IMG/VR virus record: IMGVR_UViG_3300020202_000062
Span: 1-64,000 of that record
DNA: 64,000 nucleotides
Source of the DNA: a virus
Direction: 5' to 3' (one strand)
The stretch's first letter is position 1. Each line of letters begins with the position of its first letter. The translations under genes and the position numbers were made by a program. Positions 1-64,000 of this stretch are shown here, one piece after another. The notes beneath the pieces are model-generated. The model saw nothing but the letters and a program-made list of their open reading frames with translations. It had not been told where the DNA came from and made no database searches.

Positions 1-330
1 CAGGCAGCAAACGGTAGTACAATTCTTCTGGGTGTCTGGGATACTAACAAGAATGACTGGTTCGGACATCTTCAGATCTCCCCAGTCGGCCCTGTAAAGA
101 TCACAGACCCGTATTACCGTGACAGGGGTAACACAAACACTAACTGGGAACTAAGAGTAAGTCAGTTCTACGGTAAGCGTAACTGTGCCTTGGACGCGGC
201 AACAAAGGAAGTGGTCCTAAACCATCTCCGTAGTGGAATTGCCCAGTGGAAAGAGAAACTGGAGCAAGAGGCGGCCGAGAAGGCTGCTGAAAAACAAGAG
301 AAAAAGGAAGCAATAGCACATGGCATCTAA
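1..330 (+). CDS. hypothetical protein, 5'-truncated by window
   Basis: Frame 1 is open from base 1 to TAA 328-330 and overlaps the start of the next gene. Confidence 0.7.
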   Translation, partial: QAANGSTILLGVWDTNKNDWFGHLQISPVGPVKITDPYYRDRGNTNTNWELRVSQFYGKRNCALDAATKEVVLNHLRSGIAQWKEKLEQEAAEKAAEKQEKKEAIAHGI

Positions 331-517
331 TGACGGTAAGCGTCTTTACGAATACCACGTCCTAGATCGTTCAGGCGAGAACACCGTAACGGTAGTCGAG
401 CCAACCACGGTCTTGGCATCAAGCGAGAGCGTTGCCCGCAATCTAGCTGTTCGTGCAGTCCCTGAGGCTGCCGCAGAGCACCTAGAAAAGCTGGAGATCG
501 TAGTTCGCGCCCTCTAG
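320..517 (+). CDS. small hypothetical protein (LYEY...VLA...EIVVR family, copy 1)
   Basis: Similar to 563..988 and 56922..57113. Confidence 0.8.
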   Translation: MASNDGKRLYEYHVLDRSGENTVTVVEPTTVLASSESVARNLAVRAVPEAAAEHLEKLEIVVRAL

Positions 518-562
518 TCGATAGACAAGAACTACTTAGTCTAACGACGAATAGGAGAAATC

Positions 563-988
563 GTGAACGACGGTAAGCAGTTATACGAGTACGCTGTACT
601 CCACCGCGATCCCGAGGGTCCTACCGAAGTAGTCCTTGAGCCAACCCACGTGTTGGCCAAGGACGAAAAGGTTGCCCGCATGATCGCAATCCGTGAGGTA
701 CCAGCCGACAAGGTGGAAGCCCTTGAGGAGATGGAAGTTCTTGTAAGCCCGTTCGCGGGTGGGTCAAGGACCGCCAATGCTTCGCTGGACAGCACAGTGT
801 CATCCTTTGTCGAGGGTGCTGGTGGTAAGGTAACGACGGTAGAATTCCGGTACGGTGGACAGACTCACCGTCTCCTGAAGGCTAACGTCAGCGGTGGCGT
901 AGGCTACTGCCCCATTGACCTGCTTCAGGCAGGCAACTGGGACCTTGCTGCTACGGTAGCCAAGGCTGCATTCGACAACGGGGTTTAG
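563..988 (+). CDS. hypothetical protein (same family, copy 2, with C-terminal extension)
   Basis: GTG start after AGGAG SD; N-terminal ~65 aa paralogous to 320..517. Confidence 0.85.
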   Translation: MNDGKQLYEYAVLHRDPEGPTEVVLEPTHVLAKDEKVARMIAIREVPADKVEALEEMEVLVSPFAGGSRTANASLDSTVSSFVEGAGGKVTTVEFRYGGQTHRLLKANVSGGVGYCPIDLLQAGNWDLAATVAKAAFDNGV

Positions 989-992
989 TTGG

Positions 993-1010
993 AGGGGGCT
1001 TCGGCCCCCT
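993..1010 (+). terminator. GC-rich hairpin, putative terminator
   Basis: AGGGGGC-TTCG-GCCCCCT just after the stop; weak U tract. Confidence 0.6.
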
Positions 1011-1035
1011 TCTGCTATCTCTTCTAGGAGATAAT

Positions 1036-1263
1036 ATGGAAAGAGATCCCGTTCAGATCAGGCGCATCTCAGACAAGATAGTCATGCTGTGGGAACTCAA
1101 TCCACAGTGGCGCATTGGAGAGTTGATCGACAATGCACATTTCCTCATCGAAGTAGAACACGGCGTAGATGAACTAGGTCGCGTATCCGATGAGCACATG
1201 GAAACAGCACTAGACGAACTCCTAGAGAGGAGCAAGAATGCCCCGAGTACTCGTAGTCGTTGA
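1036..1263 (+). CDS. hypothetical protein
   Basis: AGGAG SD, 75 aa ORF. Confidence 0.75.
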   Translation: MERDPVQIRRISDKIVMLWELNPQWRIGELIDNAHFLIEVEHGVDELGRVSDEHMETALDELLERSKNAPSTRSR

Positions 1264-1837
1264 TGTACAGAATGACTTCTGCGAAGGCGGATCTCTTGCT
1301 GTGTCTGGTGGTACAAAGGTAGCACAACGAATCACTGATTTCGTTAATGCTTCTGGCGATAGATATGACTCGATTCTAGCAACTCGCGATTGGCATCCGG
1401 CTAATTGGCGTGAGATTGGATTCGGGCACTTCAGCGACGACCCCGACTACAAGGACACCTGGCCTCCACATTGTGTGGAGAAGACCTATGGTGCAGAGTT
1501 CCATCCTGACCTGCAAGTAACATTCCATGCAGAGTTCAAGAAGGGACAAGACGCAGCGGCCTATTCAGGCTTTGAAGGCAACTGGTCTCTGATGGGACGC
1601 CCATTCGGTATGGGTGAGTGGCTGGAGAACAACAGGATCACTCACGTTGACGTATGTGGTCTAGCCTTCGACTACTGTGTCAAGGCGACAGCACTAGATT
1701 CGGTAAGGTCAGGATACAGCACTGCTGTCATCACAGATCTAACCGCCTATGTGCATATGAACTCCTACGATTTGGCAGTCAATGAAATGATGATCGAAGG
1801 AGTCACCCTACAGACGGCGGCTTATTCGCTTTCCTAA
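1238..1837 (+). CDS. pncA: nicotinamidase (isochorismatase family)
   Basis: VVDVQNDF..GGSLAV, TRDWHP, WPPHCV, KGQ..AAYSGF, GLAFDYCVKATALD motifs. Confidence 0.95.
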   Translation: MPRVLVVVDVQNDFCEGGSLAVSGGTKVAQRITDFVNASGDRYDSILATRDWHPANWREIGFGHFSDDPDYKDTWPPHCVEKTYGAEFHPDLQVTFHAEFKKGQDAAAYSGFEGNWSLMGRPFGMGEWLENNRITHVDVCGLAFDYCVKATALDSVRSGYSTAVITDLTAYVHMNSYDLAVNEMMIEGVTLQTAAYSLS

Positions 1838-1854
1838 CACTAAGGTAAACTACC

Positions 1855-2574
1855 ATGTTTGCTGCGGAATTTAGTCTAACCCAGTTGTTTACTGGGCCAC
1901 TAGAGTTCTTCGCGTTCATTACTTCTATTGCATGTGTGTGGCTTATCACAATCAAGAAGCCGCACCGAGTTGGAATCGGCAACTGGACTCTATTCCATTT
2001 CGACTTCAACTGGAACTGGCCGATCGGCATCATAACTTCGGTACTCTACTTCTTCATCTTCTGGAAGTACCACCTGTGGATGAATGCAATCCTTCAGATC
2101 TTCTACGTCCTCAGCGGTTTCTGGGGATGGTATCGATGGCTCAAGGGCTTCGATAAGAAGGATGAGATTCCGATCAAGCGTTTCGATACACCGAAAAGAA
2201 AGCCTGAGAATGGCTGGGGCTATGCTCAACATGCGTTGACGGGTTTCTGTATTGTGGCACTAGTTGCCATTTGCTATCCAGCCATGGTTCACTTCAAGGA
2301 TGCTGCTCCCTTCTGGGATAGCGTCCTGTTTGCAATGTCGGTCGTGGCACAGTTCGTCATGACCTGGAAGTACAAGGAACACTGGAAGATCTGGTTCGTT
2401 GAAGACATCATTGCGGTGTTCGTCTTCTGGAATCTAGGTCTTGGTGCAACGTCAGTCCTCTACGGTCTGTTCGCAATCAATGCAGTCCGTGGCATGGTGA
2501 CGTGGCGACAGATGGAAGCCGCAGAGCATCAAGGTAGGATGTCTCGCTATGCCGATAGTGATGGAAGAGCATAA
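1855..2574 (+). CDS. pnuC: nicotinamide riboside transporter PnuC
   Basis: Multi-TM protein; WNWPIGI, LQIFY...WGWYRW, FWDS...SVVAQFVM..K..E.W motifs. Confidence 0.9.
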   Translation: MFAAEFSLTQLFTGPLEFFAFITSIACVWLITIKKPHRVGIGNWTLFHFDFNWNWPIGIITSVLYFFIFWKYHLWMNAILQIFYVLSGFWGWYRWLKGFDKKDEIPIKRFDTPKRKPENGWGYAQHALTGFCIVALVAICYPAMVHFKDAAPFWDSVLFAMSVVAQFVMTWKYKEHWKIWFVEDIIAVFVFWNLGLGATSVLYGLFAINAVRGMVTWRQMEAAEHQGRMSRYADSDGRA

Positions 2575-2755
2575 GGTAGAAGACCGTCCAGACACCTGCC
2601 CCGTCTGCAACACTAAGACGGTGGCAGGTGATCTGAGATCCTCAGTTTACATCTGGAATTGTGATGACTGTGGTGATTACTGGTCTTGTATACCTTGTGC
2701 CAAAGAAGACAGCAAGCGCCACGTAAAGGAACGCAAAGATGCCGAAGCCGTATAA
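2549..2755 (+). CDS. small zinc-ribbon hypothetical protein
   Basis: CPVC, CDDC, CIPC; overlaps neighbours in the operon. Confidence 0.6.
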   Translation: MPIVMEEHKVEDRPDTCPVCNTKTVAGDLRSSVYIWNCDDCGDYWSCIPCAKEDSKRHVKERKDAEAV

Positions 2756-3764
2756 CGTAGGTGTTACAGCAGGCAAGTTCTATCCACCACACATGGGTCA
2801 TCACGGGTTGATTGATGAACTTTCCAGTCAGTGCGACGTTGGCTATGTTCTTGTTGTTTATCGCCATGACGAGAAGCCCGATATAGACCTTCGTCTCAAG
2901 TGGCTAGAGACTGAGCACGCGGGTCAAGGTAACCTAGTCTTCATCCCCGTGTCTGACATTCCTGGGCATGATGATGATTCAGTCGCATGGGCTAGGTATA
3001 CTCGCGAAGTTCTTCCTGAAGGAATTGCAATCGATGCGGTGTTCACTTCCGAGAACTATGGTGACACATGGGCAGCCGAACTGGGCTGCAAGCATGTCCA
3101 GTTTGATCTAGCGCGTGAGTCTTGGCCGGTGTCAGGGACTGCCGTTCGACTCGATCCTTATTCTAACTGGGAGTACCTCGGTTGGGATGCGAGACAGTAC
3201 TACGCCATGCGAGTCTGTATCGTAGGTGGCGAGTCAGTGGGCAAGTCAACAATGACTGAGCGCCTAGCAAAATACTTCCGAACCAAGAGTGTTGAGGAGT
3301 ATGGTCGCACCTATGTCGAGCGGCATGGAGTAGACCCTAAGGATCCAGTCATATGGCCTGCGATCCTACACAACCAGCCTCGCCTAGAAGATGAGGCTGC
3401 CTATGCCTCCAATGGTCTGGTGTTCTGCGATACAGACCTGATCACCACCATGATTTGGTATGAGCGTTGGGTGCACGACGGTAAGCAATTGTCGGCAGAA
3501 AAAGATCCCATGTATTGGGCTATCTATCGAGAGGCTGCGCGCCGCAGGTACGATCTTTACATCCTACTTCACCACGAAGATACAGACTGGGTGCAGGATG
3601 GGACCAGAACTGAGTCGGAACATCGCGCTTGGTTCACCAATCGAATCAAAGAAGAACTACTCTTTCACGCATGTCCACTCCGAGAAATCAAGGGTGGAAC
3701 ATGGGATGAGAAGTTCGAAGAAGCAAAGAACTACGTCTTTAGCAAATGGAAGATGCCACGATGA
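2739..3764 (+). CDS. nadR: NadR-type NMN adenylyltransferase / ribosylnicotinamide kinase
   Basis: GKFYPPHMGH (HxGH), VSGTAVR, P-loop GGESVGKST, EYGR, FCDTD, WVQDGTR; no HTH domain. Confidence 0.93.
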   Translation: MPKPYNVGVTAGKFYPPHMGHHGLIDELSSQCDVGYVLVVYRHDEKPDIDLRLKWLETEHAGQGNLVFIPVSDIPGHDDDSVAWARYTREVLPEGIAIDAVFTSENYGDTWAAELGCKHVQFDLARESWPVSGTAVRLDPYSNWEYLGWDARQYYAMRVCIVGGESVGKSTMTERLAKYFRTKSVEEYGRTYVERHGVDPKDPVIWPAILHNQPRLEDEAAYASNGLVFCDTDLITTMIWYERWVHDGKQLSAEKDPMYWAIYREAARRRYDLYILLHHEDTDWVQDGTRTESEHRAWFTNRIKEELLFHACPLREIKGGTWDEKFEEAKNYVFSKWKMPR

Positions 3765-5011
3765 CAGAACGTTTACCCGTAGAGACTTTTGACATTCCTG
3801 TCAGTGAAATTCGTCGGGGTTATAGGTCTGCCATCTACTTCAATCGGTCCAAGAAGGTACTTGAGCAGATCTCAACTGTTCCTTGCCCGAATGTAACGAT
3901 GCAGGTGTTTCAGAAAAAAGATGCTATCCTATGTGGCATCGATGAGGCTATCGCTGTTCTGAAGACATGCGCTGGACGGTGGAGTGATCTCGCTAAGGCT
4001 GAGAAACTCTTCGACGCTTACATGACTCACAAACTTCTTGCGCGGAAGTATCAGGCCACTAAGCACTTTGACAGGGCCGCTGACCAGTTGGCTAGCATGA
4101 TCTGGACAGAAGGACTTCTGGATGATCTGTGGGTGCCAAGTTGGGATAGGCTCGATGTAAAGGCATTGCATGATGGTGATGAGATCTCACCATGGGAACC
4201 GGTGATGCACATTGAAGGTCCTCTTGCGGATATTGTTCACCTTGAATCTGTTTACCTTGGTCTTCTGGCCAGACGAACAAAGGTTGCAACCAACGTTAAC
4301 CGCACGGTCACAGCCGCCAACGGGAAGCCGGTACTGTTCTTCGCAGATCGATTTGACCACTATGCAACACAAGGTGGAGATGGATACGCCGCTCATGTGG
4401 GTGGTGCTACATCAGTCGCATCCGATGCTATGGGTGCTTGGTGGGGCGACCACGGTATCGGCACCATGCCGCATGCTCTGATCGCAGCCTTTGATGGTGA
4501 TGTGGTCTGGGCTTCTAAGGCTTTCTCGAAGGTACTTCCTGAGGTGCCTCTGGTTGCTCTGGTCGACTTCAACAACGACTGTGTATATGACGCACTAGCA
4601 TGTGCTAAGGAGTTTGGCGATCGGCTTTATGCTGTTCGCCTAGACACTAGCGAGAACATGGTAGATCGTTCGATCTCACACATGAGCGAATACACTGCTG
4701 ACTATGCTGGCGGTATCACCTGGAAGTCTCCTGGCGATTATAAGCCAACTGGTGTCAACCCTCATCTCGTATGGAATGTACGTGAGGCGCTGGATAACGG
4801 TGGCTACGAGCATGTAAAGATCATTGTGTCAGGTGGTTTCGGGGTTGATAAGATCACAGCGTTTGAAGCAGATCATGTGCCGGTAGATTCCTATGCTGTT
4901 GGGTCGTCACTTCTTCAGGGGTCTTTTGACTTCACTGCTGACGTGGTCGACCCAGTATCAAAGGCTGGTCGCTGGTATCGAGAAAATGATCGACTGGAAA
5001 TAGTAGAATGA
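3761..5011 (+). CDS. pncB: nicotinate phosphoribosyltransferase family protein
   Basis: GTMPHALI, LVDFNND, VRLDTS, KIIVSGGF, VGS motifs; ATGA overlap with nadR. Confidence 0.85.
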   Translation: MTERLPVETFDIPVSEIRRGYRSAIYFNRSKKVLEQISTVPCPNVTMQVFQKKDAILCGIDEAIAVLKTCAGRWSDLAKAEKLFDAYMTHKLLARKYQATKHFDRAADQLASMIWTEGLLDDLWVPSWDRLDVKALHDGDEISPWEPVMHIEGPLADIVHLESVYLGLLARRTKVATNVNRTVTAANGKPVLFFADRFDHYATQGGDGYAAHVGGATSVASDAMGAWWGDHGIGTMPHALIAAFDGDVVWASKAFSKVLPEVPLVALVDFNNDCVYDALACAKEFGDRLYAVRLDTSENMVDRSISHMSEYTADYAGGITWKSPGDYKPTGVNPHLVWNVREALDNGGYEHVKIIVSGGFGVDKITAFEADHVPVDSYAVGSSLLQGSFDFTADVVDPVSKAGRWYRENDRLEIVE

Positions 5012-5199
5012 CACCAGGAGTTCTGACGCTTATCTTCATGGGTATAGTCATTGGTGTACAGGCGCTCATTTGGGTGCTATATCGCGCATACCACTGGCAC
5101 AAGAACACTTCACAACGCAATGCTGATGATGCTATGTTTGGTGTCTGCATCACGTTGTTTATGGGAATCGTATGGATAGCACTTCTGCTATTACTATAG
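5008..5199 (+). CDS. small membrane protein
   Basis: Two hydrophobic segments; ATGA overlap. Confidence 0.65.
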   Translation: MTPGVLTLIFMGIVIGVQALIWVLYRAYHWHKNTSQRNADDAMFGVCITLFMGIVWIALLLLL

Positions 5200-5207
5200 A
5201 AGTTCCT

Positions 5208-5281
5208 TCGGGGGTCGTCTAACGGTAAGACAATGGACTTTGGATCCATGAATGAGCGTTCGATTCGTTCCCCCCGAGCCA
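5208..5281 (+). tRNA. tRNA-Gln(TTG)
   Basis: Cloverleaf; ATGGA-CTTTGGA-TCCAT; CCA encoded. Confidence 0.93.
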
Positions 5282-5282
5282 T

Positions 5283-5357
5283 TCGGAGGTAGTTCAATGG
5301 TAGAACGTCGCCCTCTGGAGGCGAATGTTGGGGGTTCGAGCCCTCCCCTCCGAGCCA
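5283..5357 (+). tRNA. tRNA-Gln(CTG)
   Basis: Cloverleaf; TCGCC-CTCTGGA-GGCGA; CCA encoded. Confidence 0.93.
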
Positions 5358-5740
5358 TGAGAACAAAGATCACTGTTAAGCGAGTCCATAACCTTTCCTA
5401 CGAAGAGTATAGGGAGTGCTATAAGGCTAACTACGGTAGCAATGGTTCTATCCGAGATGATCTCGTAGATTTTCGATACAACCGCAAGATTCAGGCTCAT
5501 GTCCTGATGCTACGCGATGATGCCAACCGGCTAATGGCGTGGGCTTTGGTTGATTTCAAGGAAAGCCACCCTACTATTCAGATCTGGGTCAAGGGTCCAT
5601 ATCGTCGCAAGGGTTATGGCGCTCGGCTATTCAAAAAGGCTGAGAATAGATGGGGTACTCCGTATGTATTTCCACATAATGATGTCGCTTCTTCTTTCTT
5701 TCAAAAGATGGAAGTCCCCGCAGACCTCAAGATATACTAA
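5357..5740 (+). CDS. GNAT-family acetyltransferase
   Basis: Motif A WVKGPYRRKGYGARL, N..A..FF; ATG overlaps the tRNA CCA. Confidence 0.75.
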   Translation: MRTKITVKRVHNLSYEEYRECYKANYGSNGSIRDDLVDFRYNRKIQAHVLMLRDDANRLMAWALVDFKESHPTIQIWVKGPYRRKGYGARLFKKAENRWGTPYVFPHNDVASSFFQKMEVPADLKIY

Positions 5741-5901
5741 TGCCAAATCCTAAGCGTCTACCACTGAAGACATGCTCTCGATGCGGTGTTCAGAGCAGGA
5801 CTGTAGAGCGTGTCAAGAGAGCCAACAACGCACTACTGTGTGCTGAATGTATCATTGATGGAATACTGGACGTGTGGGAAGCGGATATAGATGCTGATTG
5901 A
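5740..5901 (+). CDS. small CxxC protein (below ORF-track cutoff)
   Basis: TAATG coupling; CSRC and CAEC. Confidence 0.6.
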   Translation: MPNPKRLPLKTCSRCGVQSRTVERVKRANNALLCAECIIDGILDVWEADIDAD

Positions 5902-6106
5902 TGTCAACTTCAAGTGGTCAGACGAGCACGGTAGGTGTCAAGACTGTGGTCGTCCAGCGGCGTACAAAGTTCTAGGTATGTACCAGAGAGCCGACAGACC
6001 CGGAAGCGAGAACACTTTCGAGAAGATGTGTGCTGTCTGTGCCGCATACAATGTATGGGAATCTGGTAACTCTTATCGGTTAGAGTATCTGTTCGATCCG
6101 AACTAG
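5891..6106 (+). CDS. small zinc-finger hypothetical protein
   Basis: CQDC, CAVC. Confidence 0.65.
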   Translation: MLIDVNFKWSDEHGRCQDCGRPAAYKVLGMYQRADRPGSENTFEKMCAVCAAYNVWESGNSYRLEYLFDPN

Positions 6107-6111
6107 GTTTC

Positions 6112-6191
6112 GGGCCAGTGGCGCAATTGGCTGACGCGCATGACTCAAAATCATGTCCTTCGGGATGTGGGTTCGAATCCCACCTGGCTCA
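6112..6191 (+). tRNA. tRNA-Leu(CAA)
   Basis: CATGA-CTCAAAA-TCATG; long variable arm TCC-TTCG-GGA; CCA not encoded. Confidence 0.93.
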
Positions 6192-6203
6192 CTTGGAGAA
6201 GAA

Positions 6204-6710
6204 GTGTTAGTAGTAGACAAATGGCTAAGTCGACATGTCGACTGGTCTGAGGATCCTGTAACCTTCGAATCCCTCGAGAAGGATCCAGTAGGTGCACCTA
6301 TCACTCCTATCAATCTCTTTCAATTGCTAAACCTAGAAGAAGATCTGAGATCTCTGTTCCTCAAGACTGGTTTGGTTAAGTCTAACTCGGACATTAAGCG
6401 CCTGATCAAGCAGAATGGCCTTAGGGTCAACGGTGTTACAATATTAGAAGAGAATCTAACCTCAACTCTGTTGACATTGTTTTCTGCTGATCACCCAACA
6501 AAGATGCGACCTACGGTCGTGCTTCGTAGAGGGAAGTCAGATCTCTGGGTGTTCGAGATTGCTTCAACCAACAAGACTCCTACCTTTGTGATCTGTAAGG
6601 GTCAAGAACTCAGCAAACTGAAGTGGCTCAAGTTTTGGCAATGGCGCAAGCGTTGGGAGTGTCATTGGTCTAAGTGGCCATGCTATGAATGTGCTTATGG
6701 AGCAAAATGA
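6204..6710 (+). CDS. standalone S4-like RNA-binding protein (TyrRS C-terminal-like)
   Basis: L..LF..TGLVKSNSDIKRLIKQNGLRVNG...VLRRGK; GTG start after GGAG. Confidence 0.7.
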   Translation: MLVVDKWLSRHVDWSEDPVTFESLEKDPVGAPITPINLFQLLNLEEDLRSLFLKTGLVKSNSDIKRLIKQNGLRVNGVTILEENLTSTLLTLFSADHPTKMRPTVVLRRGKSDLWVFEIASTNKTPTFVICKGQELSKLKWLKFWQWRKRWECHWSKWPCYECAYGAK

Positions 6711-6967
6711 AGAACTACGTAGCAGAACTATCCCAAGCGTGGAAAAATAACTACCCTTCTTGTGCAACCTATTCTGAGTATAATTGCTATCTCATAGAAT
6801 ACGTATGTGATGTGTCGGATGGTCACGGAATCAGTGCGCCTAAGGGTATGAGGTTCTGGTGGCGCAGCAAGACCATAACCGAGAGTAATTCCAATAGGTA
6901 CAAGTTAGTCTATGACGGTAGGTTAGACATCTCCTATGACGTACCTACATGCAAAAGGAAAGCCTGA
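6707..6967 (+). CDS. hypothetical protein (MKNY...GMRxW...KLxYDG...CKRK family)
   Basis: ATGA overlap; similar to 39340..39615. Confidence 0.65.
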   Translation: MKNYVAELSQAWKNNYPSCATYSEYNCYLIEYVCDVSDGHGISAPKGMRFWWRSKTITESNSNRYKLVYDGRLDISYDVPTCKRKA

Positions 6968-7114
6968 TGGTAGCAGTATTGGTGATCAGCCTCATTCTGA
7001 TGTTCTTCGTATGCGTTATAGAGGACGACGCAGAAGTAGGTTGGAACCTACTTACTTTATGGCTGGTTATATGCGGGTTCTTTTTCTTGTTGGCAACGGT
7101 AGGGATTGCACTAA

Positions 7115-7846
7115 ATGACAATTGATGCTTCGAAGTTTCAGAAGATCGCTGTAGTTACTGGTGCGGGCATCTCAGCCCCCAGTGGGCTACCGACGTTCCG
7201 AGGTAAGGACGACAGTCTTTGGAACGACGAAGACTTCATGAACAAGTCCCACATCAACTACATCCGTTCTCATGTAGATCATGTAGATGAGATGTGGGGA
7301 TATTGGCGGCCATTCCGTGAAGGTTTAGCGACAGTCGAGCCAAACCCGGCACACTACGCTCTGGCCATCGCTGGTGAGCGTCAGCAGATCACGATCGGCA
7401 CGCAGAACATCGACGGCCTACATCAGAAGGCTGGATCTCATAACGTCTATGAACTGCACGGAACACTGTTCGAAGATAAGTGTCTAGATGAGTGCCAAGA
7501 GAATGAGTTCGGTAACTGGAACGTGAATGCTTGGCCCGCTGGTGAACATGATGCATGTCCAGAGTGTGGCGGTCCAATCCGACCTAACGCAGTGTTCTTT
7601 GGTGAGTTTCTACCACAGCGAGTAGTAGCAGCAGTAGAGAAGGCTGTCATTGAGTGTGACCTCTTTATGATGGTAGGTACATCTGGCATCGTATACCCAG
7701 TCGCCGGATATGTAGATGTAGCCTCCAAGTGGGGTAAGCCGACTCTCCTGGTCAACGATCAAGAGTGGGATCATCCTTATCCGTTTACTGAAAAGATCTT
7801 TGGCGACTGCGCCGAGATTCTTCCGGAGTTGTTCGGTGTCAACTAG
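7115..7846 (+). CDS. cobB: Sir2/CobB NAD-dependent deacylase
   Basis: TGAGISAPSGLPTFRG, TQNIDGLHQKAG, ELHG, Zn-site Cys pairs, RPNAVFFGE, VGTSG.VYP. Confidence 0.93.
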   Translation: MTIDASKFQKIAVVTGAGISAPSGLPTFRGKDDSLWNDEDFMNKSHINYIRSHVDHVDEMWGYWRPFREGLATVEPNPAHYALAIAGERQQITIGTQNIDGLHQKAGSHNVYELHGTLFEDKCLDECQENEFGNWNVNAWPAGEHDACPECGGPIRPNAVFFGEFLPQRVVAAVEKAVIECDLFMMVGTSGIVYPVAGYVDVASKWGKPTLLVNDQEWDHPYPFTEKIFGDCAEILPELFGVN

Positions 7847-8025
7847 TACTACTCTTGGGGTATTCAAAGAGTCTATCGATGGAGCAACAGAAACTGTGAA
7901 CACCACGGGCGGAACAACATTCTTAGAGATACTCATACCAGGCTTAATCCTATTGGGGTTGATTGTCTGGTCTCTAGTTGAGTACACAAAGAATCACAAC
8001 GACGACTAAGACTCAGCCCCTACAA

Positions 8026-8102
8026 GGGGCGTGAGGCAGCTGGTTGAGCCGCCATTCTTATAAAATGGGATTACGAGACGGGTTCGATTCCCGTACGCCC
8101 TA
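8026..8102 (+). tRNA. tRNA-Ile(TAT), atypical
   Basis: CCATT-CTTATAA-AATGG; T arm ACGGG-TTCGATT-CCCGT; 9-nt variable region; G at position 8. Confidence 0.75.
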
Positions 8103-8114
8103 CTCGGAGTACAA

Positions 8115-8372
8115 ATGTTTCTTATCTATTACCTCCTAATCGGCATTGTGCTGTTGCCTTTGTTTGGTAGGTGGGCAATGTACATTGATCGCCTAGATCG
8201 AGGCGCATCTTCATCTGTTGATGGGGACTTGGTTTTTGTTGTGCTCGTCATGGGTGGACTTCTGTGGCCCTTGGGATTCCTTTTGTTCATTGGCTTACAT
8301 ATCTATGTTGCGGCCTCTATAGCACCTAAAGAAAATCTTATGAGTCGATTTATCTTCGGGAGAAAGAAATGA
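8115..8372 (+). CDS. membrane protein
   Basis: GGAG SD; two TM segments. Confidence 0.7.
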   Translation: MFLIYYLLIGIVLLPLFGRWAMYIDRLDRGASSSVDGDLVFVVLVMGGLLWPLGFLLFIGLHIYVAASIAPKENLMSRFIFGRKK

Positions 8373-8584
8373 AGGTCTGCGATGTGTGCATGCAGAAGGG
8401 TGATCTTAAAGATGTCGAGTGCCAACTAATTGTTGGTAGCGATGTCACCAGGATCCGATCTACCGAAGTCTGTCCAACCTGTATCGGCAAACTGCGATGG
8501 TCCTTCGATGGGGGCATCAAAAAGATGGCAGAGTTCAAACAGGTCGAGGAACGTTACTATGACCGTCTCTGGTCTAAAAAGTAA
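8369..8584 (+). CDS. small CxxC protein
   Basis: CDVC, CPTC; ATGA overlap. Confidence 0.65.
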   Translation: MKVCDVCMQKGDLKDVECQLIVGSDVTRIRSTEVCPTCIGKLRWSFDGGIKKMAEFKQVEERYYDRLWSKK

Positions 8585-8672
8585 GGAAAGTTGGCCGAAC
8601 GGTAAGGCACCGGATTGCTAATCCGAGATCTCTCGCAAGGGGGAACAGGTTCAACTCCTGTACTTTCCGCCA
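8585..8672 (+). tRNA. tRNA-Ser(GCT)
   Basis: Long variable arm, G73, CCA. Confidence 0.93.
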
Positions 8673-8674
8673 CG

Positions 8675-8737
8675 GGACGTGAGCGACAGGGTCGTCGCGG
8701 GGCACCGCGTCTACGGGTTCGATTCCCGTTCGGTCCA
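8675..8737 (+). ncRNA. shrunken tRNA-like RNA (no anticodon loop)
   Basis: Acceptor GGAC..GTCC-A; T arm ACGGG-TTCGATT-CCCGT; inner hairpins GCGAC/GTCGT and CGCGG-GGCA-CCGCG. Confidence 0.6.
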
Positions 8738-8743
8738 CTTCTT

Positions 8744-8787
8744 GGGCCGCTCTGGGCAGAGTAGGGGTTCGAGTCCCCCACGTTCCA
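8744..8787 (+). ncRNA. minimal tRNA-like RNA (acceptor, one hairpin, T arm)
   Basis: GGGG-TTCGAGT-CCCC T arm; GGGCCG/CGTTCC-A with G3:U70. Confidence 0.45.
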
Positions 8788-8789
8788 CT

Positions 8790-8879
8790 GGAGGGTTGAC
8801 AGAAATGGCAATCGTGCCGGTCTTGAAAACCGAGGCCTCTCGCAAGGGAGTGGGGGTTCGAATCCCTTGCCCTCCGCCA
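8790..8879 (+). tRNA. tRNA-Ser(TGA)
   Basis: Long variable arm; CTTGAAA loop; GCCA end. Confidence 0.93.
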
Positions 8880-9091
8880 TGAGAAAAGAAAATGCAGTCA
8901 TCATAGAACCAGATGGTTCGTTTGAGCGACCGTTTACAGACAAACGAGATCCACGGATCGAACTGGGCCATCATTTCAAGCGGGGCGACATGATCTATGT
9001 CGTATCGCACATTAGTCACGACGGTATGATTATGGATCCTCCAAAAGGAAACAAAATCTACGTCCGTTATTATTATCCATGGGAAACCTAA
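8879..9091 (+). CDS. hypothetical protein
   Basis: ATG overlaps tRNA CCA; next gene follows closely. Confidence 0.65.
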   Translation: MRKENAVIIEPDGSFERPFTDKRDPRIELGHHFKRGDMIYVVSHISHDGMIMDPPKGNKIYVRYYYPWET

Positions 9092-9092
9092 A

Positions 9093-9386
9093 ATGGCATT
9101 CGACTACATCTATATCTCGACCGATCTTAAGGTTCTAGGGCGCAAAGTCCAAGACGAGTATCATACTGAAGATGGTGGGCAGATGCTCGGCAGGGGTGGA
9201 TCTATTGAGCGCTGTATGGAGATTGCTAACTACTGGTTGCGTTGCGAACCAATTCCCTACGGAGTGAAGTATAGTACCGACTTAGAGATCCCTATGGTGA
9301 TTCAGCGCGAGACTACCACTATGCCAATAGAAGAATGGCTAGAGCAGATGGCCGACATACGAGCACAGTTTAATAAAGTTGGCTGA
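9093..9386 (+). CDS. hypothetical protein
   Basis: 97 aa ORF in a gene run. Confidence 0.65.
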   Translation: MAFDYIYISTDLKVLGRKVQDEYHTEDGGQMLGRGGSIERCMEIANYWLRCEPIPYGVKYSTDLEIPMVIQRETTTMPIEEWLEQMADIRAQFNKVG

Positions 9387-9520
9387 GATATTCGAACTAG
9401 TTCAGTTAAATAGATATGGGCGCACGGATATCCTCATTGTGGGCGGCAATAAAGACGGCCTTACTAAACTGCGACGTAAACATGGATACGGGGATAGTTG
9501 GGTACGAGACTACACCGGCA

Positions 9521-9657
9521 AACCAGTCGAGTTCCCTAAGCGAGGACAGTCCTCTCGCCAACGGTGAGTAGTATAGATAAGTTTTCTCTGAAGCTTTGAT
9601 AGCTTCCGTCTATCTGGGTAGAGTACTCACGTCTCTGGCGAAGAACTTCGACTAGTT
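9521..9657 (+). ncRNA. candidate rod-shaped structured RNA
   Basis: Nested complementary blocks AGTCGA/TCGACT, GTTC/GAAC, TCGCCA/TGGCGA, GTGAGTA/TACTCAC, TAGATA/TATCTG, GAAGCT/AGCTTC. Confidence 0.5.
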
Positions 9658-9682
9658 GACAGTTTATCACACGGGACCAAAC

Positions 9683-9853
9683 ATGGCCATTAAGATCAAG
9701 GCAGAAAAACCGACCTATCGGATATACTGTGAAGAGTGCAACAAGAGTCACGGTGGTCTCACTCTCGAAGAAGCAAAGAAGAATGCCGCATGGCACAACG
9801 GTTACCATAACGATGAGTTAGACATAATCCGAATACTTTCAAGCCATCGATAG
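9683..9853 (+). CDS. small CxxC..H..H protein
   Basis: CEEC ... WHNGYH. Confidence 0.55.
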   Translation: MAIKIKAEKPTYRIYCEECNKSHGGLTLEEAKKNAAWHNGYHNDELDIIRILSSHR

Positions 9854-9860
9854 TAATCTA

Positions 9861-9932
9861 GCACCTCTAGCTCAATGGCAGAGCTACGGACTTTTAATCC
9901 GTTGGTTCTGGGTTCGAATCCCAGGGGGTGTA
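9861..9932 (+). tRNA. tRNA-Lys(TTT)
   Basis: ACGGA-CTTTTAA-TCCGT; cloverleaf. Confidence 0.93.
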
Positions 9933-9935
9933 CTT

Positions 9936-10100
9936 ATGGAAGATAATGTATGTCTCGTCTGTAGCAAGACGATTATAGGTATCGGCGTAAACGTCAAGAA
10001 CTGCTGGTGGAGAGTTGGAGACAACGGCCAGATGGAACAAGCCAATGAAGATGGCCTTGTTTGCCTGCGTTGCCTACGAAAAGAACTTGCGGAGGCGTAA
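9936..10100 (+). CDS. small CxxC protein (54 aa)
   Basis: MEDNVCLVC...CLRC; TAATG-coupled to next gene. Confidence 0.6.
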   Translation: MEDNVCLVCSKTIIGIGVNVKNCWWRVGDNGQMEQANEDGLVCLRCLRKELAEA

Positions 10101-10276
10101 TGTCTCTACGTGAGCACTTCACTGAAGACGGCAGGCCAAAGACGGGCTTCAGAGACGAGCAAGTAGTTGCAGAGGCTGTAGAGAACATTCGAGAGTTCGA
10201 GCCAGACAAAAACATCGACTATTACACCTGCTCATTCTGTGGCGAATACCACATCGGAACTTGGAAGAAGAAATGA
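10100..10276 (+). CDS. small protein with YxCxxCxxYHIG motif
   Basis: GGAGG SD; TAATG coupling. Confidence 0.65.
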   Translation: MSLREHFTEDGRPKTGFRDEQVVAEAVENIREFEPDKNIDYYTCSFCGEYHIGTWKKK

Positions 10277-10446
10277 TCATCAATACGCTGATTACATTAG
10301 GTATATTTGCAGCGCTTGCTCTAGTGATCACCCTCATGATCATATGGCCTCCACTCATACTTGGGATAGCGGCTGCTCCTGCGTTTATGATGGTGTACTT
10401 ATTTGTAGATGAGGAAAGGAGAGGGCGTGCACGACGATCTAGGTGA
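10273..10446 (+). CDS. small membrane protein
   Basis: Hydrophobic; ATGA overlap. Confidence 0.6.
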   Translation: MIINTLITLGIFAALALVITLMIIWPPLILGIAAAPAFMMVYLFVDEERRGRARRSR

Positions 10447-11191
10447 TCGGATGAAACGGTACGAGCATGTGACTCGCGCCTACCTTCCTCGCCGTACATA
10501 TACAATCGTTCGTGTAGATGGTCGCGCTTTCCACACCCTCACCAAGGGCTGTGAACGTCCGTATGACGAGAATCTAGCGGACTACATGGATCTGACTGCT
10601 GTGGCTCTCTGCAAAGAGATGGCAGGTGCACAGTTTGCATTCGTGCAGTCTGATGAGATCTCTGTTCTTCTGACAGATTTTGCTTCGACGCACACTGAGC
10701 CTTGGTTCGGCGGCAATATCCAGAAGATCTGTTCCATCTCAGCAGCAGTAGCAACCGCCGCGTTCAACAACTATTGGTGGCCTGCTGCGCCATGGCAGGA
10801 CTTTAGAGGTACTGCTTATTTCGATTCCCGTGTATTCACCATACCTGACCCAACCGAAGTGCACAACTACTTCGTTTGGCGACAGAAGGATGCTACACGG
10901 AATTCGATCTCAATGGCCGCACAGTCCCATTTCAGCCACGCTGAATTGCAAGGACTGTCTTCTGATGCACTGCAAGAAAAGATGTGGGTAGAAAAAGATG
11001 TCAACTGGAACAACTATCCAGTAGGCTTCAAGCGCGGTCGTTTGATCCGCAAGGTGTCGTACGAGCGAGTGATTCCCGCAGTGAATGGTGCACCTGAAAA
11101 GGTTGTTCCATCGTGGCGCTGGGCTTCGACTGAGCCAGATGTATTTACGGCATCAGAACAATTAAAGGAACTTATTCCTTCATACTCTTGA
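10427..11191 (+). CDS. Thg1-like tRNA(His) guanylyltransferase / 3'-5' polymerase
   Basis: RMKRYE, VRVDGRAFH, QSDEIS, FDSRVF, YFVWRQKDATRNSI, FKRG. Confidence 0.92.
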   Translation: MHDDLGDRMKRYEHVTRAYLPRRTYTIVRVDGRAFHTLTKGCERPYDENLADYMDLTAVALCKEMAGAQFAFVQSDEISVLLTDFASTHTEPWFGGNIQKICSISAAVATAAFNNYWWPAAPWQDFRGTAYFDSRVFTIPDPTEVHNYFVWRQKDATRNSISMAAQSHFSHAELQGLSSDALQEKMWVEKDVNWNNYPVGFKRGRLIRKVSYERVIPAVNGAPEKVVPSWRWASTEPDVFTASEQLKELIPSYS

Positions 11192-11197
11192 GATCTA

Positions 11198-11206
11198 TGA
11201 TACTAT
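11198..11206 (+). promoter_or_regulatory. extended -10 promoter upstream of tmRNA
   Basis: TGaTACTAT ending 11 nt before ssrA, inside the inverted repeat GAGATCTAT/ATAGATCTC. Confidence 0.5.
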
Positions 11207-11217
11207 AGATCTCTCAC

Positions 11218-11592
11218 GGGGCCGACAGGCATCGACTTCGGTAAACTGAGTATCGATTTGCAACCCGAGTTCGTTGACAGACTCGTTAAACAGTTGACAA
11301 AAAACAAATGCAGATGAGAACCTGCTAGTTGCTGCCTAGTCTTCGGATTAGTAAACAGTAACTCTGTTAGTCCAAGAGACCGAACGGGGCTTGATCCAAA
11401 TGCCTGGCAACAGAATTGGATTTGACAAGCGGGAAAGACCCTTGACTCTGAGGAAAAGACTCCAGTGACTTCTAGGAATGAGACTAGACGAACGAGACCC
11501 GCTCGGTGCTAGCGTCAAGGCAGAACTCGGGAATGGTTGTATCGGAAAGATATGATGGCCGAAACACGGGGGTTCGATTCCCCCCGGCTCCA
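11218..11592 (+). ncRNA. ssrA: tmRNA
   Basis: GGGGCCG/CGGCTCC-A acceptor with G3:U70; T arm; tag ORF 11310-11339 ADENLLVAA*. Confidence 0.95.
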
Positions 11593-11595
11593 CTT

Positions 11596-11718
11596 ATGAT
11601 AGAAAAAGAGCAATATCAAGGTCCGGATGGTGGGTACTCTTCTATCGAAGATGTACGAAACGAAACTCGGGCTAGGTTTTTCAAGAGCAACGAGGAAGAC
11701 GATGTGCAAAGCGAATGA
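11596..11718 (+). CDS. small hypothetical protein
   Basis: ATG 4 nt after the tmRNA discriminator. Confidence 0.5.
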   Translation: MIEKEQYQGPDGGYSSIEDVRNETRARFFKSNEEDDVQSE

Positions 11719-11778
11719 TTGCAAGAACTTAGCAGTAGGATTAGGTCTATGTTCGAAGCATCTAGCAGAGCACTTCAA

Positions 11779-11854
11779 GGGTCTGTAGCCCAATGGCAGA
11801 GGCACATGCCTTAGGAGCATGCAAGTGTGGGTTCGAATCCCACCAGACCTACCA
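11779..11854 (+). tRNA. tRNA-Leu(TAG), short variable loop
   Basis: CATGC-CTTAGGA-GCATG; 5-nt variable loop; ACCA. Confidence 0.9.
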
Positions 11855-11856
11855 AT

Positions 11857-11930
11857 GGACGTGTCGCCAAGCGGTCTAAGGCACCGGCTTTACACGCCGA
11901 CATCCGCAGGTTCGAATCCTGCCACGTCTA
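11857..11930 (+). tRNA. tRNA-Val(TAC)
   Basis: TTTACAC loop; cloverleaf. Confidence 0.9.
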
Positions 11931-11932
11931 CT

Positions 11933-12151
11933 ATGGGATTTAGAATAATCGAACCTAAACAAGTACCGCATAATTGCGAACGACCCAATCTGCTTAGCGG
12001 TACGTTCTCAAGAGATGGTAAAATGTATTCTGTCGGAACAAAGATCGAATGTGATGTTTGTGATGCAGTATGGGAAATAAAGAGTTGGTATCAATACAAC
12101 GAATCTGGGTACCAGTGGCAGAAGATCAAACAAGGTAGGCTAGACTACTAA
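11933..12151 (+). CDS. hypothetical protein
   Basis: ATG just after tRNA; HxC and CDVC. Confidence 0.65.
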   Translation: MGFRIIEPKQVPHNCERPNLLSGTFSRDGKMYSVGTKIECDVCDAVWEIKSWYQYNESGYQWQKIKQGRLDY

Positions 12152-12155
12152 CATT

Positions 12156-12226
12156 GCACCGGTGCCCGAGCGGCTAGGGGGCGGTTTGCAACACCGACTA
12201 CGTGGGTTCGAATCCCGCCTGGTGCT
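12156..12226 (+). tRNA. tRNA-Cys(GCA)
   Basis: TTGCAAC loop; U73. Confidence 0.9.
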
Positions 12227-12304
12227 CTAAAAAGGTATGGTCTCCTATAGTTGGTTACTATAGGCACAGTCCGTGGAGAATTCACCACCTCGCGATGGAC
12301 ACAA

Positions 12305-12382
12305 CTACCCGTAGCGCAGTTTGGTCAGCGCGCCTGCTTTGGGAGCAGGAGGCCGCAGGTTCGAATCCTGCCGGGTAGACCA
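12305..12382 (+). tRNA. tRNA-Pro(TGG)
   Basis: CCTGC-TTTGGGA-GCAGG; C1-G72; ACCA. Confidence 0.95.
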
Positions 12383-12525
12383 TGACAATTAGATTGAATC
12401 GTAACCGATACCCCTATTCAAGCAGTGCGCTTCGGAGATGGGGTCCTATTGCTGCTATAGTGGTGATCGTAGCAATCATCACAGCAGTAGTCCTCGCCGG
12501 TGGATCATCTATTCATAGATCCTGA
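12382..12525 (+). CDS. small single-TM protein (47 aa)
   Basis: ATG overlaps CCA; IAAIVVIVAIITAVVLAGG. Confidence 0.55.
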   Translation: MTIRLNRNRYPYSSSALRRWGPIAAIVVIVAIITAVVLAGGSSIHRS

Positions 12526-12567
12526 AGGCTCATACGTCTTCACGTGTCCAGGCCCGTATAGGTAGAA

Positions 12568-12894
12568 ATGGAAAGTCCAGAAGAGATCCTATCCGACTAC
12601 ATTGTTAAGAAGTCTGGCTGGGACGACAACGCACACACGCGCAAGTTTGGGTGCACTGTCACAGCATCTAATGTAGTCGTCGGTACGGATGGTGACGGGT
12701 GCTGTGAGATGTGCTACAGTGAATACGCTGCGATCTTCTATGATCTAGAGTGCACGTGTCCAGCACAGGTGCCACAGAAGAAGAACCCAGAGAAGATGAC
12801 GGCCAACACAAACCGTGTCAACTTTAAGCGGGCATCGTTTAGTGCATACGACTTTCCGCTGCTTGATCTAGTCAACCATGTTCTAAGGACATAA
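12568..12894 (+). CDS. Cys-rich hypothetical protein
   Basis: 108 aa; GCCEMC. Confidence 0.7.
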   Translation: MESPEEILSDYIVKKSGWDDNAHTRKFGCTVTASNVVVGTDGDGCCEMCYSEYAAIFYDLECTCPAQVPQKKNPEKMTANTNRVNFKRASFSAYDFPLLDLVNHVLRT

Positions 12895-12903
12895 ATAACA
12901 CGA

Positions 12904-12976
12904 TCCGGTAGGGCGGGACGGTGACCGCACCTGGCTCATAATCAGGATAATGTGGGTTCGATTCCCATTGCCGGTA
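12904..12976 (+). tRNA. tRNA-Met(CAT)-type
   Basis: CCTGG-CTCATAA-TCAGG; 1:72 mismatch. Confidence 0.85.
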
Positions 12977-13014
12977 CTAAAATCCCCAAGTGACCATTCA
13001 CAAGGGGGTTATAT

Positions 13015-13425
13015 ATGACTAGTGATATTGTAGATCTGATCCGAATGGATCATAAAGCCGTAGAGGAACTCTTCGCAAAAGTGAGGACATGTCACTCTAG
13101 GCCAGACAAACTGCACCTAGCGGATAAGATCGCTATGGAACTCATGAAGCACATGGCTGCTGAAGAGAATGTAGTTTACCCCCATCTTCCTTTCGAAATG
13201 CGCCAACATGCTAAAGAAGAGCATTGTGACGCTCGTGAGTTCATCGACCGCATAATAACTGGCGTAGGTGATCTAGATACAACTCTAGAATCACTACACG
13301 AAGCCATTGTACATCATGTGGAAGAAGAAGAAACTGACATGATTCCGTGGTTGTGCAACAATCGCGAGCATCTAGACCTAGACAGTATGGGTGTCAAGTT
13401 CGAAGAGTTCAAGAAGGGGGTGTAA
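13015..13425 (+). CDS. hemerythrin (HHE) domain protein
   Basis: DH..V..LF, H...EE.VVYP, EEH, HHVEEEE. Confidence 0.85.
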   Translation: MTSDIVDLIRMDHKAVEELFAKVRTCHSRPDKLHLADKIAMELMKHMAAEENVVYPHLPFEMRQHAKEEHCDAREFIDRIITGVGDLDTTLESLHEAIVHHVEEEETDMIPWLCNNREHLDLDSMGVKFEEFKKGV

Positions 13426-13498
13426 TGAATATCATTGCAGTCATTCTCATTGTTCTTCTAATCCTGATTCTTTTAGGCGCTCTGTAGAGAGGTAAGTT

Positions 13499-13825
13499 GT
13501 GCCCGATTGTAGGCGAAAGCCAAAGCGTTCTTGTATCAATTGCGGCACAACTTACGTAGTGGATTTCTGCTGCGAGAAGGAAGCGCAGATAACCTGTCTA
13601 GATTGCTTCTATAAGGTATGCGAAGTGGGCATAGCCGAACAGAAGAAAAAGAAGAAGGATATCTGGAAGATGGCATTTGACGATGTCGTCAAATCTGGTA
13701 AAATAGTCTACAAGAACGACTATATCAAGGATTACACTACGTTACAGATTCCAAATGAGTATCTCTACGCACACTGGAATAGTGCGACAACAAATACTAC
13801 GTCAACGTTTGTAAATCCTTACTAA
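13499..13825 (+). CDS. hypothetical CxxC protein
   Basis: GAGG SD, GTG start. Confidence 0.6.
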   Translation: MPDCRRKPKRSCINCGTTYVVDFCCEKEAQITCLDCFYKVCEVGIAEQKKKKKDIWKMAFDDVVKSGKIVYKNDYIKDYTTLQIPNEYLYAHWNSATTNTTSTFVNPY

Positions 13826-13836
13826 TACAAGATCGA

Positions 13837-13914
13837 CGCGGAGTGGTAGCAGTCTGGTAGCTCGCTAGCCTCATAAGCTAGAGGTCGCAGGTTCAAATCC
13901 TGCCTCCGCCACCA
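13837..13914 (+). tRNA. tRNA-Met(CAT), initiator-like
   Basis: CGCGGAG.., C1:C72 mismatch, TTCAAAT, ACCA; lacks the three G-C pairs in the anticodon stem. Confidence 0.9.
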
Positions 13915-13933
13915 TTTTAAGGGATATTACTAA

Positions 13934-14371
13934 ATGGGTATAAAGGGTAAGATCAAGTATCATGCCCATTTCGGCAAATTAGCCCTAGAACGCAGAATGA
14001 ATAGGAACCGGCCCCCGAGGCCGGTTTCTTCATTTAGCCTTATTTACGATACCTACGACTACAACAAAAAAGACGGCTCTGTCCGTCAACGACGAATTAT
14101 CCTAGATAGCGCCAGATGGCGAAATTGTACTTTGGGTGATTTGCTCGATTTCTACAAATGTTCGGGTTTCCGGCCAAAATCACATTTGGTACATGGAACA
14201 CATTTGTCGTATGGGACCGTAGTGGCTCTAGATGTGCCACCGAGCGTAGGGCCTCAGATCGTAAAATCGACACCTTTGCTACGAGACACAATCATCGATG
14301 ATGTCTTTTTGTCGCATAAGAGCGTTTCTGTTTTCGTGAACAATGCAGTCCTAGACTTACCTGTCGACTAA
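13934..14371 (+). CDS. hypothetical protein
   Basis: 145 aa ORF with SD. Confidence 0.65.
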   Translation: MGIKGKIKYHAHFGKLALERRMNRNRPPRPVSSFSLIYDTYDYNKKDGSVRQRRIILDSARWRNCTLGDLLDFYKCSGFRPKSHLVHGTHLSYGTVVALDVPPSVGPQIVKSTPLLRDTIIDDVFLSHKSVSVFVNNAVLDLPVD

Positions 14372-14469
14372 ATATATAGGTTTTTATAGGTCCTATATAG
14401 TAGAAATCGGGAAAAAAATTTGATGGGCCAAATGGCTTATGTAAATCCGATTTTGATTTTGGGGAAAGA

Positions 14470-14748
14470 ATGGACTGTTCAAGTTGTGGCCAGCGCCTTA
14501 CAGGCGACCCGTGCTACTCAGTCTTCATGGTAGATTACTTCGGTAAAGGTACTGGCATGTGGGGGCATTACTGCTCTGCGACGTGCGTCTTCCGTGATGT
14601 AGGTAACGTACTTATGAATGAAGTAAAGAAAGAACAAAGAGAAGAAGAAGATCAGATCGAGATGGAACTTGCTATGTCAGACATAGAAGAATGTGCTGTA
14701 GCAAGCCTTGATCTAGCAAGCGTTCTTGCAGGCGACGAATTTGGGTAG
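14470..14748 (+). CDS. zinc-finger hypothetical protein
   Basis: CSSC ... YCSATC. Confidence 0.65.
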   Translation: MDCSSCGQRLTGDPCYSVFMVDYFGKGTGMWGHYCSATCVFRDVGNVLMNEVKKEQREEEDQIEMELAMSDIEECAVASLDLASVLAGDEFG

Positions 14749-14751
14749 GTA

Positions 14752-15351
14752 ATGGACACTCGTAATGTAGCCGACCAGTACAAAGGGTGGGAAGAAGATC
14801 TCATCAAGAAGGATCTTCAGTCGAAGTCTTTCCCATTCTCTGTGTGCATGTTGCAGTTGCAGGGCGACTTTAACATGGGGACTGTTGTTCGTAATGCCAA
14901 CGTCTTCGGTGCAGAGAAGGTCTTCTATGTCGGTAACAAGAAGTGGGATCGTCGCGGCGCAGTAGGAACATACCACTACACTGAAGTAGAGTGGTGGGAT
15001 AACTGGGAAGACCTAGCAGATGGCATCTGGACAACACATCTAGTGGTTGCACTAGAAGACCGTGCTTATGCCGAGGCTATCTGTGATCAGAGCGATCGCC
15101 AGAAGGTCTATGATCTCGATGAATTCAATTGGGCAATAACGCCGGTCGAAGATAGTCCGTTCTTGATGATCTTCGATAAGGTCTTGATGCTAGTTGGTGA
15201 AGAGGGTGCCGGTATCCCAGAAGAGATACTTAAGCGCGCCGACTATGTAGTATCAATCCCGCAGTTCGGATCAGTCAGGTCCTTGAACGCGGGTGTAGCA
15301 AGTGGCATTGCCATGTACGATTTCGTTAGTAAATACAAGAGGAATATATAA
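14752..15351 (+). CDS. SpoU/TrmH-family RNA 2'-O-methyltransferase
   Basis: NMGTVVRNANVFG, VGEEGAGI, VSIPQFGSVRSLNAGVA. Confidence 0.92.
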   Translation: MDTRNVADQYKGWEEDLIKKDLQSKSFPFSVCMLQLQGDFNMGTVVRNANVFGAEKVFYVGNKKWDRRGAVGTYHYTEVEWWDNWEDLADGIWTTHLVVALEDRAYAEAICDQSDRQKVYDLDEFNWAITPVEDSPFLMIFDKVLMLVGEEGAGIPEEILKRADYVVSIPQFGSVRSLNAGVASGIAMYDFVSKYKRNI

Positions 15352-15352
15352 A

Positions 15353-15733
15353 ATGTGGAACTCACCAGAGAAGACTAGCGCACAGTGGAAGGCCGATCCT
15401 TTCGGCGTATATGACATCAACCTTGATGTTGTAACGACCCCTGAGGCTACCGTTGCAGTACTGAGTGGCATTATCAACGGCGAGGCTTATACCTGGAATG
15501 GTGTATCAAAGCGTTTCCCTGGTGATCGTTACATCCCAGCCATCGGTATCAAGATTGCTGTAGGCCGTGCGTTCGCTCGTGCAGCCAAGCAGATGCTCAA
15601 GCAGGGCAACGGCCTTGTCAAGAACATGGACGATAATCGGGAGCGCCAGGCCGAACAAGCCAAGGCCCAGAAGGCATCGCCTCGCTACCACCGCGTCTCA
15701 CGTCGTCGTGAGCGTTCATCTTCGGCAGTTTAA
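15353..15733 (+). CDS. DUF1876/dsRBD-fold-like protein
   Basis: G.SKR.PGD...P.IG..IA.GRA motif. Confidence 0.65.
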   Translation: MWNSPEKTSAQWKADPFGVYDINLDVVTTPEATVAVLSGIINGEAYTWNGVSKRFPGDRYIPAIGIKIAVGRAFARAAKQMLKQGNGLVKNMDDNRERQAEQAKAQKASPRYHRVSRRRERSSSAV

Positions 15734-15766
15734 ATATATAACTACGCTTAAGGATTCCTACTAGAG

Positions 15767-16960
15767 ATGACTGATACAATCATTAGCAAGTACATGGGCG
15801 ACATGAACGTCCAGGTACCGTGGGCCATGGAGAACGACTACGACTCCATCCCCACTAACTTGATGACCGCACAGGTTTCTAGTAGGAACCTCAAGCACAT
15901 GAGTTTCTTCAGTGTATCCGTTGAGGAAAACACCTTCACTTATGATTCTATTGCGAATCGTGATGAGTGGAACGTGGTCTTTTCTATCGGATACAATCAG
16001 AACTCTGAGGTTGCGTACTACGTTGAGATGGTGGGCGTCGATGCCGTAATGGTCATTCGATTCCGCCAGAACAAACTCAACTTCACTATGGCAGCCGACT
16101 CTGAGCAGACTGCCTCTGGCGTAGAGGCATGGGTGCGTGAGGCTTATCCTCAGCCCAAGATCCAGCGCAAGTCTGACAGTGTGCCTCTGGCATTCTGGTC
16201 GCAGTCTCCTCATGGTTTCATCAAGCGCGATAAGAAGATCGTTCCTCTCGTATGGGAAGAGATCCGCGGCAACTACACCGCAGAGGCGAGGAAGCAGGTT
16301 GATAACCTCGTTGCAGTACATCCACCTCTTGATGGTGGTCGCCTTCTTCTTTGGCACGGGCCTCCCGGTACGGGCAAGTCTTCTGCTATCCGTTCTCTCA
16401 TTCACCATTGGCTGCCTTGGTGTAATGCGTCTTACGTAGTAGATCCTGAGATGTTCTTCGGTTCAGCCGAGTACATGCTCAACGTCTTGCTTTCATCTAC
16501 CAACAAGCAGTACGACATCTATGATGAGGACTACGACGAAGACGAAGAAGAGGAGACTCGCTTCATCCTTCAGGGTGAGGAGCGTTGGAACCTTCTTATC
16601 ATCGAGGACGCTGATGAGTTTCTCGTGGCCGATGCTAAGGAGCGCACCGGTCAGGCTCTATCGCGACTACTGAACATGAGCGATGGTCTCATCGGCCAGG
16701 GCCTAAACTTCCTCTGCCTTATCACTACTAACGAACCGATCGCCAACATCCACCAGGCTGTTTCGCGTGAGGGTCGTTGCATGGCTAACATCAACTTCCC
16801 CGCACTTCCTCGTGACGAGGCTGAGGCATGGTTGGGTCAGAAGATCCCCGCATCTGTCGGCGGAACTGAGTTCCCTCTCGCTAAGTTGTTTGACATGCGC
16901 CGTGAACTAAGCCAGATCAAGACGGAAGTCAAGACCTACTCGACAGGAGTGTACCTGTAG
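15767..16960 (+). CDS. AAA+ ATPase (DUF5925-associated actinobacterial type)
   Basis: LLLWHGPPGTGKS, LIIEDADE, LSRLLN.SDGLIG, ITTN, REGRC. Confidence 0.88.
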   Translation: MTDTIISKYMGDMNVQVPWAMENDYDSIPTNLMTAQVSSRNLKHMSFFSVSVEENTFTYDSIANRDEWNVVFSIGYNQNSEVAYYVEMVGVDAVMVIRFRQNKLNFTMAADSEQTASGVEAWVREAYPQPKIQRKSDSVPLAFWSQSPHGFIKRDKKIVPLVWEEIRGNYTAEARKQVDNLVAVHPPLDGGRLLLWHGPPGTGKSSAIRSLIHHWLPWCNASYVVDPEMFFGSAEYMLNVLLSSTNKQYDIYDEDYDEDEEEETRFILQGEERWNLLIIEDADEFLVADAKERTGQALSRLLNMSDGLIGQGLNFLCLITTNEPIANIHQAVSREGRCMANINFPALPRDEAEAWLGQKIPASVGGTEFPLAKLFDMRRELSQIKTEVKTYSTGVYL

Positions 16961-17118
16961 TGCCTTGTCTCACCGAAGAAGAAACCGTAGTCGATCCAAT
17001 CAAAGAGATTCGCAGCAAAGTGATCGAGATGCTAGACAAGTTCAGCGGTCAGGAACTTTGCAGCAGTGATACGGTCTGCGATGACCTTTTAGACATACTA
17101 CTGTTAACGGACGATTAA

Positions 17119-17454
17119 ATGGGACTTAAAGTACTCGACAACAAAGTGCAGCCAGACGGGGAACTAAGTACGCTCTCCGAACTGGCTGCGCTTATCTTCG
17201 GCCAGTACGCTGTAAGCGATTACAACAGTAACTTCAGTGTACTGAACGCCAAGTGCTGTGCGCTCATGTACTATGTGCTGACGGGCAAGGAAGCACCAAA
17301 GCCAGTCTACAATGCCAATAAGATCTCCAGGTGGGATCTTGAAAAGGTTATGCGGCTTTATGCCATGGCTCCTGATGACATCAAGGAGAGAATGGATCCC
17401 CAGATCGAGGTCTGGAAGAAGGAAGTCTACGGTGACCCTTACGCAAAAAGTTGA
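17119..17454 (+). CDS. hypothetical protein
   Basis: 111 aa ORF. Confidence 0.65.
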   Translation: MGLKVLDNKVQPDGELSTLSELAALIFGQYAVSDYNSNFSVLNAKCCALMYYVLTGKEAPKPVYNANKISRWDLEKVMRLYAMAPDDIKERMDPQIEVWKKEVYGDPYAKS

Positions 17455-17695
17455 TGTCTTTTTCACTATCGAGATACACGATCGAACTAGGCCCTATTCC
17501 AGCGTGCATAACTGGGACTTCAAGATCTTGCTTGGTGATGTTGACCTCTACTACAGTGATCTGTATTATGATTCGATAGCAGACGCACAGGCCGTAGCAG
17601 AACGCCTCTTAGCAAAGGCAATCACAGGTCATGCTAAACTGGATCACGAATCAGAAAGAGAACTCTTCGACGCATGTACGTACAGGTATTTGTAG
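17432..17695 (+). CDS. hypothetical protein
   Basis: Probable GTG start; fills the gap before RNase H. Confidence 0.5.
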   Translation: MTLTQKVDVFFTIEIHDRTRPYSSVHNWDFKILLGDVDLYYSDLYYDSIADAQAVAERLLAKAITGHAKLDHESERELFDACTYRYL

Positions 17696-18129
17696 ACGGC
17701 GCTTCCAGAGGGCAAGGTCAGAAAAAGGTGGGTGAAGCAGCGTGTGCTGCTGTGGTTTTCCGGAACCGCAAAAGAATTACTCACTATGCTCGGGGCTTAG
17801 GTAAGCGCAGTAACAATGAAGCAGAGTACGAAGCCCTACTCTTGGGTCTATTGATGTGTGCTATGGCAGACCTCAAGGATCCTGTAATCTATTCAGACTC
17901 TGCTGTAGTTGTGAACCAGGTCACCGGCAGGTGGGAGTGTAAGAATCCCAACCTGCTGCCACTACTGATGTCGATCAAAGATATCCAAAGTGAGTTCAGG
18001 TTTCGGCTGGAACAAGTCCCACGCAACATGGTCTATGTTGCCGATGAACTATGTAACGAGTTCTTAGATAATTTAGATGAGCAGAAGAGGCTCATCGTAC
18101 CTAAGAAACAAATCATTAAATCTAACTAG
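17674..18129 (+). CDS. rnhA: ribonuclease HI
   Basis: FVDGASRG, SNNEAEYEALLLGL, YSDS.VVVNQ, VPR...ADEL. Confidence 0.92.
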   Translation: MYVQVFVDGASRGQGQKKVGEAACAAVVFRNRKRITHYARGLGKRSNNEAEYEALLLGLLMCAMADLKDPVIYSDSAVVVNQVTGRWECKNPNLLPLLMSIKDIQSEFRFRLEQVPRNMVYVADELCNEFLDNLDEQKRLIVPKKQIIKSN

Positions 18130-18134
18130 AGGTC

Positions 18135-18776
18135 ATGGTGTCTGCCAACCCTTACGCACACTTTGAAGACGACGACGAACTATTGGGCGTCAACACAGCA
18201 GCGACCCAGCACAACGGTGCTGTATTTGAACTCCGTGGCCCTCATGGTGAAGATCTTCCTGAAGAAATGCAGGAAGCGCTACAGAAATACCTGGGCTATA
18301 GCATCCCAGTACGATCAGAGACGGTCCCTCTGATCTTCCGTGCAATCACGGGAGTGTACGACTTCTTTGCGAACTTCGCAGACTATTCGACACAAGGACC
18401 GCTGCTAGCCGCCCTGGCAGAAGTAGTTGACGATCTAACAGACGGTAAACTCGGAGAGGTTTACAATCTGATCGAAGCCGAGCGTAAGATCCTTTACACT
18501 TGGGCCATCGAGAAGTTCCTTATTGCCATACTTCCCGAAGATGGGAACTGGGGTAAGGATCTCGCAGGAGATGCGAGCAATGAAGAAGTCGCGATGTATT
18601 TCGAGACTTACTTAGATGCTGTGCGCTTCGTTCGATCGAAGGCTAGTTCTATTTATTACAATCTATGTTCTAAACTCAATCGCCAGCCCGATGAAGGACT
18701 GGTCAACACTGGTATCTATTCTAAGCGTGATGAGATTCGTTACATCACACTGAACAAGCCACCAGTGGCACGTTAA
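18135..18776 (+). CDS. hypothetical protein
   Basis: 213 aa ORF. Confidence 0.75.
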   Translation: MVSANPYAHFEDDDELLGVNTAATQHNGAVFELRGPHGEDLPEEMQEALQKYLGYSIPVRSETVPLIFRAITGVYDFFANFADYSTQGPLLAALAEVVDDLTDGKLGEVYNLIEAERKILYTWAIEKFLIAILPEDGNWGKDLAGDASNEEVAMYFETYLDAVRFVRSKASSIYYNLCSKLNRQPDEGLVNTGIYSKRDEIRYITLNKPPVAR

Positions 18777-18799
18777 AACACAAAGGAACAAGAAGATAA

Positions 18800-19090
18800 A
18801 TGGCTAACACAGCATCGGTCCGGATCCTTCCGACCACAAACAACAACGCACGACGCTCACTTACTGAGGCTGGCATCAACAGCATCCTCGGTGACATCCT
18901 TGATTCAATGATCAAGTACCCCAAGCAGAGCACTGAAGAGCGTGCCTCAGAGACAGCACGTATCGCACGCAAGCGTAAGGTAACTAACCTTCAGGTTGCT
19001 GCCATCCGTGCCAACCTTTCACGTGGTACTTACGGTAACGTCCGCACTCTTATGAGGAACCGCAAGAACAGCCTCTCAGCATCTGCATAG
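18800..19090 (+). CDS. basic hypothetical protein
   Basis: AAGGA SD; Arg-rich. Confidence 0.75.
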   Translation: MANTASVRILPTTNNNARRSLTEAGINSILGDILDSMIKYPKQSTEERASETARIARKRKVTNLQVAAIRANLSRGTYGNVRTLMRNRKNSLSASA

Positions 19091-19100
19091 AGCATCGTAG

Positions 19101-19478
19101 GTGACGGTGGATATCAGTTGGGAAGAATACAAAGATAAGCTGTATCGTTCTCGGTTAGACTGGCAGAACGATTCAGCCTGTCGGAGTATCGAAACAGCAA
19201 AGATGTATCCGTCATCTGAAAAGAATCAGGGGGTAGTTGCAGAGACAATCTGCGCTCCCTGCCCGGTTCGACTGAACTGTCTCGTCTATGCACTAGCATA
19301 TGACGAGCAGTTCGGTGTATGGGGTGGCACTACGGAAAAAGAACGAGCCAAGTTCCAGAAGGAACTTAAGGAGTTCACCACCCTATCTGTAAGAAGGAAG
19401 AACCTAGAGTCAATGGCTGCGCGTCACGTAGGTATTGCAGAGGTCTCCTCTCTTGCGGTGCAAGTAGTTAATGCTTAA
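19101..19478 (+). CDS. whiB: WhiB-family transcriptional regulator
   Basis: W...SAC..., CAPCPVRLNC, FGVWGGT.E.ER. Confidence 0.93.
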   Translation: MTVDISWEEYKDKLYRSRLDWQNDSACRSIETAKMYPSSEKNQGVVAETICAPCPVRLNCLVYALAYDEQFGVWGGTTEKERAKFQKELKEFTTLSVRRKNLESMAARHVGIAEVSSLAVQVVNA

Positions 19479-19606
19479 TTAGAAGGATTGAATGTAGGTT
19501 AGAGAGTTATACATTTATACACAGCGGACTCATAAACCTCATTCAATCCGTCGACCTAAGTCTACTTTCTGAAACTGTAACTTCAACAGAAATAGACAGG
19601 CAACAC

Positions 19607-19882
19607 ATGGTCAACAATACAGAGCTGGAACAGACAATCAGATCCAAGATAGAGACCTACGTTTCTATCGCCTACAAGGCTTTGACGGCTGGTCCGGCTA
19701 TCGGCGGAAGTAAGACGACAGAAGAGTACATCATCAGGTTCATCACTAGAGTGACTGAAGAGTACGTAGTGAAACTATTGACACGTTTTGCTATCAGTTT
19801 GAGTACTGCTTTCTGGTCTATAAAAGAACTATTTGACTACATTAACAATCGACGGGCACGGAAAGACTTAGTGCTCGTCTAA
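19607..19882 (+). CDS. hypothetical protein
   Basis: 91 aa ORF. Confidence 0.55.
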   Translation: MVNNTELEQTIRSKIETYVSIAYKALTAGPAIGGSKTTEEYIIRFITRVTEEYVVKLLTRFAISLSTAFWSIKELFDYINNRRARKDLVLV

Positions 19883-19910
19883 CGAGAGTTGTTCGAAAGA
19901 GCCTACCATC

Positions 19911-20336
19911 ATGAGTGGTTACACCGATACTCGTCCAGAGGATAGCGGAGTGATAGAAACGTTCACCTTTTCAACCAAGTTGATTCCAGATACTAAGGCA
20001 AACATTGACCTTCAATTAGAAGCGTTAAATGCTCGCCTTGAGAACCTGGTAGACAAGTGTAAGGTAGACTATCAAGACGGTAGGTACCCAATTCTCGCGA
20101 AAATCTTGGATGTAAGTCGCGATCGCACCGAACTGGAGCGCCTATCAAAGGGGCTCCAGATCGTGGCGTCGTTCATCGAAGAGTTTGACGTACTTCGTGA
20201 GCGACAGAATGTATTAGCAATGGCCCAGAAGGATCCAGGTTGGTTCGCTGCTGCCTTTGGCGACTTTGATAAAGACATCAACCATTTTCTAGATGTCATA
20301 ACTCAAGATGATGAGACTTTAACTAGCGAGGAATAG
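19911..20336 (+). CDS. hypothetical protein, first gene of the Ubl operon
   Basis: TAGTG-coupled to the E2 gene. Confidence 0.7.
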   Translation: MSGYTDTRPEDSGVIETFTFSTKLIPDTKANIDLQLEALNARLENLVDKCKVDYQDGRYPILAKILDVSRDRTELERLSKGLQIVASFIEEFDVLRERQNVLAMAQKDPGWFAAAFGDFDKDINHFLDVITQDDETLTSEE

Positions 20337-21892
20337 TGAAAACTGAGATCGTACTAGGTGCTGATGGCGTCCGTAAGGATGTCGACATGGGCACGGTGTC
20401 ACAGAGTGACTTCCGCGACATGGCCAGCACCTATAAGGAACTTTCAAAGATTGCTCTCTTCGATACTGGTATCCTACCCTTGCTAGGATCAGGTGTCCTA
20501 GCAATCCGCCATTGCCTCAATCATACACAGATTGTAGTCCAGCATGCTCCTGGAAAATACTACATCAACTGGTGTGACAACGAAGGTGATGAAGATGTAC
20601 AGACATACTACTTGGCTCAGCCATGGCGTATCGTTATCGGTGATATCAAGGACGACGAACTCTTAGGTGCTCGTACCTTCTATTCGCCTCACCCAATCCA
20701 GACATTAGAGCAGCCGCTCTATCACGTCAACCTACCTAACATCAACTGTGAAGGCTACGGCTATGCCTCTGAGCCTTATGGTGGGAACGGTGTAGGTTGG
20801 ATTTGCCTCTACCACACTGGTAGTTGGCACAACCTAACGATGGGTGAGAGGATCCGTGCTCTCATCGAGCGTGCCTCAGGCGTAGAAGTCTACAACGATG
20901 GCAACATGAGCGAGACAGACGGTCCTCGCTTTTACTTTAAGAACGAAAAGCCAGAATACGTTTGCTCCCCCGATGCCTGGCAGAAGAAGTCAGATGAAGA
21001 AGGATTTGAGTGGACGCTGGATGAGGATCTTTGGATTCCTGTCCTGGTTACTGGACGAGACAAGCAAGATCGGCACGACCCTGAGGGTGTACCGCTGACT
21101 CTAGAGATGGCAATGTATGGTGGCTATCGTGCGTACTACGAGGAGAATCTAGTACCGAAGCCAGTCAATGCATTTGGCCGCGACGATCTAGAGAATCCAA
21201 CGGGCAAGGAACTATTCAAGCATATCTCAAGCGCAGTATCCAAGGCGAACATCGCAACAACTGGACCCGTCAAGCCACAGGTAGTCGCGGTAGAGGAAGT
21301 TCTAGCAGAGAACATCTGCAAGTGCTGCGAAGAAGACGAAATTGATGACTACGACTTTGTTGTCATCCATGATGGCACTAAGATCTGCTCCAGATGTGCG
21401 AACGAAGGTTGCTACGTACCTTGCGAAGAGTGCCATGACTACTTCCACTACAAGTCTGCTAAGCCCTTCAGTGAGGATGAAGAACTCTGGGCGTGTAATG
21501 ATCACGCACACCTATTAGACACATGCTCTGGCTGTGGTGCATACTGGTGGAAGAATCCAGGTGCTGGAATTGATGACTGGAGACACTGCATAGACTGTGC
21601 CGTTCCTGTCGACTGTTCAAGCTGCGGTAACGTCGTTGCTGATTGTGATATCATCGTTGTAGAGGCTAAGGCTTCTCCAGACGATGAGCACACAATGGAG
21701 TTCTCTCTCTGTCACTCCTGTGCAGGTAGCACTAAGACCTGTGCATGTAATGTCTTGGTCAACGCCAAAGACACCGGCCCACTAAACGGCCTGTCGGTAT
21801 GTCAGCCATGCGTCGTGAATGACGATGAAGGCATCCCTTCTTATGTCCCACAGTCTGCCGTGAATGTCACGTTGACTACTACTACTTCCTAA
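20336..21892 (+). CDS. prokaryotic E2-like (Prok-E2_D type) protein fused to zinc-finger repeats
   Basis: LAQPW, LYHVNLPNINC...GWICL; about ten CxxC/CxxH pairs in the C-terminal part. Confidence 0.7.
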   Translation: MKTEIVLGADGVRKDVDMGTVSQSDFRDMASTYKELSKIALFDTGILPLLGSGVLAIRHCLNHTQIVVQHAPGKYYINWCDNEGDEDVQTYYLAQPWRIVIGDIKDDELLGARTFYSPHPIQTLEQPLYHVNLPNINCEGYGYASEPYGGNGVGWICLYHTGSWHNLTMGERIRALIERASGVEVYNDGNMSETDGPRFYFKNEKPEYVCSPDAWQKKSDEEGFEWTLDEDLWIPVLVTGRDKQDRHDPEGVPLTLEMAMYGGYRAYYEENLVPKPVNAFGRDDLENPTGKELFKHISSAVSKANIATTGPVKPQVVAVEEVLAENICKCCEEDEIDDYDFVVIHDGTKICSRCANEGCYVPCEECHDYFHYKSAKPFSEDEELWACNDHAHLLDTCSGCGAYWWKNPGAGIDDWRHCIDCAVPVDCSSCGNVVADCDIIVVEAKASPDDEHTMEFSLCHSCAGSTKTCACNVLVNAKDTGPLNGLSVCQPCVVNDDEGIPSYVPQSAVNVTLTTTTS

Positions 21893-21903
21893 GGATCATT
21901 TAA

Positions 21904-23133
21904 GTGAGTGAACCATTCGTAGCAGTTCCCATGGAGGAACTCAATTACTTCTGGGTCATCGAAGATGAGGTACCTTGCTTCATCGGTGACGTAGAAGACA
22001 TCACCAAGCACGCCGACACCTACGGTTATGAGATCTACTACGTTCTCGCTAACCGTGAGGTGACTACGAAGGGGGCAAACAATGTCGTCCATACTTCGTA
22101 CGAGCCAAGCACCTGGAAGGTTATCAACACCTTTGTCGGTCGCGCCATAGTCCCAGCAGATGGTGAAATCGCTCTTACTACTCTTGAGACCAACGCATGG
22201 TACAGCCTGCCGAAGATCCCGTGGGAACTAGTTCAGCGCATCGACACATTCTTCCGTGCAGTTGACAAGAAGCACTCGACTGAGTCTATTGTCATCCTCA
22301 CCTTTGATTCGACTAAGGACGATTCATCTGGTTGGGGTGTCTTGGTACCAAACCAGGAGAACTCAGCCGTAGATTGTGATTACGATCCCACCAGTGTGGC
22401 CGAGGCTAAGTCTGAGGCTGGCGAGCACATCAACATCGTAGGCTCAGTACATAGCCATCCCGATATGTCAGCCTATGCATCACACACTGACCACAAGGAT
22501 CAGGCCACCTTCCCTGGTATTCACATCACGCACGGCTGGTCTAACAAGACCGGTGGCGTTACTGAATACCACATCGAGTTCATGATGGGTGGTTACACCT
22601 GGGAGTTCAAGCCAGAGCAGGTATTCGCCAACATGCCACAGCCCGAGATCGTCGTAGACGAAGAGATCGAGGAGTGGATGTCTAAGGTGAAGCCAGCGAC
22701 GAAGACCTTCCCAAAAGCTGGGAGTGGCACCTTTGGCTCGACTTCTAGCCCTGGCGGCCACTCTTCGGGCTCTGGTAACGCTGCGCTAACTCGCATCACG
22801 TTACCCTCCGATGCTCCTAGCCTTGATGATACGATCATCATTGGTGAGATTGCTAGGGACTCGCGTAACTGCTTGCTTTGTGATGGGCTACTAATCGGTC
22901 CAGAACTGGACAAGCGTCGTTGCTTGTCTTGCCACTCGTATCTGCTTCTCCCAGAAGAGACCATCGCCAACCTCCTTGAGGTTCAGGCTGAGTATAAACT
23001 CTTCGCATGGGAGATCGATCCTAGCCAGAAGCCAGATAAGGCTATTGTCATTTGGCGGAAGACCGAGGATGGCAAGAACGTATACGAGAATGTCTACACT
23101 CCTGAATCTGAGTCAACCCTGGGAAAATCCTAA
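21904..23133 (+). CDS. JAB/MPN+ metallo-isopeptidase
   Basis: E...VGSVHSHPDMSAYASHTD (HxH-x7-S-x2-D). Confidence 0.9.
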   Translation: MSEPFVAVPMEELNYFWVIEDEVPCFIGDVEDITKHADTYGYEIYYVLANREVTTKGANNVVHTSYEPSTWKVINTFVGRAIVPADGEIALTTLETNAWYSLPKIPWELVQRIDTFFRAVDKKHSTESIVILTFDSTKDDSSGWGVLVPNQENSAVDCDYDPTSVAEAKSEAGEHINIVGSVHSHPDMSAYASHTDHKDQATFPGIHITHGWSNKTGGVTEYHIEFMMGGYTWEFKPEQVFANMPQPEIVVDEEIEEWMSKVKPATKTFPKAGSGTFGSTSSPGGHSSGSGNAALTRITLPSDAPSLDDTIIIGEIARDSRNCLLCDGLLIGPELDKRRCLSCHSYLLLPEETIANLLEVQAEYKLFAWEIDPSQKPDKAIVIWRKTEDGKNVYENVYTPESESTLGKS

Positions 23134-23777
23134 GGTGGCTCTCTAGGACAGGTGGATCCTCCGAGGGTCGGGAATATCTTTCCGGTCCCGGAGGGTCTAT
23201 CCTAGACGTAGGCTTCTGCGTAGAGTGCGGCGAACTGACCGAAGGTGATGGTCCAGAAGACAGTCTATGCCCTAGTTGCTGGAAAGAACTACGCCCAGCA
23301 CAAGAAGCATTTGATTGGGAGTTTCAGTGCGATGAATGTCAAGAGCCTGTGGAGTTTGCTTCACTTCTCTGTCGCTCATGCAAGTATGTATTCCCAACTG
23401 ACCACTGGACTGGTTGGACTAACCTTAGTGCAGAGGCAGTAAGACAAGCAGAGCCACCTCCCTTCGAAATAGATCCATCAGAGATCTACGACTATATGTT
23501 GTGCTGTAACGAGTCCCAGTGGGATTGTCAGTGCGAAGGCAGACAGAAGATCTCCTGGGATATGCGGAATGATGTTCCCAGAGAAGTCATGCAGAGTGCA
23601 TACAAACTAAACTCCAGTTGTATGGGGTGCGAGTTCTACTACACCCCAGCCTGCATGCCCTTCCGTGCCTGGATAAAGAACACATTGCTCACCGGCGAAG
23701 TCGGTGTACAAATCACTACTTGTAGCGCCTTCAAAGCAGATGAGACCTATGGTGCATATGCTTTTGAGTATGTATAA
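23121..23777 (+). CDS. Cys-rich extension of JAB reached by -1 frameshift at GGGAAAA
   Basis: -1 frame is open from 23121 to 23777 with no ATG/GTG/TTG before 23349; CVEC, CPSC, CDEC, CRSC. Confidence 0.75.
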   Translation, partial: GKILRWLSRTGGSSEGREYLSGPGGSILDVGFCVECGELTEGDGPEDSLCPSCWKELRPAQEAFDWEFQCDECQEPVEFASLLCRSCKYVFPTDHWTGWTNLSAEAVRQAEPPPFEIDPSEIYDYMLCCNESQWDCQCEGRQKISWDMRNDVPREVMQSAYKLNSSCMGCEFYYTPACMPFRAWIKNTLLTGEVGVQITTCSAFKADETYGAYAFEYV

Positions 23778-23814
23778 AAACTCAGGGAAGGCATTAAGAA
23801 AGGTACTCTAAACC

Positions 23815-24585
23815 ATGCGCGATCCCTATCGTACCATTGTGGTAGGTTGTGGGGGTATCGGCACCTGGCTGATCGAAGGTCTGTGTCGACAGATCTCAGC
23901 ATCAGCCCCTGGTTCTGGCATCATCCTAATTGACGGCGATTCATTCGAAGAGAAGAATCGTGAGCGTCAGTTGTTCAATGGTGCTGGCAACAAGGCAGTG
24001 GTGCTTGCCCGAAACCTCACACCACAATTCCAGAACCTCATGATCGTTGGTCAGCCCTGGTGGGTTGTCGGTGGTGAGGTATCTGGTGAGCCTGAAGAGG
24101 CATCAGATGACGGGACCGTGGTGACACGAGTACCTGCCAAGAAGATTCTTCAGAACGGCGATGTAGTCTATGCTGTTGTCGACAACAACGCAGCACGTAA
24201 GGTGTTGCTTGAAGCGGCAATGGAGATCGACAACATTGATGTGTTCTGTGCCGGTAATGATGACATGTACTACGGTTCAGTCTATCACTACCAGAGGCGA
24301 GATGGCCGTGACATCACGGTCAATCCGCTAGAAAATCACCCGGAGTATGCTGATCCTCAGGATCGGAACCCCGGTGAAATGAGTTGCCAGGAGCGCGCTG
24401 AACTAGATAGTGGTACTCAGCTCGTGGCAACCAACATGGCCGTTGCGGCTTGGCTGCTCGGTCGTAATCATAAGAGCATTCTTATGGGTGACGAACCGGA
24501 TGTGACTCAGATCTATTTCGATCTAGGTCATGGGCTAGCCCAATCGAATGATCGACGTATTGAATACGCCACAACGGCATCCTAA
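23815..24585 (+). CDS. ThiF/E1-like adenylyltransferase
   Basis: VGCGGIG, IDGD.FE.KN..RQ, NKA, VDNNAARK, putative catalytic SC. Confidence 0.92.
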   Translation: MRDPYRTIVVGCGGIGTWLIEGLCRQISASAPGSGIILIDGDSFEEKNRERQLFNGAGNKAVVLARNLTPQFQNLMIVGQPWWVVGGEVSGEPEEASDDGTVVTRVPAKKILQNGDVVYAVVDNNAARKVLLEAAMEIDNIDVFCAGNDDMYYGSVYHYQRRDGRDITVNPLENHPEYADPQDRNPGEMSCQERAELDSGTQLVATNMAVAAWLLGRNHKSILMGDEPDVTQIYFDLGHGLAQSNDRRIEYATTAS

Positions 24586-24614
24586 CCTAGGTTAAACTAC
24601 AGGAGATATATCTA

Positions 24615-24875
24615 ATGGAAATGGCTTCAGGCCCTCAGAAGAAGGCCACAGCAGCAGCGGCACAGCCGACGAAGATTCAGTTCGGCTTCTTCACACTGAC
24701 TGGTAACCAGTACGCTGGCAAGACCATCGGTGAGATCCGCGCACAGCGTGGTCCAATGTGGCAGATGCCCGAAGACACCGTCGCTATGATCGGTGGTCAG
24801 AAGGTTGATGACACTCGCGTTCTAGCAGAAGGCGATCAGTTGGAGTTCCACCGCAAGGCCGGTGAGAAGGGCTAG
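24615..24875 (+). CDS. ubiquitin-like (beta-grasp) protein ending AGEKG
   Basis: GKTIGEIR...AMIGG..V....VL.EGD.LEF..KAGEKG; strong AGGAG SD. Confidence 0.85.
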   Translation: MEMASGPQKKATAAAAQPTKIQFGFFTLTGNQYAGKTIGEIRAQRGPMWQMPEDTVAMIGGQKVDDTRVLAEGDQLEFHRKAGEKG

Positions 24876-24892
24876 TCTCTTCATTAGTAGGA

Positions 24893-24932
24893 CTGAGGGT
24901 AGGGTTGGGGCGAATGGCAGCCCTACCCTCAG
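24893..24932 (+). terminator. 15-bp hairpin after Ubl gene
   Basis: CTGAGGGTAGGGTTG/CAGCCCTACCCTCAG; no U tract. Confidence 0.55.
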
Positions 24933-24956
24933 AAATACATATTCCTAAGGCTTACT

Positions 24957-26129
24957 ATGACTTCACAATCTCTTGCTATAAATCGTTTTTTTAAAGAGCA
25001 GCCAGATTGTATGGCGCACAGTCGGAACGCAGACGAACTGAAAGAACGATTCGAAGCGTTAGTTGCAGTGCCAAAGAATACTACAAAGACTGGCACCGCC
25101 AAAGATAGGCTAGCAGTCTTCGCTAGCAAGGGACTAGCCGAAGGTACTCATTGGTTCAATATGGGTAAGGTGTTCGAACACAACTTCGCTCGCACATACC
25201 CTAACCCGACCATCAAGTACTGGCTAGAGAAACAAGTTGGCATTCCATCAGACCAGTGCCAACTGGCCTTCATGGACAACGGTGACATCTTCCTGTTTAA
25301 GATTGAACCCAAGAACATTGAAGCAGTAAAGATCAAAGCACTGCCTACGCTCGACGGCAAGGCTGTAGACTTCTCGGTGCAAGAGCGTCCTAAGAAGCGC
25401 GCCGCTGTCGACCCAAGGTTTGGGGACATGCCTGATGTATCTGGTATGGCAATCTGTATGCCTAATTATCATGGCGGTGATACTCCGTCTGATATCACGC
25501 GTCTCCATAATGCAGGCTTTCCGCACCGCCGTATCGTTGCGGTTGAGAAAGATAAGACAGTATATGGTAGACTTTACGAACAAGTGCGGGGGCTGGGAGT
25601 AATCACAGTCAACCAAGATGTCGAAGAAGTTGTATGGGATCTCGCTAACGACGGCGACCGTGTCTCATGCTACTACGCAGACTACTGTGGTCAGTTCACC
25701 AAGAAGGTTCTCCATGGCTTCGAAGGCTTGATGGGTAATCTTACTGACAACGCACGCGTTATGGCAACCTTCAGTCGCTGTCATGACTCAGTCAAGTTCG
25801 ATGATATCTATGGTCCGCTAATGTTTGAGAAGTTAGCGAAGATGCGTAAGCGCCACTTCTTTCCATCAGAAGCATATGCTACACCAGCAGCGTGCTTGTG
25901 GATAACGCTTGTGATCAACCACGCACTCGGTTTAACAGCAGAGCAGTTTGCTAACCGTGTCACTATGCCTACTCCTAAGACTGGTTATTATGTAGAGGTC
26001 AAGTCTATTGACTACTATGCTGACTCGGTTCCCATGGAGTTTTCGACCTTCGATCTTCGTAAGGTTGACGATCCAGCAGATCATCTGCCAGATATGATCA
26101 GGGATTTGATGATTTCGTTCAGTGCATAG
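24957..26129 (+). CDS. hypothetical protein, C-terminal part possibly SAM-methyltransferase-like
   Basis: IVAVEKD, NQDV, YADYCG patterns. Confidence 0.55.
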   Translation: MTSQSLAINRFFKEQPDCMAHSRNADELKERFEALVAVPKNTTKTGTAKDRLAVFASKGLAEGTHWFNMGKVFEHNFARTYPNPTIKYWLEKQVGIPSDQCQLAFMDNGDIFLFKIEPKNIEAVKIKALPTLDGKAVDFSVQERPKKRAAVDPRFGDMPDVSGMAICMPNYHGGDTPSDITRLHNAGFPHRRIVAVEKDKTVYGRLYEQVRGLGVITVNQDVEEVVWDLANDGDRVSCYYADYCGQFTKKVLHGFEGLMGNLTDNARVMATFSRCHDSVKFDDIYGPLMFEKLAKMRKRHFFPSEAYATPAACLWITLVINHALGLTAEQFANRVTMPTPKTGYYVEVKSIDYYADSVPMEFSTFDLRKVDDPADHLPDMIRDLMISFSA

Positions 26130-26168
26130 TGGTATACTAGACCTCACCACAAATATGAGAGGTTTAGT

Positions 26169-26687
26169 ATGGCAACAGTTCAGAAGATTCTGGAGGCGAA
26201 GCGCGCTCTAGATGAACTTCTTGGTCCTGAGTTGACTGAGATCATCGAGGCTATGAAAGAAGAGCCCGGTCCAAAGAACAAGTACTTTGTTGAGATCCCT
26301 TCCGGTGAGAAGGTTGACTACTCCATCGAAGAGATGATGGCTCTAGTTGCCGTCACGTCTAACCGATATCAGCGAGCGGCTCGTGCAGCAGGTCTGGCAA
26401 GATCACTCTTCAAGATCTCTGAAGCACGGTATAAGTTGAAGTTTAAGACTTCACTCACAGGTAAGAACACAGCAGAGCGTGAAGCCAACGCAATGGAAGC
26501 TGCCACTCAGGAGTTTCTGGCACTAGCAGTTGTAGAATCCTGTGTTGAATTAGCTGAATCACTGGAGTCAGCAGCAAAGATGGCTAATGAATCTGCCAAG
26601 AAGATCTTGGATAAGATCCAGACGATGTATGTTGCTCAGCGTCGTGAAGAAAAAGGTGCCTACCGAGAAAGTGATTTTGGTAGATAA
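26169..26687 (+). CDS. helical/coiled-coil hypothetical protein
   Basis: GAGG SD; upstream TGgTATACT. Confidence 0.75.
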   Translation: MATVQKILEAKRALDELLGPELTEIIEAMKEEPGPKNKYFVEIPSGEKVDYSIEEMMALVAVTSNRYQRAARAAGLARSLFKISEARYKLKFKTSLTGKNTAEREANAMEAATQEFLALAVVESCVELAESLESAAKMANESAKKILDKIQTMYVAQRREEKGAYRESDFGR

Positions 26688-26733
26688 CTATGCTACAATA
26701 GTATATGTATGAATACATGTATAAAGGTGGCTA

Positions 26734-26991
26734 ATGGTGGTTAATCCTACTTACTACGGTGAATATCGGTCAAGCACGGTGTCTCAGACAGGCTGCATCA
26801 AGCAGTTCGTGACGACACCTGGTTCAAATCTACTCTTCCCGCCACAGGTCAGTTACGAATGTGATCTGTGTAAGAAGTCACATGGTTTCAGGCTGGTCCG
26901 AACATGGTCAGTCTCCACCGAGCGCCAAATCAAGCAATTTGAGAAGTATTGTCAAGATCACAAGATGGATCAAGACGTACCGCTTAACTAA
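26734..26991 (+). CDS. hypothetical protein
   Basis: 85 aa; CDLC. Confidence 0.6.
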   Translation: MVVNPTYYGEYRSSTVSQTGCIKQFVTTPGSNLLFPPQVSYECDLCKKSHGFRLVRTWSVSTERQIKQFEKYCQDHKMDQDVPLN

Positions 26992-27013
26992 GTCTTTATC
27001 TATAACTACAGCG

Positions 27014-27040
27014 AAGGGACCAGCATCGTCTGGTCCTTTT
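27014..27040 (+). terminator. intrinsic terminator-like hairpin
   Basis: AAGGGACCAG-CATCGT-CTGGTCCTTTT. Confidence 0.55.
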
Positions 27041-27059
27041 GTATTTGAGAGGAAGTTTT

Positions 27060-36806: not shown

Positions 36807-37028
36807 ATGGCTGACAAACTAACCAAGGCCCAGAAGAGCGTCGATGGCGCTCTTTCTTCATTCCGCAAGGCTCACGCTGCACTAGAGAAGGCAGAGGCTT
36901 CACTCGATACTGAGGCCGAGAAGATCGCTGCCCAGATCGCAGACCTTCAGGCCAAGGCAGAGGCTGCTCAGGCACAGAAGGAGCGCACTGCTGCCGTCAA
37001 GGAAAAGATTGCGGAGTTCGTAGTCTAG
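36807..37028 (+). CDS. Ala-rich coiled-coil protein
   Basis: AAGGA SD. Confidence 0.75.
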   Translation: MADKLTKAQKSVDGALSSFRKAHAALEKAEASLDTEAEKIAAQIADLQAKAEAAQAQKERTAAVKEKIAEFVV

Positions 37029-37453
37029 TGCCACAACCATCTATCGATATCGGTGGATGGGAACACGTCGGAAACTGTTACGTAGACGCGGGTCTCATTT
37101 GGATAGGAGACCCGTGCTACGTAATGGGCGACGATGCATCCAGCCGCGTAACTGACTGGTCAGAGTTTTGTGACAAATTGTTTGCTTGTGAAGTGGACAA
37201 CGTCGCAAAACCTCTAGGCGAAGGCACTGGCATTACAGTCGGTTCTGGGTATGGTGATGGCGAATATGCTGTCTATGTCCAGCGCAGCGACGGACGTATC
37301 GCACGTGCAATGATTGAGTTCATTGGTATGGACGACTACTACCTAGAGGACGACGAAGATCCTGAATGGGATCATGCTAAATGCGGAGAGTGTGGTGACT
37401 ACCTGGATGAGGTAGGATACTGCCCTAACTGCGAGCCAGAAGAACAATTCTAG
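37028..37453 (+). CDS. DUF4241-like hypothetical protein
   Basis: VDAG.IWIGDPCY, SGYGDG.Y.V. Confidence 0.65.
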   Translation: MPQPSIDIGGWEHVGNCYVDAGLIWIGDPCYVMGDDASSRVTDWSEFCDKLFACEVDNVAKPLGEGTGITVGSGYGDGEYAVYVQRSDGRIARAMIEFIGMDDYYLEDDEDPEWDHAKCGECGDYLDEVGYCPNCEPEEQF

Positions 37454-37458
37454 TTCTC

Positions 37459-37529
37459 GTCTCCGTAGTATAGAGGTAGAACAGATCTCTCCTAAAGATC
37501 AGGCCTGGGTTCGACTCCCAGCGGAGATG
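37459..37529 (+). tRNA. tRNA-Arg(CCT)
   Basis: GATCT-CTCCTAA-AGATC. Confidence 0.9.
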
Positions 37530-37531
37530 CT

Positions 37532-37741
37532 ATGATAAAATGTGACTGGAACGGCCACCACGACAAGGGATATGATCCCGACACCCTTTGTCATGGTCAA
37601 TCTATATTTGAATTGATCGATCCACCCATGACATATCAAATCTGTATAGATCACGCAGAAGCCGCCGAAAGGTATGTGGAACGTTCTGGTGGTAGATCCC
37701 GCATCGATAGCAAGCCTCAGTGTAGACGTGCAAAAGCCTAG
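37532..37741 (+). CDS. hypothetical protein
   Basis: ATG 3 nt after the tRNA discriminator. Confidence 0.55.
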   Translation: MIKCDWNGHHDKGYDPDTLCHGQSIFELIDPPMTYQICIDHAEAAERYVERSGGRSRIDSKPQCRRAKA

Positions 37742-38163
37742 AAGTCTTTCAGATCTAATGAATGAGAGAGAAGAACTAGAGTGCTGCCTGCATTGTCAGG
37801 AAAACATCCTTGAGTTCTTCCGCCGAAACCCTACTTTCCTTGAGTATTTGATTACCGAGTGTGAGACATGAAAACCGTAGGCTACGATTGTACTTATTGT
37901 GGACTATTCATCCCTTCACTGGACGTACATTGTCCTCATGATGAAGAGTGTCCGAACCACGACTGGTGTCAATGTGACAACTATGCCCATTCTGAATGTT
38001 GCCCCGAGTGCATATGAGGATACTAGAAGGCATTAGATACTGCTCTATCTATGGCGGCATCGTGGAATGGGAAGAGGGCGAAGAAGCAGGCTGTCACTGG
38101 TGTGGCCCTGATACTTTCTTTGATCAGAATCATTCTGAAGTAGCAGTCCTAGAGTAACACCCC

Positions 38164-38235
38164 GCCTCCTTAGTATAATGGCTATTACAGTTGCCTTGTA
38201 AGCTCCAGATCTCAGTTCGATTCTGGGAGGAGGCT
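38164..38235 (+). tRNA. tRNA-Thr(TGT), two mismatches in anticodon stem
   Basis: GCCTCCT/AGGAGGC; CTTGTAA loop. Confidence 0.8.
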
Positions 38236-38258
38236 CTCCCTAGTAAGAGAAAGATAGT

Positions 38259-38543
38259 ATGCAAATACTTGTTGTTGAAGACAAGCACGACACTTCTTAT
38301 TATGCGGCTGATACTGAAGAACACCTTTATGCTGCGGCCCTTAAGATAGTTAAAGAACGTTATAGCGATGGATGGTATTACTCTATGGGGGACGAAGTAG
38401 CATGGCTGCATAAAGCTCTTGATGGAAATAATCCACAAGAGTGTGGCATGGCTGCTTGGAGACTCCTCAAGGCTCGCAGGGATTATGAATATGAGAGATG
38501 TTATCTAGATGACGTATTCGTGGTGGAACCCGCAAATGTCTAG
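38259..38543 (+). CDS. hypothetical protein
   Basis: 94 aa ORF. Confidence 0.7.
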   Translation: MQILVVEDKHDTSYYAADTEEHLYAAALKIVKERYSDGWYYSMGDEVAWLHKALDGNNPQECGMAAWRLLKARRDYEYERCYLDDVFVVEPANV

Positions 38544-38728
38544 GCGATCCAAGCGCAAGGCAGCAGAGAGAGCAGCAAGAGAGTGGGATAGGGAATACGA
38601 GAAGTGGTGGATGGAGCAGTTTGCTCAAGGCTACTCTCTCGGTCCTAGCATTCCCAAAGAACAGCAGATTGCAGAAGTGAATGCGATTGCTGTAGAGATT
38701 TTCGGCGGAAGATACTATTGCATCGGAG

Positions 38729-38965
38729 ATGACGTTGAGTTCACGCTTAGTTCCTAACGAACCCACGTATGATGAAGTCCCAGTAGACATCTATGACCAA
38801 CTAGAAGACATAGATAACGCTCCTTATTTTGACGAAGACGGAGATTTGATCTACTATCCATATGAAGACGATTACAACGAGTACTTCTCGTACGATGACG
38901 ATGAGTACCTGGGCGCTGAGGATGACTATCCTTACGACTGGGTCGATCCATATGGAGATACATAA
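38729..38965 (+). CDS. very acidic Asp/Tyr-rich small protein
   Basis: GGAG upstream; composition. Confidence 0.6.
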   Translation: MTLSSRLVPNEPTYDEVPVDIYDQLEDIDNAPYFDEDGDLIYYPYEDDYNEYFSYDDDEYLGAEDDYPYDWVDPYGDT

Positions 38966-38968
38966 CTA

Positions 38969-39343
38969 ATGGCATTCCTGGTTAGACTAGAAAAAGAAGA
39001 TGCAGAGTGGCTCGCCAATCTAATGGCGACAGGTATTGAAAAAGCCAGTCGGCTAGAGGGCGGTTGGGCCAACCACATCGAACGACTCTTGGCTATCCAG
39101 ACTGCATTAGAAGAGAAAGATAAGGCAGATCATCAACCTGGCGATAAGGTTGAGCGAACTCGCCGGACTAAAGAGGAGATCGAGGCAGAGAAGCGACAGG
39201 CACTCTGCCCCGATCATCCTAAGAACCAACTCAAGAAGCGCCCTAGCACGGATTGTGATGGATGCTGGAGTGCCTACGAGCGCCTAGAGCCTATGAAGTA
39301 TGAGGCCGCACGCAGATCCTACGAGGCTTCAAAGAGGAAATGA
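38969..39343 (+). CDS. hypothetical protein
   Basis: CPDH, CDGC. Confidence 0.7.
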   Translation: MAFLVRLEKEDAEWLANLMATGIEKASRLEGGWANHIERLLAIQTALEEKDKADHQPGDKVERTRRTKEEIEAEKRQALCPDHPKNQLKKRPSTDCDGCWSAYERLEPMKYEAARRSYEASKRK

Positions 39344-39615
39344 TGAAGAACTATATCGTAGATGAAGAATCCAGGAAATGGATCGAAAGCAACTACGGTA
39401 AGGGCTGCGAATATGCCTCTCCTGCCTATAGGGACAGTGCTCCTTACCTATTGGAGCGGGTTAAACAAGATCCCTATGGATACGGTCACGTCGGAATGCG
39501 GATGTGGTATGACACTCTACCCGGTAGCCAGAGTCAATGGAAATTGCTTTACGACGGCGGAACTGATACTATCATAGAGCCTTTCGATATTAAATTACAG
39601 TGTAGGCGTAAGTAA
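39340..39615 (+). CDS. hypothetical protein (CxRK-ending family)
   Basis: Similar to 6707..6967. Confidence 0.65.
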   Translation: MMKNYIVDEESRKWIESNYGKGCEYASPAYRDSAPYLLERVKQDPYGYGHVGMRMWYDTLPGSQSQWKLLYDGGTDTIIEPFDIKLQCRRK

Positions 39616-39620
39616 GTTCT

Positions 39621-39696
39621 GCGGCATTGGTGTTAATGGTTAGCATGTCAGTCTTCCAAACTGAAGGTAGGGGTTCGAATCCCCTATGCCGCTCCA
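39621..39696 (+). tRNA. tRNA-Gly(TCC)
   Basis: TCAGT-CTTCCAA-ACTGA; U73; CCA. Confidence 0.95.
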
Positions 39697-39709
39697 AAGG
39701 AACAGGTTT

Positions 39710-40057
39710 GTGAATAATATAGTAGAATTAAAGGACACTCTTAGAGAGTGTCTTTCTTTTTGCCCGGACGACTACAGGGGTCCTGTATCCTTACATTCGA
39801 AGCCCGATGGTGCGAGTCTGTTTATCGTTTGGAATGGCGCATACTTTCCCACTATGAACCTACGCAGGGGTGTCTGTGGCTGGATTAGATCATATGATCT
39901 CTCCAATAATATCTGGAATCTCATCGGTCTCTATGACGAGAAGACTGGCCTTGTCAAGTGGACGGATAGCCAAGGTTATGTATATGGTTCTGTAGACGCA
40001 TTCCACAACATGGTATTCGGTAAGGGTAGACTGTCATGCAAGAGGAAAGTAAGTTAG
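39710..40057 (+). CDS. hypothetical protein (ends CKRKVS)
   Basis: GTG start after the tRNA. Confidence 0.6.
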   Translation: MNNIVELKDTLRECLSFCPDDYRGPVSLHSKPDGASLFIVWNGAYFPTMNLRRGVCGWIRSYDLSNNIWNLIGLYDEKTGLVKWTDSQGYVYGSVDAFHNMVFGKGRLSCKRKVS

Positions 40058-40731
40058 TTAAGTATCCTCGTACCATGCACCTACCGTGGTCTCCTGGCTT
40101 ACAAAACGATGACAGAGTGATAGAAGATCTGTCAGTCCTAGAATCTTGTGACGATGTAGTAGTCACAGAGAAGATGGATGGAGAGAATACTACTCTCTAT
40201 TGCGATACGGCTCATGCTAGGTCTTTGACGAGCGGCCCGCATCCATCTCGCGCCAAAGTCAAAGAACTCTGGCAAAGTCTCCGTTGGGATATTCCCCCAG
40301 GTATGCGTATCTGTGGTGAGAATATGTACGCAAAGCATTCAATCTATTATGACAGCCTCAGATCCTACTTCCTCGTCTTCAATATCTGGCTCGGAGATGT
40401 ATGTCTCTCCTGGGAAGATACAATTCTCTGGTGTGGACTTCTCGGACTCGATACAGTCCCTGTCCTATACCGTGGCAAATGGAACGAATCAGTCTGGTCC
40501 GATCCATATCATGCCGAGCGGTGGATTCGTCAAGGGCGAGATGATCATGACGGTGGCTCCGAGCGGGAAGGATTTGTTGTCCGACTGGCTGAAGAAATAC
40601 GGCTTGACGACTTCGGAAGAAGTGTGGCCAAGTATGTACGCAAAGGTCACGTACAAACAGACGAACACTGGATGTCGCAGGAAATCACGCCAAATAAACT
40701 AAGTGCGAACGTAGATAAAGATATCTACTAA
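40036..40731 (+). CDS. RNA ligase (ATP-dependent, Rnl2-like family)
   Basis: KYPRT.HLPWS, TEKMDGEN, GEN.YA.HSI.Y, EG.VVR, KYVR. Confidence 0.9.
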   Translation: MQEESKLVKYPRTMHLPWSPGLQNDDRVIEDLSVLESCDDVVVTEKMDGENTTLYCDTAHARSLTSGPHPSRAKVKELWQSLRWDIPPGMRICGENMYAKHSIYYDSLRSYFLVFNIWLGDVCLSWEDTILWCGLLGLDTVPVLYRGKWNESVWSDPYHAERWIRQGRDDHDGGSEREGFVVRLAEEIRLDDFGRSVAKYVRKGHVQTDEHWMSQEITPNKLSANVDKDIY

Positions 40732-40762
40732 TCCTACATAAACCTATCAAGGCGGTGATGAT

Positions 40763-41026
40763 ATGGAATTTGTAGGAACTTTTGGTGTTGATGACTATAG
40801 CGCACGTACTATCGAGGAACGTTTTGAGATCGATGGCTGGTTACAGTTCCATGGTATCCTGCCACTCAAAGTGCAGAGTATTCGCATCGAAGATAACCAC
40901 ATTATAGTCAACGAATATTACTTGTCATCTGAGAATAAGATGATGTACGATCGTAAGACTAAAGAAGTCGCTACTACTGAGCGTATGTATCGACTTAAGA
41001 AGGACCCTCCATTCTGGAAGGAATGA
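40763..41026 (+). CDS. hypothetical protein
   Basis: 87 aa ORF. Confidence 0.6.
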   Translation: MEFVGTFGVDDYSARTIEERFEIDGWLQFHGILPLKVQSIRIEDNHIIVNEYYLSSENKMMYDRKTKEVATTERMYRLKKDPPFWKE

Positions 41027-41185
41027 TATGTTCAAGTGTTCTGCATTGGGTCATAATTGGGTACCATTATGGTCAGGTATGGGTAGGCGTGGATGCTTGA
41101 GGTGCGGTAAGATATCTGAGGAGATCCCTAATGCACAGAAAAAACGCAAGTAACCAATCGCAGGGATCGATTTAATCCCACTCAT

Positions 41186-41260
41186 TCCGGGGTAGTTCAG
41201 TGGTAGAACGGGTGACTGTTAATCACCATGTGGGGGGTTCGATTCCTCCCCCTGGAGCCA
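41186..41260 (+). tRNA. tRNA-Asn(GTT)
   Basis: GGTGA-CTGTTAA-TCACC; GCCA. Confidence 0.95.
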
Positions 41261-41277
41261 AGTAGAATAGGATAGGT

Positions 41278-41460
41278 ATGTCTGCTAGAATCCATGTTTT
41301 CTGTAAGAAGCATAGCTGTTATATCGTTACCCATGAAGGACAGTTGAACATCAAACATCCGTTTGACCTACAGGACAGACGAGATATGTGGTGTCCTTAC
41401 TCTACCGAAAAGAACATGTGCGCCAACGATCCAAACGATTGGCGATTCATAATTACATAG
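41278..41460 (+). CDS. hypothetical protein
   Basis: AGGA SD. Confidence 0.55.
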   Translation: MSARIHVFCKKHSCYIVTHEGQLNIKHPFDLQDRRDMWCPYSTEKNMCANDPNDWRFIIT

Positions 41461-41465
41461 ATCAA

Positions 41466-41540
41466 GGTCCAGTGGTGAACTGGCGTATATCACACTAGTC
41501 TGTCGAACTAGAGTAGGGGGATCGATACCCCTCTGGACCG
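41466..41540 (+). tRNA. tRNA-Asp(GTC)
   Basis: CTAGT-CTGTCGA-ACTAG; atypical T loop ATCGATA. Confidence 0.88.
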
Positions 41541-41604
41541 CTTGGTATTGGAAGCATTAAGCGTCTTCCGACTCGAAACGGAATCTTATCCAATACCATA
41601 TCAA

Positions 41605-41679
41605 GCGGGTGTATCTCGGCGGTTAGAGCAACTGAATTTTAATCAGTTGGTCGGGGGTTCAAATCCCTTACGTATCGCG
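41605..41679 (+). pseudogene. degenerate tRNA-Lys(TTT)
   Basis: Good anticodon and T arms; mispaired acceptor stem. Confidence 0.55.
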
Positions 41680-41809
41680 CGAGGTGGCTTATGTTTATGA
41701 GAAACTTACGAATGTGGTTTTATGAAACTCTCATAGTTTGGGCATTCAAGAAACTTGGCTCTGATCAGTACATAAACTACAAAGAAAAAGTAAAGATCAC
41801 TAAAATCTA

Positions 41810-41885
41810 GCACGTGTAGCTCAGTGGCTAGAGCAGACGGCTCTTAACCGTAAGGTCGCGGGTTCGAATCCCTCCACGTGTACCA
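41810..41885 (+). tRNA. tRNA-Lys(CTT)
   Basis: CTCTTAA loop; ACCA. Confidence 0.92.
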
Positions 41886-41901
41886 AAAGAACAGGAAAAC
41901 C

Positions 41902-42420
41902 ATGTCGCAACTATACGATCCCACAAGAATCGACCTGAAATTAGATCCGTTCGAGATGCGGATGACAGGTACAGCAAGGCACGGAATGGTGCCCTTCGAT
42001 GTACCTTACATCTCAGAGATCGCAGACAATCTATTCCAGGGCGGATGTGCTAACGATCTACTACTGCCTGAGAACATCAAGCATGTAGTGTCGCTGTACA
42101 AATGGGAAGCATATTCCTGCGAACATGAGTTAGATTCTGTAACTGTCGTTACTATGTACGATTCAACGTCCACACCAATCAATAGAGATCAGGTTGTGGC
42201 ACTGGCAAACTGGGTGAATGTCTGTCGTAAGACTGGACCTACCTTAGTTCATTGTCAGGCTGGTTTGAATAGGTCTTCTTTGGTCGCGGCGCTTGCCCTG
42301 ATCTTGGGGGATGGTTTGACTCCTGAGGAAGCAATTGCTACCCTCAAGGAGAGGAGATCACCTGCTTGCTTATGCAATCATGTGTTCACTGAATGGCTAC
42401 TTGAAGAGAAGTATAAGTAG
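41902..42420 (+). CDS. dual-specificity/tyrosine protein phosphatase
   Basis: LVHCQAGLNRS (HCx5R). Confidence 0.9.
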   Translation: MSQLYDPTRIDLKLDPFEMRMTGTARHGMVPFDVPYISEIADNLFQGGCANDLLLPENIKHVVSLYKWEAYSCEHELDSVTVVTMYDSTSTPINRDQVVALANWVNVCRKTGPTLVHCQAGLNRSSLVAALALILGDGLTPEEAIATLKERRSPACLCNHVFTEWLLEEKYK

Positions 42421-42427
42421 TCAACAC

Positions 42428-42501
42428 GGGCTTGTAGTTCCAATTGGCAGAACAGCTCCTTTGCACGGAGAAGGTTGGGGGTTCGAATCCCCCCTGGTCC
42501 A
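42428..42501 (+). tRNA. tRNA-Ala(TGC)
   Basis: TTTGCAC loop; G3:U70. Confidence 0.92.
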
Positions 42502-42565
42502 CGGGGTAGTAGTCGATGAAAGCAGAGCGTACGGCTGCATGAGGTTGCTATACCCAGTATTTCTT

Positions 42566-42621
42566 GGGCTAGTCGCATTGGTAAATACTAGTTGTTGCGG
42601 GTTCGAATCCCGTCTAGTCCA
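42566..42621 (+). ncRNA. anticodon-less tRNA-Ala-like RNA
   Basis: GGGCTAG/CTAGTCC-A (G3:U70); T arm GCGGG-TTCGAAT-CCCGT; only 24 nt between. Confidence 0.65.
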
Positions 42622-42622
42622 C

Positions 42623-42772
42623 TGTGGTGCCTTTAGGTTGGAGTCACACAAGATTAACCGAAGCACAATTGCATGGTAAAGTGACCTGTAAATCATGCAG
42701 CCACACAATACGGGTCGATAAAGTTGCGGCTGAGATCGACAGTTGGCGGAGTCCGCAAAACTCACGGTCAAC
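42623..42772 (+). ncRNA. candidate structured RNA with two kissing-loop modules
   Basis: Hairpin loops GTCAC/GTGAC and TTGCGG/CCGCAA are complementary. Confidence 0.55.
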
Positions 42773-42777
42773 AACAT

Positions 42778-42849
42778 GGTCTATTCGTCTAGTGGTTAAG
42801 ACGCCAGATTCTCAATCTGGAAACGGGGTTTCGACTACCCCATAGACTG
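42778..42849 (+). tRNA. tRNA-Glu(CTC)
   Basis: CCAGA-TTCTCAA-TCTGG. Confidence 0.92.
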
Positions 42850-42852
42850 CTT

Positions 42853-42963
42853 ATGGAAGAATATGAATGCGATCAAGAATGTGCCGTCCACTTTGATGGG
42901 TGTGACGGCTTTTGTGATCATCTCGACGGTCACGTAAACGGATGCTGGAGAAAAAGTGACTAA
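42853..42963 (+). CDS. 36-aa Cys/His-rich peptide
   Basis: ATG 4 nt after the tRNA discriminator. Confidence 0.45.
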   Translation: MEEYECDQECAVHFDGCDGFCDHLDGHVNGCWRKSD

Positions 42964-43106
42964 GGGTACTGGCAACAAGACAGAGATGTCGATAAACTGG
43001 GACTACTCAGAAAAAGCAAAGCGATGCCCAAAGGCATACAAGATCGTGAAGGGTCAATACCTTCGCGGTGGCCGCGGGGTAAAGAACATCTTCGGAAAGT
43101 AATACA

Positions 43107-43895
43107 ATGCGAATCATGATGGCAGGCGACACACATAGCAACTTTGAGCAGTGGGAGTACCTATTCCCCATCGCTAAGGACCTTAACGTTGATGTCATCA
43201 TGCAACTCGGAGACTTTGGATACTGGGCGCACACCAAGGGTGGACTTAACCACCTTGATGCTCTACACGATCTTGCTGTAGAGTACGATATCCCAATCTA
43301 CTGGCTGGATGGCAACCACGAGAACCATGTGCACCTACGGGTGAACAGGATCGCAGTATGGAATATGTTCTGTCTTATGGCAGGCGTAGATCCTGGGCCA
43401 TTCGTCCCGATCCGCGGCACGCATATTGTGCACACGCCGCGGGGTGCAACCTGGGAGTGGGACGGCGTTAAGTTCCTAGCAGTTGGCGGTGCGTTCAGTA
43501 TCGACAGAGGCTGGAGAGATGTTGGGGAGTCCTTCTGGTTTGAAGAGGAACTCACTGACGCTGAAGCAGACTATGCTTCTAGAGTTGGGAAGGTCGATGT
43601 GCTGGTGTCACACGACGTTCCGATGGGCACGGATATGGCGTACATGTTCATCCGACAGGGTAGGTCGTACAGACCTATTCCGCAGGCTGAACCTAACCGC
43701 CGACGCTTGAGGCAGGTGGTCGAGGCCACGAAGCCTAACTACATATACCATGGCCATTACCATATCTGCTATAAGAACTACCTCGAACTTAATAGCGGAC
43801 ACACCATTGTCGTCATGGGCCTCGGTGCTGATGGGATGGAACAGGATTCCTGGACTATTCTTGACACTGAGGACTTGACAAATCCGGTTGGATAG
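43107..43895 (+). CDS. calcineurin-like metallophosphoesterase
   Basis: GDTH, GDFG, DGNHE, SHD, HGHYH. Confidence 0.92.
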   Translation: MRIMMAGDTHSNFEQWEYLFPIAKDLNVDVIMQLGDFGYWAHTKGGLNHLDALHDLAVEYDIPIYWLDGNHENHVHLRVNRIAVWNMFCLMAGVDPGPFVPIRGTHIVHTPRGATWEWDGVKFLAVGGAFSIDRGWRDVGESFWFEEELTDAEADYASRVGKVDVLVSHDVPMGTDMAYMFIRQGRSYRPIPQAEPNRRRLRQVVEATKPNYIYHGHYHICYKNYLELNSGHTIVVMGLGADGMEQDSWTILDTEDLTNPVG

Positions 43896-43903
43896 TTTAC
43901 TAT
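43875..43903 (+). promoter_or_regulatory. sigma70/SigA-type promoter
   Basis: TTGACA-N17-TACTAT upstream of the Pth-like gene. Confidence 0.75.
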
Positions 43904-43935
43904 CAATAGACCGATGAGAAAAGGAAACACAAGAA

Positions 43936-44277
43936 ATGGAAAACACGTAGATTTCTAAACTGTATGTCATCACAAGATCAGACTTCAGTTGCGGCTATCA
44001 AGTAGCACAGTCTGTTCACGGTGGCATGGCATGGGCTATGGAAAAGTCCCATTTGCTAGATGAATGGTCAGGGACTGTAGTCTGTGTAACAGTAGAGTCT
44101 GAAGCCGATCTATATTGGTGGGCTTCTGAACTCGAATTACGTGGTCAAGAGGTATCCATTTTTAGAGAGCCAGACATTGGTGATCAACTAAGTTGCATTG
44201 CTGTTCTTCTGAATCAGGAGCAGGCACAGTGGCTTTGTAGGTTGCCCTTGGCTGGCTCTTGTGGTTTACCACCATAG
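43936..44277 (+). CDS. Pth2-like peptidyl-tRNA hydrolase with in-frame TAG at codon 5
   Basis: MENT*ISKLYVITRSDFSCGYQVAQSVHG...TVVCV...FREPDIGDQLSCIA...LPLA; AAGGA SD. Confidence 0.8.
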
Positions 44278-44306
44278 GTATCGTCTCCGAAAGGAGGTGA
44301 TACAGT

Positions 44307-44600
44307 ATGACTGAAATGGAACTTAAGGCTGAAGTAGCATCACTCCGAAATGAGTTAGCAACACTTCGTGACCTGATTGCAGGCGGCGATCTAGCGTCTG
44401 GCGTAAACCGCCTAGCACAAAAGATCGAACGTCAGCGTCAGGCTCTTGATAGACTGCACACCCGTGTGGTCAATCAGCGTTTCCACCTTCGCACTCTCGA
44501 TGAGTTAGGCCGCGGTCTAACCAAGGATGAGTACGAAACGGCTCGTGCAGCAGTGACTAACGAGCAGGTTAAGGATCGTCTAGTAGGCGTCATCGCTTAA
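44307..44600 (+). CDS. coiled-coil hypothetical protein
   Basis: AAGGAGGTGAT SD. Confidence 0.8.
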   Translation: MTEMELKAEVASLRNELATLRDLIAGGDLASGVNRLAQKIERQRQALDRLHTRVVNQRFHLRTLDELGRGLTKDEYETARAAVTNEQVKDRLVGVIA

Positions 44601-44662
44601 CCAATAGTGCCAGGTCAGACAGATCTAACGTAAAGTCGAGAATTGTAACTGCTGGCACTCTC

Positions 44663-44762
44663 GCCCCGGTAGCTTAACGGTAAAGCAGCGGATAAAGAGA
44701 CTCAGTATCTCACGGTTTGGGTCTCTCCGTCGATGGTGGTTCGAATCCACCCTGGGGCACCA
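44663..44762 (+). ncRNA. tRNA-like RNA with a long hairpin replacing the anticodon loop
   Basis: Intact acceptor, D and T arms and ACCA; insert GAGACTCAG/TTGGGTCTC. Confidence 0.75.
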
Positions 44763-44763
44763 T

Positions 44764-44831
44764 GGAAGAAATAGTGTAACCCGGTAGCACAGGCGACGGC
44801 CAGGCGAGGTTCGAATCCTCATCTTCCACCA
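44764..44831 (+). ncRNA. tRNA-like RNA with truncated anticodon arm
   Basis: GGAAGA/TCTTCC-ACCA; D arm; GGC-GACG-GCC; T arm. Confidence 0.7.
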
Positions 44832-44832
44832 C

Positions 44833-44939
44833 GCCCCGATAGCTTAGTGGGAAAGCCTCTTTCTGGATCCTGTGAGGCTAGCAGGGAAAGGTTAGAGTAG
44901 CGCGCAAACACGGAGGTTCGATTCCTCCTCGGGGTACCA
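44833..44939 (+). ncRNA. tRNA-like RNA with expanded anticodon/variable region
   Basis: GCCCCGA/TCGGGGT-ACCA; D and T arms intact; ~45-nt insert. Confidence 0.75.
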
Positions 44940-44940
44940 A

Positions 44941-45082
44941 GAGCCTGTAGTGCACGCCGAAGCGTGACGTAACATGAGTAGCCATACGAATCCTAGGCCA
45001 CCCTTATGGCGAGGGGTGTTACGGTAGTGGGAGCACGACCGCCAGAAAGCGGTTAGGATGGGTTCGAATCCCATCAGGTTCA
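44941..45082 (+). ncRNA. tRNA-like RNA with structured D-loop insert
   Basis: GAGCCTG/CAGGTTC-A; GTGC/GCAC D stem enclosing ~80 nt; 6-nt anticodon loop. Confidence 0.7.
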
Positions 45083-45083
45083 C

Positions 45084-45398
45084 ATGAAAACTAAAATAGA
45101 CAGAGACCTTTTATCAGAGTTAACAACCAGTACAGAACTTGAAGGCTGGACAGTGCTTCAGGATAAACACCTTCGCAACAAGAGGTGGACTGAACAGCGG
45201 CGCATCGTCCTAACCAATCCAGAGTTCCCTGGCATATGGGCTTTCGATTATGAAATTGGACTTACCGAGATGCAGGACTTCTCTTGGTATGACCACTACC
45301 CAGAAGAGATAGAGTTGTTCCAGGTTGTACCTAGAACAGAAACGGTAATGGTGTATGAAAAAGCCCCTGTGGAAGAGCACGATAGTAATCTGGACTGA
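45084..45398 (+). CDS. hypothetical protein
   Basis: RWT..., Y.IGLTEMQ; ATG just after the tRNA-like RNA. Confidence 0.75.
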   Translation: MKTKIDRDLLSELTTSTELEGWTVLQDKHLRNKRWTEQRRIVLTNPEFPGIWAFDYEIGLTEMQDFSWYDHYPEEIELFQVVPRTETVMVYEKAPVEEHDSNLD

Positions 45399-45552
45399 GT
45401 TCGATCCATACGATACAGAGATCGACACTCTAGCGTGGCACGCAATGGAAGGCGACGGGTATTGTTCGCGCCACATTGCAGATCACATAGCAGATCCAGA
45501 GTCAGATCCCGATTGGGATGGAACAGAATTCTTCTGGGATCCAGAAGAGTAA
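45355..45552 (+). CDS. acidic hypothetical protein
   Basis: 65 aa ORF. Confidence 0.55.
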   Translation: MKKPLWKSTIVIWTEFDPYDTEIDTLAWHAMEGDGYCSRHIADHIADPESDPDWDGTEFFWDPEE

Positions 45553-45597
45553 GGCTTGAGGTAGGGTGTTCGGGTGTGTGCGCCCTGCCTCAAATTT

Positions 45598-45669
45598 GCT
45601 TCGGTAGTTCAATGGTAGAACAGCGCCCTCTAAAAGCGTATGTTGAGGGTTCGAATCCCTTCCGAGGCG
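45598..45669 (+). tRNA. amber suppressor tRNA (CTA), tRNA-Gln-like body
   Basis: Loop CT-CTA-AA with anticodon at 45630-45632; D arm identical to tRNA-Gln(CTG) at 5283; G73. Confidence 0.85.
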
Positions 45670-45674
45670 CTCAA

Positions 45675-45858
45675 GATCACGTAGCTCAGGTGGATAGAGC
45701 AGCGCAAAAACGGAGGCGTGGTATCTAGAGAAGGTTTGCGGATGCACCGGGACCGGGCCGCATGCAGTAATGTATGTGGTTGGGGAACCTTAGCCCCCGG
45801 CAGGGAAGCGCGTTATCCTAACTCTAGCGTTGCGGAGGTTCGAGTCCTCCCGTGATCA
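45675..45858 (+). ncRNA. tRNA-like RNA with ~120-nt structured insert in the anticodon arm
   Basis: GATCACG/CGTGATC-A; GCTC/GAGC D arm; GGAGG-TTCGAGT-CCTCC T arm. Confidence 0.75.
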
Positions 45859-45859
45859 C

Positions 45860-46033
45860 ATGAAAACATATCAAGATATATTCGAAAGCATTGTCGCATT
45901 ACTTGATGCTCCTGTTACAGATGACCCGGTGGACATTCTCAAGTTAATCGCGGCAGAGTGTGAATATCCAGGTGAGTACACCTACTTTGATAACAAGGGT
46001 CAGTGGGTAAGATACCCTATAGAAGGCGAGTAA
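45860..46033 (+). CDS. hypothetical protein
   Basis: ATG 2 nt after the discriminator. Confidence 0.6.
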   Translation: MKTYQDIFESIVALLDAPVTDDPVDILKLIAAECEYPGEYTYFDNKGQWVRYPIEGE

Positions 46034-46034
46034 A

Positions 46035-46259
46035 ATGAATTTAGTTACCTGCACATGCGGTAATGATCAGATCATAATCGTAACTCCCGCAGTTCATAAG
46101 TCTAGCGAAGAGATTGAAATCGTAGACAACGGATATCAAGCCTGGAACAGTGACTCTAGTTGGGAAATATCTGACGAAGACGGAGCAAGGTTTGTTTGCG
46201 AAGAATGCGACCATTCTTGGAAAGTTGATCGTCCAGTTACTTGGGAGTGGATTAACTAG
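46035..46259 (+). CDS. zinc-ribbon hypothetical protein
   Basis: CTCG, CEEC. Confidence 0.65.
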   Translation: MNLVTCTCGNDQIIIVTPAVHKSSEEIEIVDNGYQAWNSDSSWEISDEDGARFVCEECDHSWKVDRPVTWEWIN

Positions 46260-46538
46260 ATGAGTATGTCTACTAGAGTAGAAGCCTACAAAGATCCAGA
46301 AGACGAGAAGTACATACAGTACAAAGCCATCTGGGATGCATGTAGAGAAGCATACGTTCAGGTCCCTGATGAAGTGATGAGTTACTTCGGATATGAAACA
46401 CCTGATGAGCATGGTGTAAGGGTGAACTTAAAGCATGAGAAATTCTCTGATCGTGATTCGGTAAGTGATGGTATTATCATCAAGGTAGCAGACATACCTA
46501 AAGATGTAACTGTCATTAGGTTTGTGAACAGTTACTAA
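46260..46538 (+). CDS. hypothetical phage protein
   Basis: 92 aa; abuts the previous stop. Confidence 0.75.
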   Translation: MSMSTRVEAYKDPEDEKYIQYKAIWDACREAYVQVPDEVMSYFGYETPDEHGVRVNLKHEKFSDRDSVSDGIIIKVADIPKDVTVIRFVNSY

Positions 46539-46548
46539 TTAGTGACAA

Positions 46549-46621
<73 letters not shown>

Positions 46622-46625
46622 CCGC

Positions 46626-46701
46626 GCAGGGATAGTATAACGGTTCATTACATATCTATGGTACAGATATAATCAGGGTTCGATTCCCTGTTCCTGCTCC
46701 A
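46626..46701 (+). tRNA. tRNA-Thr(GGT)
   Basis: TATCT-ATGGTAC-AGATA; TCCA end. Confidence 0.88.
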
Positions 46702-46702
46702 A

Positions 46703-46778
46703 GGACCAGTAGCTCAGCCAGGCTTAGAGCATCCGTCTGATACACGGAAGGCCGGGGGTTCGAATCCCTCTTGGTCCA
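46703..46778 (+). tRNA. tRNA-Ile(GAT)
   Basis: TCCGT-CTGATAC-ACGGA. Confidence 0.93.
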
Positions 46779-46782
46779 CTTG

Positions 46783-46809
46783 AAGGTCACGTTTATTCGT
46801 GGCCTTTTT
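46783..46809 (+). terminator. intrinsic terminator closing the tRNA cluster
   Basis: AAGGTCACG-TTTATT-CGTGGCCTT-TTT. Confidence 0.7.
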
Positions 46810-46846
46810 CTATTTGTCCCCGTAGGTTTCTTTTTTAGGGCGCACA

Positions 46847-47509
46847 TTGACTAGCACATTTGTAATCCCAGACAGGTTGTACTTCTACTCTGAGCGTGTA
46901 GCGACTCAGAAGGTTGACGAGAAGCAGAAGTATGGCAAGGAGAACATCTCCGATGCGGTAGATCCTACTGAGGCCAACCTTATATCTTCTCTTCTTGAGA
47001 ATGGCAATCACGCGCCGGTCATTGATTTCGACTACCCGATCGAAGTCATCCCAAGCACTACGCTGGGACACTTCCATCTCTACATTCATAAAGAAGTAGA
47101 GTGGAACAAATACAAGAACGTACTTAATGCACTTGCCAATGCTGATCTTATAGAAAAAGGTTACGCCAAGGCATCAATGCATAAAGGTTTTAGTGCAGTG
47201 CGCCCACCTGGCGTGCAAAAGTTGAACGCACCAGAGGTATCAGATACTCTTGGTGAGTTGGCTAAGGCTAAGCGCCGCAACTTTGAACTAGAACTTGAAC
47301 TAACCAAACTGCAAGGGCAAGTAGCAATGCTCAAGGCTCAGTTGGGCCAGCAGGGTGAGCATACGTGCAAGTGGGACTGTGGCTACAGTACAGACGTGCT
47401 GACAGATCTCAACTACCATTACTTTGCTTACTGTCCTTTAGCAGAACAACAAACACCACCACCTGGAGAGGAGGCGAAACGCAATGGCACTATACAGGAC
47501 GCTTTTTAA
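46847..47509 (+). CDS. hypothetical protein
   Basis: H.PVID.D....PST..GHFHLYI motif plus coiled coil; TTG start. Confidence 0.7.
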   Translation: MTSTFVIPDRLYFYSERVATQKVDEKQKYGKENISDAVDPTEANLISSLLENGNHAPVIDFDYPIEVIPSTTLGHFHLYIHKEVEWNKYKNVLNALANADLIEKGYAKASMHKGFSAVRPPGVQKLNAPEVSDTLGELAKAKRRNFELELELTKLQGQVAMLKAQLGQQGEHTCKWDCGYSTDVLTDLNYHYFAYCPLAEQQTPPPGEEAKRNGTIQDAF

Positions 47510-48158
47510 GGGAATCTGTGGGTCTATAGCCTACGGATTAAACCACGCAGACAGCGACGTAGATGAACGTGGCGTGTTCGCCTACCCTACCAATGTGGTC
47601 CTCGGGCTGGACATGCCAGCCGAAACCATCGAAGTACATGAGCCTGACGTGTGCCTACATGAGGTTGGGAAGTTCTTGCGCCTTGCAAGGGCGAACAACC
47701 CTAACATCCTAGAGATGTTCTGGCTCGAAGAGTATACAGAAATGACCCCTGAGGGCTATATGCTTCTCGGTGCTCGTGACATCTTCTTGTCTCAGAAGGT
47801 TCGTAAGACTTATGCGGGCTACGCTATGTCCCAGATCCATAGGCTAGAAGTCAGAGCAGAGAAGGGTGACGCATCCTTTGGGTCAGACCTTCGTAAGCGA
47901 TACTCTAAGCACGCGCGACATTGCTTCAGGTTAATTCAACAAGGGCGTATGATCCTTGAGACTGGTAAACTTGTCGTCAAGGTACCTAACCGAGATGAAC
48001 TGTTTGCCATAGGTGAGATGGAACCAGAAGCATTGATTGCGCGATTCAATGAAGAGTACGAAGACTTCAAGAACGTCAAATCTGACCTCCCAGAGGAACC
48101 AGACAGCGATAAGATCAATGAACTTCTTCTGAAGATCAGGCGACTGAACTACTCATGA
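47484..48158 (+). CDS. Pol-beta superfamily nucleotidyltransferase (RlaP/PF10127-like)
   Basis: GS.AYGL...DSDVD.RGVF, HE..KF..L....NPN.LE, KHA.H..RL. Confidence 0.88.
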   Translation: MALYRTLFKGICGSIAYGLNHADSDVDERGVFAYPTNVVLGLDMPAETIEVHEPDVCLHEVGKFLRLARANNPNILEMFWLEEYTEMTPEGYMLLGARDIFLSQKVRKTYAGYAMSQIHRLEVRAEKGDASFGSDLRKRYSKHARHCFRLIQQGRMILETGKLVVKVPNRDELFAIGEMEPEALIARFNEEYEDFKNVKSDLPEEPDSDKINELLLKIRRLNYS

Positions 48159-48433
48159 AGCGCATCATACATATCAACCAGCACAACATCAAGGCTAACG
48201 CTAAGAACGGGAGTGATCTACCCGTGATCACAGTCAAGACATACAAGTCCAATGACTATGGTCACGAGGTAGACATTCTCGACGCCGTGGGTAGAGTTGT
48301 GGCTAGGATCGTATACCCAGATAAACCTTTAGCCTGCGGCGCTAGAGTGTGGATAGAGACCGAGAACGATGTCAGAATCAGAACAAGAACTACCCAATCT
48401 AAACAACTGGGTAATGACAGCAGCATTTCGTAA
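48155..48433 (+). CDS. conserved-looking phage hypothetical protein
   Basis: IHINQH.I..N, P.ITVK, KPL.CGARVWIET. Confidence 0.75.
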   Translation: MKRIIHINQHNIKANAKNGSDLPVITVKTYKSNDYGHEVDILDAVGRVVARIVYPDKPLACGARVWIETENDVRIRTRTTQSKQLGNDSSIS

Positions 48434-48833
48434 AGAAGTTGTAACGATTGGTACGAAAATCTTTTGGCGTGATTACGTCTGGGAATCAGAGCAGGTAACT
48501 CTCTTCGATGACGGCTCCTACGAAATGGATCAGGTCATCTCCACAGTCTCAGAAGTAAGTAAGAAGTTCTTGCCTGGGCATTGCTGGTACAGGGTCAATA
48601 CCGAATGGGATTACGATTCCACCTATAGGTATGAATATGTCTCTGGATGGCGAAAGCAGACCGAAACAGAGCACAAAGATTACCTGAAACGCCTAGCCGC
48701 TCAGAAAGAGGCCGAGAAGAAGCGTGCGGCCAAAGAACGCGAACGCACTAAGAAGGCAAGAGCGCAACTAGAAGCAGAAGAACGAAAGACGTTAGAAAAG
48801 CTGCTAAAGAAATACGGAAAAGAAATACAATGA
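48369..48833 (+). CDS. hypothetical protein with charged C-terminal helix
   Basis: 154 aa; ATGA overlap with next gene. Confidence 0.65.
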   Translation: MSESEQELPNLNNWVMTAAFRKEVVTIGTKIFWRDYVWESEQVTLFDDGSYEMDQVISTVSEVSKKFLPGHCWYRVNTEWDYDSTYRYEYVSGWRKQTETEHKDYLKRLAAQKEAEKKRAAKERERTKKARAQLEAEERKTLEKLLKKYGKEIQ

Positions 48834-49411
48834 CCATATGGTTTACCAGTGACCTTCACTTCGGTCACGCTAACATAATCAAGTACTGTAACCGACCGTT
48901 TGAGTCTGTGGATCACATGAACCAGGAACTCATCCGGCGCTGGAACGAGAAGGTCCAGCCAGAGGATACGGTATGGGTGCTAGGTGACGTGGCTATGGGC
49001 AAGTTGAAGGAAACGGTTCCACTGGTCGCTCAACTAAATGGCGACAAGCATCTGGTTGCTGGTAACCATGACGGCTGCTGGAAGTACCACAAGAAGGCTG
49101 ACAAAATGGCAGCCCTCTACTTCGATGCCGGGTTCCGAAGCATATGGACCGAAGCATGGTCGACTCTTCCTTTCGGGGATAAAGACATAAAGTTTCAGAT
49201 GCACCACTTCCCCTTTGTCGGAGATAGTCACGACACTGATAGATACAGTGAGATGCGCCCGATCGATAAGGGTCAGATACTTCTTCATGGTCACGTACAC
49301 GATGCCTGGAAGGCAAAGCCACGCATGGTGAATGTGGGCTGTGACGTATGGGGCTACGCTCCTGTTACATTCGATCAACTGATGAGCGCAATCGCAGAAT
49401 GTGAAGACTAA
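48830..49411 (+). CDS. calcineurin-like metallophosphoesterase
   Basis: SDLHFGH, LGD, GNHD, HGHVH, NVGCD. Confidence 0.92.
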   Translation: MTIWFTSDLHFGHANIIKYCNRPFESVDHMNQELIRRWNEKVQPEDTVWVLGDVAMGKLKETVPLVAQLNGDKHLVAGNHDGCWKYHKKADKMAALYFDAGFRSIWTEAWSTLPFGDKDIKFQMHHFPFVGDSHDTDRYSEMRPIDKGQILLHGHVHDAWKAKPRMVNVGCDVWGYAPVTFDQLMSAIAECED

Positions 49412-49517
49412 TGATAGTAATTGATATCGTGTTTATGACTGTAGTGCTAATGTTCTGTGTTGCTTTCGCCCTTGGTTTGGCCATCTTAATCAAGATGCTC
49501 TGGCAGGAGTTGATGAA

Positions 49518-49718
49518 ATGAAAGACTTGTATATGGTCGTCTGGTCTGGGGGGTATGAAGCCCCTCAGTACCAGGTGCTAGACACAGACATTGCTGCTTG
49601 GGCACTAGCACAGTCGTGGGCAGACGATATGGACGACGAAAGTGATTGGATTGATGTTCTACGCATCAACGGATCAGATCTTTCAGTAGAACGATTAGGT
49701 GAATTCCTTGAGCGATAA
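49518..49718 (+). CDS. hypothetical protein
   Basis: AGGAG SD. Confidence 0.6.
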   Translation: MKDLYMVVWSGGYEAPQYQVLDTDIAAWALAQSWADDMDDESDWIDVLRINGSDLSVERLGEFLER

Positions 49719-49859
49719 AGACGATTCATTTCAGGTAATGTTCCCCGGCAGCTACAGACCTGCCCTAGAACGTTGGCTTTCTAGCCTCAACAGAGAACTG
49801 GTCAAGTACCCTTTCACTGAAGATGATGACCTTCCCACTTACTTCCTGGGACTGCCAAA

Positions 49860-50117
49860 ATGACCTGGGTTGTCATAGAACAAGATGAAGGGCTAATGGT
49901 CGACTACCGTGCCCAGGCTGATATTGAAGTTCTGTTCATTGACTACGATGAGTCAAAACAGAACAAAGAGTACGCCAAAGAGAAGATGATCGATATCTTA
50001 ATCGGGCACTACGAAGAGATTCCTTCCTCTATTCTGGATGGAGTTGCCAAATGCTTAGAAAAGCAACATCCCGGACTCCGTGCGGAAATCTTTAGAGAAA
50101 TAGAAGGGAACATATGA
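49860..50117 (+). CDS. hypothetical protein
   Basis: ATGA overlap with orn. Confidence 0.6.
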   Translation: MTWVVIEQDEGLMVDYRAQADIEVLFIDYDESKQNKEYAKEKMIDILIGHYEEIPSSILDGVAKCLEKQHPGLRAEIFREIEGNI

Positions 50118-50716
50118 ATTACTTTGCGTGGTTTGATACAGAAACTACAGGACTGGATGACGACGCAGCACTCCTAGAAGTTGGCTTCGTTTTAACTGAC
50201 TCAGATCTGAACATCTTATGGCAGAAAGACTGGCTCACGGAGACTATTAAGACCTGTATGTTTGGTCCTGTCGATGGAGTCAGAGAAGAGCAGGCTCTCT
50301 GTAATGACTTTGTGCGAGAGATGCACAACAAGAACAATCTATGGGGCGATAGAATGACCAAGCCTCTAACAATGCCAGGAGCCATGCAAGAAGAGATTGC
50401 CACCAAGATCTACGAGTTGGGCATCGAGGCAAAAGAAGTTCCCATGGCAGGCAGTACGGTCGGATTCGATCGCGCCACTCTCAAAAGAGAGATACCCAAT
50501 CTAGAATCCATGTTTCACTACCGCAGTATAGATGTATCAAGCATCAAAGAACTAGCCAAAGTATGGAACCCAAGCGTGTATCGGCTCCGTCCGGGCCAAG
50601 ACGAATCCAAGAAAGAACACAGAGCCTTAGCTGATGTGTTAACCTCTATCGAAGAATTAAAGCACTACCGTAACCTCTTCTTCTTTCGTCAAGTATCTAG
50701 CGTATTAGGAAACTAA
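50114..50716 (+). CDS. orn: oligoribonuclease (DEDDh)
   Basis: WFDTETTGLD, GS.V.FDR, FHYRSIDVSSIKELA..W, HRALAD...SIEELK.YR. Confidence 0.93.
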   Translation: MNYFAWFDTETTGLDDDAALLEVGFVLTDSDLNILWQKDWLTETIKTCMFGPVDGVREEQALCNDFVREMHNKNNLWGDRMTKPLTMPGAMQEEIATKIYELGIEAKEVPMAGSTVGFDRATLKREIPNLESMFHYRSIDVSSIKELAKVWNPSVYRLRPGQDESKKEHRALADVLTSIEELKHYRNLFFFRQVSSVLGN

Positions 50717-52679
50717 ATGCCGCAAATGATCTATATTGCATTCTGGTGTGACTATGGCGACTGGGCTTTTGATACAGATGAAGAGACCGGTGGTTGGCTA
50801 GGCTTCTCAACTGAAGAAGCGTGCCAAAAGAGGATCGATTATCTCAACGAGCGTGACGGGACCTATCGTGGTTCACCTCGCTGGAGCATTGAAGAGATAG
50901 AGGTTCGCAATGCCTGATATCATCAAGCCTACAGGAGACTACTTCTGGCAGTGTGGTGAGTGTGGTGTTCAGAGTCCTGAGGGCTCTGGTCTCTCCACCG
51001 AATATGATGCACAGCGTAGTTTATGGGCACACTACGATGAAGAGCATGAACTTCTTTGCGAACGCTGCGGCTACCCCGATAGTGGTGAATGGGGCGGACT
51101 ATTTCCCCTTACCGTAGAAGTAGGTGCATCGCATGAAGAAGGCTGGGAAAAATGGCAGCAATTCATGTGCGCCGACTGCTGGGATGAGATGCGAGATGAA
51201 CTAGAAAAGTTTGTCTATGAAGTATGGGGCATCGACAAGAAGAAACGCTTCGGCGGATGGTCTTTCCATGCCGAGTGGGAAGAGCGTGAGAACTCTAGGT
51301 ACAGATTATGAGAATATCTATATGGTGGCATAAACTAAAGGGCCACACCCTAGAGATGCGTAAGGTATCGGTGCCGCTCTTTGATATTTCTGCTCGTGGC
51401 GAACTATGGATCTGCTCGTGTAAGAAAAGATGGGCGCTATGACCTTCGAAGAAGAAGTCGACGCAGTCACCCCCGAAGAAGTGGGTATGGCCATCCTTAA
51501 GATGTTCAACGCTCTTCTGTTACTGTATAAGTTCGACGGCACGGTGCCCTCCTGGGATCCCGAGGCGGAACCAATTCAGGTCCCCTTTGCGGATACTGTA
51601 GACGAAGCAGTAGAGGCTTTCGATAAGCCTGCTCTTCGTCGCAAGTTAACACAATTACTATGGCCGAACGGATACAGGAACAGTGGCATACAAAGTCAAG
51701 GATCTTAAAGATCTACTAGAGGGCCTACCAGACGATATGATGGTCGTCCTGTCTAGTGATGGAGAGGGAAACTCTTTTAGTCCCTTAAGTGGATACTGGG
51801 ATGAAGGTTACTACATCCCGGATAGCACTTGGAGTGGCGATGTTCGTTCCCTTGAGGATATGGAGGATGAACACGACGAAGATTATTACGACGATGAAGA
51901 TCAGCCCGAGTTCAAACTGCCAGAAGACGCACAGAAAGTACTGGTCCTATGGCCTACGAACTAACTGACGAGGATCTACTTAGCCTCAAGTACACAGCCA
52001 TGGACATGGCAGAATACGAAGATGATAGTTGGTCATGTTGCGGCGAAGAACGTAGAGACCGAGTCTACAATTGGGAAGAAGTTGTTTCAGTTGTCATTAG
52101 GGAATACGAAAACATCAAGGCTAAAAATGCTGGTTGAGTTCCTGATAGGCACTGTGTCTTTATTGGCCGGAAGTCTTATATATGTTCTCTGGATGCTATA
52201 TCAGATAGCATCCTTGAAATGGCATCGACACCCACATGACCCAAACACCTACAGATATATTCAAGGACCACGATGAACACACCTAATTGCCCAGAGTGCG
52301 GTAACCCCATGGCCATCATGGGTAAAGGCGGCAATGAGAACAATGGCATGATCTGGTATTGTGACGGACCCAGTTGGGAACCACCGCGGCCAGGATGCTA
52401 CTACACAATGAGCGCCATGCAGGTTTCAACTTTCACTGGTGAGGTTTTCTAATGACCAAGTTCATCGAACTAAAGTGTCTTGTTTCAGACCCAGGAACCT
52501 TCAATCAAACCGAGAGAATGGTTTTAGTGTCTTTGGATCACATCTCTCACGTATTTCCTCATAGGAATCTCAAGGATAGATGTGTACTGGTCCTGAATAG
52601 TAGGATCAACATGGCCATAATGGAATCTTACAAAGATGTCACGAGAAAGTTAAAGAGGCTATCCCCTACTAAAGTCTAG
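50717..52679 (+). other. run of small hypothetical genes (50717-50917, 50910-51311, 51439-51708, 51683-51964, 51949-52137, 52452-52679 and smaller ones)
   Basis: Tightly overlapping plus-strand ORFs with no recognised motifs. Confidence 0.6.
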
Positions 52680-52697
52680 GGGATAACCTCTTTTTTT
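52652..52697. terminator. terminator at convergence of plus- and minus-strand blocks
   Basis: AGAGGCTATCCCCTA/TAGGGGATAACCTCT followed by a T run. Confidence 0.8.
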
Positions 52698-52719
52698 ATA
52701 TAAAACGGGGGGATGATAT

Positions 52720-52959
52720 TTACTCTTGCTGTTTATTCTCCTCGTGCACTAGCACCTGTGCGCCCACGACAATGCCGATTCCTGTCATTGTGAGAGCAAA
52801 GGCACTCATTTCATAGATGAGCAATTGTTCGCCGCTGAAGGGTCCGTATACCATGAGTGGCAATGACAAGAGTACTAGTATTACACCCATCCTGAGTTGA
52901 GCATGGGCCGATAGTGAATGTAGGAGCCAATTACCAACCTTGTCAATATACTTCATCAT
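52720..52959 (-). CDS. two-TM membrane protein (holin-like candidate)
   Basis: Hydrophobic segments; near endolysin. Confidence 0.55.
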   Translation of the reverse strand: MMKYIDKVGNWLLHSLSAHAQLRMGVILVLLSLPLMVYGPFSGEQLLIYEMSAFALTMTGIGIVVGAQVLVHEENKQQE

Positions 52960-53378
52960 TAGAAACAGACCCCCATCATACATACTACTGTACCGTCTGG
53001 TTGTTCTGGTTCTTCTGGGTCATCCGGCGCTGGCTCAGGTTCTGGTTCTGTCACCGGCGCTGGCTGCGTCGTCGGGGGAGTCTGCTCTTCTTGGACAGGA
53101 GCAGAGCGGCCAGAACCACTATCACTGTCCCTGACAATAAAAGTGACGTTGGACTCCTCTGAATCTTCTTCCTGTTCATCCGCAGTTTCCTCCTCTGTTG
53201 GGTTTACTGTGGTTGTGGTAGTTCCGATACCAACTTGCTCTAGTCTGTCTTGCGCTAGAGCAAGATCATTCTTGGTCTCTGCGTACCGGTTTCCCACTAT
53301 GTAGGAAGATACCATCATGAATATGATGAAGATAACTATCGCCAATTCTCGCTTTGGTGTCAGTACTGCGTGAGCCAT
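52959..53378 (-). CDS. single-TM protein with acidic Pro-rich tail
   Basis: GGAGG SD; N-terminal TM; PEPEPEP. Confidence 0.7.
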   Translation of the reverse strand: MAHAVLTPKRELAIVIFIIFMMVSSYIVGNRYAETKNDLALAQDRLEQVGIGTTTTTVNPTEEETADEQEEDSEESNVTFIVRDSDSGSGRSAPVQEEQTPPTTQPAPVTEPEPEPAPDDPEEPEQPDGTVVCMMGVCF

Positions 53379-53459
53379 AATCGTACCCTCCTACTATGAC
53401 TAGTACTAACTAACTACCAATTCAATAGTTTTTTTAAACCTTCATCTTAGATGCCTGGC

Positions 53460-54275
53460 TTACTTAAAGACGTATGTGCCACCATCTTCAGCAAAGAGGA
53501 CGTATCCGTAGTATACCCCAGAACTATTTGTCAGTAACTCGAAACCACAAATAGGCTTGTTTAGGGTAATTCCCTTTGATGGAACGTCTCCTCGTAGCAC
53601 ATTGTTTCCTGCTACCTGATTGTAGGCATGGACTGTTCCGTCTGGCTTTACAGCGATGAACGTAAGCCTTCCATTGCTCTGTAGTTGTGCTCCTGGAACC
53701 ATTCTAGCCCCAATGTACTGTCCTGTCATCATTGCCTCCTGTGGCGTCTTTGCTAGTCTAATTGCTACTTCTCTGCGGAAGTCGTTCATGTCGATACCAT
53801 ATGGATCGATTTTTCTGGTCGGTGCCCATTCCTTGTGGCCGCATGTATAACTGGCATCGTTTCCAATTCCATCCAGCATTGCTGCTACAATTCTGTAGTA
53901 TGCTTCCAACTGAACCAGTGGCCAAGGCTCACCCCTACCGTCGTTGGCTGCTTCGATCCCTAGCGCCTGAGTGTTTAGAGTGAAGCCCTTCCATGATCCG
54001 GCACCGGCATGGTTTGCCTTACCTGATGCCACCATGTAGGCGGTGCCATCGCGACCTAGATACACCTGACACAGCGGTCCTGGCAGGTCAGACCTTCCGA
54101 CCGTAACCAGCCTCAAGCCTGGGGCGCTCGCTGGCCCTGCGATAGCGTCATGGTGTACAATTACTACTTCTGGATTGAGTGTGGCATCGCCACGGGTCGT
54201 CCAGCCATCAACGAGTTGTACTTTAACACCGTACTCTCTCATCTTATCTGGAAGCCATAAAACTCTTCCGCTCAT
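53460..54275 (-). CDS. endolysin, N-acetylmuramoyl-L-alanine amidase (Amidase_2)
   Basis: VHHD, DLPGPLCQ, ANHAG, GIEA.N, GHKEWAP.RK.DP. Confidence 0.92.
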   Translation of the reverse strand: MSGRVLWLPDKMREYGVKVQLVDGWTTRGDATLNPEVVIVHHDAIAGPASAPGLRLVTVGRSDLPGPLCQVYLGRDGTAYMVASGKANHAGAGSWKGFTLNTQALGIEAANDGRGEPWPLVQLEAYYRIVAAMLDGIGNDASYTCGHKEWAPTRKIDPYGIDMNDFRREVAIRLAKTPQEAMMTGQYIGARMVPGAQLQSNGRLTFIAVKPDGTVHAYNQVAGNNVLRGDVPSKGITLNKPICGFELLTNSSGVYYGYVLFAEDGGTYVFK

Positions 54276-54321
54276 ATTTATCCCCTTCGTTCGAATACAC
54301 TACAGATAGTAACCACAAAGG

Positions 54322-54330
54322 TGGTATAAT
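54322..54330 (+). promoter_or_regulatory. extended -10 promoter, probably leaderless
   Basis: TGgTATAAT followed 7 nt later by ATG 54338. Confidence 0.6.
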
Positions 54331-54337
54331 GGTTGAC

Positions 54338-55138
54338 ATGAATACACGATACTTTGACCAAGAACAGCCAATTGTTGTGGGACTCTTAGGTAATGCTGGT
54401 GCCGGGAAGACTAGTACCGCAGATGCCATTGTTCCTCAATCTCTTATCGCTTCTGAGGGTGTCGTAAGGTGGGATCATTTAGTATTGGCTACGCCACTCT
54501 ATGAAATGGTTACGACCAAGCGAATGACCACTGGAGAGATAAAGGGTAAAGAGAGGCAACTATATGCTCTCCATGACCTACTGGTAGATCTATTCGGTGG
54601 CAGCCCACTATATGGTGCACCCGACTATGACGATTTAGTAGATCTAGTCCGCTACATCCAAGGTGTCCCAGTGCCACTAGAAGGCAAACCCAGGACATTC
54701 ATGCAGAGTGTAGCAACCCTGTGCCGAGAATATGATCCAGACTGCTTTGCTAACAGAGTTCGCAAGACAGTGATGAAGCAGAACCTCCACTATCAAGAAC
54801 AGGACCTATTCTATGCGGCGCTTGTTTCTGATGTCAGGTTCATCAATGAAGTAAGCATGATTAAGAAGCAGCCAAATGGCGTAGTTATCAAGTTAGATGC
54901 TTCGCCTGAAGTCCGTGCTGCAAGGATCGAGAAGCGTGACGGTAAGGCTATGACTGCCGAAGAGTTGAGCCATGAGTCTGAGAAACTCGACATCCCCGAA
55001 GAGATGATTGATCTTCATATTGACACCGATCCGATTGGGATCCAGGATGTTGCCACCGCCGTCAAAAAGGCGTTGTTTGACATCTTCCCTGGTTTCCAGG
55101 ATCTAACCGTAACAGAGGAAGAATTAACGAATGCCTAA
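54338..55138 (+). CDS. deoxynucleoside monophosphate kinase-like P-loop protein
   Basis: VGLLGNAGAGKTS, PR.FMQ, SDVRFINE, HESE. Confidence 0.85.
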   Translation: MNTRYFDQEQPIVVGLLGNAGAGKTSTADAIVPQSLIASEGVVRWDHLVLATPLYEMVTTKRMTTGEIKGKERQLYALHDLLVDLFGGSPLYGAPDYDDLVDLVRYIQGVPVPLEGKPRTFMQSVATLCREYDPDCFANRVRKTVMKQNLHYQEQDLFYAALVSDVRFINEVSMIKKQPNGVVIKLDASPEVRAARIEKRDGKAMTAEELSHESEKLDIPEEMIDLHIDTDPIGIQDVATAVKKALFDIFPGFQDLTVTEEELTNA

Positions 55139-55475
55139 CCAGTCAGTAGATGCAGCAGAGCAGGTAGAAGGGAACTTTGTAATACAAGAGTTCGAACGTG
55201 TTCTGCCTAACATCGTAGTGTCAGGTGTGCCGATCCTTACATCGGGCATCAACCGCAAGATTAACATCGGCAACTATGAGAACATCGATGTGTTCGCCGC
55301 TATTTCATTACCACTCCCCGAGACGAGCCTAGAAGAAGTAGAGGCCCTTAAAGAGATTGTGGCTATGGCTGCGGAACTAGGATTCTCTATGATGGCTAAG
55401 GAAATCAACGCACGTTATGCGGCCATCAAAGAACTACAGTCGCCACGTAAGACAGAGGATGAAGCGGCTACTTAA
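55131..55475 (+). CDS. hypothetical protein
   Basis: RKINIGNYENID motif. Confidence 0.7.
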   Translation: MPNQSVDAAEQVEGNFVIQEFERVLPNIVVSGVPILTSGINRKINIGNYENIDVFAAISLPLPETSLEEVEALKEIVAMAAELGFSMMAKEINARYAAIKELQSPRKTEDEAAT

Positions 55476-55623
55476 CCACTACAACAGTATCAACCTTCGT
55501 CTTTAGACGATTAGTTGTTTGCCTAAGGGAATGAGTTACACTTTCTAACTGTTCCCTTAGGCTTTTTAGTTCTTCTAGGTCTTTTTCAGGTGACTCAGTC
55601 TTAGGCTTATTCCAGATAAACAT
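55468..55623 (-). CDS. small coiled-coil protein
   Basis: Follows the holin-like gene. Confidence 0.45.
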   Translation of the reverse strand: MFIWNKPKTESPEKDLEELKSLREQLESVTHSLRQTTNRLKTKVDTVVVVK

Positions 55624-55627
55624 AAGG

Positions 55628-55966
55628 TTATACTCTCTTTCTGAGTTCCTTCCGATTATCAGAAATTTCCTCGACCACGTCATGCATCACTTGATTCAAC
55701 TGCACTAGGGCAGGAACGATTTCTTTTCTGATGTTTTCGTTTAGAGTTTTTACTTCTACTTGAAGTTCTGAGTTCTCTTGGCGTAGGCGATCACGTTCGC
55801 CTGTGGTAGTGAGTTTGTCGAAGATAACGAGCAGGAGCACAACGCCAAATGGGCCGCCATGTGTAATGTATGTGACCCAATCGATGTCTGCGGGAGAGCT
55901 AGCCTGACCAAGAATTGAGACTACTCCCCAAACTGCTGTAATTGCTAGCGAGATAGCATATACCAT
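55628..55966 (-). CDS. membrane protein with coiled coil (holin-like candidate)
   Basis: Two TM segments then heptads. Confidence 0.65.
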   Translation of the reverse strand: MVYAISLAITAVWGVVSILGQASSPADIDWVTYITHGGPFGVVLLLVIFDKLTTTGERDRLRQENSELQVEVKTLNENIRKEIVPALVQLNQVMHDVVEEISDNRKELRKRV

Positions 55967-55981
55967 TTGAGGTTCCTAACG

Positions 55982-56569
55982 TTAAGGTGTCTTTGGATAT
56001 ATTCTGAAATTTACTGTAGTCCAACTACGAGAGACACCATTCGGCTCATCTGCTGGAGTTTCAACTCCCGTTATACGCCAAACAACATACTCTTTACCTT
56101 GTTCAAAGAACACACTAGAACGTTCTTCCACTTCCTTAGGTATAACGTTCTGATATATTTTCTCTACACAGCCCGGATCTCTAGTGCCTATGCCTTCTCC
56201 ACTCGCATAAGCACCACCCGGAGGCTCTACCGAAACCCAGGAAGAGCGACCTTCTACAGTTACTGGGTTGTTTGTATTATTACACTTGGTACCCACAACC
56301 TCTACTGTATCTCCCAACCTTAGAGCAGGAACATCCACGCCTGGTAACCTGTTCATAACTTCTTGAACTGGATACTCTCCAAGTGGGTCATACTGATCTG
56401 GTTGCGCGCTTAGGCGCAAGAAATAAAGTTGCCCCACAATAAGTAGGGCCACCAGGAAGAGTCTCAGTGACCAGTTGGTTGCCTTTGGTGTAGAAGGAGT
56501 GCTGCTCTCCTTGCCACCGTTGTAAATTCTGTTGTACACAGCCTCTTCGGATGTTGCCCCTAATGACAT
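55982..56569 (-). CDS. single-TM hypothetical protein
   Basis: AGGAG SD; TM followed by beta-rich domain. Confidence 0.75.
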   Translation of the reverse strand: MSLGATSEEAVYNRIYNGGKESSTPSTPKATNWSLRLFLVALLIVGQLYFLRLSAQPDQYDPLGEYPVQEVMNRLPGVDVPALRLGDTVEVVGTKCNNTNNPVTVEGRSSWVSVEPPGGAYASGEGIGTRDPGCVEKIYQNVIPKEVEERSSVFFEQGKEYVVWRITGVETPADEPNGVSRSWTTVNFRIYPKTP

Positions 56570-56613
56570 AGAAACTCCTAGACCAATAAGAAAAAGAAAC
56601 TACATACAATAGT

Positions 56614-56645
56614 AAAAGGGACAAGCCAAAAAAGAGCCTGTCCCT
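56614..56645 (-). terminator. minus-strand intrinsic terminator
   Basis: AGGGACAGGC...GCTTGTCCCT-TTT. Confidence 0.65.
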
Positions 56646-56718
56646 ATATAAATCTATCTAGCTATGACATGACTATTTTAGTAGAATCACCAAGATAGTA
56701 CTGTCCCAAGTCTAAGAT

Positions 56719-56931
56719 TTAAGCATCTGCCCTAAGTACGTCTGCCGCTGACCTGTATAGCGTAGTGCCCGATGGCGACCCATATGTAACAATTGGGTTT
56801 GTCGAGGAAGAATTAGAGGTCGTCCAAATTGCATTGGCATTCAGTGTACCTGAATTATCAATGGTAAAACCTGGGCTAGTCAATGTCTTTACACTACCGC
56901 TAGGAGTTGCGACAGACCTCTTTAGAAAGGG
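56719..56931 (-). CDS. S/T/G-rich extension, probably reached by -1 frameshift at CCCTTTC
   Basis: 70 open codons in the -1 frame overlapping the stop of the upstream gene. Confidence 0.55.
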   Translation of the reverse strand, partial: PFLKRSVATPSGSVKTLTSPGFTIDNSGTLNANAIWTTSNSSSTNPIVTYGSPSGTTLYRSAADVLRADA

Positions 56932-57113
56932 CGAACGATTACCTCTACACGGGTTAGATCGTCTACGTACTCTTCTGGAATTGCACGTGCTGCCAGCAAT
57001 GTTGCGGCATTCTGGTCAGAAGCGAGAACGCGGGTTACGTCTACGATAAGATCTGACTTACCCTTCTCACCCTCTTCTGGATGCAGTACTACTGCGTATT
57101 CAAATAACTTCAC
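56922..57113 (-). CDS. small protein (LFEY...VRPF family, copy 3)
   Basis: GTG after GAGG SD (alternative ATG at 57254); paralog of 320..517 and 563..988. Confidence 0.75.
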   Translation of the reverse strand: MKLFEYAVVLHPEEGEKGKSDLIVDVTRVLASDQNAATLLAARAIPEEYVDDLTRVEVIVRPF

Positions 57114-57254
57114 TTTGTTTCCTCTTTTTGCTTTCTTTATACTGTCCCACCAATCAGGTGGCATAGCGTTCAATGTCTGTAGGAGTATGCTAGCCTGTAA
57201 AGCGGTTGCTTCACGGTCTCTTTGGCGTTGCGTAATTGTTCCACAAAACGACAT

Positions 57255-58268
57255 CTACTTAACCCTTATATCGTGTGGAGCAGATTCTATCACACCATGA
57301 GGGGTTACACCAATCAGTTGTGCTTTCTCTTTGAACTCTGGGAGCGTGTGTGCACCCACATAAGACATTGCACTTCTTAGTCCGCCCATCAGGTAGTTGA
57401 TAACTTCTTTTACTGAGCCTCTATATGGTACAAATCCACTGACACCCTCAGCATGTTCTCTGCCGCTGGCTTCTGTAGACGCCATGCCACGGTAAGCCTT
57501 GACCTTTTCACCATCCAGTTCGATCACCTCACCAGGGGCTTCATCGGTCCCTGCAAATAGACTACCGATCATAACCACATCTGCACCAGCGGCAAAGGCT
57601 TTGGCTAGGTCACCTGGGTTGCGGATTCCACCGTCAGCGATGATTGATACATCAGCAAACTTTGCGGCCTCAGCGCAATCCATAATAGCAGTAACCTGAG
57701 GCACACCTACGCCAGTCATGACGCGGGTAGAGCATGCTGCTCCTGGGCCAATGCCGACCTTAACAGCATGAGCACCTGCACTAGCCATTGAAAATACGGC
57801 CTTGCCTGTGGCTACATTACCGGCCACAATCCAGACATTGTCTGCGTACTTGTTTGCGATGTACTCTATTGTATGCAAAGCATGCTGGGAATGGCCATGG
57901 GCAATGTCGAAGACAATAGAAGAAACCCCAGCATCCACTAGAGCATCGATTCTGTCGTAATCTTTAACCCCTACGGCAGCGCCTACAGCGAGGCCATCGT
58001 CGGCTAGGAACTTAACCTTCTTCACTTGCTTCGCTGCGTACATGTTCCTATGGATAATACCTAAGCCACCGTTGTAAGCCATGGTTGCAGCCATCGCCCC
58101 TTCGGTTACTGTGTCCATGTTAGCAGAGATAAGTGGGATCTGAAGATGAACAAACTTATCGCCTGCCTTCATCTTGGATGAAACGTCGCAATTGCTTCTT
58201 GATGCCACGGTTGAAAACTCGGGCACGATAAGAACGTCATCGAATGACAATCCCATACGTAGTGACAT
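57255..58268 (-). CDS. guaB: IMP dehydrogenase/GMP reductase family protein (no CBS domains)
   Basis: [43 protein letters not shown]. Confidence 0.9.
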
Positions 58269-58300
58269 AGTTCTTCCTCTCTTTAACAGAGGTAAGTTTA

Positions 58301-59146
58301 TCAGATGAGACCCTCGGCTACAAGTGCTTCGCGCACCTTTAGTCCGATCTTCTTGAAGTGCTCACGAACTGTGTTGGGATGCTCTGTGATCCTGTGTGCT
58401 ATGTCGGATGATTTCTGACCATCTACATACTTCCACTTAAGTAGCTGACGCTCCTGCATATTGAGAATGTCGAACGGGAACATAGCAGTATCGCCTATGA
58501 CCCAGAACTCATCGATGTCCTCTGCTCCTATCAGATCCTCCGCTGAAGGCTCTGACGGCCCCTGGAAGCCCTGTGGCTTGTCGTCTGTCTCACCGTCGCC
58601 AAAGTCTTCATCTGTTATTAGTGGGAATGTATTACGACCGTTCTGGTCGATTAAGAATACGTCTACATTCCTCTTCAGCTTGTAGAAGAAATAGCGGTAT
58701 AAGAATCCACTGAACGGTACGTGACCTCCAGCCTTAGATTCCTTACGCTTGTAAATGCTCACACATTCAAAGAGTGTCATGTTAACAGTCTGACGGATAT
58801 CTTCTTCGTCACCGTAACGCTGCACCATGTAATGGATACCACGTACTGTCTCGTTTACATGCTTGTGTCCCTTGGCATTGAGTTTGTTCTTGCGAAGGTA
58901 CATACCAACCATCTTATCAGTAACATACAGGCTGATGAACTGGCGAGCATCGTAGTCGGACAGTTTGTACTTGGCGTAATAGATTAGATTGACCCATTTG
59001 GTCAAGAAATTGGCGAAGATGTCGAGTAGTTGCTGTTGCGCTACCCCATCCCCGGCTTTCACCCTAGCGATAAGAGCCTGCATCTCTTCTTCTTCTAGGT
59101 TGTAGTAGGTTTCCTTAAAGGCTGGCTTCTTTTTGACTTCGGGCAT
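58301..59146 (-). CDS. phage RNA polymerase sigma-factor-like protein
   Basis: LI.R.K.GD..AQ..L, ED..Q, F..FL, region-4-like L..QER.LL...Y.DG....DIA. Confidence 0.7.
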   Translation of the reverse strand: MPEVKKKPAFKETYYNLEEEEMQALIARVKAGDGVAQQQLLDIFANFLTKWVNLIYYAKYKLSDYDARQFISLYVTDKMVGMYLRKNKLNAKGHKHVNETVRGIHYMVQRYGDEEDIRQTVNMTLFECVSIYKRKESKAGGHVPFSGFLYRYFFYKLKRNVDVFLIDQNGRNTFPLITDEDFGDGETDDKPQGFQGPSEPSAEDLIGAEDIDEFWVIGDTAMFPFDILNMQERQLLKWKYVDGQKSSDIAHRITEHPNTVREHFKKIGLKVREALVAEGLI

Positions 59147-59549
59147 CCCTGTATCCTTGGGCGTTAATGCGACTACACTCTCTACAGAATCTATGCCGCG
59201 CTGTATTGTAATAAGTATTATCTTCGGTGTATTCGTGCCCCTTAGGGCAGTGTGTGATGAGTCTCTTACCTCTAGAAACATTCTCTTTGCATGTTACCGC
59301 TTCTAGATGCTCTGGCCTTACACACTTCCTGTTCCTGCACAAATGATCAATATGCAATCCGTCTGGTATGGGTCCAAAAGACAATTCATACGATACTCTA
59401 TGAGCGTATTTGTTTTTTGACTTCCCATTCTCACGAACCATGAACTGACCGTAACCGGTAGGTTGACATGACGCCGTCCAAATCCAGCAGGCATCTGTTC
59501 TGTCTACCTTAGACCAAAATCTATCTGGCTTAGGCTTAGTGGTAGACAT
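59115..59549 (-). CDS. HNH homing endonuclease
   Basis: CWIW, AHRVSY, IDHLCRNR.CV.P.HL..VT..EN, CPKGH, CREC. Confidence 0.9.
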   Translation of the reverse strand: MSTTKPKPDRFWSKVDRTDACWIWTASCQPTGYGQFMVRENGKSKNKYAHRVSYELSFGPIPDGLHIDHLCRNRKCVRPEHLEAVTCKENVSRGKRLITHCPKGHEYTEDNTYYNTARHRFCRECSRINAQGYRDARSQKEASL

Positions 59550-60154
59550 TATTGGCCTTCCCATGTAGGTATACGATCTTTGTACTCTTTCCTCATATCC
59601 TGGTAATACATAAGGATTGGAATCCCTAGACGCTTGAAGAACTTATCTGCCTTAGTGCCCTTCTCGCAGATAGCATATAGTTTGGCAAACTCTTCGGGGT
59701 AATTCTCTTTAAACCCCATCAACTTAGAGAACGTGCCTGGCATAACGCGACCCTTTACCTCTACCCAGATCTCTTCTCCTTCATAGTCGAGTATGTGGAA
59801 GTCGGGTAGATAGGCCACAGCAGAATTCTTAGGTCTGTCGAATTCAAATAACTTACTCTCGTATTCCCACTTGATCTTATTCAACTTCAGAACTCTTGCA
59901 AAGTTCCTCTCCCATCCGCTACGATACACCGTCTTCCCCAGGTCTGGGGCAGTACCGGCTCCGATACGTCGGGGCTTGCTAGAAACTTTTACGGTTTTGA
60001 TTTGACTTTCCCTAGAGAGAGCGAGTATTCTGCTCCGCACTGAGGTTTCCGACCGGTTAGGAAGAATGAGGGCCAGATCTGAGACAGTAAGAAGTCCCGC
60101 ATTTCTGCGGATGATTTCATCTTCTCGTTTGGTCCACGCCCTTCTTCTAGCCAT
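59549..60154 (-). CDS. PD-(D/E)XK endonuclease with N-terminal Myb/HTH-like domain
   Basis: WT..ED, YRS.WE, YLPDF, VEVKG. Confidence 0.8.
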   Translation of the reverse strand: MARRRAWTKREDEIIRRNAGLLTVSDLALILPNRSETSVRSRILALSRESQIKTVKVSSKPRRIGAGTAPDLGKTVYRSGWERNFARVLKLNKIKWEYESKLFEFDRPKNSAVAYLPDFHILDYEGEEIWVEVKGRVMPGTFSKLMGFKENYPEEFAKLYAICEKGTKADKFFKRLGIPILMYYQDMRKEYKDRIPTWEGQ

Positions 60155-60236
60155 AGTGAGTATCCTTAAGTGTTAGTTAATATAACTACAGAATACAGTA
60201 GTCACAGAAAAAAGTCAAAAAAAGATACATTTCAAC

Positions 60237-60266
60237 TTGCAAAGACCCATATAAAGGTAGTAAAGT
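60237..60266 (+). promoter_or_regulatory. promoter, probably leaderless
   Basis: TTGCAA-N18-TAAAGT followed 7 nt later by ATG 60274. Confidence 0.55.
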
Positions 60267-60273
60267 AACCGAC

Positions 60274-60483
60274 ATGAACACATTAGACAACTTCACATCA
60301 TCAATCGCAACCGAAATCCTAGACAATGTCTACACGACTTTGATTGACGCAGGACTCGACCCAGGTGTCGCTTACCAGCGTGCATTCAACTCAGACTATG
60401 ACTTTGCTCTAGACTTGGCAGAGAACCCAGTCTCAGCAGAAGAGGCCGAGGACGAGTTAGACGCTTGGGTTCCTAGCGTCTAA
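60274..60483 (+). CDS. small acidic protein
   Basis: Isolated plus-strand gene with its own promoter; one basic residue. Confidence 0.7.
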   Translation: MNTLDNFTSSIATEILDNVYTTLIDAGLDPGVAYQRAFNSDYDFALDLAENPVSAEEAEDELDAWVPSV

Positions 60484-61273
60484 TCTCTACCCTTGAAGCC
60501 CTAGCCGTCCCTGTCGAACATACCCCGTTGTTAAAGTCACACCAGGAGCAGATTCGTTTATTAGACGTGGTATGAAAATGCCGTTTGTTTACAATCTCGG
60601 CAGTAATTTCCAACAACCTAGACTCAACTTCATCAAGGTCACTCCTGCTAAAGGTGTGGCCTTTTTGAGCGCCCGAGCGCAAGTAGTAAAGGTTGGCCGT
60701 AACGGGCTTGCCTCCGAAGATCTTGTCTGCTGCTAGAGCATAGATACCTAACTGTAGATTCTTGGGGGCTCCTTTTTTGGATACCTCATGCTTACCGGTC
60801 TTGTAGTCGGTGATGACAATCCTATCGTCGTACTCGTCTACACGGTCGATAAATCCGTTGATAAGAGCAGAGCCTACCACAATTGAGAACGGCATCTCTT
60901 TACTGTGAATGGGGATCTCATCGTCTTGATGGCGATCAGCAAACTCAGTAAGGATCTGCTTGCCTACCTCTATTAGTTCTTGGCCTACCTGATCGTCTGG
61001 ATCCCACTTAGGTACCTGGGCTTCAAACTCTTCCATCAGTTGTTCTAGAGTGAACTTCTCATTAGGCTGTAAACGTTCCTCTAGGGTGCTATGAACTATG
61101 TTACCAAGGGTAGCAGCAGCGCCGAACTGACGCGGCTCCTTAACGATGTAGGTGTAGTAATACTTAGCCCAGCATCCAAAACTACCGTAGACTGTCTCGA
61201 TCCTCGTGTTGCTCATGTCGATCAGGCTCAATCGCTCCAGATCGCTTACTTCCTCCAGCAGCCTTACTGCCAT
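60473..61273 (-). CDS. RecB/Cas4-like PD-(D/E)XK exonuclease
   Basis: C..KYY, G..VH, E..F, G.IDRVD, DYKTG, QL..YA, C..CDF...C. Confidence 0.88.
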   Translation of the reverse strand: MAVRLLEEVSDLERLSLIDMSNTRIETVYGSFGCWAKYYYTYIVKEPRQFGAAATLGNIVHSTLEERLQPNEKFTLEQLMEEFEAQVPKWDPDDQVGQELIEVGKQILTEFADRHQDDEIPIHSKEMPFSIVVGSALINGFIDRVDEYDDRIVITDYKTGKHEVSKKGAPKNLQLGIYALAADKIFGGKPVTANLYYLRSGAQKGHTFSRSDLDEVESRLLEITAEIVNKRHFHTTSNKRICSWCDFNNGVCSTGTARASRVEIRR

Positions 61274-61631
61274 ATGTTCTCCCTGTTAGGTACTCAACTA
61301 GTTTTGGATTGTTCTGTAGCGCATTTAGTAGTCCTGCTGTCATCGTGGATACGATACGCTCTTCTAGGCCCGAATCAAAGTTCTGTGGACCTCCAGCCTG
61401 CGCCCATACAACATGCAGTGTCTCATGCAGTAATGTATCCTGCATACACTCATGCGTCTGGTCTGGATCTAAGAGGATTCTTCCTCCCCTGTAGTCCATG
61501 TATCCAAAGACCTCATGCTCGTCATGTTTACGAGCGAACTCATAGTAGTCTTCCTTGTCGGAACTTACTTCAAACTTCATAGGCCCGACAACTAATGTCT
61601 TTGGGTGAGGTAATACTTCCTGCTTAGGCAT
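61182..61631 (-). CDS. HExxH metallopeptidase-like protein
   Basis: DTLLHETLH...EE. Confidence 0.7.
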   Translation of the reverse strand: MPKQEVLPHPKTLVVGPMKFEVSSDKEDYYEFARKHDEHEVFGYMDYRGGRILLDPDQTHECMQDTLLHETLHVVWAQAGGPQNFDSGLEERIVSTMTAGLLNALQNNPKLVEYLTGRTYGSKAAGGSKRSGAIEPDRHEQHEDRDSLR

Positions 61632-62172
61632 TCGCTTTCTCCAACTTCTCCTGGATGCGGTTGATCATAAAGTTCAAATTGAAATCTATATGATCTCGAT
61701 TTGCTTCAAGATAATCACAGATCACACCGTGCTTTTTCAGCAGGTTTTTGAGTGCTTCGTCAATGACAATTGCCTCTTCTTCTGTCTGTGTTCTACCTTT
61801 TGGATTGTAGGTCCTACTCTTATGTCTTTTCAAAAACACGTTGTAGTTGTTAAACGTATTGAAGGTATGTAACACAAACCTCTCAAACTCAGGACCCCAA
61901 TGCTTGCCGTATTCTAAGAGCAAGAAGAGTGGCGAGTCTGTAACGATGACATCTACCTTGTCATCTAGAATAAACTGCTTATGGTGCTGCTTCCCCAAGA
62001 GGTACAACTGATCCTTAAGGACTGCTATACTCTCTTCCCAAACCTTATGCTTGGCGAATTCCGAAACTAGCTCGCAGTTATAACCGCGCCACTTGAGTTC
62101 GGCAAACAACTGTGCTGCCGTAGTGCTCTTCCCTGTTCCGGGACCGCCATATAGGTTAACTACTAGGGCCAT
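61624..62172 (-). CDS. NadR/thymidylate-kinase-like P-loop protein
   Basis: NLYGGPGTGKST, EFAK, TDSPL, GR.Q..EEA. Confidence 0.8.
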   Translation of the reverse strand: MALVVNLYGGPGTGKSTTAAQLFAELKWRGYNCELVSEFAKHKVWEESIAVLKDQLYLLGKQHHKQFILDDKVDVIVTDSPLFLLLEYGKHWGPEFERFVLHTFNTFNNYNVFLKRHKSRTYNPKGRTQTEEEAIVIDEALKNLLKKHGVICDYLEANRDHIDFNLNFMINRIQEKLEKANA

Positions 62173-62292
62173 CTTCGTCCTCGTCTTCGAAGTCTTCGGG
62201 ATCTAAGATCTCGTTGGTCAGAGTGTTTAGGTAGCGGCCATCCTCTAATGCGACTAGGCCAGTTTTACCAATTTCCATGTAATCTTTTTCCA

Positions 62293-62592
62293 TTATATCA
62301 CCACCGATCCTAGCACAAGTAGAACACCGAGTAGCACCACAGTAGCAATGAATATCATTAGCCAATTGGGTCCACCACCCCCGAACATGCTGTGCTCTTC
62401 TTTTTCGTATAGTTTCATAACTTCCCTAAGGCCGTGGAACTCTGGCTCTCTAAACTCTAAGCCACAGCACCCTCCAGCCCTAAGGAAGTATCTGTTGTGC
62501 AGGTGAGGCTTGGTGTAGTGATAGATTCTCAACTGCACGTTAGACTCATCTGCGTCGTAATACGAGATTGAATCCGCTTCTACCTGGCTCAT
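62293..62592 (-). CDS. hypothetical protein
   Basis: TAATG coupling. Confidence 0.5.
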   Translation of the reverse strand: MSQVEADSISYYDADESNVQLRIYHYTKPHLHNRYFLRAGGCCGLEFREPEFHGLREVMKLYEKEEHSMFGGGGPNWLMIFIATVVLLGVLLVLGSVVI

Positions 62593-62963
62593 TATTCGTT
62601 GTATACCTTGATGGGATTCCAGTTGGGATTGTCCAACTTCTCCTGCATGTCGGCAACATACGAATCCCAATCGCGTTCGTCTTCGGTCTTAGATTCTCTC
62701 TGAATCGATCCTCGGAACGGATTGCGACCATACTTAGTGATGATGACGCGGCCTTCCTGAGTCCTCCATCGGAGAACGCCCTGGGTGCACTGACAAAAGT
62801 CATCCAAGTGTGGATCGATCTTGCCGTTCATGTCGAATCTACCACTGCATGAGTTGGGTAGTGGGCATGCTGAAGTGCCCTTCTTACTGCATCTACCACA
62901 CGCTGTGCAAGTCTCCCAGCACCCCCGTGTAGAAGGATCTCTATATGTGCCTGGTGCGGCCAT
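62592..62963 (-). CDS. Cys-rich hypothetical protein
   Basis: AGGAG SD; CW..CTACGRC. Confidence 0.75.
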   Translation of the reverse strand: MAAPGTYRDPSTRGCWETCTACGRCSKKGTSACPLPNSCSGRFDMNGKIDPHLDDFCQCTQGVLRWRTQEGRVIITKYGRNPFRGSIQRESKTEDERDWDSYVADMQEKLDNPNWNPIKVYNE

Positions 62964-62971
62964 CTGTACTC

Positions 62972-64000
62972 CTAAACCATATTCTCGATGTTATTGAGGG
63001 CAACGATGGTTTGCAGCCTATCTTCTACTTCGATAGAAGTGCTAGCCTTAAACTTGATCGTTACCCTGTGAGTCCCTTCGGGGTATTCGTAATACACCGG
63101 AGAGTCACCATTCACGCTATTGATTATAGCACTTATCTTGTGAATCTGCTGCTCTGTCAACTTAGAATTACCCTTCAAGAAGATGGGCCTGCTACCCCTT
63201 AGGTATGCGGCGTCCATCTTAGAGAAATCCAAGTAGTATATCTTGTAGATCGCACTCTCATCTTCGCCCTCCTTAGCAACCGTACCTTGTAGGATTCCGA
63301 TTTCGCCTGTCTGGAAGAAGTCCTCTGAGACCTTGTCGGCATTGTTGGGGAATACGATTACCTCAACCTCGCCGGTAAGATCACTGAACGTCAAGTAGTA
63401 CATCTTCTTGCCGCTCTTGGTTGTCTTCTTCTTTACTGATGTTATGATTCCGGCGACCTTCACAATACCCATCGTCTCTTCTAGGTCAGACAAGACTGTG
63501 TTGGTCTGGTTCTCTAGGTAATCCCACACCTCCAATAGAGGATGGTCTGTTACGTAGATGCCCAACTCATCCTTCTCGCGATTCAAGAGATCAATCTTGA
63601 TCTGCCTGTCTACTCTGGGCTGCTTGAACCAGTCAGGAATGATTTCGTCAAAGGCACCTGAGCCTGCAAGGTGGTCCATAGTTCTCTTATTGAGTAGGAC
63701 TGGATCACACTTACGTAGGAAGTCATAGATGCTCGTGTACTCCCTGTCTTCTTCTCTCAGCATGGCGTTAACCATAGCGTCACCCATACCTTCAATAGCG
63801 CCAAGACCAAAGAGAATCTGCTTCTCTCCTGAGACTGTGAAATCTCTCTCTGAGCGCCTGATAGATGGCGACTGAACCTCTAGACCTAGCCTTCTGCACT
63901 CGTTCAAGTAGAGCGACAACTTGTCCTTACTGTCCGTAACACTAGACAGTAGGGCGGCCATATACTCTTCTGGGTAATGAGTCTTCAGGTAGGCCGTAAC
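62972..64000 (-). CDS. dnaE: DNA polymerase III alpha subunit (C-terminal part; 5' end outside window)
   Basis: TAYLKTHYPEEYMAALL, I.FGL.AI.G.G, E...LG.Y...HPL, OB fold D.TGEVE...F. Confidence 0.95.
   Translation of the reverse strand, partial: VTAYLKTHYPEEYMAALLSSVTDSKDKLSLYLNECRRLGLEVQSPSIRRSERDFTVSGEKQILFGLGAIEGMGDAMVNAMLREEDREYTSIYDFLRKCDPVLLNKRTMDHLAGSGAFDEIIPDWFKQPRVDRQIKIDLLNREKDELGIYVTDHPLLEVWDYLENQTNTVLSDLEETMGIVKVAGIITSVKKKTTKSGKKMYYLTFSDLTGEVEVIVFPNNADKVSEDFFQTGEIGILQGTVAKEGEDESAIYKIYYLDFSKMDAAYLRGSRPIFLKGNSKLTEQQIHKISAIINSVNGDSPVYYEYPEGTHRVTIKFKASTSIEVEDRLQTIVALNNIENMV

What the first reader, a model, noticed from the sequence alone, without database searches (positions are those of the whole stretch)
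43875..44277. Pth2-like gene gated by an amber codon at position 5
Seen: promoter TTGACA-N17-TACTAT, SD AAGGA, then ATG GAA AAC ACG TAG ATT TCT AAA CTG TAT GTC..., continuing into KLYVITRSD...QVAQSVH, the conserved N-terminal Pth2-type motif that the ORF-track start at 44026 would omit. A CUA suppressor tRNA lies 1.3 kb downstream. Inference: full-length enzyme is made only by UAG readthrough, i.e. when the suppressor is abundant or RF1 activity is low; otherwise a 4-aa minigene is made, and minigenes are known to generate peptidyl-tRNA drop-off. This would be a termination-sensing feedback switch analogous to prfB recoding.
Basis: partly seen in the sequence, partly recalled or inferred. Interest (0 to 1): 0.85.

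Follow-up and report, generated by a model that had tools for sequence, protein, structure and literature searches.

The report
Suppressor-tRNA-gated phage Pth2-like gene
A 159-kb phage that uses the normal genetic code has a UAG stop as the fifth codon of a small tRNA-hydrolase-like gene and carries its own UAG-reading tRNA. About 60 distant phages share this layout and change stop and anticodon together, so the enzyme is probably made only when that tRNA overrides the stop.

Summary
An ATG at 43936 with a typical ribosome-binding site is followed by three sense codons and then TAG (43948-43950). The frame then runs straight into the first strand of a Pth2-fold protein (AlphaFold pLDDT 96, TM 0.7-0.77 to solved Pth2 structures). 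The next ordinary start, 44026, would delete strand 1 and most of helix 1.

The TAG is not an error. The two nearest relatives (about 51-55% protein identity) keep it. Of 87 distinct homologous loci, 59 have ATG, 0-9 further sense codons, then TAG or TAA, with no ordinary start before the domain.

Where a suppressor tRNA was found, it matched the stop every time: 36 of 36 TAG with CUA, and 5 of 5 TAA with UUA, in three separate lineages. All are on the same strand. The genome itself uses the standard code, with TAG ending about 30% of ORFs, and I found no other gated gene.

Best reading: synthesis of the hydrolase, and of a coupled 97-aa downstream gene, needs the phage's tRNA-CUA (45598-45670). 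What the circuit is for, whether feedback like prfB or something else, is untested.

I found no paper describing this. This scan has already noted the same layout on other DNA, in at least 147 genomes.

The parts
43875..43903 (+). Sigma-70-like promoter (TTGACA, 17 nt, TACTAT). It overlaps the end of the upstream metallophosphoesterase gene.
   Evidence: 10 of 12 consensus matches. A TTGAC(A/G), 17-18 nt, TA..(A/G)T pair sits at the same place in relatives L029 and L030. The pattern is not enriched genome-wide.
43921..43925 (+). Shine-Dalgarno sequence AAGGA, 10 nt before the leader ATG.
   Evidence: Duplex energy with the anti-SD is -5.8 kcal/mol, the 44th percentile of this genome's genes. 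The ATT (-3.3), CTG (+0.3) and ATG 44026 (-2.3) are all poor.
43936..43950 (+). Leader: ATG, three sense codons, and the gate codon TAG (43948-43950).
   Evidence: The same design occurs in 59 of 87 homologous loci. The nearest relatives keep TAG at codon 5 (L030) or codon 7 (L029).
43951..44277 (+). Body of the Pth2-like protein (108 aa) and its terminal TAG (44275-44277).
   Evidence: Profile against PDB Pth2/Bit1, E 1e-11 to 6e-9. AlphaFold pLDDT 96. Foldseek hits 2zv3, 3erj, 1wn2 and 1q7s with TM 0.7-0.77. PF01981 matches 69 of 78 homologs.
44278..44303 (+). 11-bp hairpin with a GAAA loop. Its 3' arm is the Shine-Dalgarno sequence of the next gene.
   Evidence: dG -17.2 kcal/mol, z -4.3, and 0 of 200 shuffles fold as well. 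Relatives also pair that SD with the end of the Pth2-like ORF.
44307..44600 (+). Downstream 97-aa coiled-coil-like gene, probably translationally coupled to the Pth2-like ORF.
   Evidence: 67% identical homolog directly after the Pth2-like gene in L030, and 76% over the part held in L029. No Pfam or PHROG family.
45598..45670 (+). Amber-suppressor tRNA (anticodon CUA, loop CUCUAAA), same strand.
   Evidence: ARAGORN. Rfam tRNA 63.7 bits. Cloverleaf fold with one C-A mismatch at the foot of the anticodon stem.

Best explanation
The TAG at codon 5 is a deliberate, conserved stop. Ribosomes start at the ATG at 43936, the only start with a normal ribosome-binding site. They make the Pth2-fold hydrolase only when the phage's own amber-suppressor tRNA (45598-45670) decodes the UAG instead of release factor 1. 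Otherwise a 4-residue peptide is released.

The ribosome-binding site of the next gene (44307-44600) is locked in a hairpin directly behind the Pth2-like ORF. The same gate therefore probably controls that gene too, by translational coupling.

Hydrolase gene and suppressor tRNA form a two-part module that many large phages carry. The amount of hydrolase made would follow the amount of active suppressor tRNA.

Shown by sequence and comparison:
- the fold
- the lack of another usable start
- conservation of the stop
- the stop/anticodon match
- standard code in this genome

Inferred:
- that the tRNA is made and charged
- that readthrough occurs
- that the protein hydrolyses peptidyl- or acyl-tRNA
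- the purpose of the coupling
For: 1. The domain starts right after the stop. Strand 1 is residues 2-9 of the post-TAG body, and ATG 44026 would remove strand 1 and most of helix 1.
2. SD strength and spacing fit ATG 43936 and none of the later candidates.
3. The nearest relatives, at about 51-55% protein identity, keep the TAG, the flanking genes and the promoter.
4. Of 87 distinct homologous loci, 59 have ATG, 0-9 further sense codons, then a stop, with no ATG, GTG or TTG before the domain. The stops are 53 TAG, 6 TAA and 0 TGA. 82 of the 87 have at least 70 uninterrupted residues after the gate, so the stop is position-specific.
5. Anticodon matches: TAG with CUA in 36 of 36, TAA with UUA in 4 of 4, plus L026, whose UUA tRNA lies 5.4 kb upstream. 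That makes 41 of 41, all on the same strand.
6. On the protein tree the stop type changes three times, and the anticodon changes with it. Homologous tRNAs sharing acceptor and T arms differ at position 34, C or U, in step with TAG or TAA.
7. The base after the stop is a purine in 58 of 59. From my own knowledge of E. coli work (Bossi; Miller and Albertini, 1983), that context favours suppression.
8. This genome uses the standard code. Coding density is 92.8%, TAG ends 59 of 195 ORFs, no other gene is split by TAG, and there is no other SD-ATG-short-leader-TAG candidate.
9. 11 of 18 homologs with an ordinary start still have a suppressor tRNA beside them, so gene and tRNA are linked beyond the gate.
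Against: - Nothing is experimental.
- The tRNA has a C-A mismatch at pair 31-39.
- TAG ends about 30% of this phage's genes, and TAA is the main stop in the TAA-gated phages. A strong suppressor should therefore be costly. Yet there is no enrichment of back-up stops after TAG-ending genes (p 0.67).
- The codon after the stop is (A/G)TN in 51 of 59. That also fits weak near-cognate re-initiation.
- In cluster C mycobacteriophages the SD spacing fits the GTG after the TAG.
- With only three stop/anticodon switches, no formal test reaches significance.
- The window's protein alone misses the Pfam PTH2 threshold. The Lys of the archaeal GKGK motif aligns to Tyr, so the enzyme's substrate may differ from that of Pth2.
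Confidence: 0.8

Rival explanations
1. Termination followed by re-initiation. The 4-codon ORF is a leader. After release at UAG the ribosome restarts at the adjacent ATT (43951), a near-cognate start. The suppressor tRNA is a neighbour for functional reasons only.
For: - The codon after the stop is ATT, GTA, GTT, ATA or ATC in 51 of 59 gated loci.
- ATT is a listed table-11 start.
- In cluster C mycobacteriophages a GTG with well-spaced SD follows the TAG.
- Several loci have TAG directly followed by ATG or GTG.
Against: - It does not explain why the stop is TAG with CUA tRNAs and TAA with UUA tRNAs in 41 of 41 cases, nor why TGA is never used.
- GTA and GTT are very poor starts.
- 8 of 59 loci have a following codon that is not start-like.
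- The SD lies 25 nt from the ATT in the window.
Confidence: 0.1
2. Tolerated nonsense mutation or decaying gene. Because the phage carries a suppressor, a TAG in a dispensable N-terminal tail is nearly neutral and has no regulatory role.
For: - The tail before strand 1 is not conserved in sequence.
- Suppressor carriage would blunt selection against TAG.
Against: - Neutral stops would be scattered over many genes and positions. Here they sit only in the first 1-10 codons of this one gene family, across lineages down to about 30% identity.
- No internal stops occur in 82 of 87 bodies.
- No other gene of this genome is split by TAG.
Confidence: 0.04
3. Genome-wide reassignment of TAG (code 15 type), with this gene simply one recoded gene.
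For: Phage-encoded CUA tRNAs are the hallmark of TAG-recoded phages (bioRxiv 10.1101/2021.08.26.457843). One relative's gene was called under TAG=Q.
Against: - Under the standard code 92.8% of the genome is covered by ORFs.
- Reading TAG as sense adds nothing (93.0%) and merges genes.
- TAG ends 59 of 195 ORFs.
- All same-frame ORF pairs across a TAG have their own starts.
- 10-kb loci of relatives show no gain specific to TAG, and TAA is the main stop in TAA-gated phages.
Confidence: 0.02
4. Sequencing or assembly error in a metagenomic contig.
For: The contig is a single metagenome assembly, and reads could not be inspected.
Against: Independent assemblies of relatives carry the same stop at the same place.
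Confidence: 0.01

Closest known systems
Peptidyl-tRNA hydrolase 2 (Pth2, PF01981; PDB 2zv3, 3erj, 1wn2, 1xty, human Bit1 1q7s)
   Same: Same alpha/beta fold (TM 0.7-0.77). Shared Q..H motif in helix 1 and an acidic residue at the DAG position. PTH2 has already been noted in jumbo phages (PMC7824862).
   Different: A separate phage subfamily with the signature (R)EPDIGDQLT. Two residues are deleted in the GKGK loop, with Tyr where the Lys aligns. Its activity and substrate are untested. No cellular Pth2 is known to carry an early stop.
Stop-codon-recoded phages with suppressor tRNAs (TAG read as Gln, 'code 15'; bioRxiv 10.1101/2021.08.26.457843, PMC9523058)
   Same: A phage-encoded CUA tRNA lets ribosomes pass in-frame TAG. 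This was proposed as a way to time gene expression.
   Different: There, TAG is scattered through many, mostly late, genes and is no longer the usual stop. Here the genome keeps the standard code, and one small gene carries one stop at a fixed place near its start. TAA/UUA versions also exist.
prfB (RF2) autoregulation through an in-frame UGA, and infC (IF3) through its AUU start (own knowledge)
   Same: A translation factor gene carries, near its 5' end, a signal whose decoding depends on the state of the translation machinery.
   Different: prfB uses a +1 frameshift, and the sensed factor is its own product. Here the stop is read by a separate, co-encoded tRNA. Whether the hydrolase feeds back on that tRNA is unknown.
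Lambda bar and synthetic minigenes (PMC2490762; early drop-off PMC10192219)
   Same: An SD-ATG followed by a very short ORF of 2-8 codons and a stop. Such ORFs release peptidyl-tRNA that Pth must recycle.
   Different: Minigenes stand alone and are harmful by-products. Here the mini-ORF is in frame with, and fused by readthrough to, a hydrolase gene.
Orphan suppressor tRNAs of standard-code jumbo phages (XacN1, PMC5852040)
   Same: CUA tRNAs in a phage that uses TAG as a stop.
   Different: The authors read through all terminal TAGs and found no target. The layout here offers a target, an early TAG in the Pth2-like gene. XacN1's own homolog, however, is fused to a longer ORF without a gate.

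Membership tests
Pth2 (PF01981) | Sequence match to the family model above threshold | tested here: inconclusive
   The window protein alone gets no Pfam hit at E 0.01. However, 69 of 78 aligned homologs hit PF01981, best 9e-12. A family profile hits solved Pth2 chains at E 1e-11 to 1e-5.
Pth2 (PF01981) | Pth2 alpha/beta fold starting with strand 1 at the N-terminus | tested here: met
   AlphaFold pLDDT 96.2, pTM 0.88. Foldseek top hits are all Pth2, with prob 1.00 and TM 0.69-0.77.
Pth2 (PF01981) | Active-site residues described for archaeal Pth2 (Lys of GKGK, Asp of DAG; recalled from Fromant et al. 2005, not re-read) | tested here: inconclusive
   An acidic residue is kept (E of EPD aligns to the D of DAG). 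The Lys position aligns to Tyr after a two-residue deletion. His of the Q..H motif is invariant.
Pth2 (PF01981) | Hydrolysis of peptidyl-tRNA | not testable with these tools
   Needs an enzyme assay or complementation of a pth(ts) strain.
Programmed stop-codon readthrough by a cognate suppressor tRNA | In-frame stop conserved at the same place in diverged homologs | tested here: met
   59 of 87 loci, including the two nearest relatives.
Programmed stop-codon readthrough by a cognate suppressor tRNA | A tRNA whose anticodon pairs with that stop is encoded nearby, and the two change together | tested here: met
   41 of 41 matches. There are three TAG/TAA switches, each with a C34/U34 switch.
Programmed stop-codon readthrough by a cognate suppressor tRNA | Protein product spanning the stop | not testable with these tools
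   Needs mass spectrometry or a reporter assay.
Genome-wide TAG reassignment (code 15) | Many genes interrupted by TAG, and coding density rises when TAG is read as sense | tested here: not met
   Coverage is 92.8% against 93.0%. TAG ends 59 of 195 ORFs. There are no split genes.
prfB-type autoregulatory recoding | Recoding signal early in the gene of a translation factor | tested here: met
   The stop is at codon 5 here, and at codon 2-11 in relatives.
prfB-type autoregulatory recoding | The gene product changes the efficiency of its own recoding event | not testable with these tools
   Would need assays of the hydrolase on charged or peptidyl suppressor tRNA, and dose-response reporters.
bar-type minigene | SD, ATG, 1-7 sense codons, stop | tested here: met
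bar-type minigene | Peptidyl-tRNA drop-off and tRNA starvation when Pth is limiting | not testable with these tools
   Needs expression in a pth(ts) host.

The most novel reading that the evidence does not exclude
Hydrolase and suppressor tRNA form a closed control loop. The Pth2-like enzyme acts on the suppressor tRNA itself, in its charged or short-peptidyl form, and its own synthesis needs that tRNA to read the early stop. The pair would then hold stop-codon readthrough at a set level in a phage, and a host, that still use that codon as a stop. This would be a tRNA-based counterpart of prfB autoregulation. It would also explain orphan suppressor tRNAs in standard-code phages.
Probability: 0.2. 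Interest if true: 0.9.

Novelty: new variant of a known kind. Interest (0 to 1): 0.8.

Why it matters
Suppressor tRNAs in phages have so far been explained only by genome-wide recoding. In standard-code phages their targets were unknown (PMC5852040). This layout names a specific, conserved target: one stop at the very start of a translation-recycling enzyme. Stop and anticodon co-vary as base pairs do in an RNA helix.

It predicts a simple, portable genetic switch made of a leader plus a tRNA. It links three phage-borne translation parts: suppressor tRNA, Pth2, and in this genome a tmRNA. It also shows that gene callers routinely truncate or miss this gene. It is directly testable with reporters and with cultured relatives.

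Tried and rejected
- A near-identity DNA search of 50,697 phage records found nothing. The word-indexed protein search found only the window's own truncated call, so no close relative exists there. Relatives came from the exhaustive HMMER search and contig look-ups instead.
I did not try another route.
- Genome-wide recoding was rejected.
- Other amber-gated genes in this genome: none convincing. SD-ATG-short-leader-stop counts are TAG 5, TAA 2, TGA 4, and the other TAG cases lie antisense to the gene blocks or have an ordinary start right after.
- A stimulatory mRNA structure at the gate was not found (z +0.62).
- Back-up stops behind TAG-ending genes are not enriched.
- TAG followed by A is not special among this genome's terminators (16 of 59).
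- The sigma-70 pattern is not enriched genome-wide.
- An independent-pairs sign test on the tree has too few switches for significance.
- The amino-acid identity of the tRNA stays undecided. Its D arm, anticodon stem and variable loop resemble the phage's own tRNA-Gln(CUG), while its CUCUAAA loop is Trp/Tyr-suppressor-like.
- Looking for a cultured phage with a clear-cut gate gave mainly cluster C mycobacteriophages, whose version is ambiguous, and uncultured huge phages.

Full report
**What is in the window**

The window is the first 64 kb of a 158,928-bp IMG/VR phage contig. The contig has 48% G+C and CheckV estimates it at 75% complete. It carries 26 tRNA genes and a tmRNA gene.

- TTGACA (43875-43880), 17 nt, TACTAT (43898-43903)
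- AAGGA (43921-43925)
- ATG (43936), then GAA AAC ACG, then TAG (43948-43950)
- ATT TCT AAA CTG TAT and onward, in frame, to a terminal TAG at 44275-44277

The ORF list starts this frame only at 44026. A public gene call starts it even later, giving 79 aa. A tRNA with anticodon CUA lies at 45598-45670 on the same strand.

**What the protein is**

The 108 residues after the TAG match phage proteins annotated as peptidyl-tRNA hydrolase from residue 1-4 onward.
- Profiles built from homologs hit solved Pth2 structures, including human Bit1, at E 1e-11 to 6e-9. Those alignments begin at the KLY motif.
- PF01981 matches 69 of 78 aligned homologs, although not the window's protein on its own.
- An AlphaFold model built on 78 sequences has pLDDT 96. 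Its best structural matches are all Pth2, with TM 0.69-0.77.
- Strand 1 is residues 2-9 and helix 1 is residues 14-31. A start at 44026, which is residue 26, would destroy the fold.

The subfamily is distinct. It has the signature (R)EPDIGDQLT and a two-residue deletion in the GKGK loop, with Tyr where the Lys aligns. The fold is therefore established, but the substrate is not.

**Where translation starts**

The anti-SD duplex energy is -5.8 kcal/mol for ATG 43936, which is typical for this genome (44th percentile of its genes). The other candidates score as follows:
- ATT after the stop: -3.3
- CTG: +0.3
- ATG 44026: -2.3

Homologs with ordinary starts begin 2-8 residues before KLY, which is where this ATG lies.

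**Not an error, and conserved**

No close relative exists in the phage records or the word-indexed protein search. The exhaustive search found two relatives at about 51% identity. Their contigs read ATG, three sense codons, TAG, ATT TCT AAG (L030, the same codon 5), and ATG, five sense codons, TAG, GTA TCA AAG (L029). One of them had been called under TAG=Q.

The flanking metallophosphoesterase (53% identity) and the downstream 97-aa gene (67%) are syntenic. The -35/-10 pair is also kept.

I scanned IMG/VR and JGI metagenomes with a family alignment and added the two assemblies, three mycobacteriophages and the window. This gave 87 distinct loci:
- 59 have an ATG (one has GTG), 0-9 further sense codons (most often one), a stop, and 1-13 codons before the domain, with no ATG, GTG or TTG in between.
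- 9 are ambiguous because a canonical start follows the stop.
- 18 start ordinarily.
- 1 has a longer spacer.

The stops in the 59 are 53 TAG, 6 TAA and no TGA. 82 of the 87 bodies run at least 70 residues without a stop, so the stop is specific to that position. A published huge-phage genome, LR756500.1, shows the same layout with a CUA tRNA 0.8 kb downstream.

**Stop and anticodon change together**

- In the gated loci that hold a suppressor tRNA, TAG goes with CUA in 36 of 36 and TAA with UUA in 4 of 4.
- All 44 suppressor genes are on the gene's strand. They lie 129 to 2,322 nt from the domain's first codon (the K of KLY), often directly behind the gene.
- The gated loci without a suppressor are mostly contigs under 5 kb.
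- For the TAA-gated L026, the rest of the contig held a UUA tRNA 5.4 kb upstream. That brings the total to 41 of 41.
- L023 has no tRNA at all on a contig that is 51% complete.
- On a protein tree the stop type changes three times, and the anticodon changes with it. That is too few events for a sign test.
- Suppressor tRNAs that share acceptor and T arms differ at position 34, C or U, in step with TAG or TAA.

This is the same logic as a compensatory base change. It is hard to reconcile with re-initiation, where any stop would do.

**Context of the stop**

The base after the stop is a purine in 58 of 59. The following codon is ATT (26), GTA (15) or GTT (5). This holds whatever the distance to the domain, so it belongs to the signal and not to the fold. 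From my own knowledge of E. coli genetics, a 3' purine favours amber suppression. The same pattern also resembles near-cognate starts, which keeps the re-initiation rival alive at about 10%. No mRNA structure is predicted at the gate.

**Not a recoded genome**

- Under the standard code, ORFs cover 92.8% of the genome. TAG ends 59 of 195 of them.
- Reading TAG as sense adds nothing.
- Every same-frame ORF pair across a TAG has its own start.
- No other gene shows an SD-ATG-short-leader-TAG design with a lost N-terminus.
- Relatives' 10-kb loci show no gain specific to TAG. In TAA-gated phages TAA is the commonest stop.

The suppressor therefore has to coexist with ordinary use of its codon. 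There is no excess of back-up stops behind TAG-ending genes. This argues for a weak or tightly limited suppressor.

**A second layer: coupling to the next gene**

The Pth2-like ORF also ends in TAG. Directly behind it, 44278-44303 forms an 11-bp GAAA-loop hairpin whose 3' arm is the strong SD of the 97-aa gene (dG -17.2, z -4.3). A ribosome arriving at the terminal TAG would melt it. A readthrough ribosome would stop at a TGA overlapping the next ATG. Relatives also pair that SD with the end of the Pth2-like ORF, and in L029 the two ORFs overlap. The gate at codon 5 thus probably controls both genes. This lead came from another first-stage note on the same stretch, and I checked it here.

**How it most likely works**

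Shown:
- the fold
- the start
- the conserved early stop
- the cognate tRNA and its co-variation with the stop
- standard code in this genome

Inferred:
- The tRNA is expressed and charged.
- It competes with RF1 at codon 5.
- Hydrolase output follows suppressor activity.

11 of 18 ordinary-start homologs still sit beside a suppressor tRNA. Enzyme and tRNA therefore seem to work together regardless of the gate. The enzyme may clear products of suppression and early drop-off (short peptidyl-tRNAs are known to fall off early; PMC10192219, PMC2490762). Or it may act on the suppressor tRNA itself, which would close a prfB-like loop. I put the gate at 0.8 and the closed-loop version at about 0.2.

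**Novelty**

Full-text searches found PTH2 noted in jumbo phages as a likely ribosome-rescue factor (PMC7824862). They also found orphan CUA tRNAs in XacN1, for which the authors could find no target (PMC5852040). No paper linked an early stop in this gene to the suppressor.

Within this scan the same layout has already been reported on other DNA: 225 notes in at least 147 genomes. My tests were made independently on this window's family, and they agree.

Noticed in passing
window 44663-44762 and 44833-44939 (perhaps also 44764-44831 and 44941-45082): There are tRNA-shaped genes here with good acceptor, D and T arms and an encoded CCA, but with 26-33 extra bases in the anticodon arm. Rfam tRNA scores are 55.7 and 43.2 bits. 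ARAGORN finds them only as 'intron' tRNAs, one read as CUA. The first folds into a long hairpin (z -3.9). Whether they decode anything is unclear.
   Followed up: partly
window 11218-11593: The tag reading frame of the phage tmRNA (ADENLLVAA) ends in TAG. Four codons follow, then TAG TAA. In a phage with an amber suppressor, readthrough would lengthen the tag and bury its C-terminal Ala-Ala.
   Followed up: no
window 23112-23777: This frame is open for 79 codons before its first ATG, GTG or TTG, and has no SD at that start. Another first-stage note proposes a -1 frameshift from the preceding JAB gene.
   Followed up: no
whole genome G000: TAG followed by C is almost absent among ORF ends (1 of 59, against T 25, G 17, A 16). 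TAA and TGA show no such gap.
   Followed up: no
L008, L009, L010 (mycobacteriophages Myrna, ScoobyDoobyDoo, IkeLoa): In cluster C mycobacteriophages the annotated GTG start of the peptidyl-tRNA hydrolase gene is directly preceded in frame by (A/G)TG TAG. A CUA tRNA lies 180-250 nt behind the gene in ScoobyDoobyDoo and IkeLoa. In Myrna, ARAGORN reads a CUA tRNA where the record annotates tRNA-Ser. The SD spacing fits the GTG, so the gate is ambiguous there.
   Followed up: partly
L016, L021, L079, L087, L026/L116: Phages with a TAA gate carry an ochre-type tRNA (UUA), although TAA ends 65-75% of the ORFs in the three of these loci long enough to count (L016, L021, L079).
   Followed up: partly
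L011, L111 (Xanthomonas phages Xoo-sp13, XacN1): Here the Pth2-like domain is the C-terminal part of a protein of about 280 aa, with no early stop. XacN1's two CUA tRNAs therefore still lack an obvious target.
   Followed up: partly
window 43107-43895: The upstream gene is a calcineurin-like metallophosphoesterase (PF00149, E 2e-10). It also ends in TAG and is syntenic with the Pth2-like gene in the nearest relative.
   Followed up: partly

Follow-up and report, generated by a model that had tools for sequence, protein, structure and literature searches.

Five tRNA-shaped elements with rebuilt arms in a phage tRNA array, one of them a member of a conserved family with a knotted anticodon-position loop

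Introduction

The tRNA genes of phages are usually read as a codon supply or as spares against host tRNA nucleases. Phage tRNA rows can also hold small stable RNAs of unknown function, such as species 1 (rnaC) and species 2 (rnaD) of T4, the first of which has long hairpins followed, at its end, by a canonical T arm (CCGGG-UUCGAAU-CCCGG). Other RNAs borrow parts of the tRNA outline. tmRNA, which is present in the same phages as the RNA family described below, joins a tRNA-like acceptor/T domain to a large pseudoknotted insert, and the class II tRNAs (Leu, Ser, Tyr) carry an extra arm between the anticodon and T arms. In engineered tRNA scaffolds, the tRNA-miRNA units of murine gammaherpesvirus 68 and mascRNA, the tRNA shape makes an attached RNA stable and open to processing through RNase P and RNase Z. 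Finally, YrlA and other Y RNAs of actinobacteria and phages (RF02553) are non-decoding RNAs with a true tRNA-like D/T elbow that are handled by tRNA enzymes (PMC4201824; bioRxiv 10.1101/312249); in M. smegmatis, RNase P cleaves YrlA and CCA is added to it (PMC4201824).

Here we analyse a 64,000-nt stretch of DNA from a tRNA-rich, soil-type phage (the window; positions 1 to 64,000 of IMG/VR record IMGVR_UViG_3300020202_000062) in which five tRNA-derived elements with acceptor and T arms, E1 to E5, lie on the + strand at 44663-45082 (E1-E4) and 45675-45858 (E5). Their resemblance to RNAs of the T4 rnaC/rnaD and T5 RNA1/RNA2 type is one of kind only: the T4 RNAs fold without the full acceptor/D/T outline of E1-E5, E5 has a conserved core of its own, and a blastn search of 50,697 phage records revealed no sequence kinship to the T4 or T5 RNAs, with E5 matching only Gilsonviruses. 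YrlA has a permuted topology, ending in the anticodon-side (Ro60-binding) stem, whereas E5 ends in the acceptor stem. The phage's own tmRNA is a separate gene (11218-11593) and no tmRNA hit (RF00023) was found within 44400-46100; furthermore, the D arm of E5 is complete, a tag reading frame is absent and G3:U70 is not conserved. The extra arm of class II tRNAs measures 10-20 nt, compared to about 110 nt in E5, and those tRNAs keep a 7-nt anticodon loop that does not pair with the arm. The scaffolds and viral tRNA-linked RNAs are eukaryotic or artificial, and the RNA attached to them is released or inert, whereas E5 is one knotted fold.

Results

All five elements have tRNA-like anatomy, and the coordinates assigned to them in a preliminary description of the window were borne out, all on the + strand. 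The acceptor and T arms reported there were recovered in E1, E3, E4 and E5 as 7 of 7 acceptor base pairs and a 5-bp T stem with the loop TTCGA(A/T/G)T. E2 is slightly irregular, its acceptor stem having 6 bp plus an A.A and its T stem 4 bp. Three elements had been said to encode CCA, and E1, E2 and E3 do terminate in ACCA; the 3' ends of E4 and E5 read A-C-ATG. The E1/E2, E2/E3 and E3/E4 spacers are 1 nt each, like those of the phage's own tRNA pairs. ARAGORN called none of the five as a tRNA. When scored with the Rfam tRNA model (RF00005, gathering score 29 bits), E1 (55.7 bits) and E3 (43.2 bits) exceeded the threshold, E4 (16.5 bits, from its 3' part alone) fell below it, and E2 and E5 gave no hit. 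None of the five combines a 5-bp anticodon stem with a 7-nt loop and U33. The earlier statement that the elements have no normal anticodon holds for E1, E2, E3 and E5 but is only half right for E4, in which a regular 5-bp/7-nt arm carries A33.

Small ORFs and real tRNAs lie alongside E1-E5 in a single + strand unit. A promoter-like site (TTGACA-17-TACTAT, 43875-43903, + strand), found by consensus scan alone, may start a unit that runs through the array, and a terminator-like hairpin with a T run 3' of tRNA-Ile (46782-46807, + strand), from the same kind of scan, is likely its end. An ordinary tRNA with anticodon CUA, of the amber suppressor type, was identified by both ARAGORN and Rfam (63.7 bits) at 45598-45670 on the + strand, 4 nt 5' of E5. 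The hairpin that had been described as preceding the array (44606-44659, + strand) folds at -19.1 kcal/mol (z = -3.31); it has an 8-bp closing stem and sits 3 nt 5' of E1 and 5 nt past the stop of the ORF at 44307-44600. We considered it as an intrinsic terminator and rejected this assignment since the T run is absent downstream. No homologs of this hairpin were found.

The ORFs that overlap E1-E5 gave no Pfam match on either strand and were treated as spurious on that basis. A search for antisense targets of the inserts in the phage genome returned chance-level matches only. No tRNA of this phage has given rise to the scaffolds of E1-E5 by recent copying. It should also be noted that the phage record is without tRNAs for Phe, Tyr, Trp and His, and that the phage encodes an RNA ligase at 40030-40728. 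A further degenerate tRNA was seen at 41608-41676.

The first four elements each depart from the tRNA outline in a different way. E1 (44663-44762, + strand; acceptor 7/7 bp, T arm GGTGG-TTCGAAT-CCACC, ACCA end) is a tRNA body with a lengthened anticodon arm of about 17 bp that has a UCAC loop at its tip. The long hairpin reported in its anticodon loop was confirmed, as the Rfam tRNA alignment places a 32-nt insert there; the anticodon loop region, 33 nt in all, forms the long arm. E2 (44764-44831, + strand), read from the sequence, is a 68-nt tRNA body with an ACCA end. Its anticodon arm is reduced, as had been noted, to GGC-GACG-GCC (3-bp stem, 4-nt loop), and the fold gives an acceptor stem, a D-like arm, this mini-hairpin and a T arm. 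The irregularity of its acceptor stem consists of the A.A plus one extra A. E3 (44833-44939, + strand; acceptor 7/7 bp, ACCA end) has an E1-like 5' part, an irregular extended arm and a 14-nt segment preceding the T arm; in the Rfam alignment it shows a large insert at the anticodon loop and a broken anticodon stem.

E4 (44941-45082, + strand; acceptor 7/7 bp, T arm ATGGG-TTCGAAT-CCCAT) is a tRNA body with an insert in the D-loop region, and the enlargement claimed for that region was verified at about 70-80 nt. Its anticodon arm, ACCGC-CAGAAAG-GCGGT, contains GAA and A33. E4 carries G3:U70 and A73, the alanine mark, and its acceptor is nearest to that of tRNA-Ala from related arrays. Its D stem, GUGC/GCAC, has a local hairpin as a competitor in the energy fold. 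An ORF opens with ATG 2 nt downstream of the element. The inserts had been described as well paired, which folding energy bears out for the E1 arm (z = -3.84), the sole standout, but not for the E3 insert (z = 0.07), whose fold energy does not support; for E4 the whole element gives z = -2.95 and the insert alone a weak z = -1.29.

E5 (45675-45858, + strand) is composed of an acceptor stem with U3:A70, a full D arm, a short anticodon-position hairpin, a variable-arm domain of about 110 nt and a T arm. The hairpin occupies 45702-45719 (+ strand), with a 4-bp stem (GCGC/GCGT) and a 10-nt loop, AAAAACGGAG. The domain spans 45720-45833 (+ strand), has a closing helix at 45725-45730/45822-45827 and contains a near-invariant core at 45735-45759 and 45782-45814. 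The large insert named in the preliminary description follows the anticodon-position hairpin, in the variable arm, and is not in the anticodon loop. Two of the stems proposed for it were upheld, CTAGAG/CTCTAG, which covaries, and a GNRA hairpin, found at 45756-45781 with a GUAA loop. The other two, AAGGTT/AACCTT and CCGGG/CCCGG, fall in invariant alignment columns, so covariation is uninformative for them.

The domain is knotted to the anticodon-position loop. AACG in the loop (45709-45712) pairs with CGTT in the 3' tail of the domain (45811-45814, + strand), and relatives of E5 carry compensatory variants of this pairing (AAGCG/CGCTT, AAAGC/GCTTT, ACACG/CGTGT, AGAC/GTCT). When partners were permuted among sequences, a sequence's own partner beat the permuted ones in all but 1 of 2000 permutations. 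Because the domain's tail pairs with the loop that would hold the anticodon, codon reading by E5 is ruled out, and because the domain is knotted in this way, E5 is an integrated fold and not free cargo on a neutral carrier. A resemblance between SRP RNA helix 8 (CCGGAAGGAAGC) and the E5 stretch CCCGGCAGGGAAGC was pursued and rejected; the opposite strand misfits and no SRP model matched.

E5 is a member of a conserved family. Our collection of the family comprises 37 copies, 36 of them distinct in sequence, which come from Gilsonvirus phages of Streptomyces, contigs of uncultured phages and the genomes of actinomycetes; the copies often lie within tRNA arrays. The cultured phages Gilson, Forrest and Patelgo carry the RNA. 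A covariance model (R1) built from 31 sequences, with the window left out, matched E5 over its full length (model positions 1-187) at 163.3 bits (E 2.8e-45), compared to 27.7 bits for the next-best hit. Sequence change among the 36 distinct relatives leaves the acceptor, D, anticodon-position and T stems paired. Covariation was detected at every acceptor pair, four of the five T-stem pairs, all four pairs of the anticodon-position stem (columns 30-33/49-52) and the domain hairpin. Column-wise mutual information from the MAFFT alignment was too noisy because the closing helix and the loop are out of register, and these were assessed instead by per-sequence cofolding (closing helix) and by the partner-permutation test described above (loop-tail pairing). 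The closing helix occurs as at least 8 different paired sequences. Inside this covarying helix lies the core, TTGCGGA-GCACCGGGNCCGGG ... GGGNACCT-A-CCCCCGGCAGGGAAGC, with columns that are invariant in the 31 sequences, and E5 matches the family at every invariant column. The anticodon-position loop measures 8-12 nt across the family and is knotted. Acceptor sequences and position 3:70 vary among members, with G3:U70 in those of the type of copy L007, so the family does not preserve any one aminoacylation identity, as would suit a generic handle.

The family is rare, and a set of 150 evenly drawn genomes of the class yielded no true member. No Rfam family matched E5 at E <= 10 and we found no description of the family in the literature. 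Chromosomal copies showed no conserved neighbours, and three relatives sit 1-3 kb from tmRNA.

Searches for homologs of E1-E4 were negative throughout. Distant-mode blastn against the 50,697 phage records found none, an exact 25-mer of the E4 insert had no match in IMG/VR, and blastn-short against 37 related loci returned T-arm matches only. The nearest relative of the phage, found via the metallophosphatase gene and with 42% protein identity in a neighbouring gene, has none of the five elements. The neighbouring ORF at 45084-45398 has no relatives in IMG/VR, and among 5.8 billion proteins it matched only itself, on two identical assemblies. No close relatives of this phage exist in the collections searched.

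Discussion

We propose that E1-E5 are non-decoding tRNA-shaped RNAs that are matured as tRNAs and act via the rebuilt arm, a reading to which we give about an even chance. The array would be transcribed as part of the + strand unit, and RNase P and the enzymes that act on tRNA 3' ends would excise the elements, whose ends CCA would complete. The tRNA body would then supply stability, defined ends and an L-shaped elbow, and the working part would be the rebuilt region (anticodon, variable or D), presumably binding some conserved partner. On this proposal E1-E4 would be functional as well. The notion that a tRNA body serves as scaffold, put forward in the preliminary description, fits E5, in which the stems vary but pair and the core of the insert is near-invariant; the decoy, aptamer or defence role attached to it there is conjectural.

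It is possible, if doubtful, that E5 alone is a real gene and that E1-E4 are decaying or rearranged tRNA genes without function. E1-E4 have no detectable homologs, even in the nearest relative of the phage, the inserts of E3 and E4 do not fold better than expected by chance, E2 has its acceptor mismatch and E4 its A33, and the tRNA at 41608-41676 is likewise degenerate. However, the acceptor and T arms of E1, E3 and E4 are unbroken, ACCA is retained in E1-E3 and the exact 1-nt spacing is kept. What has changed is a single arm, by clean insertion or replacement and not by a scatter of mismatches, and similar odd elements recur in related tRNA arrays. Random decay is argued against because the acceptor and T stems are unbroken even though the scaffolds are not recent tRNA copies. 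We consider it unlikely, somewhat more so than decay, that the tRNA body itself is the working part, so that the elements would be mimics or decoys occupying tRNA-binding proteins (AlaRS, RNase P, the CCA enzyme, EF-Tu, or tRNA-directed toxins and sensors of the host), with inserts that merely block entry into translation. G3:U70 with A73 is present in three of the eight odd elements of the window (E4, 8674-8788 and 42566-42620) compared to one of 26 ordinary tRNAs, an excess with a one-sided Fisher p-value of about 0.03 on small numbers, and odd elements of other arrays also have G3:U70. T4 RNA ligase and polynucleotide kinase repair cleaved tRNA, and the RNA ligase of this phage, together with the ligase and kinase of Gilsonviruses, points to host attack on tRNA. 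Nevertheless, ligase and kinase are not found near E5-family members outside Gilsonviruses, elements without an anticodon loop cannot bait anticodon nucleases, and in the E5 family it is the tRNA body that varies freely and the insert that is invariant.

A link of E5 to Ro60 is weak, and we think it improbable that E5, perhaps with others, is related to YrlA by permutation and acts as a Y-RNA-like partner of Ro60. In favour of this reading, tRNA mimicry is a property of YrlA RNAs, which phages carry as well; the loop of the E5 family contains ACG(A/G)AG (ACGGAG in E5), a motif similar to the Ro60 motif GNCGAAN0-1G and in the place expected after permutation; and Gilsonviruses encode Ro60, as does the DNA about 5 kb upstream of one other copy (L007). 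The bases of that motif are engaged in the pseudoknot, however, and the Rfam YrlA model does not reach its 69-bit gathering score on E5, its 30.5-bit match being an artefact assembled from the T arm of tRNA(CUA) and the D arm of E5. No same-strand Ro60 (TROVE) gene lies within about 4 kb of E5. TROVE matches were also absent from the whole 158,928-bp record, which is 75% complete, from two further phage contigs of 85-89% completeness and from any other family locus, and most loci show no linkage to Ro60; Microbispora has its Ro60 gene at a distance of 3.3 Mb, and two of five host genomes have none. Forrest, which gave no RF02553 match at the gathering threshold, has other, better Y RNA candidates beside its Ro60 gene. 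Equally improbable, in our estimate, is a main role in tRNA punctuation, in which cutting at the elements would release the small mRNAs next to them in leaderless form. Actinobacteria commonly have leaderless mRNAs, ATG follows E4 and E5 directly (a junction kept in Forrest and Patelgo), and several ordinary tRNAs of the phage also abut ATG (CCATG). Yet E1, E2 and E3 precede another element and not an ORF, and this idea leaves unexplained the invariant E5 core and the chromosomal copies with unrelated neighbours. That the elements are intron-interrupted tRNAs, whether self-splicing or cut and rejoined by proteins, is very improbable. The missing tRNAs for Phe, Tyr, Trp and His, the GAA in the E4 loop and the RNA ligase are in its favour, but excising the insert of E1, E3 or E5 never yields a loop of 7 nt with U33. 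The E5 domain belongs to the variable region, a knotted loop of 8-12 nt stands at the anticodon position, and no part of the gene is better conserved than the insert; an RtcB gene was looked for and not found. The inserts had been judged too short for group I introns, and they are indeed far shorter, with no intron family matching at E <= 10; the protein-spliced alternative offered in the preliminary description is unsupported, with no restoring cut in E1, E3 or E5, no RtcB gene found and a conserved E5 insert.

Returning to non-decoding RNAs that act via a rebuilt arm, we tentatively suggest, with less confidence than that proposal itself, an undescribed class of tRNA-shaped effector RNAs in actinomycete phages and mobile tRNA arrays. 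The tRNA body would be generic, providing maturation and stability, and the rebuilt arm would be a dedicated binding module. E5 would be the conserved, knotted prototype, its near-invariant core gripping a universal cellular target in translation or RNA surveillance, and E1-E4 would be fast-evolving members, each with a module of its own.

Judged from its sequences, the E5 family is an unannotated RNA family of actinomycete phages and bacteria. This affects annotation, as tRNA finders miss such elements and, in at least one phage record, the RNA lies under an annotated protein. E1-E5 are unable to supply codons, and E5, with a nearly invariant core of about 60 nt, is conserved from cultured Streptomyces phages to the chromosomes of rare actinomycetes. 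Since Gilson, Forrest and Patelgo carry the same RNA as E5, it can be tested at the bench. E5 is therefore a concrete, testable case of a phage tRNA shape that would serve something besides decoding.

Anatomy of the tRNA-derived elements

The source record is 158,928 bp from an uncultured virus (estimated completeness 75%), with the window as its initial 64 kb, and a 235,865-bp contig elsewhere carries the same phage. The record's 26 tRNA genes and tmRNA are all on the + strand and all in the first 47 kb. The preliminary description reported a real finding and was mostly correct: all five tRNA-derived elements were found at its positions, E1 (44663-44762), E2 (44764-44831), E3 (44833-44939), E4 (44941-45082) and E5 (45675-45858), on the + strand. 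They share their region with small ORFs and real tRNAs; it is flanked on one side by a promoter-like site (43875) and on the other by one resembling a terminator (46782). A tRNA with anticodon CUA (amber-suppressor type) lies between E4 and E5, at 45598-45670. An RNA ligase gene (40030-40728; PF09414, E 2.6e-33) is located ~4 kb upstream of the array; RtcB, a CCA-adding enzyme and the RNA-surveillance protein Ro60 were not found in the record.

ARAGORN called none of the five elements. The Rfam tRNA model matched E1 (55.7 bits) and E3 (43.2 bits), with 29-32 nt extra at the anticodon loop, and the 3' part only of E4 (16.5 bits), and did not match E2 or E5. E1, E3, E4 and E5 have a 7/7-bp acceptor, a 5-bp T stem and a consensus T loop, E2 is slightly irregular, and three elements, as described, encode CCA (ACCA at the 3' ends of E1, E2 and E3). 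Single-base spacers separate E1-E4, as they do the phage's own Gln-Gln and Thr-Ile tRNA pairs; no scaffold among the five arose by recent copying from one of this phage's tRNAs. Lack of a normal anticodon holds only in part for E4, which still has a 5-bp/7-nt anticodon arm (GAA), yet with A33 replacing U33; the acceptor stem of E4 resembles that of tRNA-Ala and carries G3:U70 and A73. E5 also differs from the first reading, having a short hairpin in the anticodon position followed by a large domain in the variable-arm position. Compared with shuffles, folding energy clearly bears out good pairing only for the E1 arm (z = -3.84), not for the E3 and E4 inserts, although this test carries little weight because the conserved E5 domain also scores poorly (-0.85).

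E5 belongs to a conserved RNA family

At the DNA level, the only relatives are Gilsonvirus phages of Streptomyces, and the matches are confined to E5. Two core blocks, used as exact search patterns, located E5-family copies in IMG/VR, metagenomes and actinomycete genomes, often within tRNA arrays, the largest with 24 genes; the actinomycete carriers are in Actinoplanes, Kitasatospora, Streptosporangium, Frankia, Microbispora, Herbidospora, Planotetraspora, Streptomyces and Kineosporiaceae. In total, 37 copies (36 distinct) were collected; the neighbours of chromosomal copies are unrelated. A covariance model built from 31 family sequences, with the window left out, matched 45675-45858 over its full length (163.3 bits, E 2.8e-45), and its next-best match was at tRNA level (27.7 bits). 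No Rfam family matched the E5 domain, even at E <= 10. True members were found in 0 of 150 genomes drawn evenly from one carrier's class, a sample that includes one unpublished genome, G032, with only a tRNA-level match. Distribution of the family is sporadic. In Streptomyces phage Moab (MT114162.1), a "hypothetical protein" (gene 140) is annotated over an E5-family RNA at 82798-82938 and is probably a false protein call.

RNAalifold detected compensatory change in 7/7 acceptor pairs, 4/4 pairs of the anticodon-position stem, 4/5 T-stem pairs and the hairpin of the domain. Per-sequence cofolding places a closing helix around the domain in every member, in at least 8 different sequences, and the core has ~60 invariant columns. 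Pairing joins the AAAACG-type loop in the anticodon position to the CGTTT-type tail that follows GGGAAGCG, and it is preserved in the variants AAGCG/CGCTT, AAAGC/GCTTT, ACACG/CGTGT and AGAC/GTCT. Each loop pairs better with its own tail than with permuted tails (165.5 vs 154.0 ± 3.2; the observed score was attained in 1 of 2000 permutations), a test inflated by kinship of the sequences, though the four kinds of change are mutually independent. Because of this loop-tail pairing, codon reading by E5-family RNAs is impossible.

E1-E4 and other odd elements

No sequence relatives of E1-E4 were found in phage records, IMG/VR or 37 related loci, and the adjacent ORF occurs solely in this phage. The nearest relative found (42% identity in the upstream metallophosphatase gene) has none of E1-E5 and carries an odd tRNA-like element of its own. 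Since relatives were not found, selection on E1-E4 is argued from anatomy only: the scaffolds are intact, CCA is retained, the spacing is precise and a single arm has been cleanly replaced.

Odd elements with a T arm are common in this phage (8674-8788, 41608-41676, 42503-42621) and in related arrays (168-226 of array L005, 5645-5741 of L007, and several in the Streptomyces phage Forrest). In the window, G3:U70 is present in 3 of 8 odd elements vs 1 of 26 ordinary tRNAs. The element at 8674-8788, between two tRNA-Ser genes, has acceptor GGGACGT/ACGTTCC with G3:U70 and A73, two T-arm-like hairpins and three more hairpins (fold z = -2.3). Directly 3' of tRNA-Ala is a tRNA-Ala-like remnant (42503-42621), within which a 55-nt mini element (42566-42620; acceptor GGGCTAG/CTAGTCC, G3:U70, A73) has a perfect T arm and neither D nor anticodon arm. 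The L005 element is a similar 59-nt mini, 3' of that locus's E5 relative. Of two unannotated elements in other phage contigs (L007 5645-5741 and L074 10667-10801), one has G3:U70 and a large D-region insert without an anticodon arm; the other, between tRNA-Phe and tRNA-His, has a T arm and partial acceptor only.

Possible functions

The suggestion that the inserts are protein-spliced introns was rejected. That E1-E4 are decaying tRNA genes, with E5 alone a real gene, is unlikely; what looks like a true decaying tRNA is the contrast case at 41608-41676, where a Lys(UUU)-like gene has degenerated: it scores 32 bits with Rfam, its acceptor stem is weak and it gets no ARAGORN call. Somewhat less probable still is that the tRNA body itself is the working part, as a decoy: alanine marks (G3:U70) among the elements and RNA-repair genes in these phages fit this reading, but it leaves the invariant E5-family core unexplained.

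We consider it improbable that the E5 family provides Y-RNA-like partners of Ro60. The argument from motif and topology is attractive, but Ro60 is absent from this record and most family loci, and in a chromosome its gene is distant from the family copy. Forrest carries five unannotated copies of a motif, GGGTCGGAT, four reading GGGTCGGATG, at 18620-18960 and 20297-20452, upstream of a Ro-like gene (21182-22798). This sequence is similar to GNCGAA, the motif bound by Ro60, and a T arm follows in 3 of 5 copies. The copies probably mark Y RNAs of Forrest that score too low for Rfam's threshold.

E4 and E5 may have an added role in tRNA punctuation, as both abut an ATG and the junction is preserved in Gilsonviruses. 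At many tRNA or tRNA-like 3' ends (e.g. 5357, 8879, 12382, 45082, 45858) an ORF starts within 0-4 nt, at CCATG or ACATG junctions, and there is therefore no room for a ribosome-binding site; such starts are annotated likewise in Forrest. This suggests that punctuation yields leaderless mRNAs at tRNA/ORF junctions.

The nearest precedents in kind are the T4 RNAs called species 1 and 2, followed by Y RNAs of the YrlA type and by tmRNA. T4 rnaC resembles E1-E5 in carrying a T arm, but E5 does not pass the defining tests for any of these classes, and literature searches turned up no account of RNAs like these from actinophages. E5 is a new member of a conserved, previously undescribed family of tRNA-shaped RNAs, and E1-E4 are four lineage-specific relatives in kind. 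We give roughly even chances to E1-E5 being non-decoding tRNA-shaped RNAs that would mature via the tRNA pathway, the rebuilt arm being the putative acting part; that they are processed, receive CCA and have a partner is inferred. Action through the rebuilt arm is proposed because the E5-family body, which has no common aminoacylation mark, varies with its shape kept, whereas the inserted domain is invariant.
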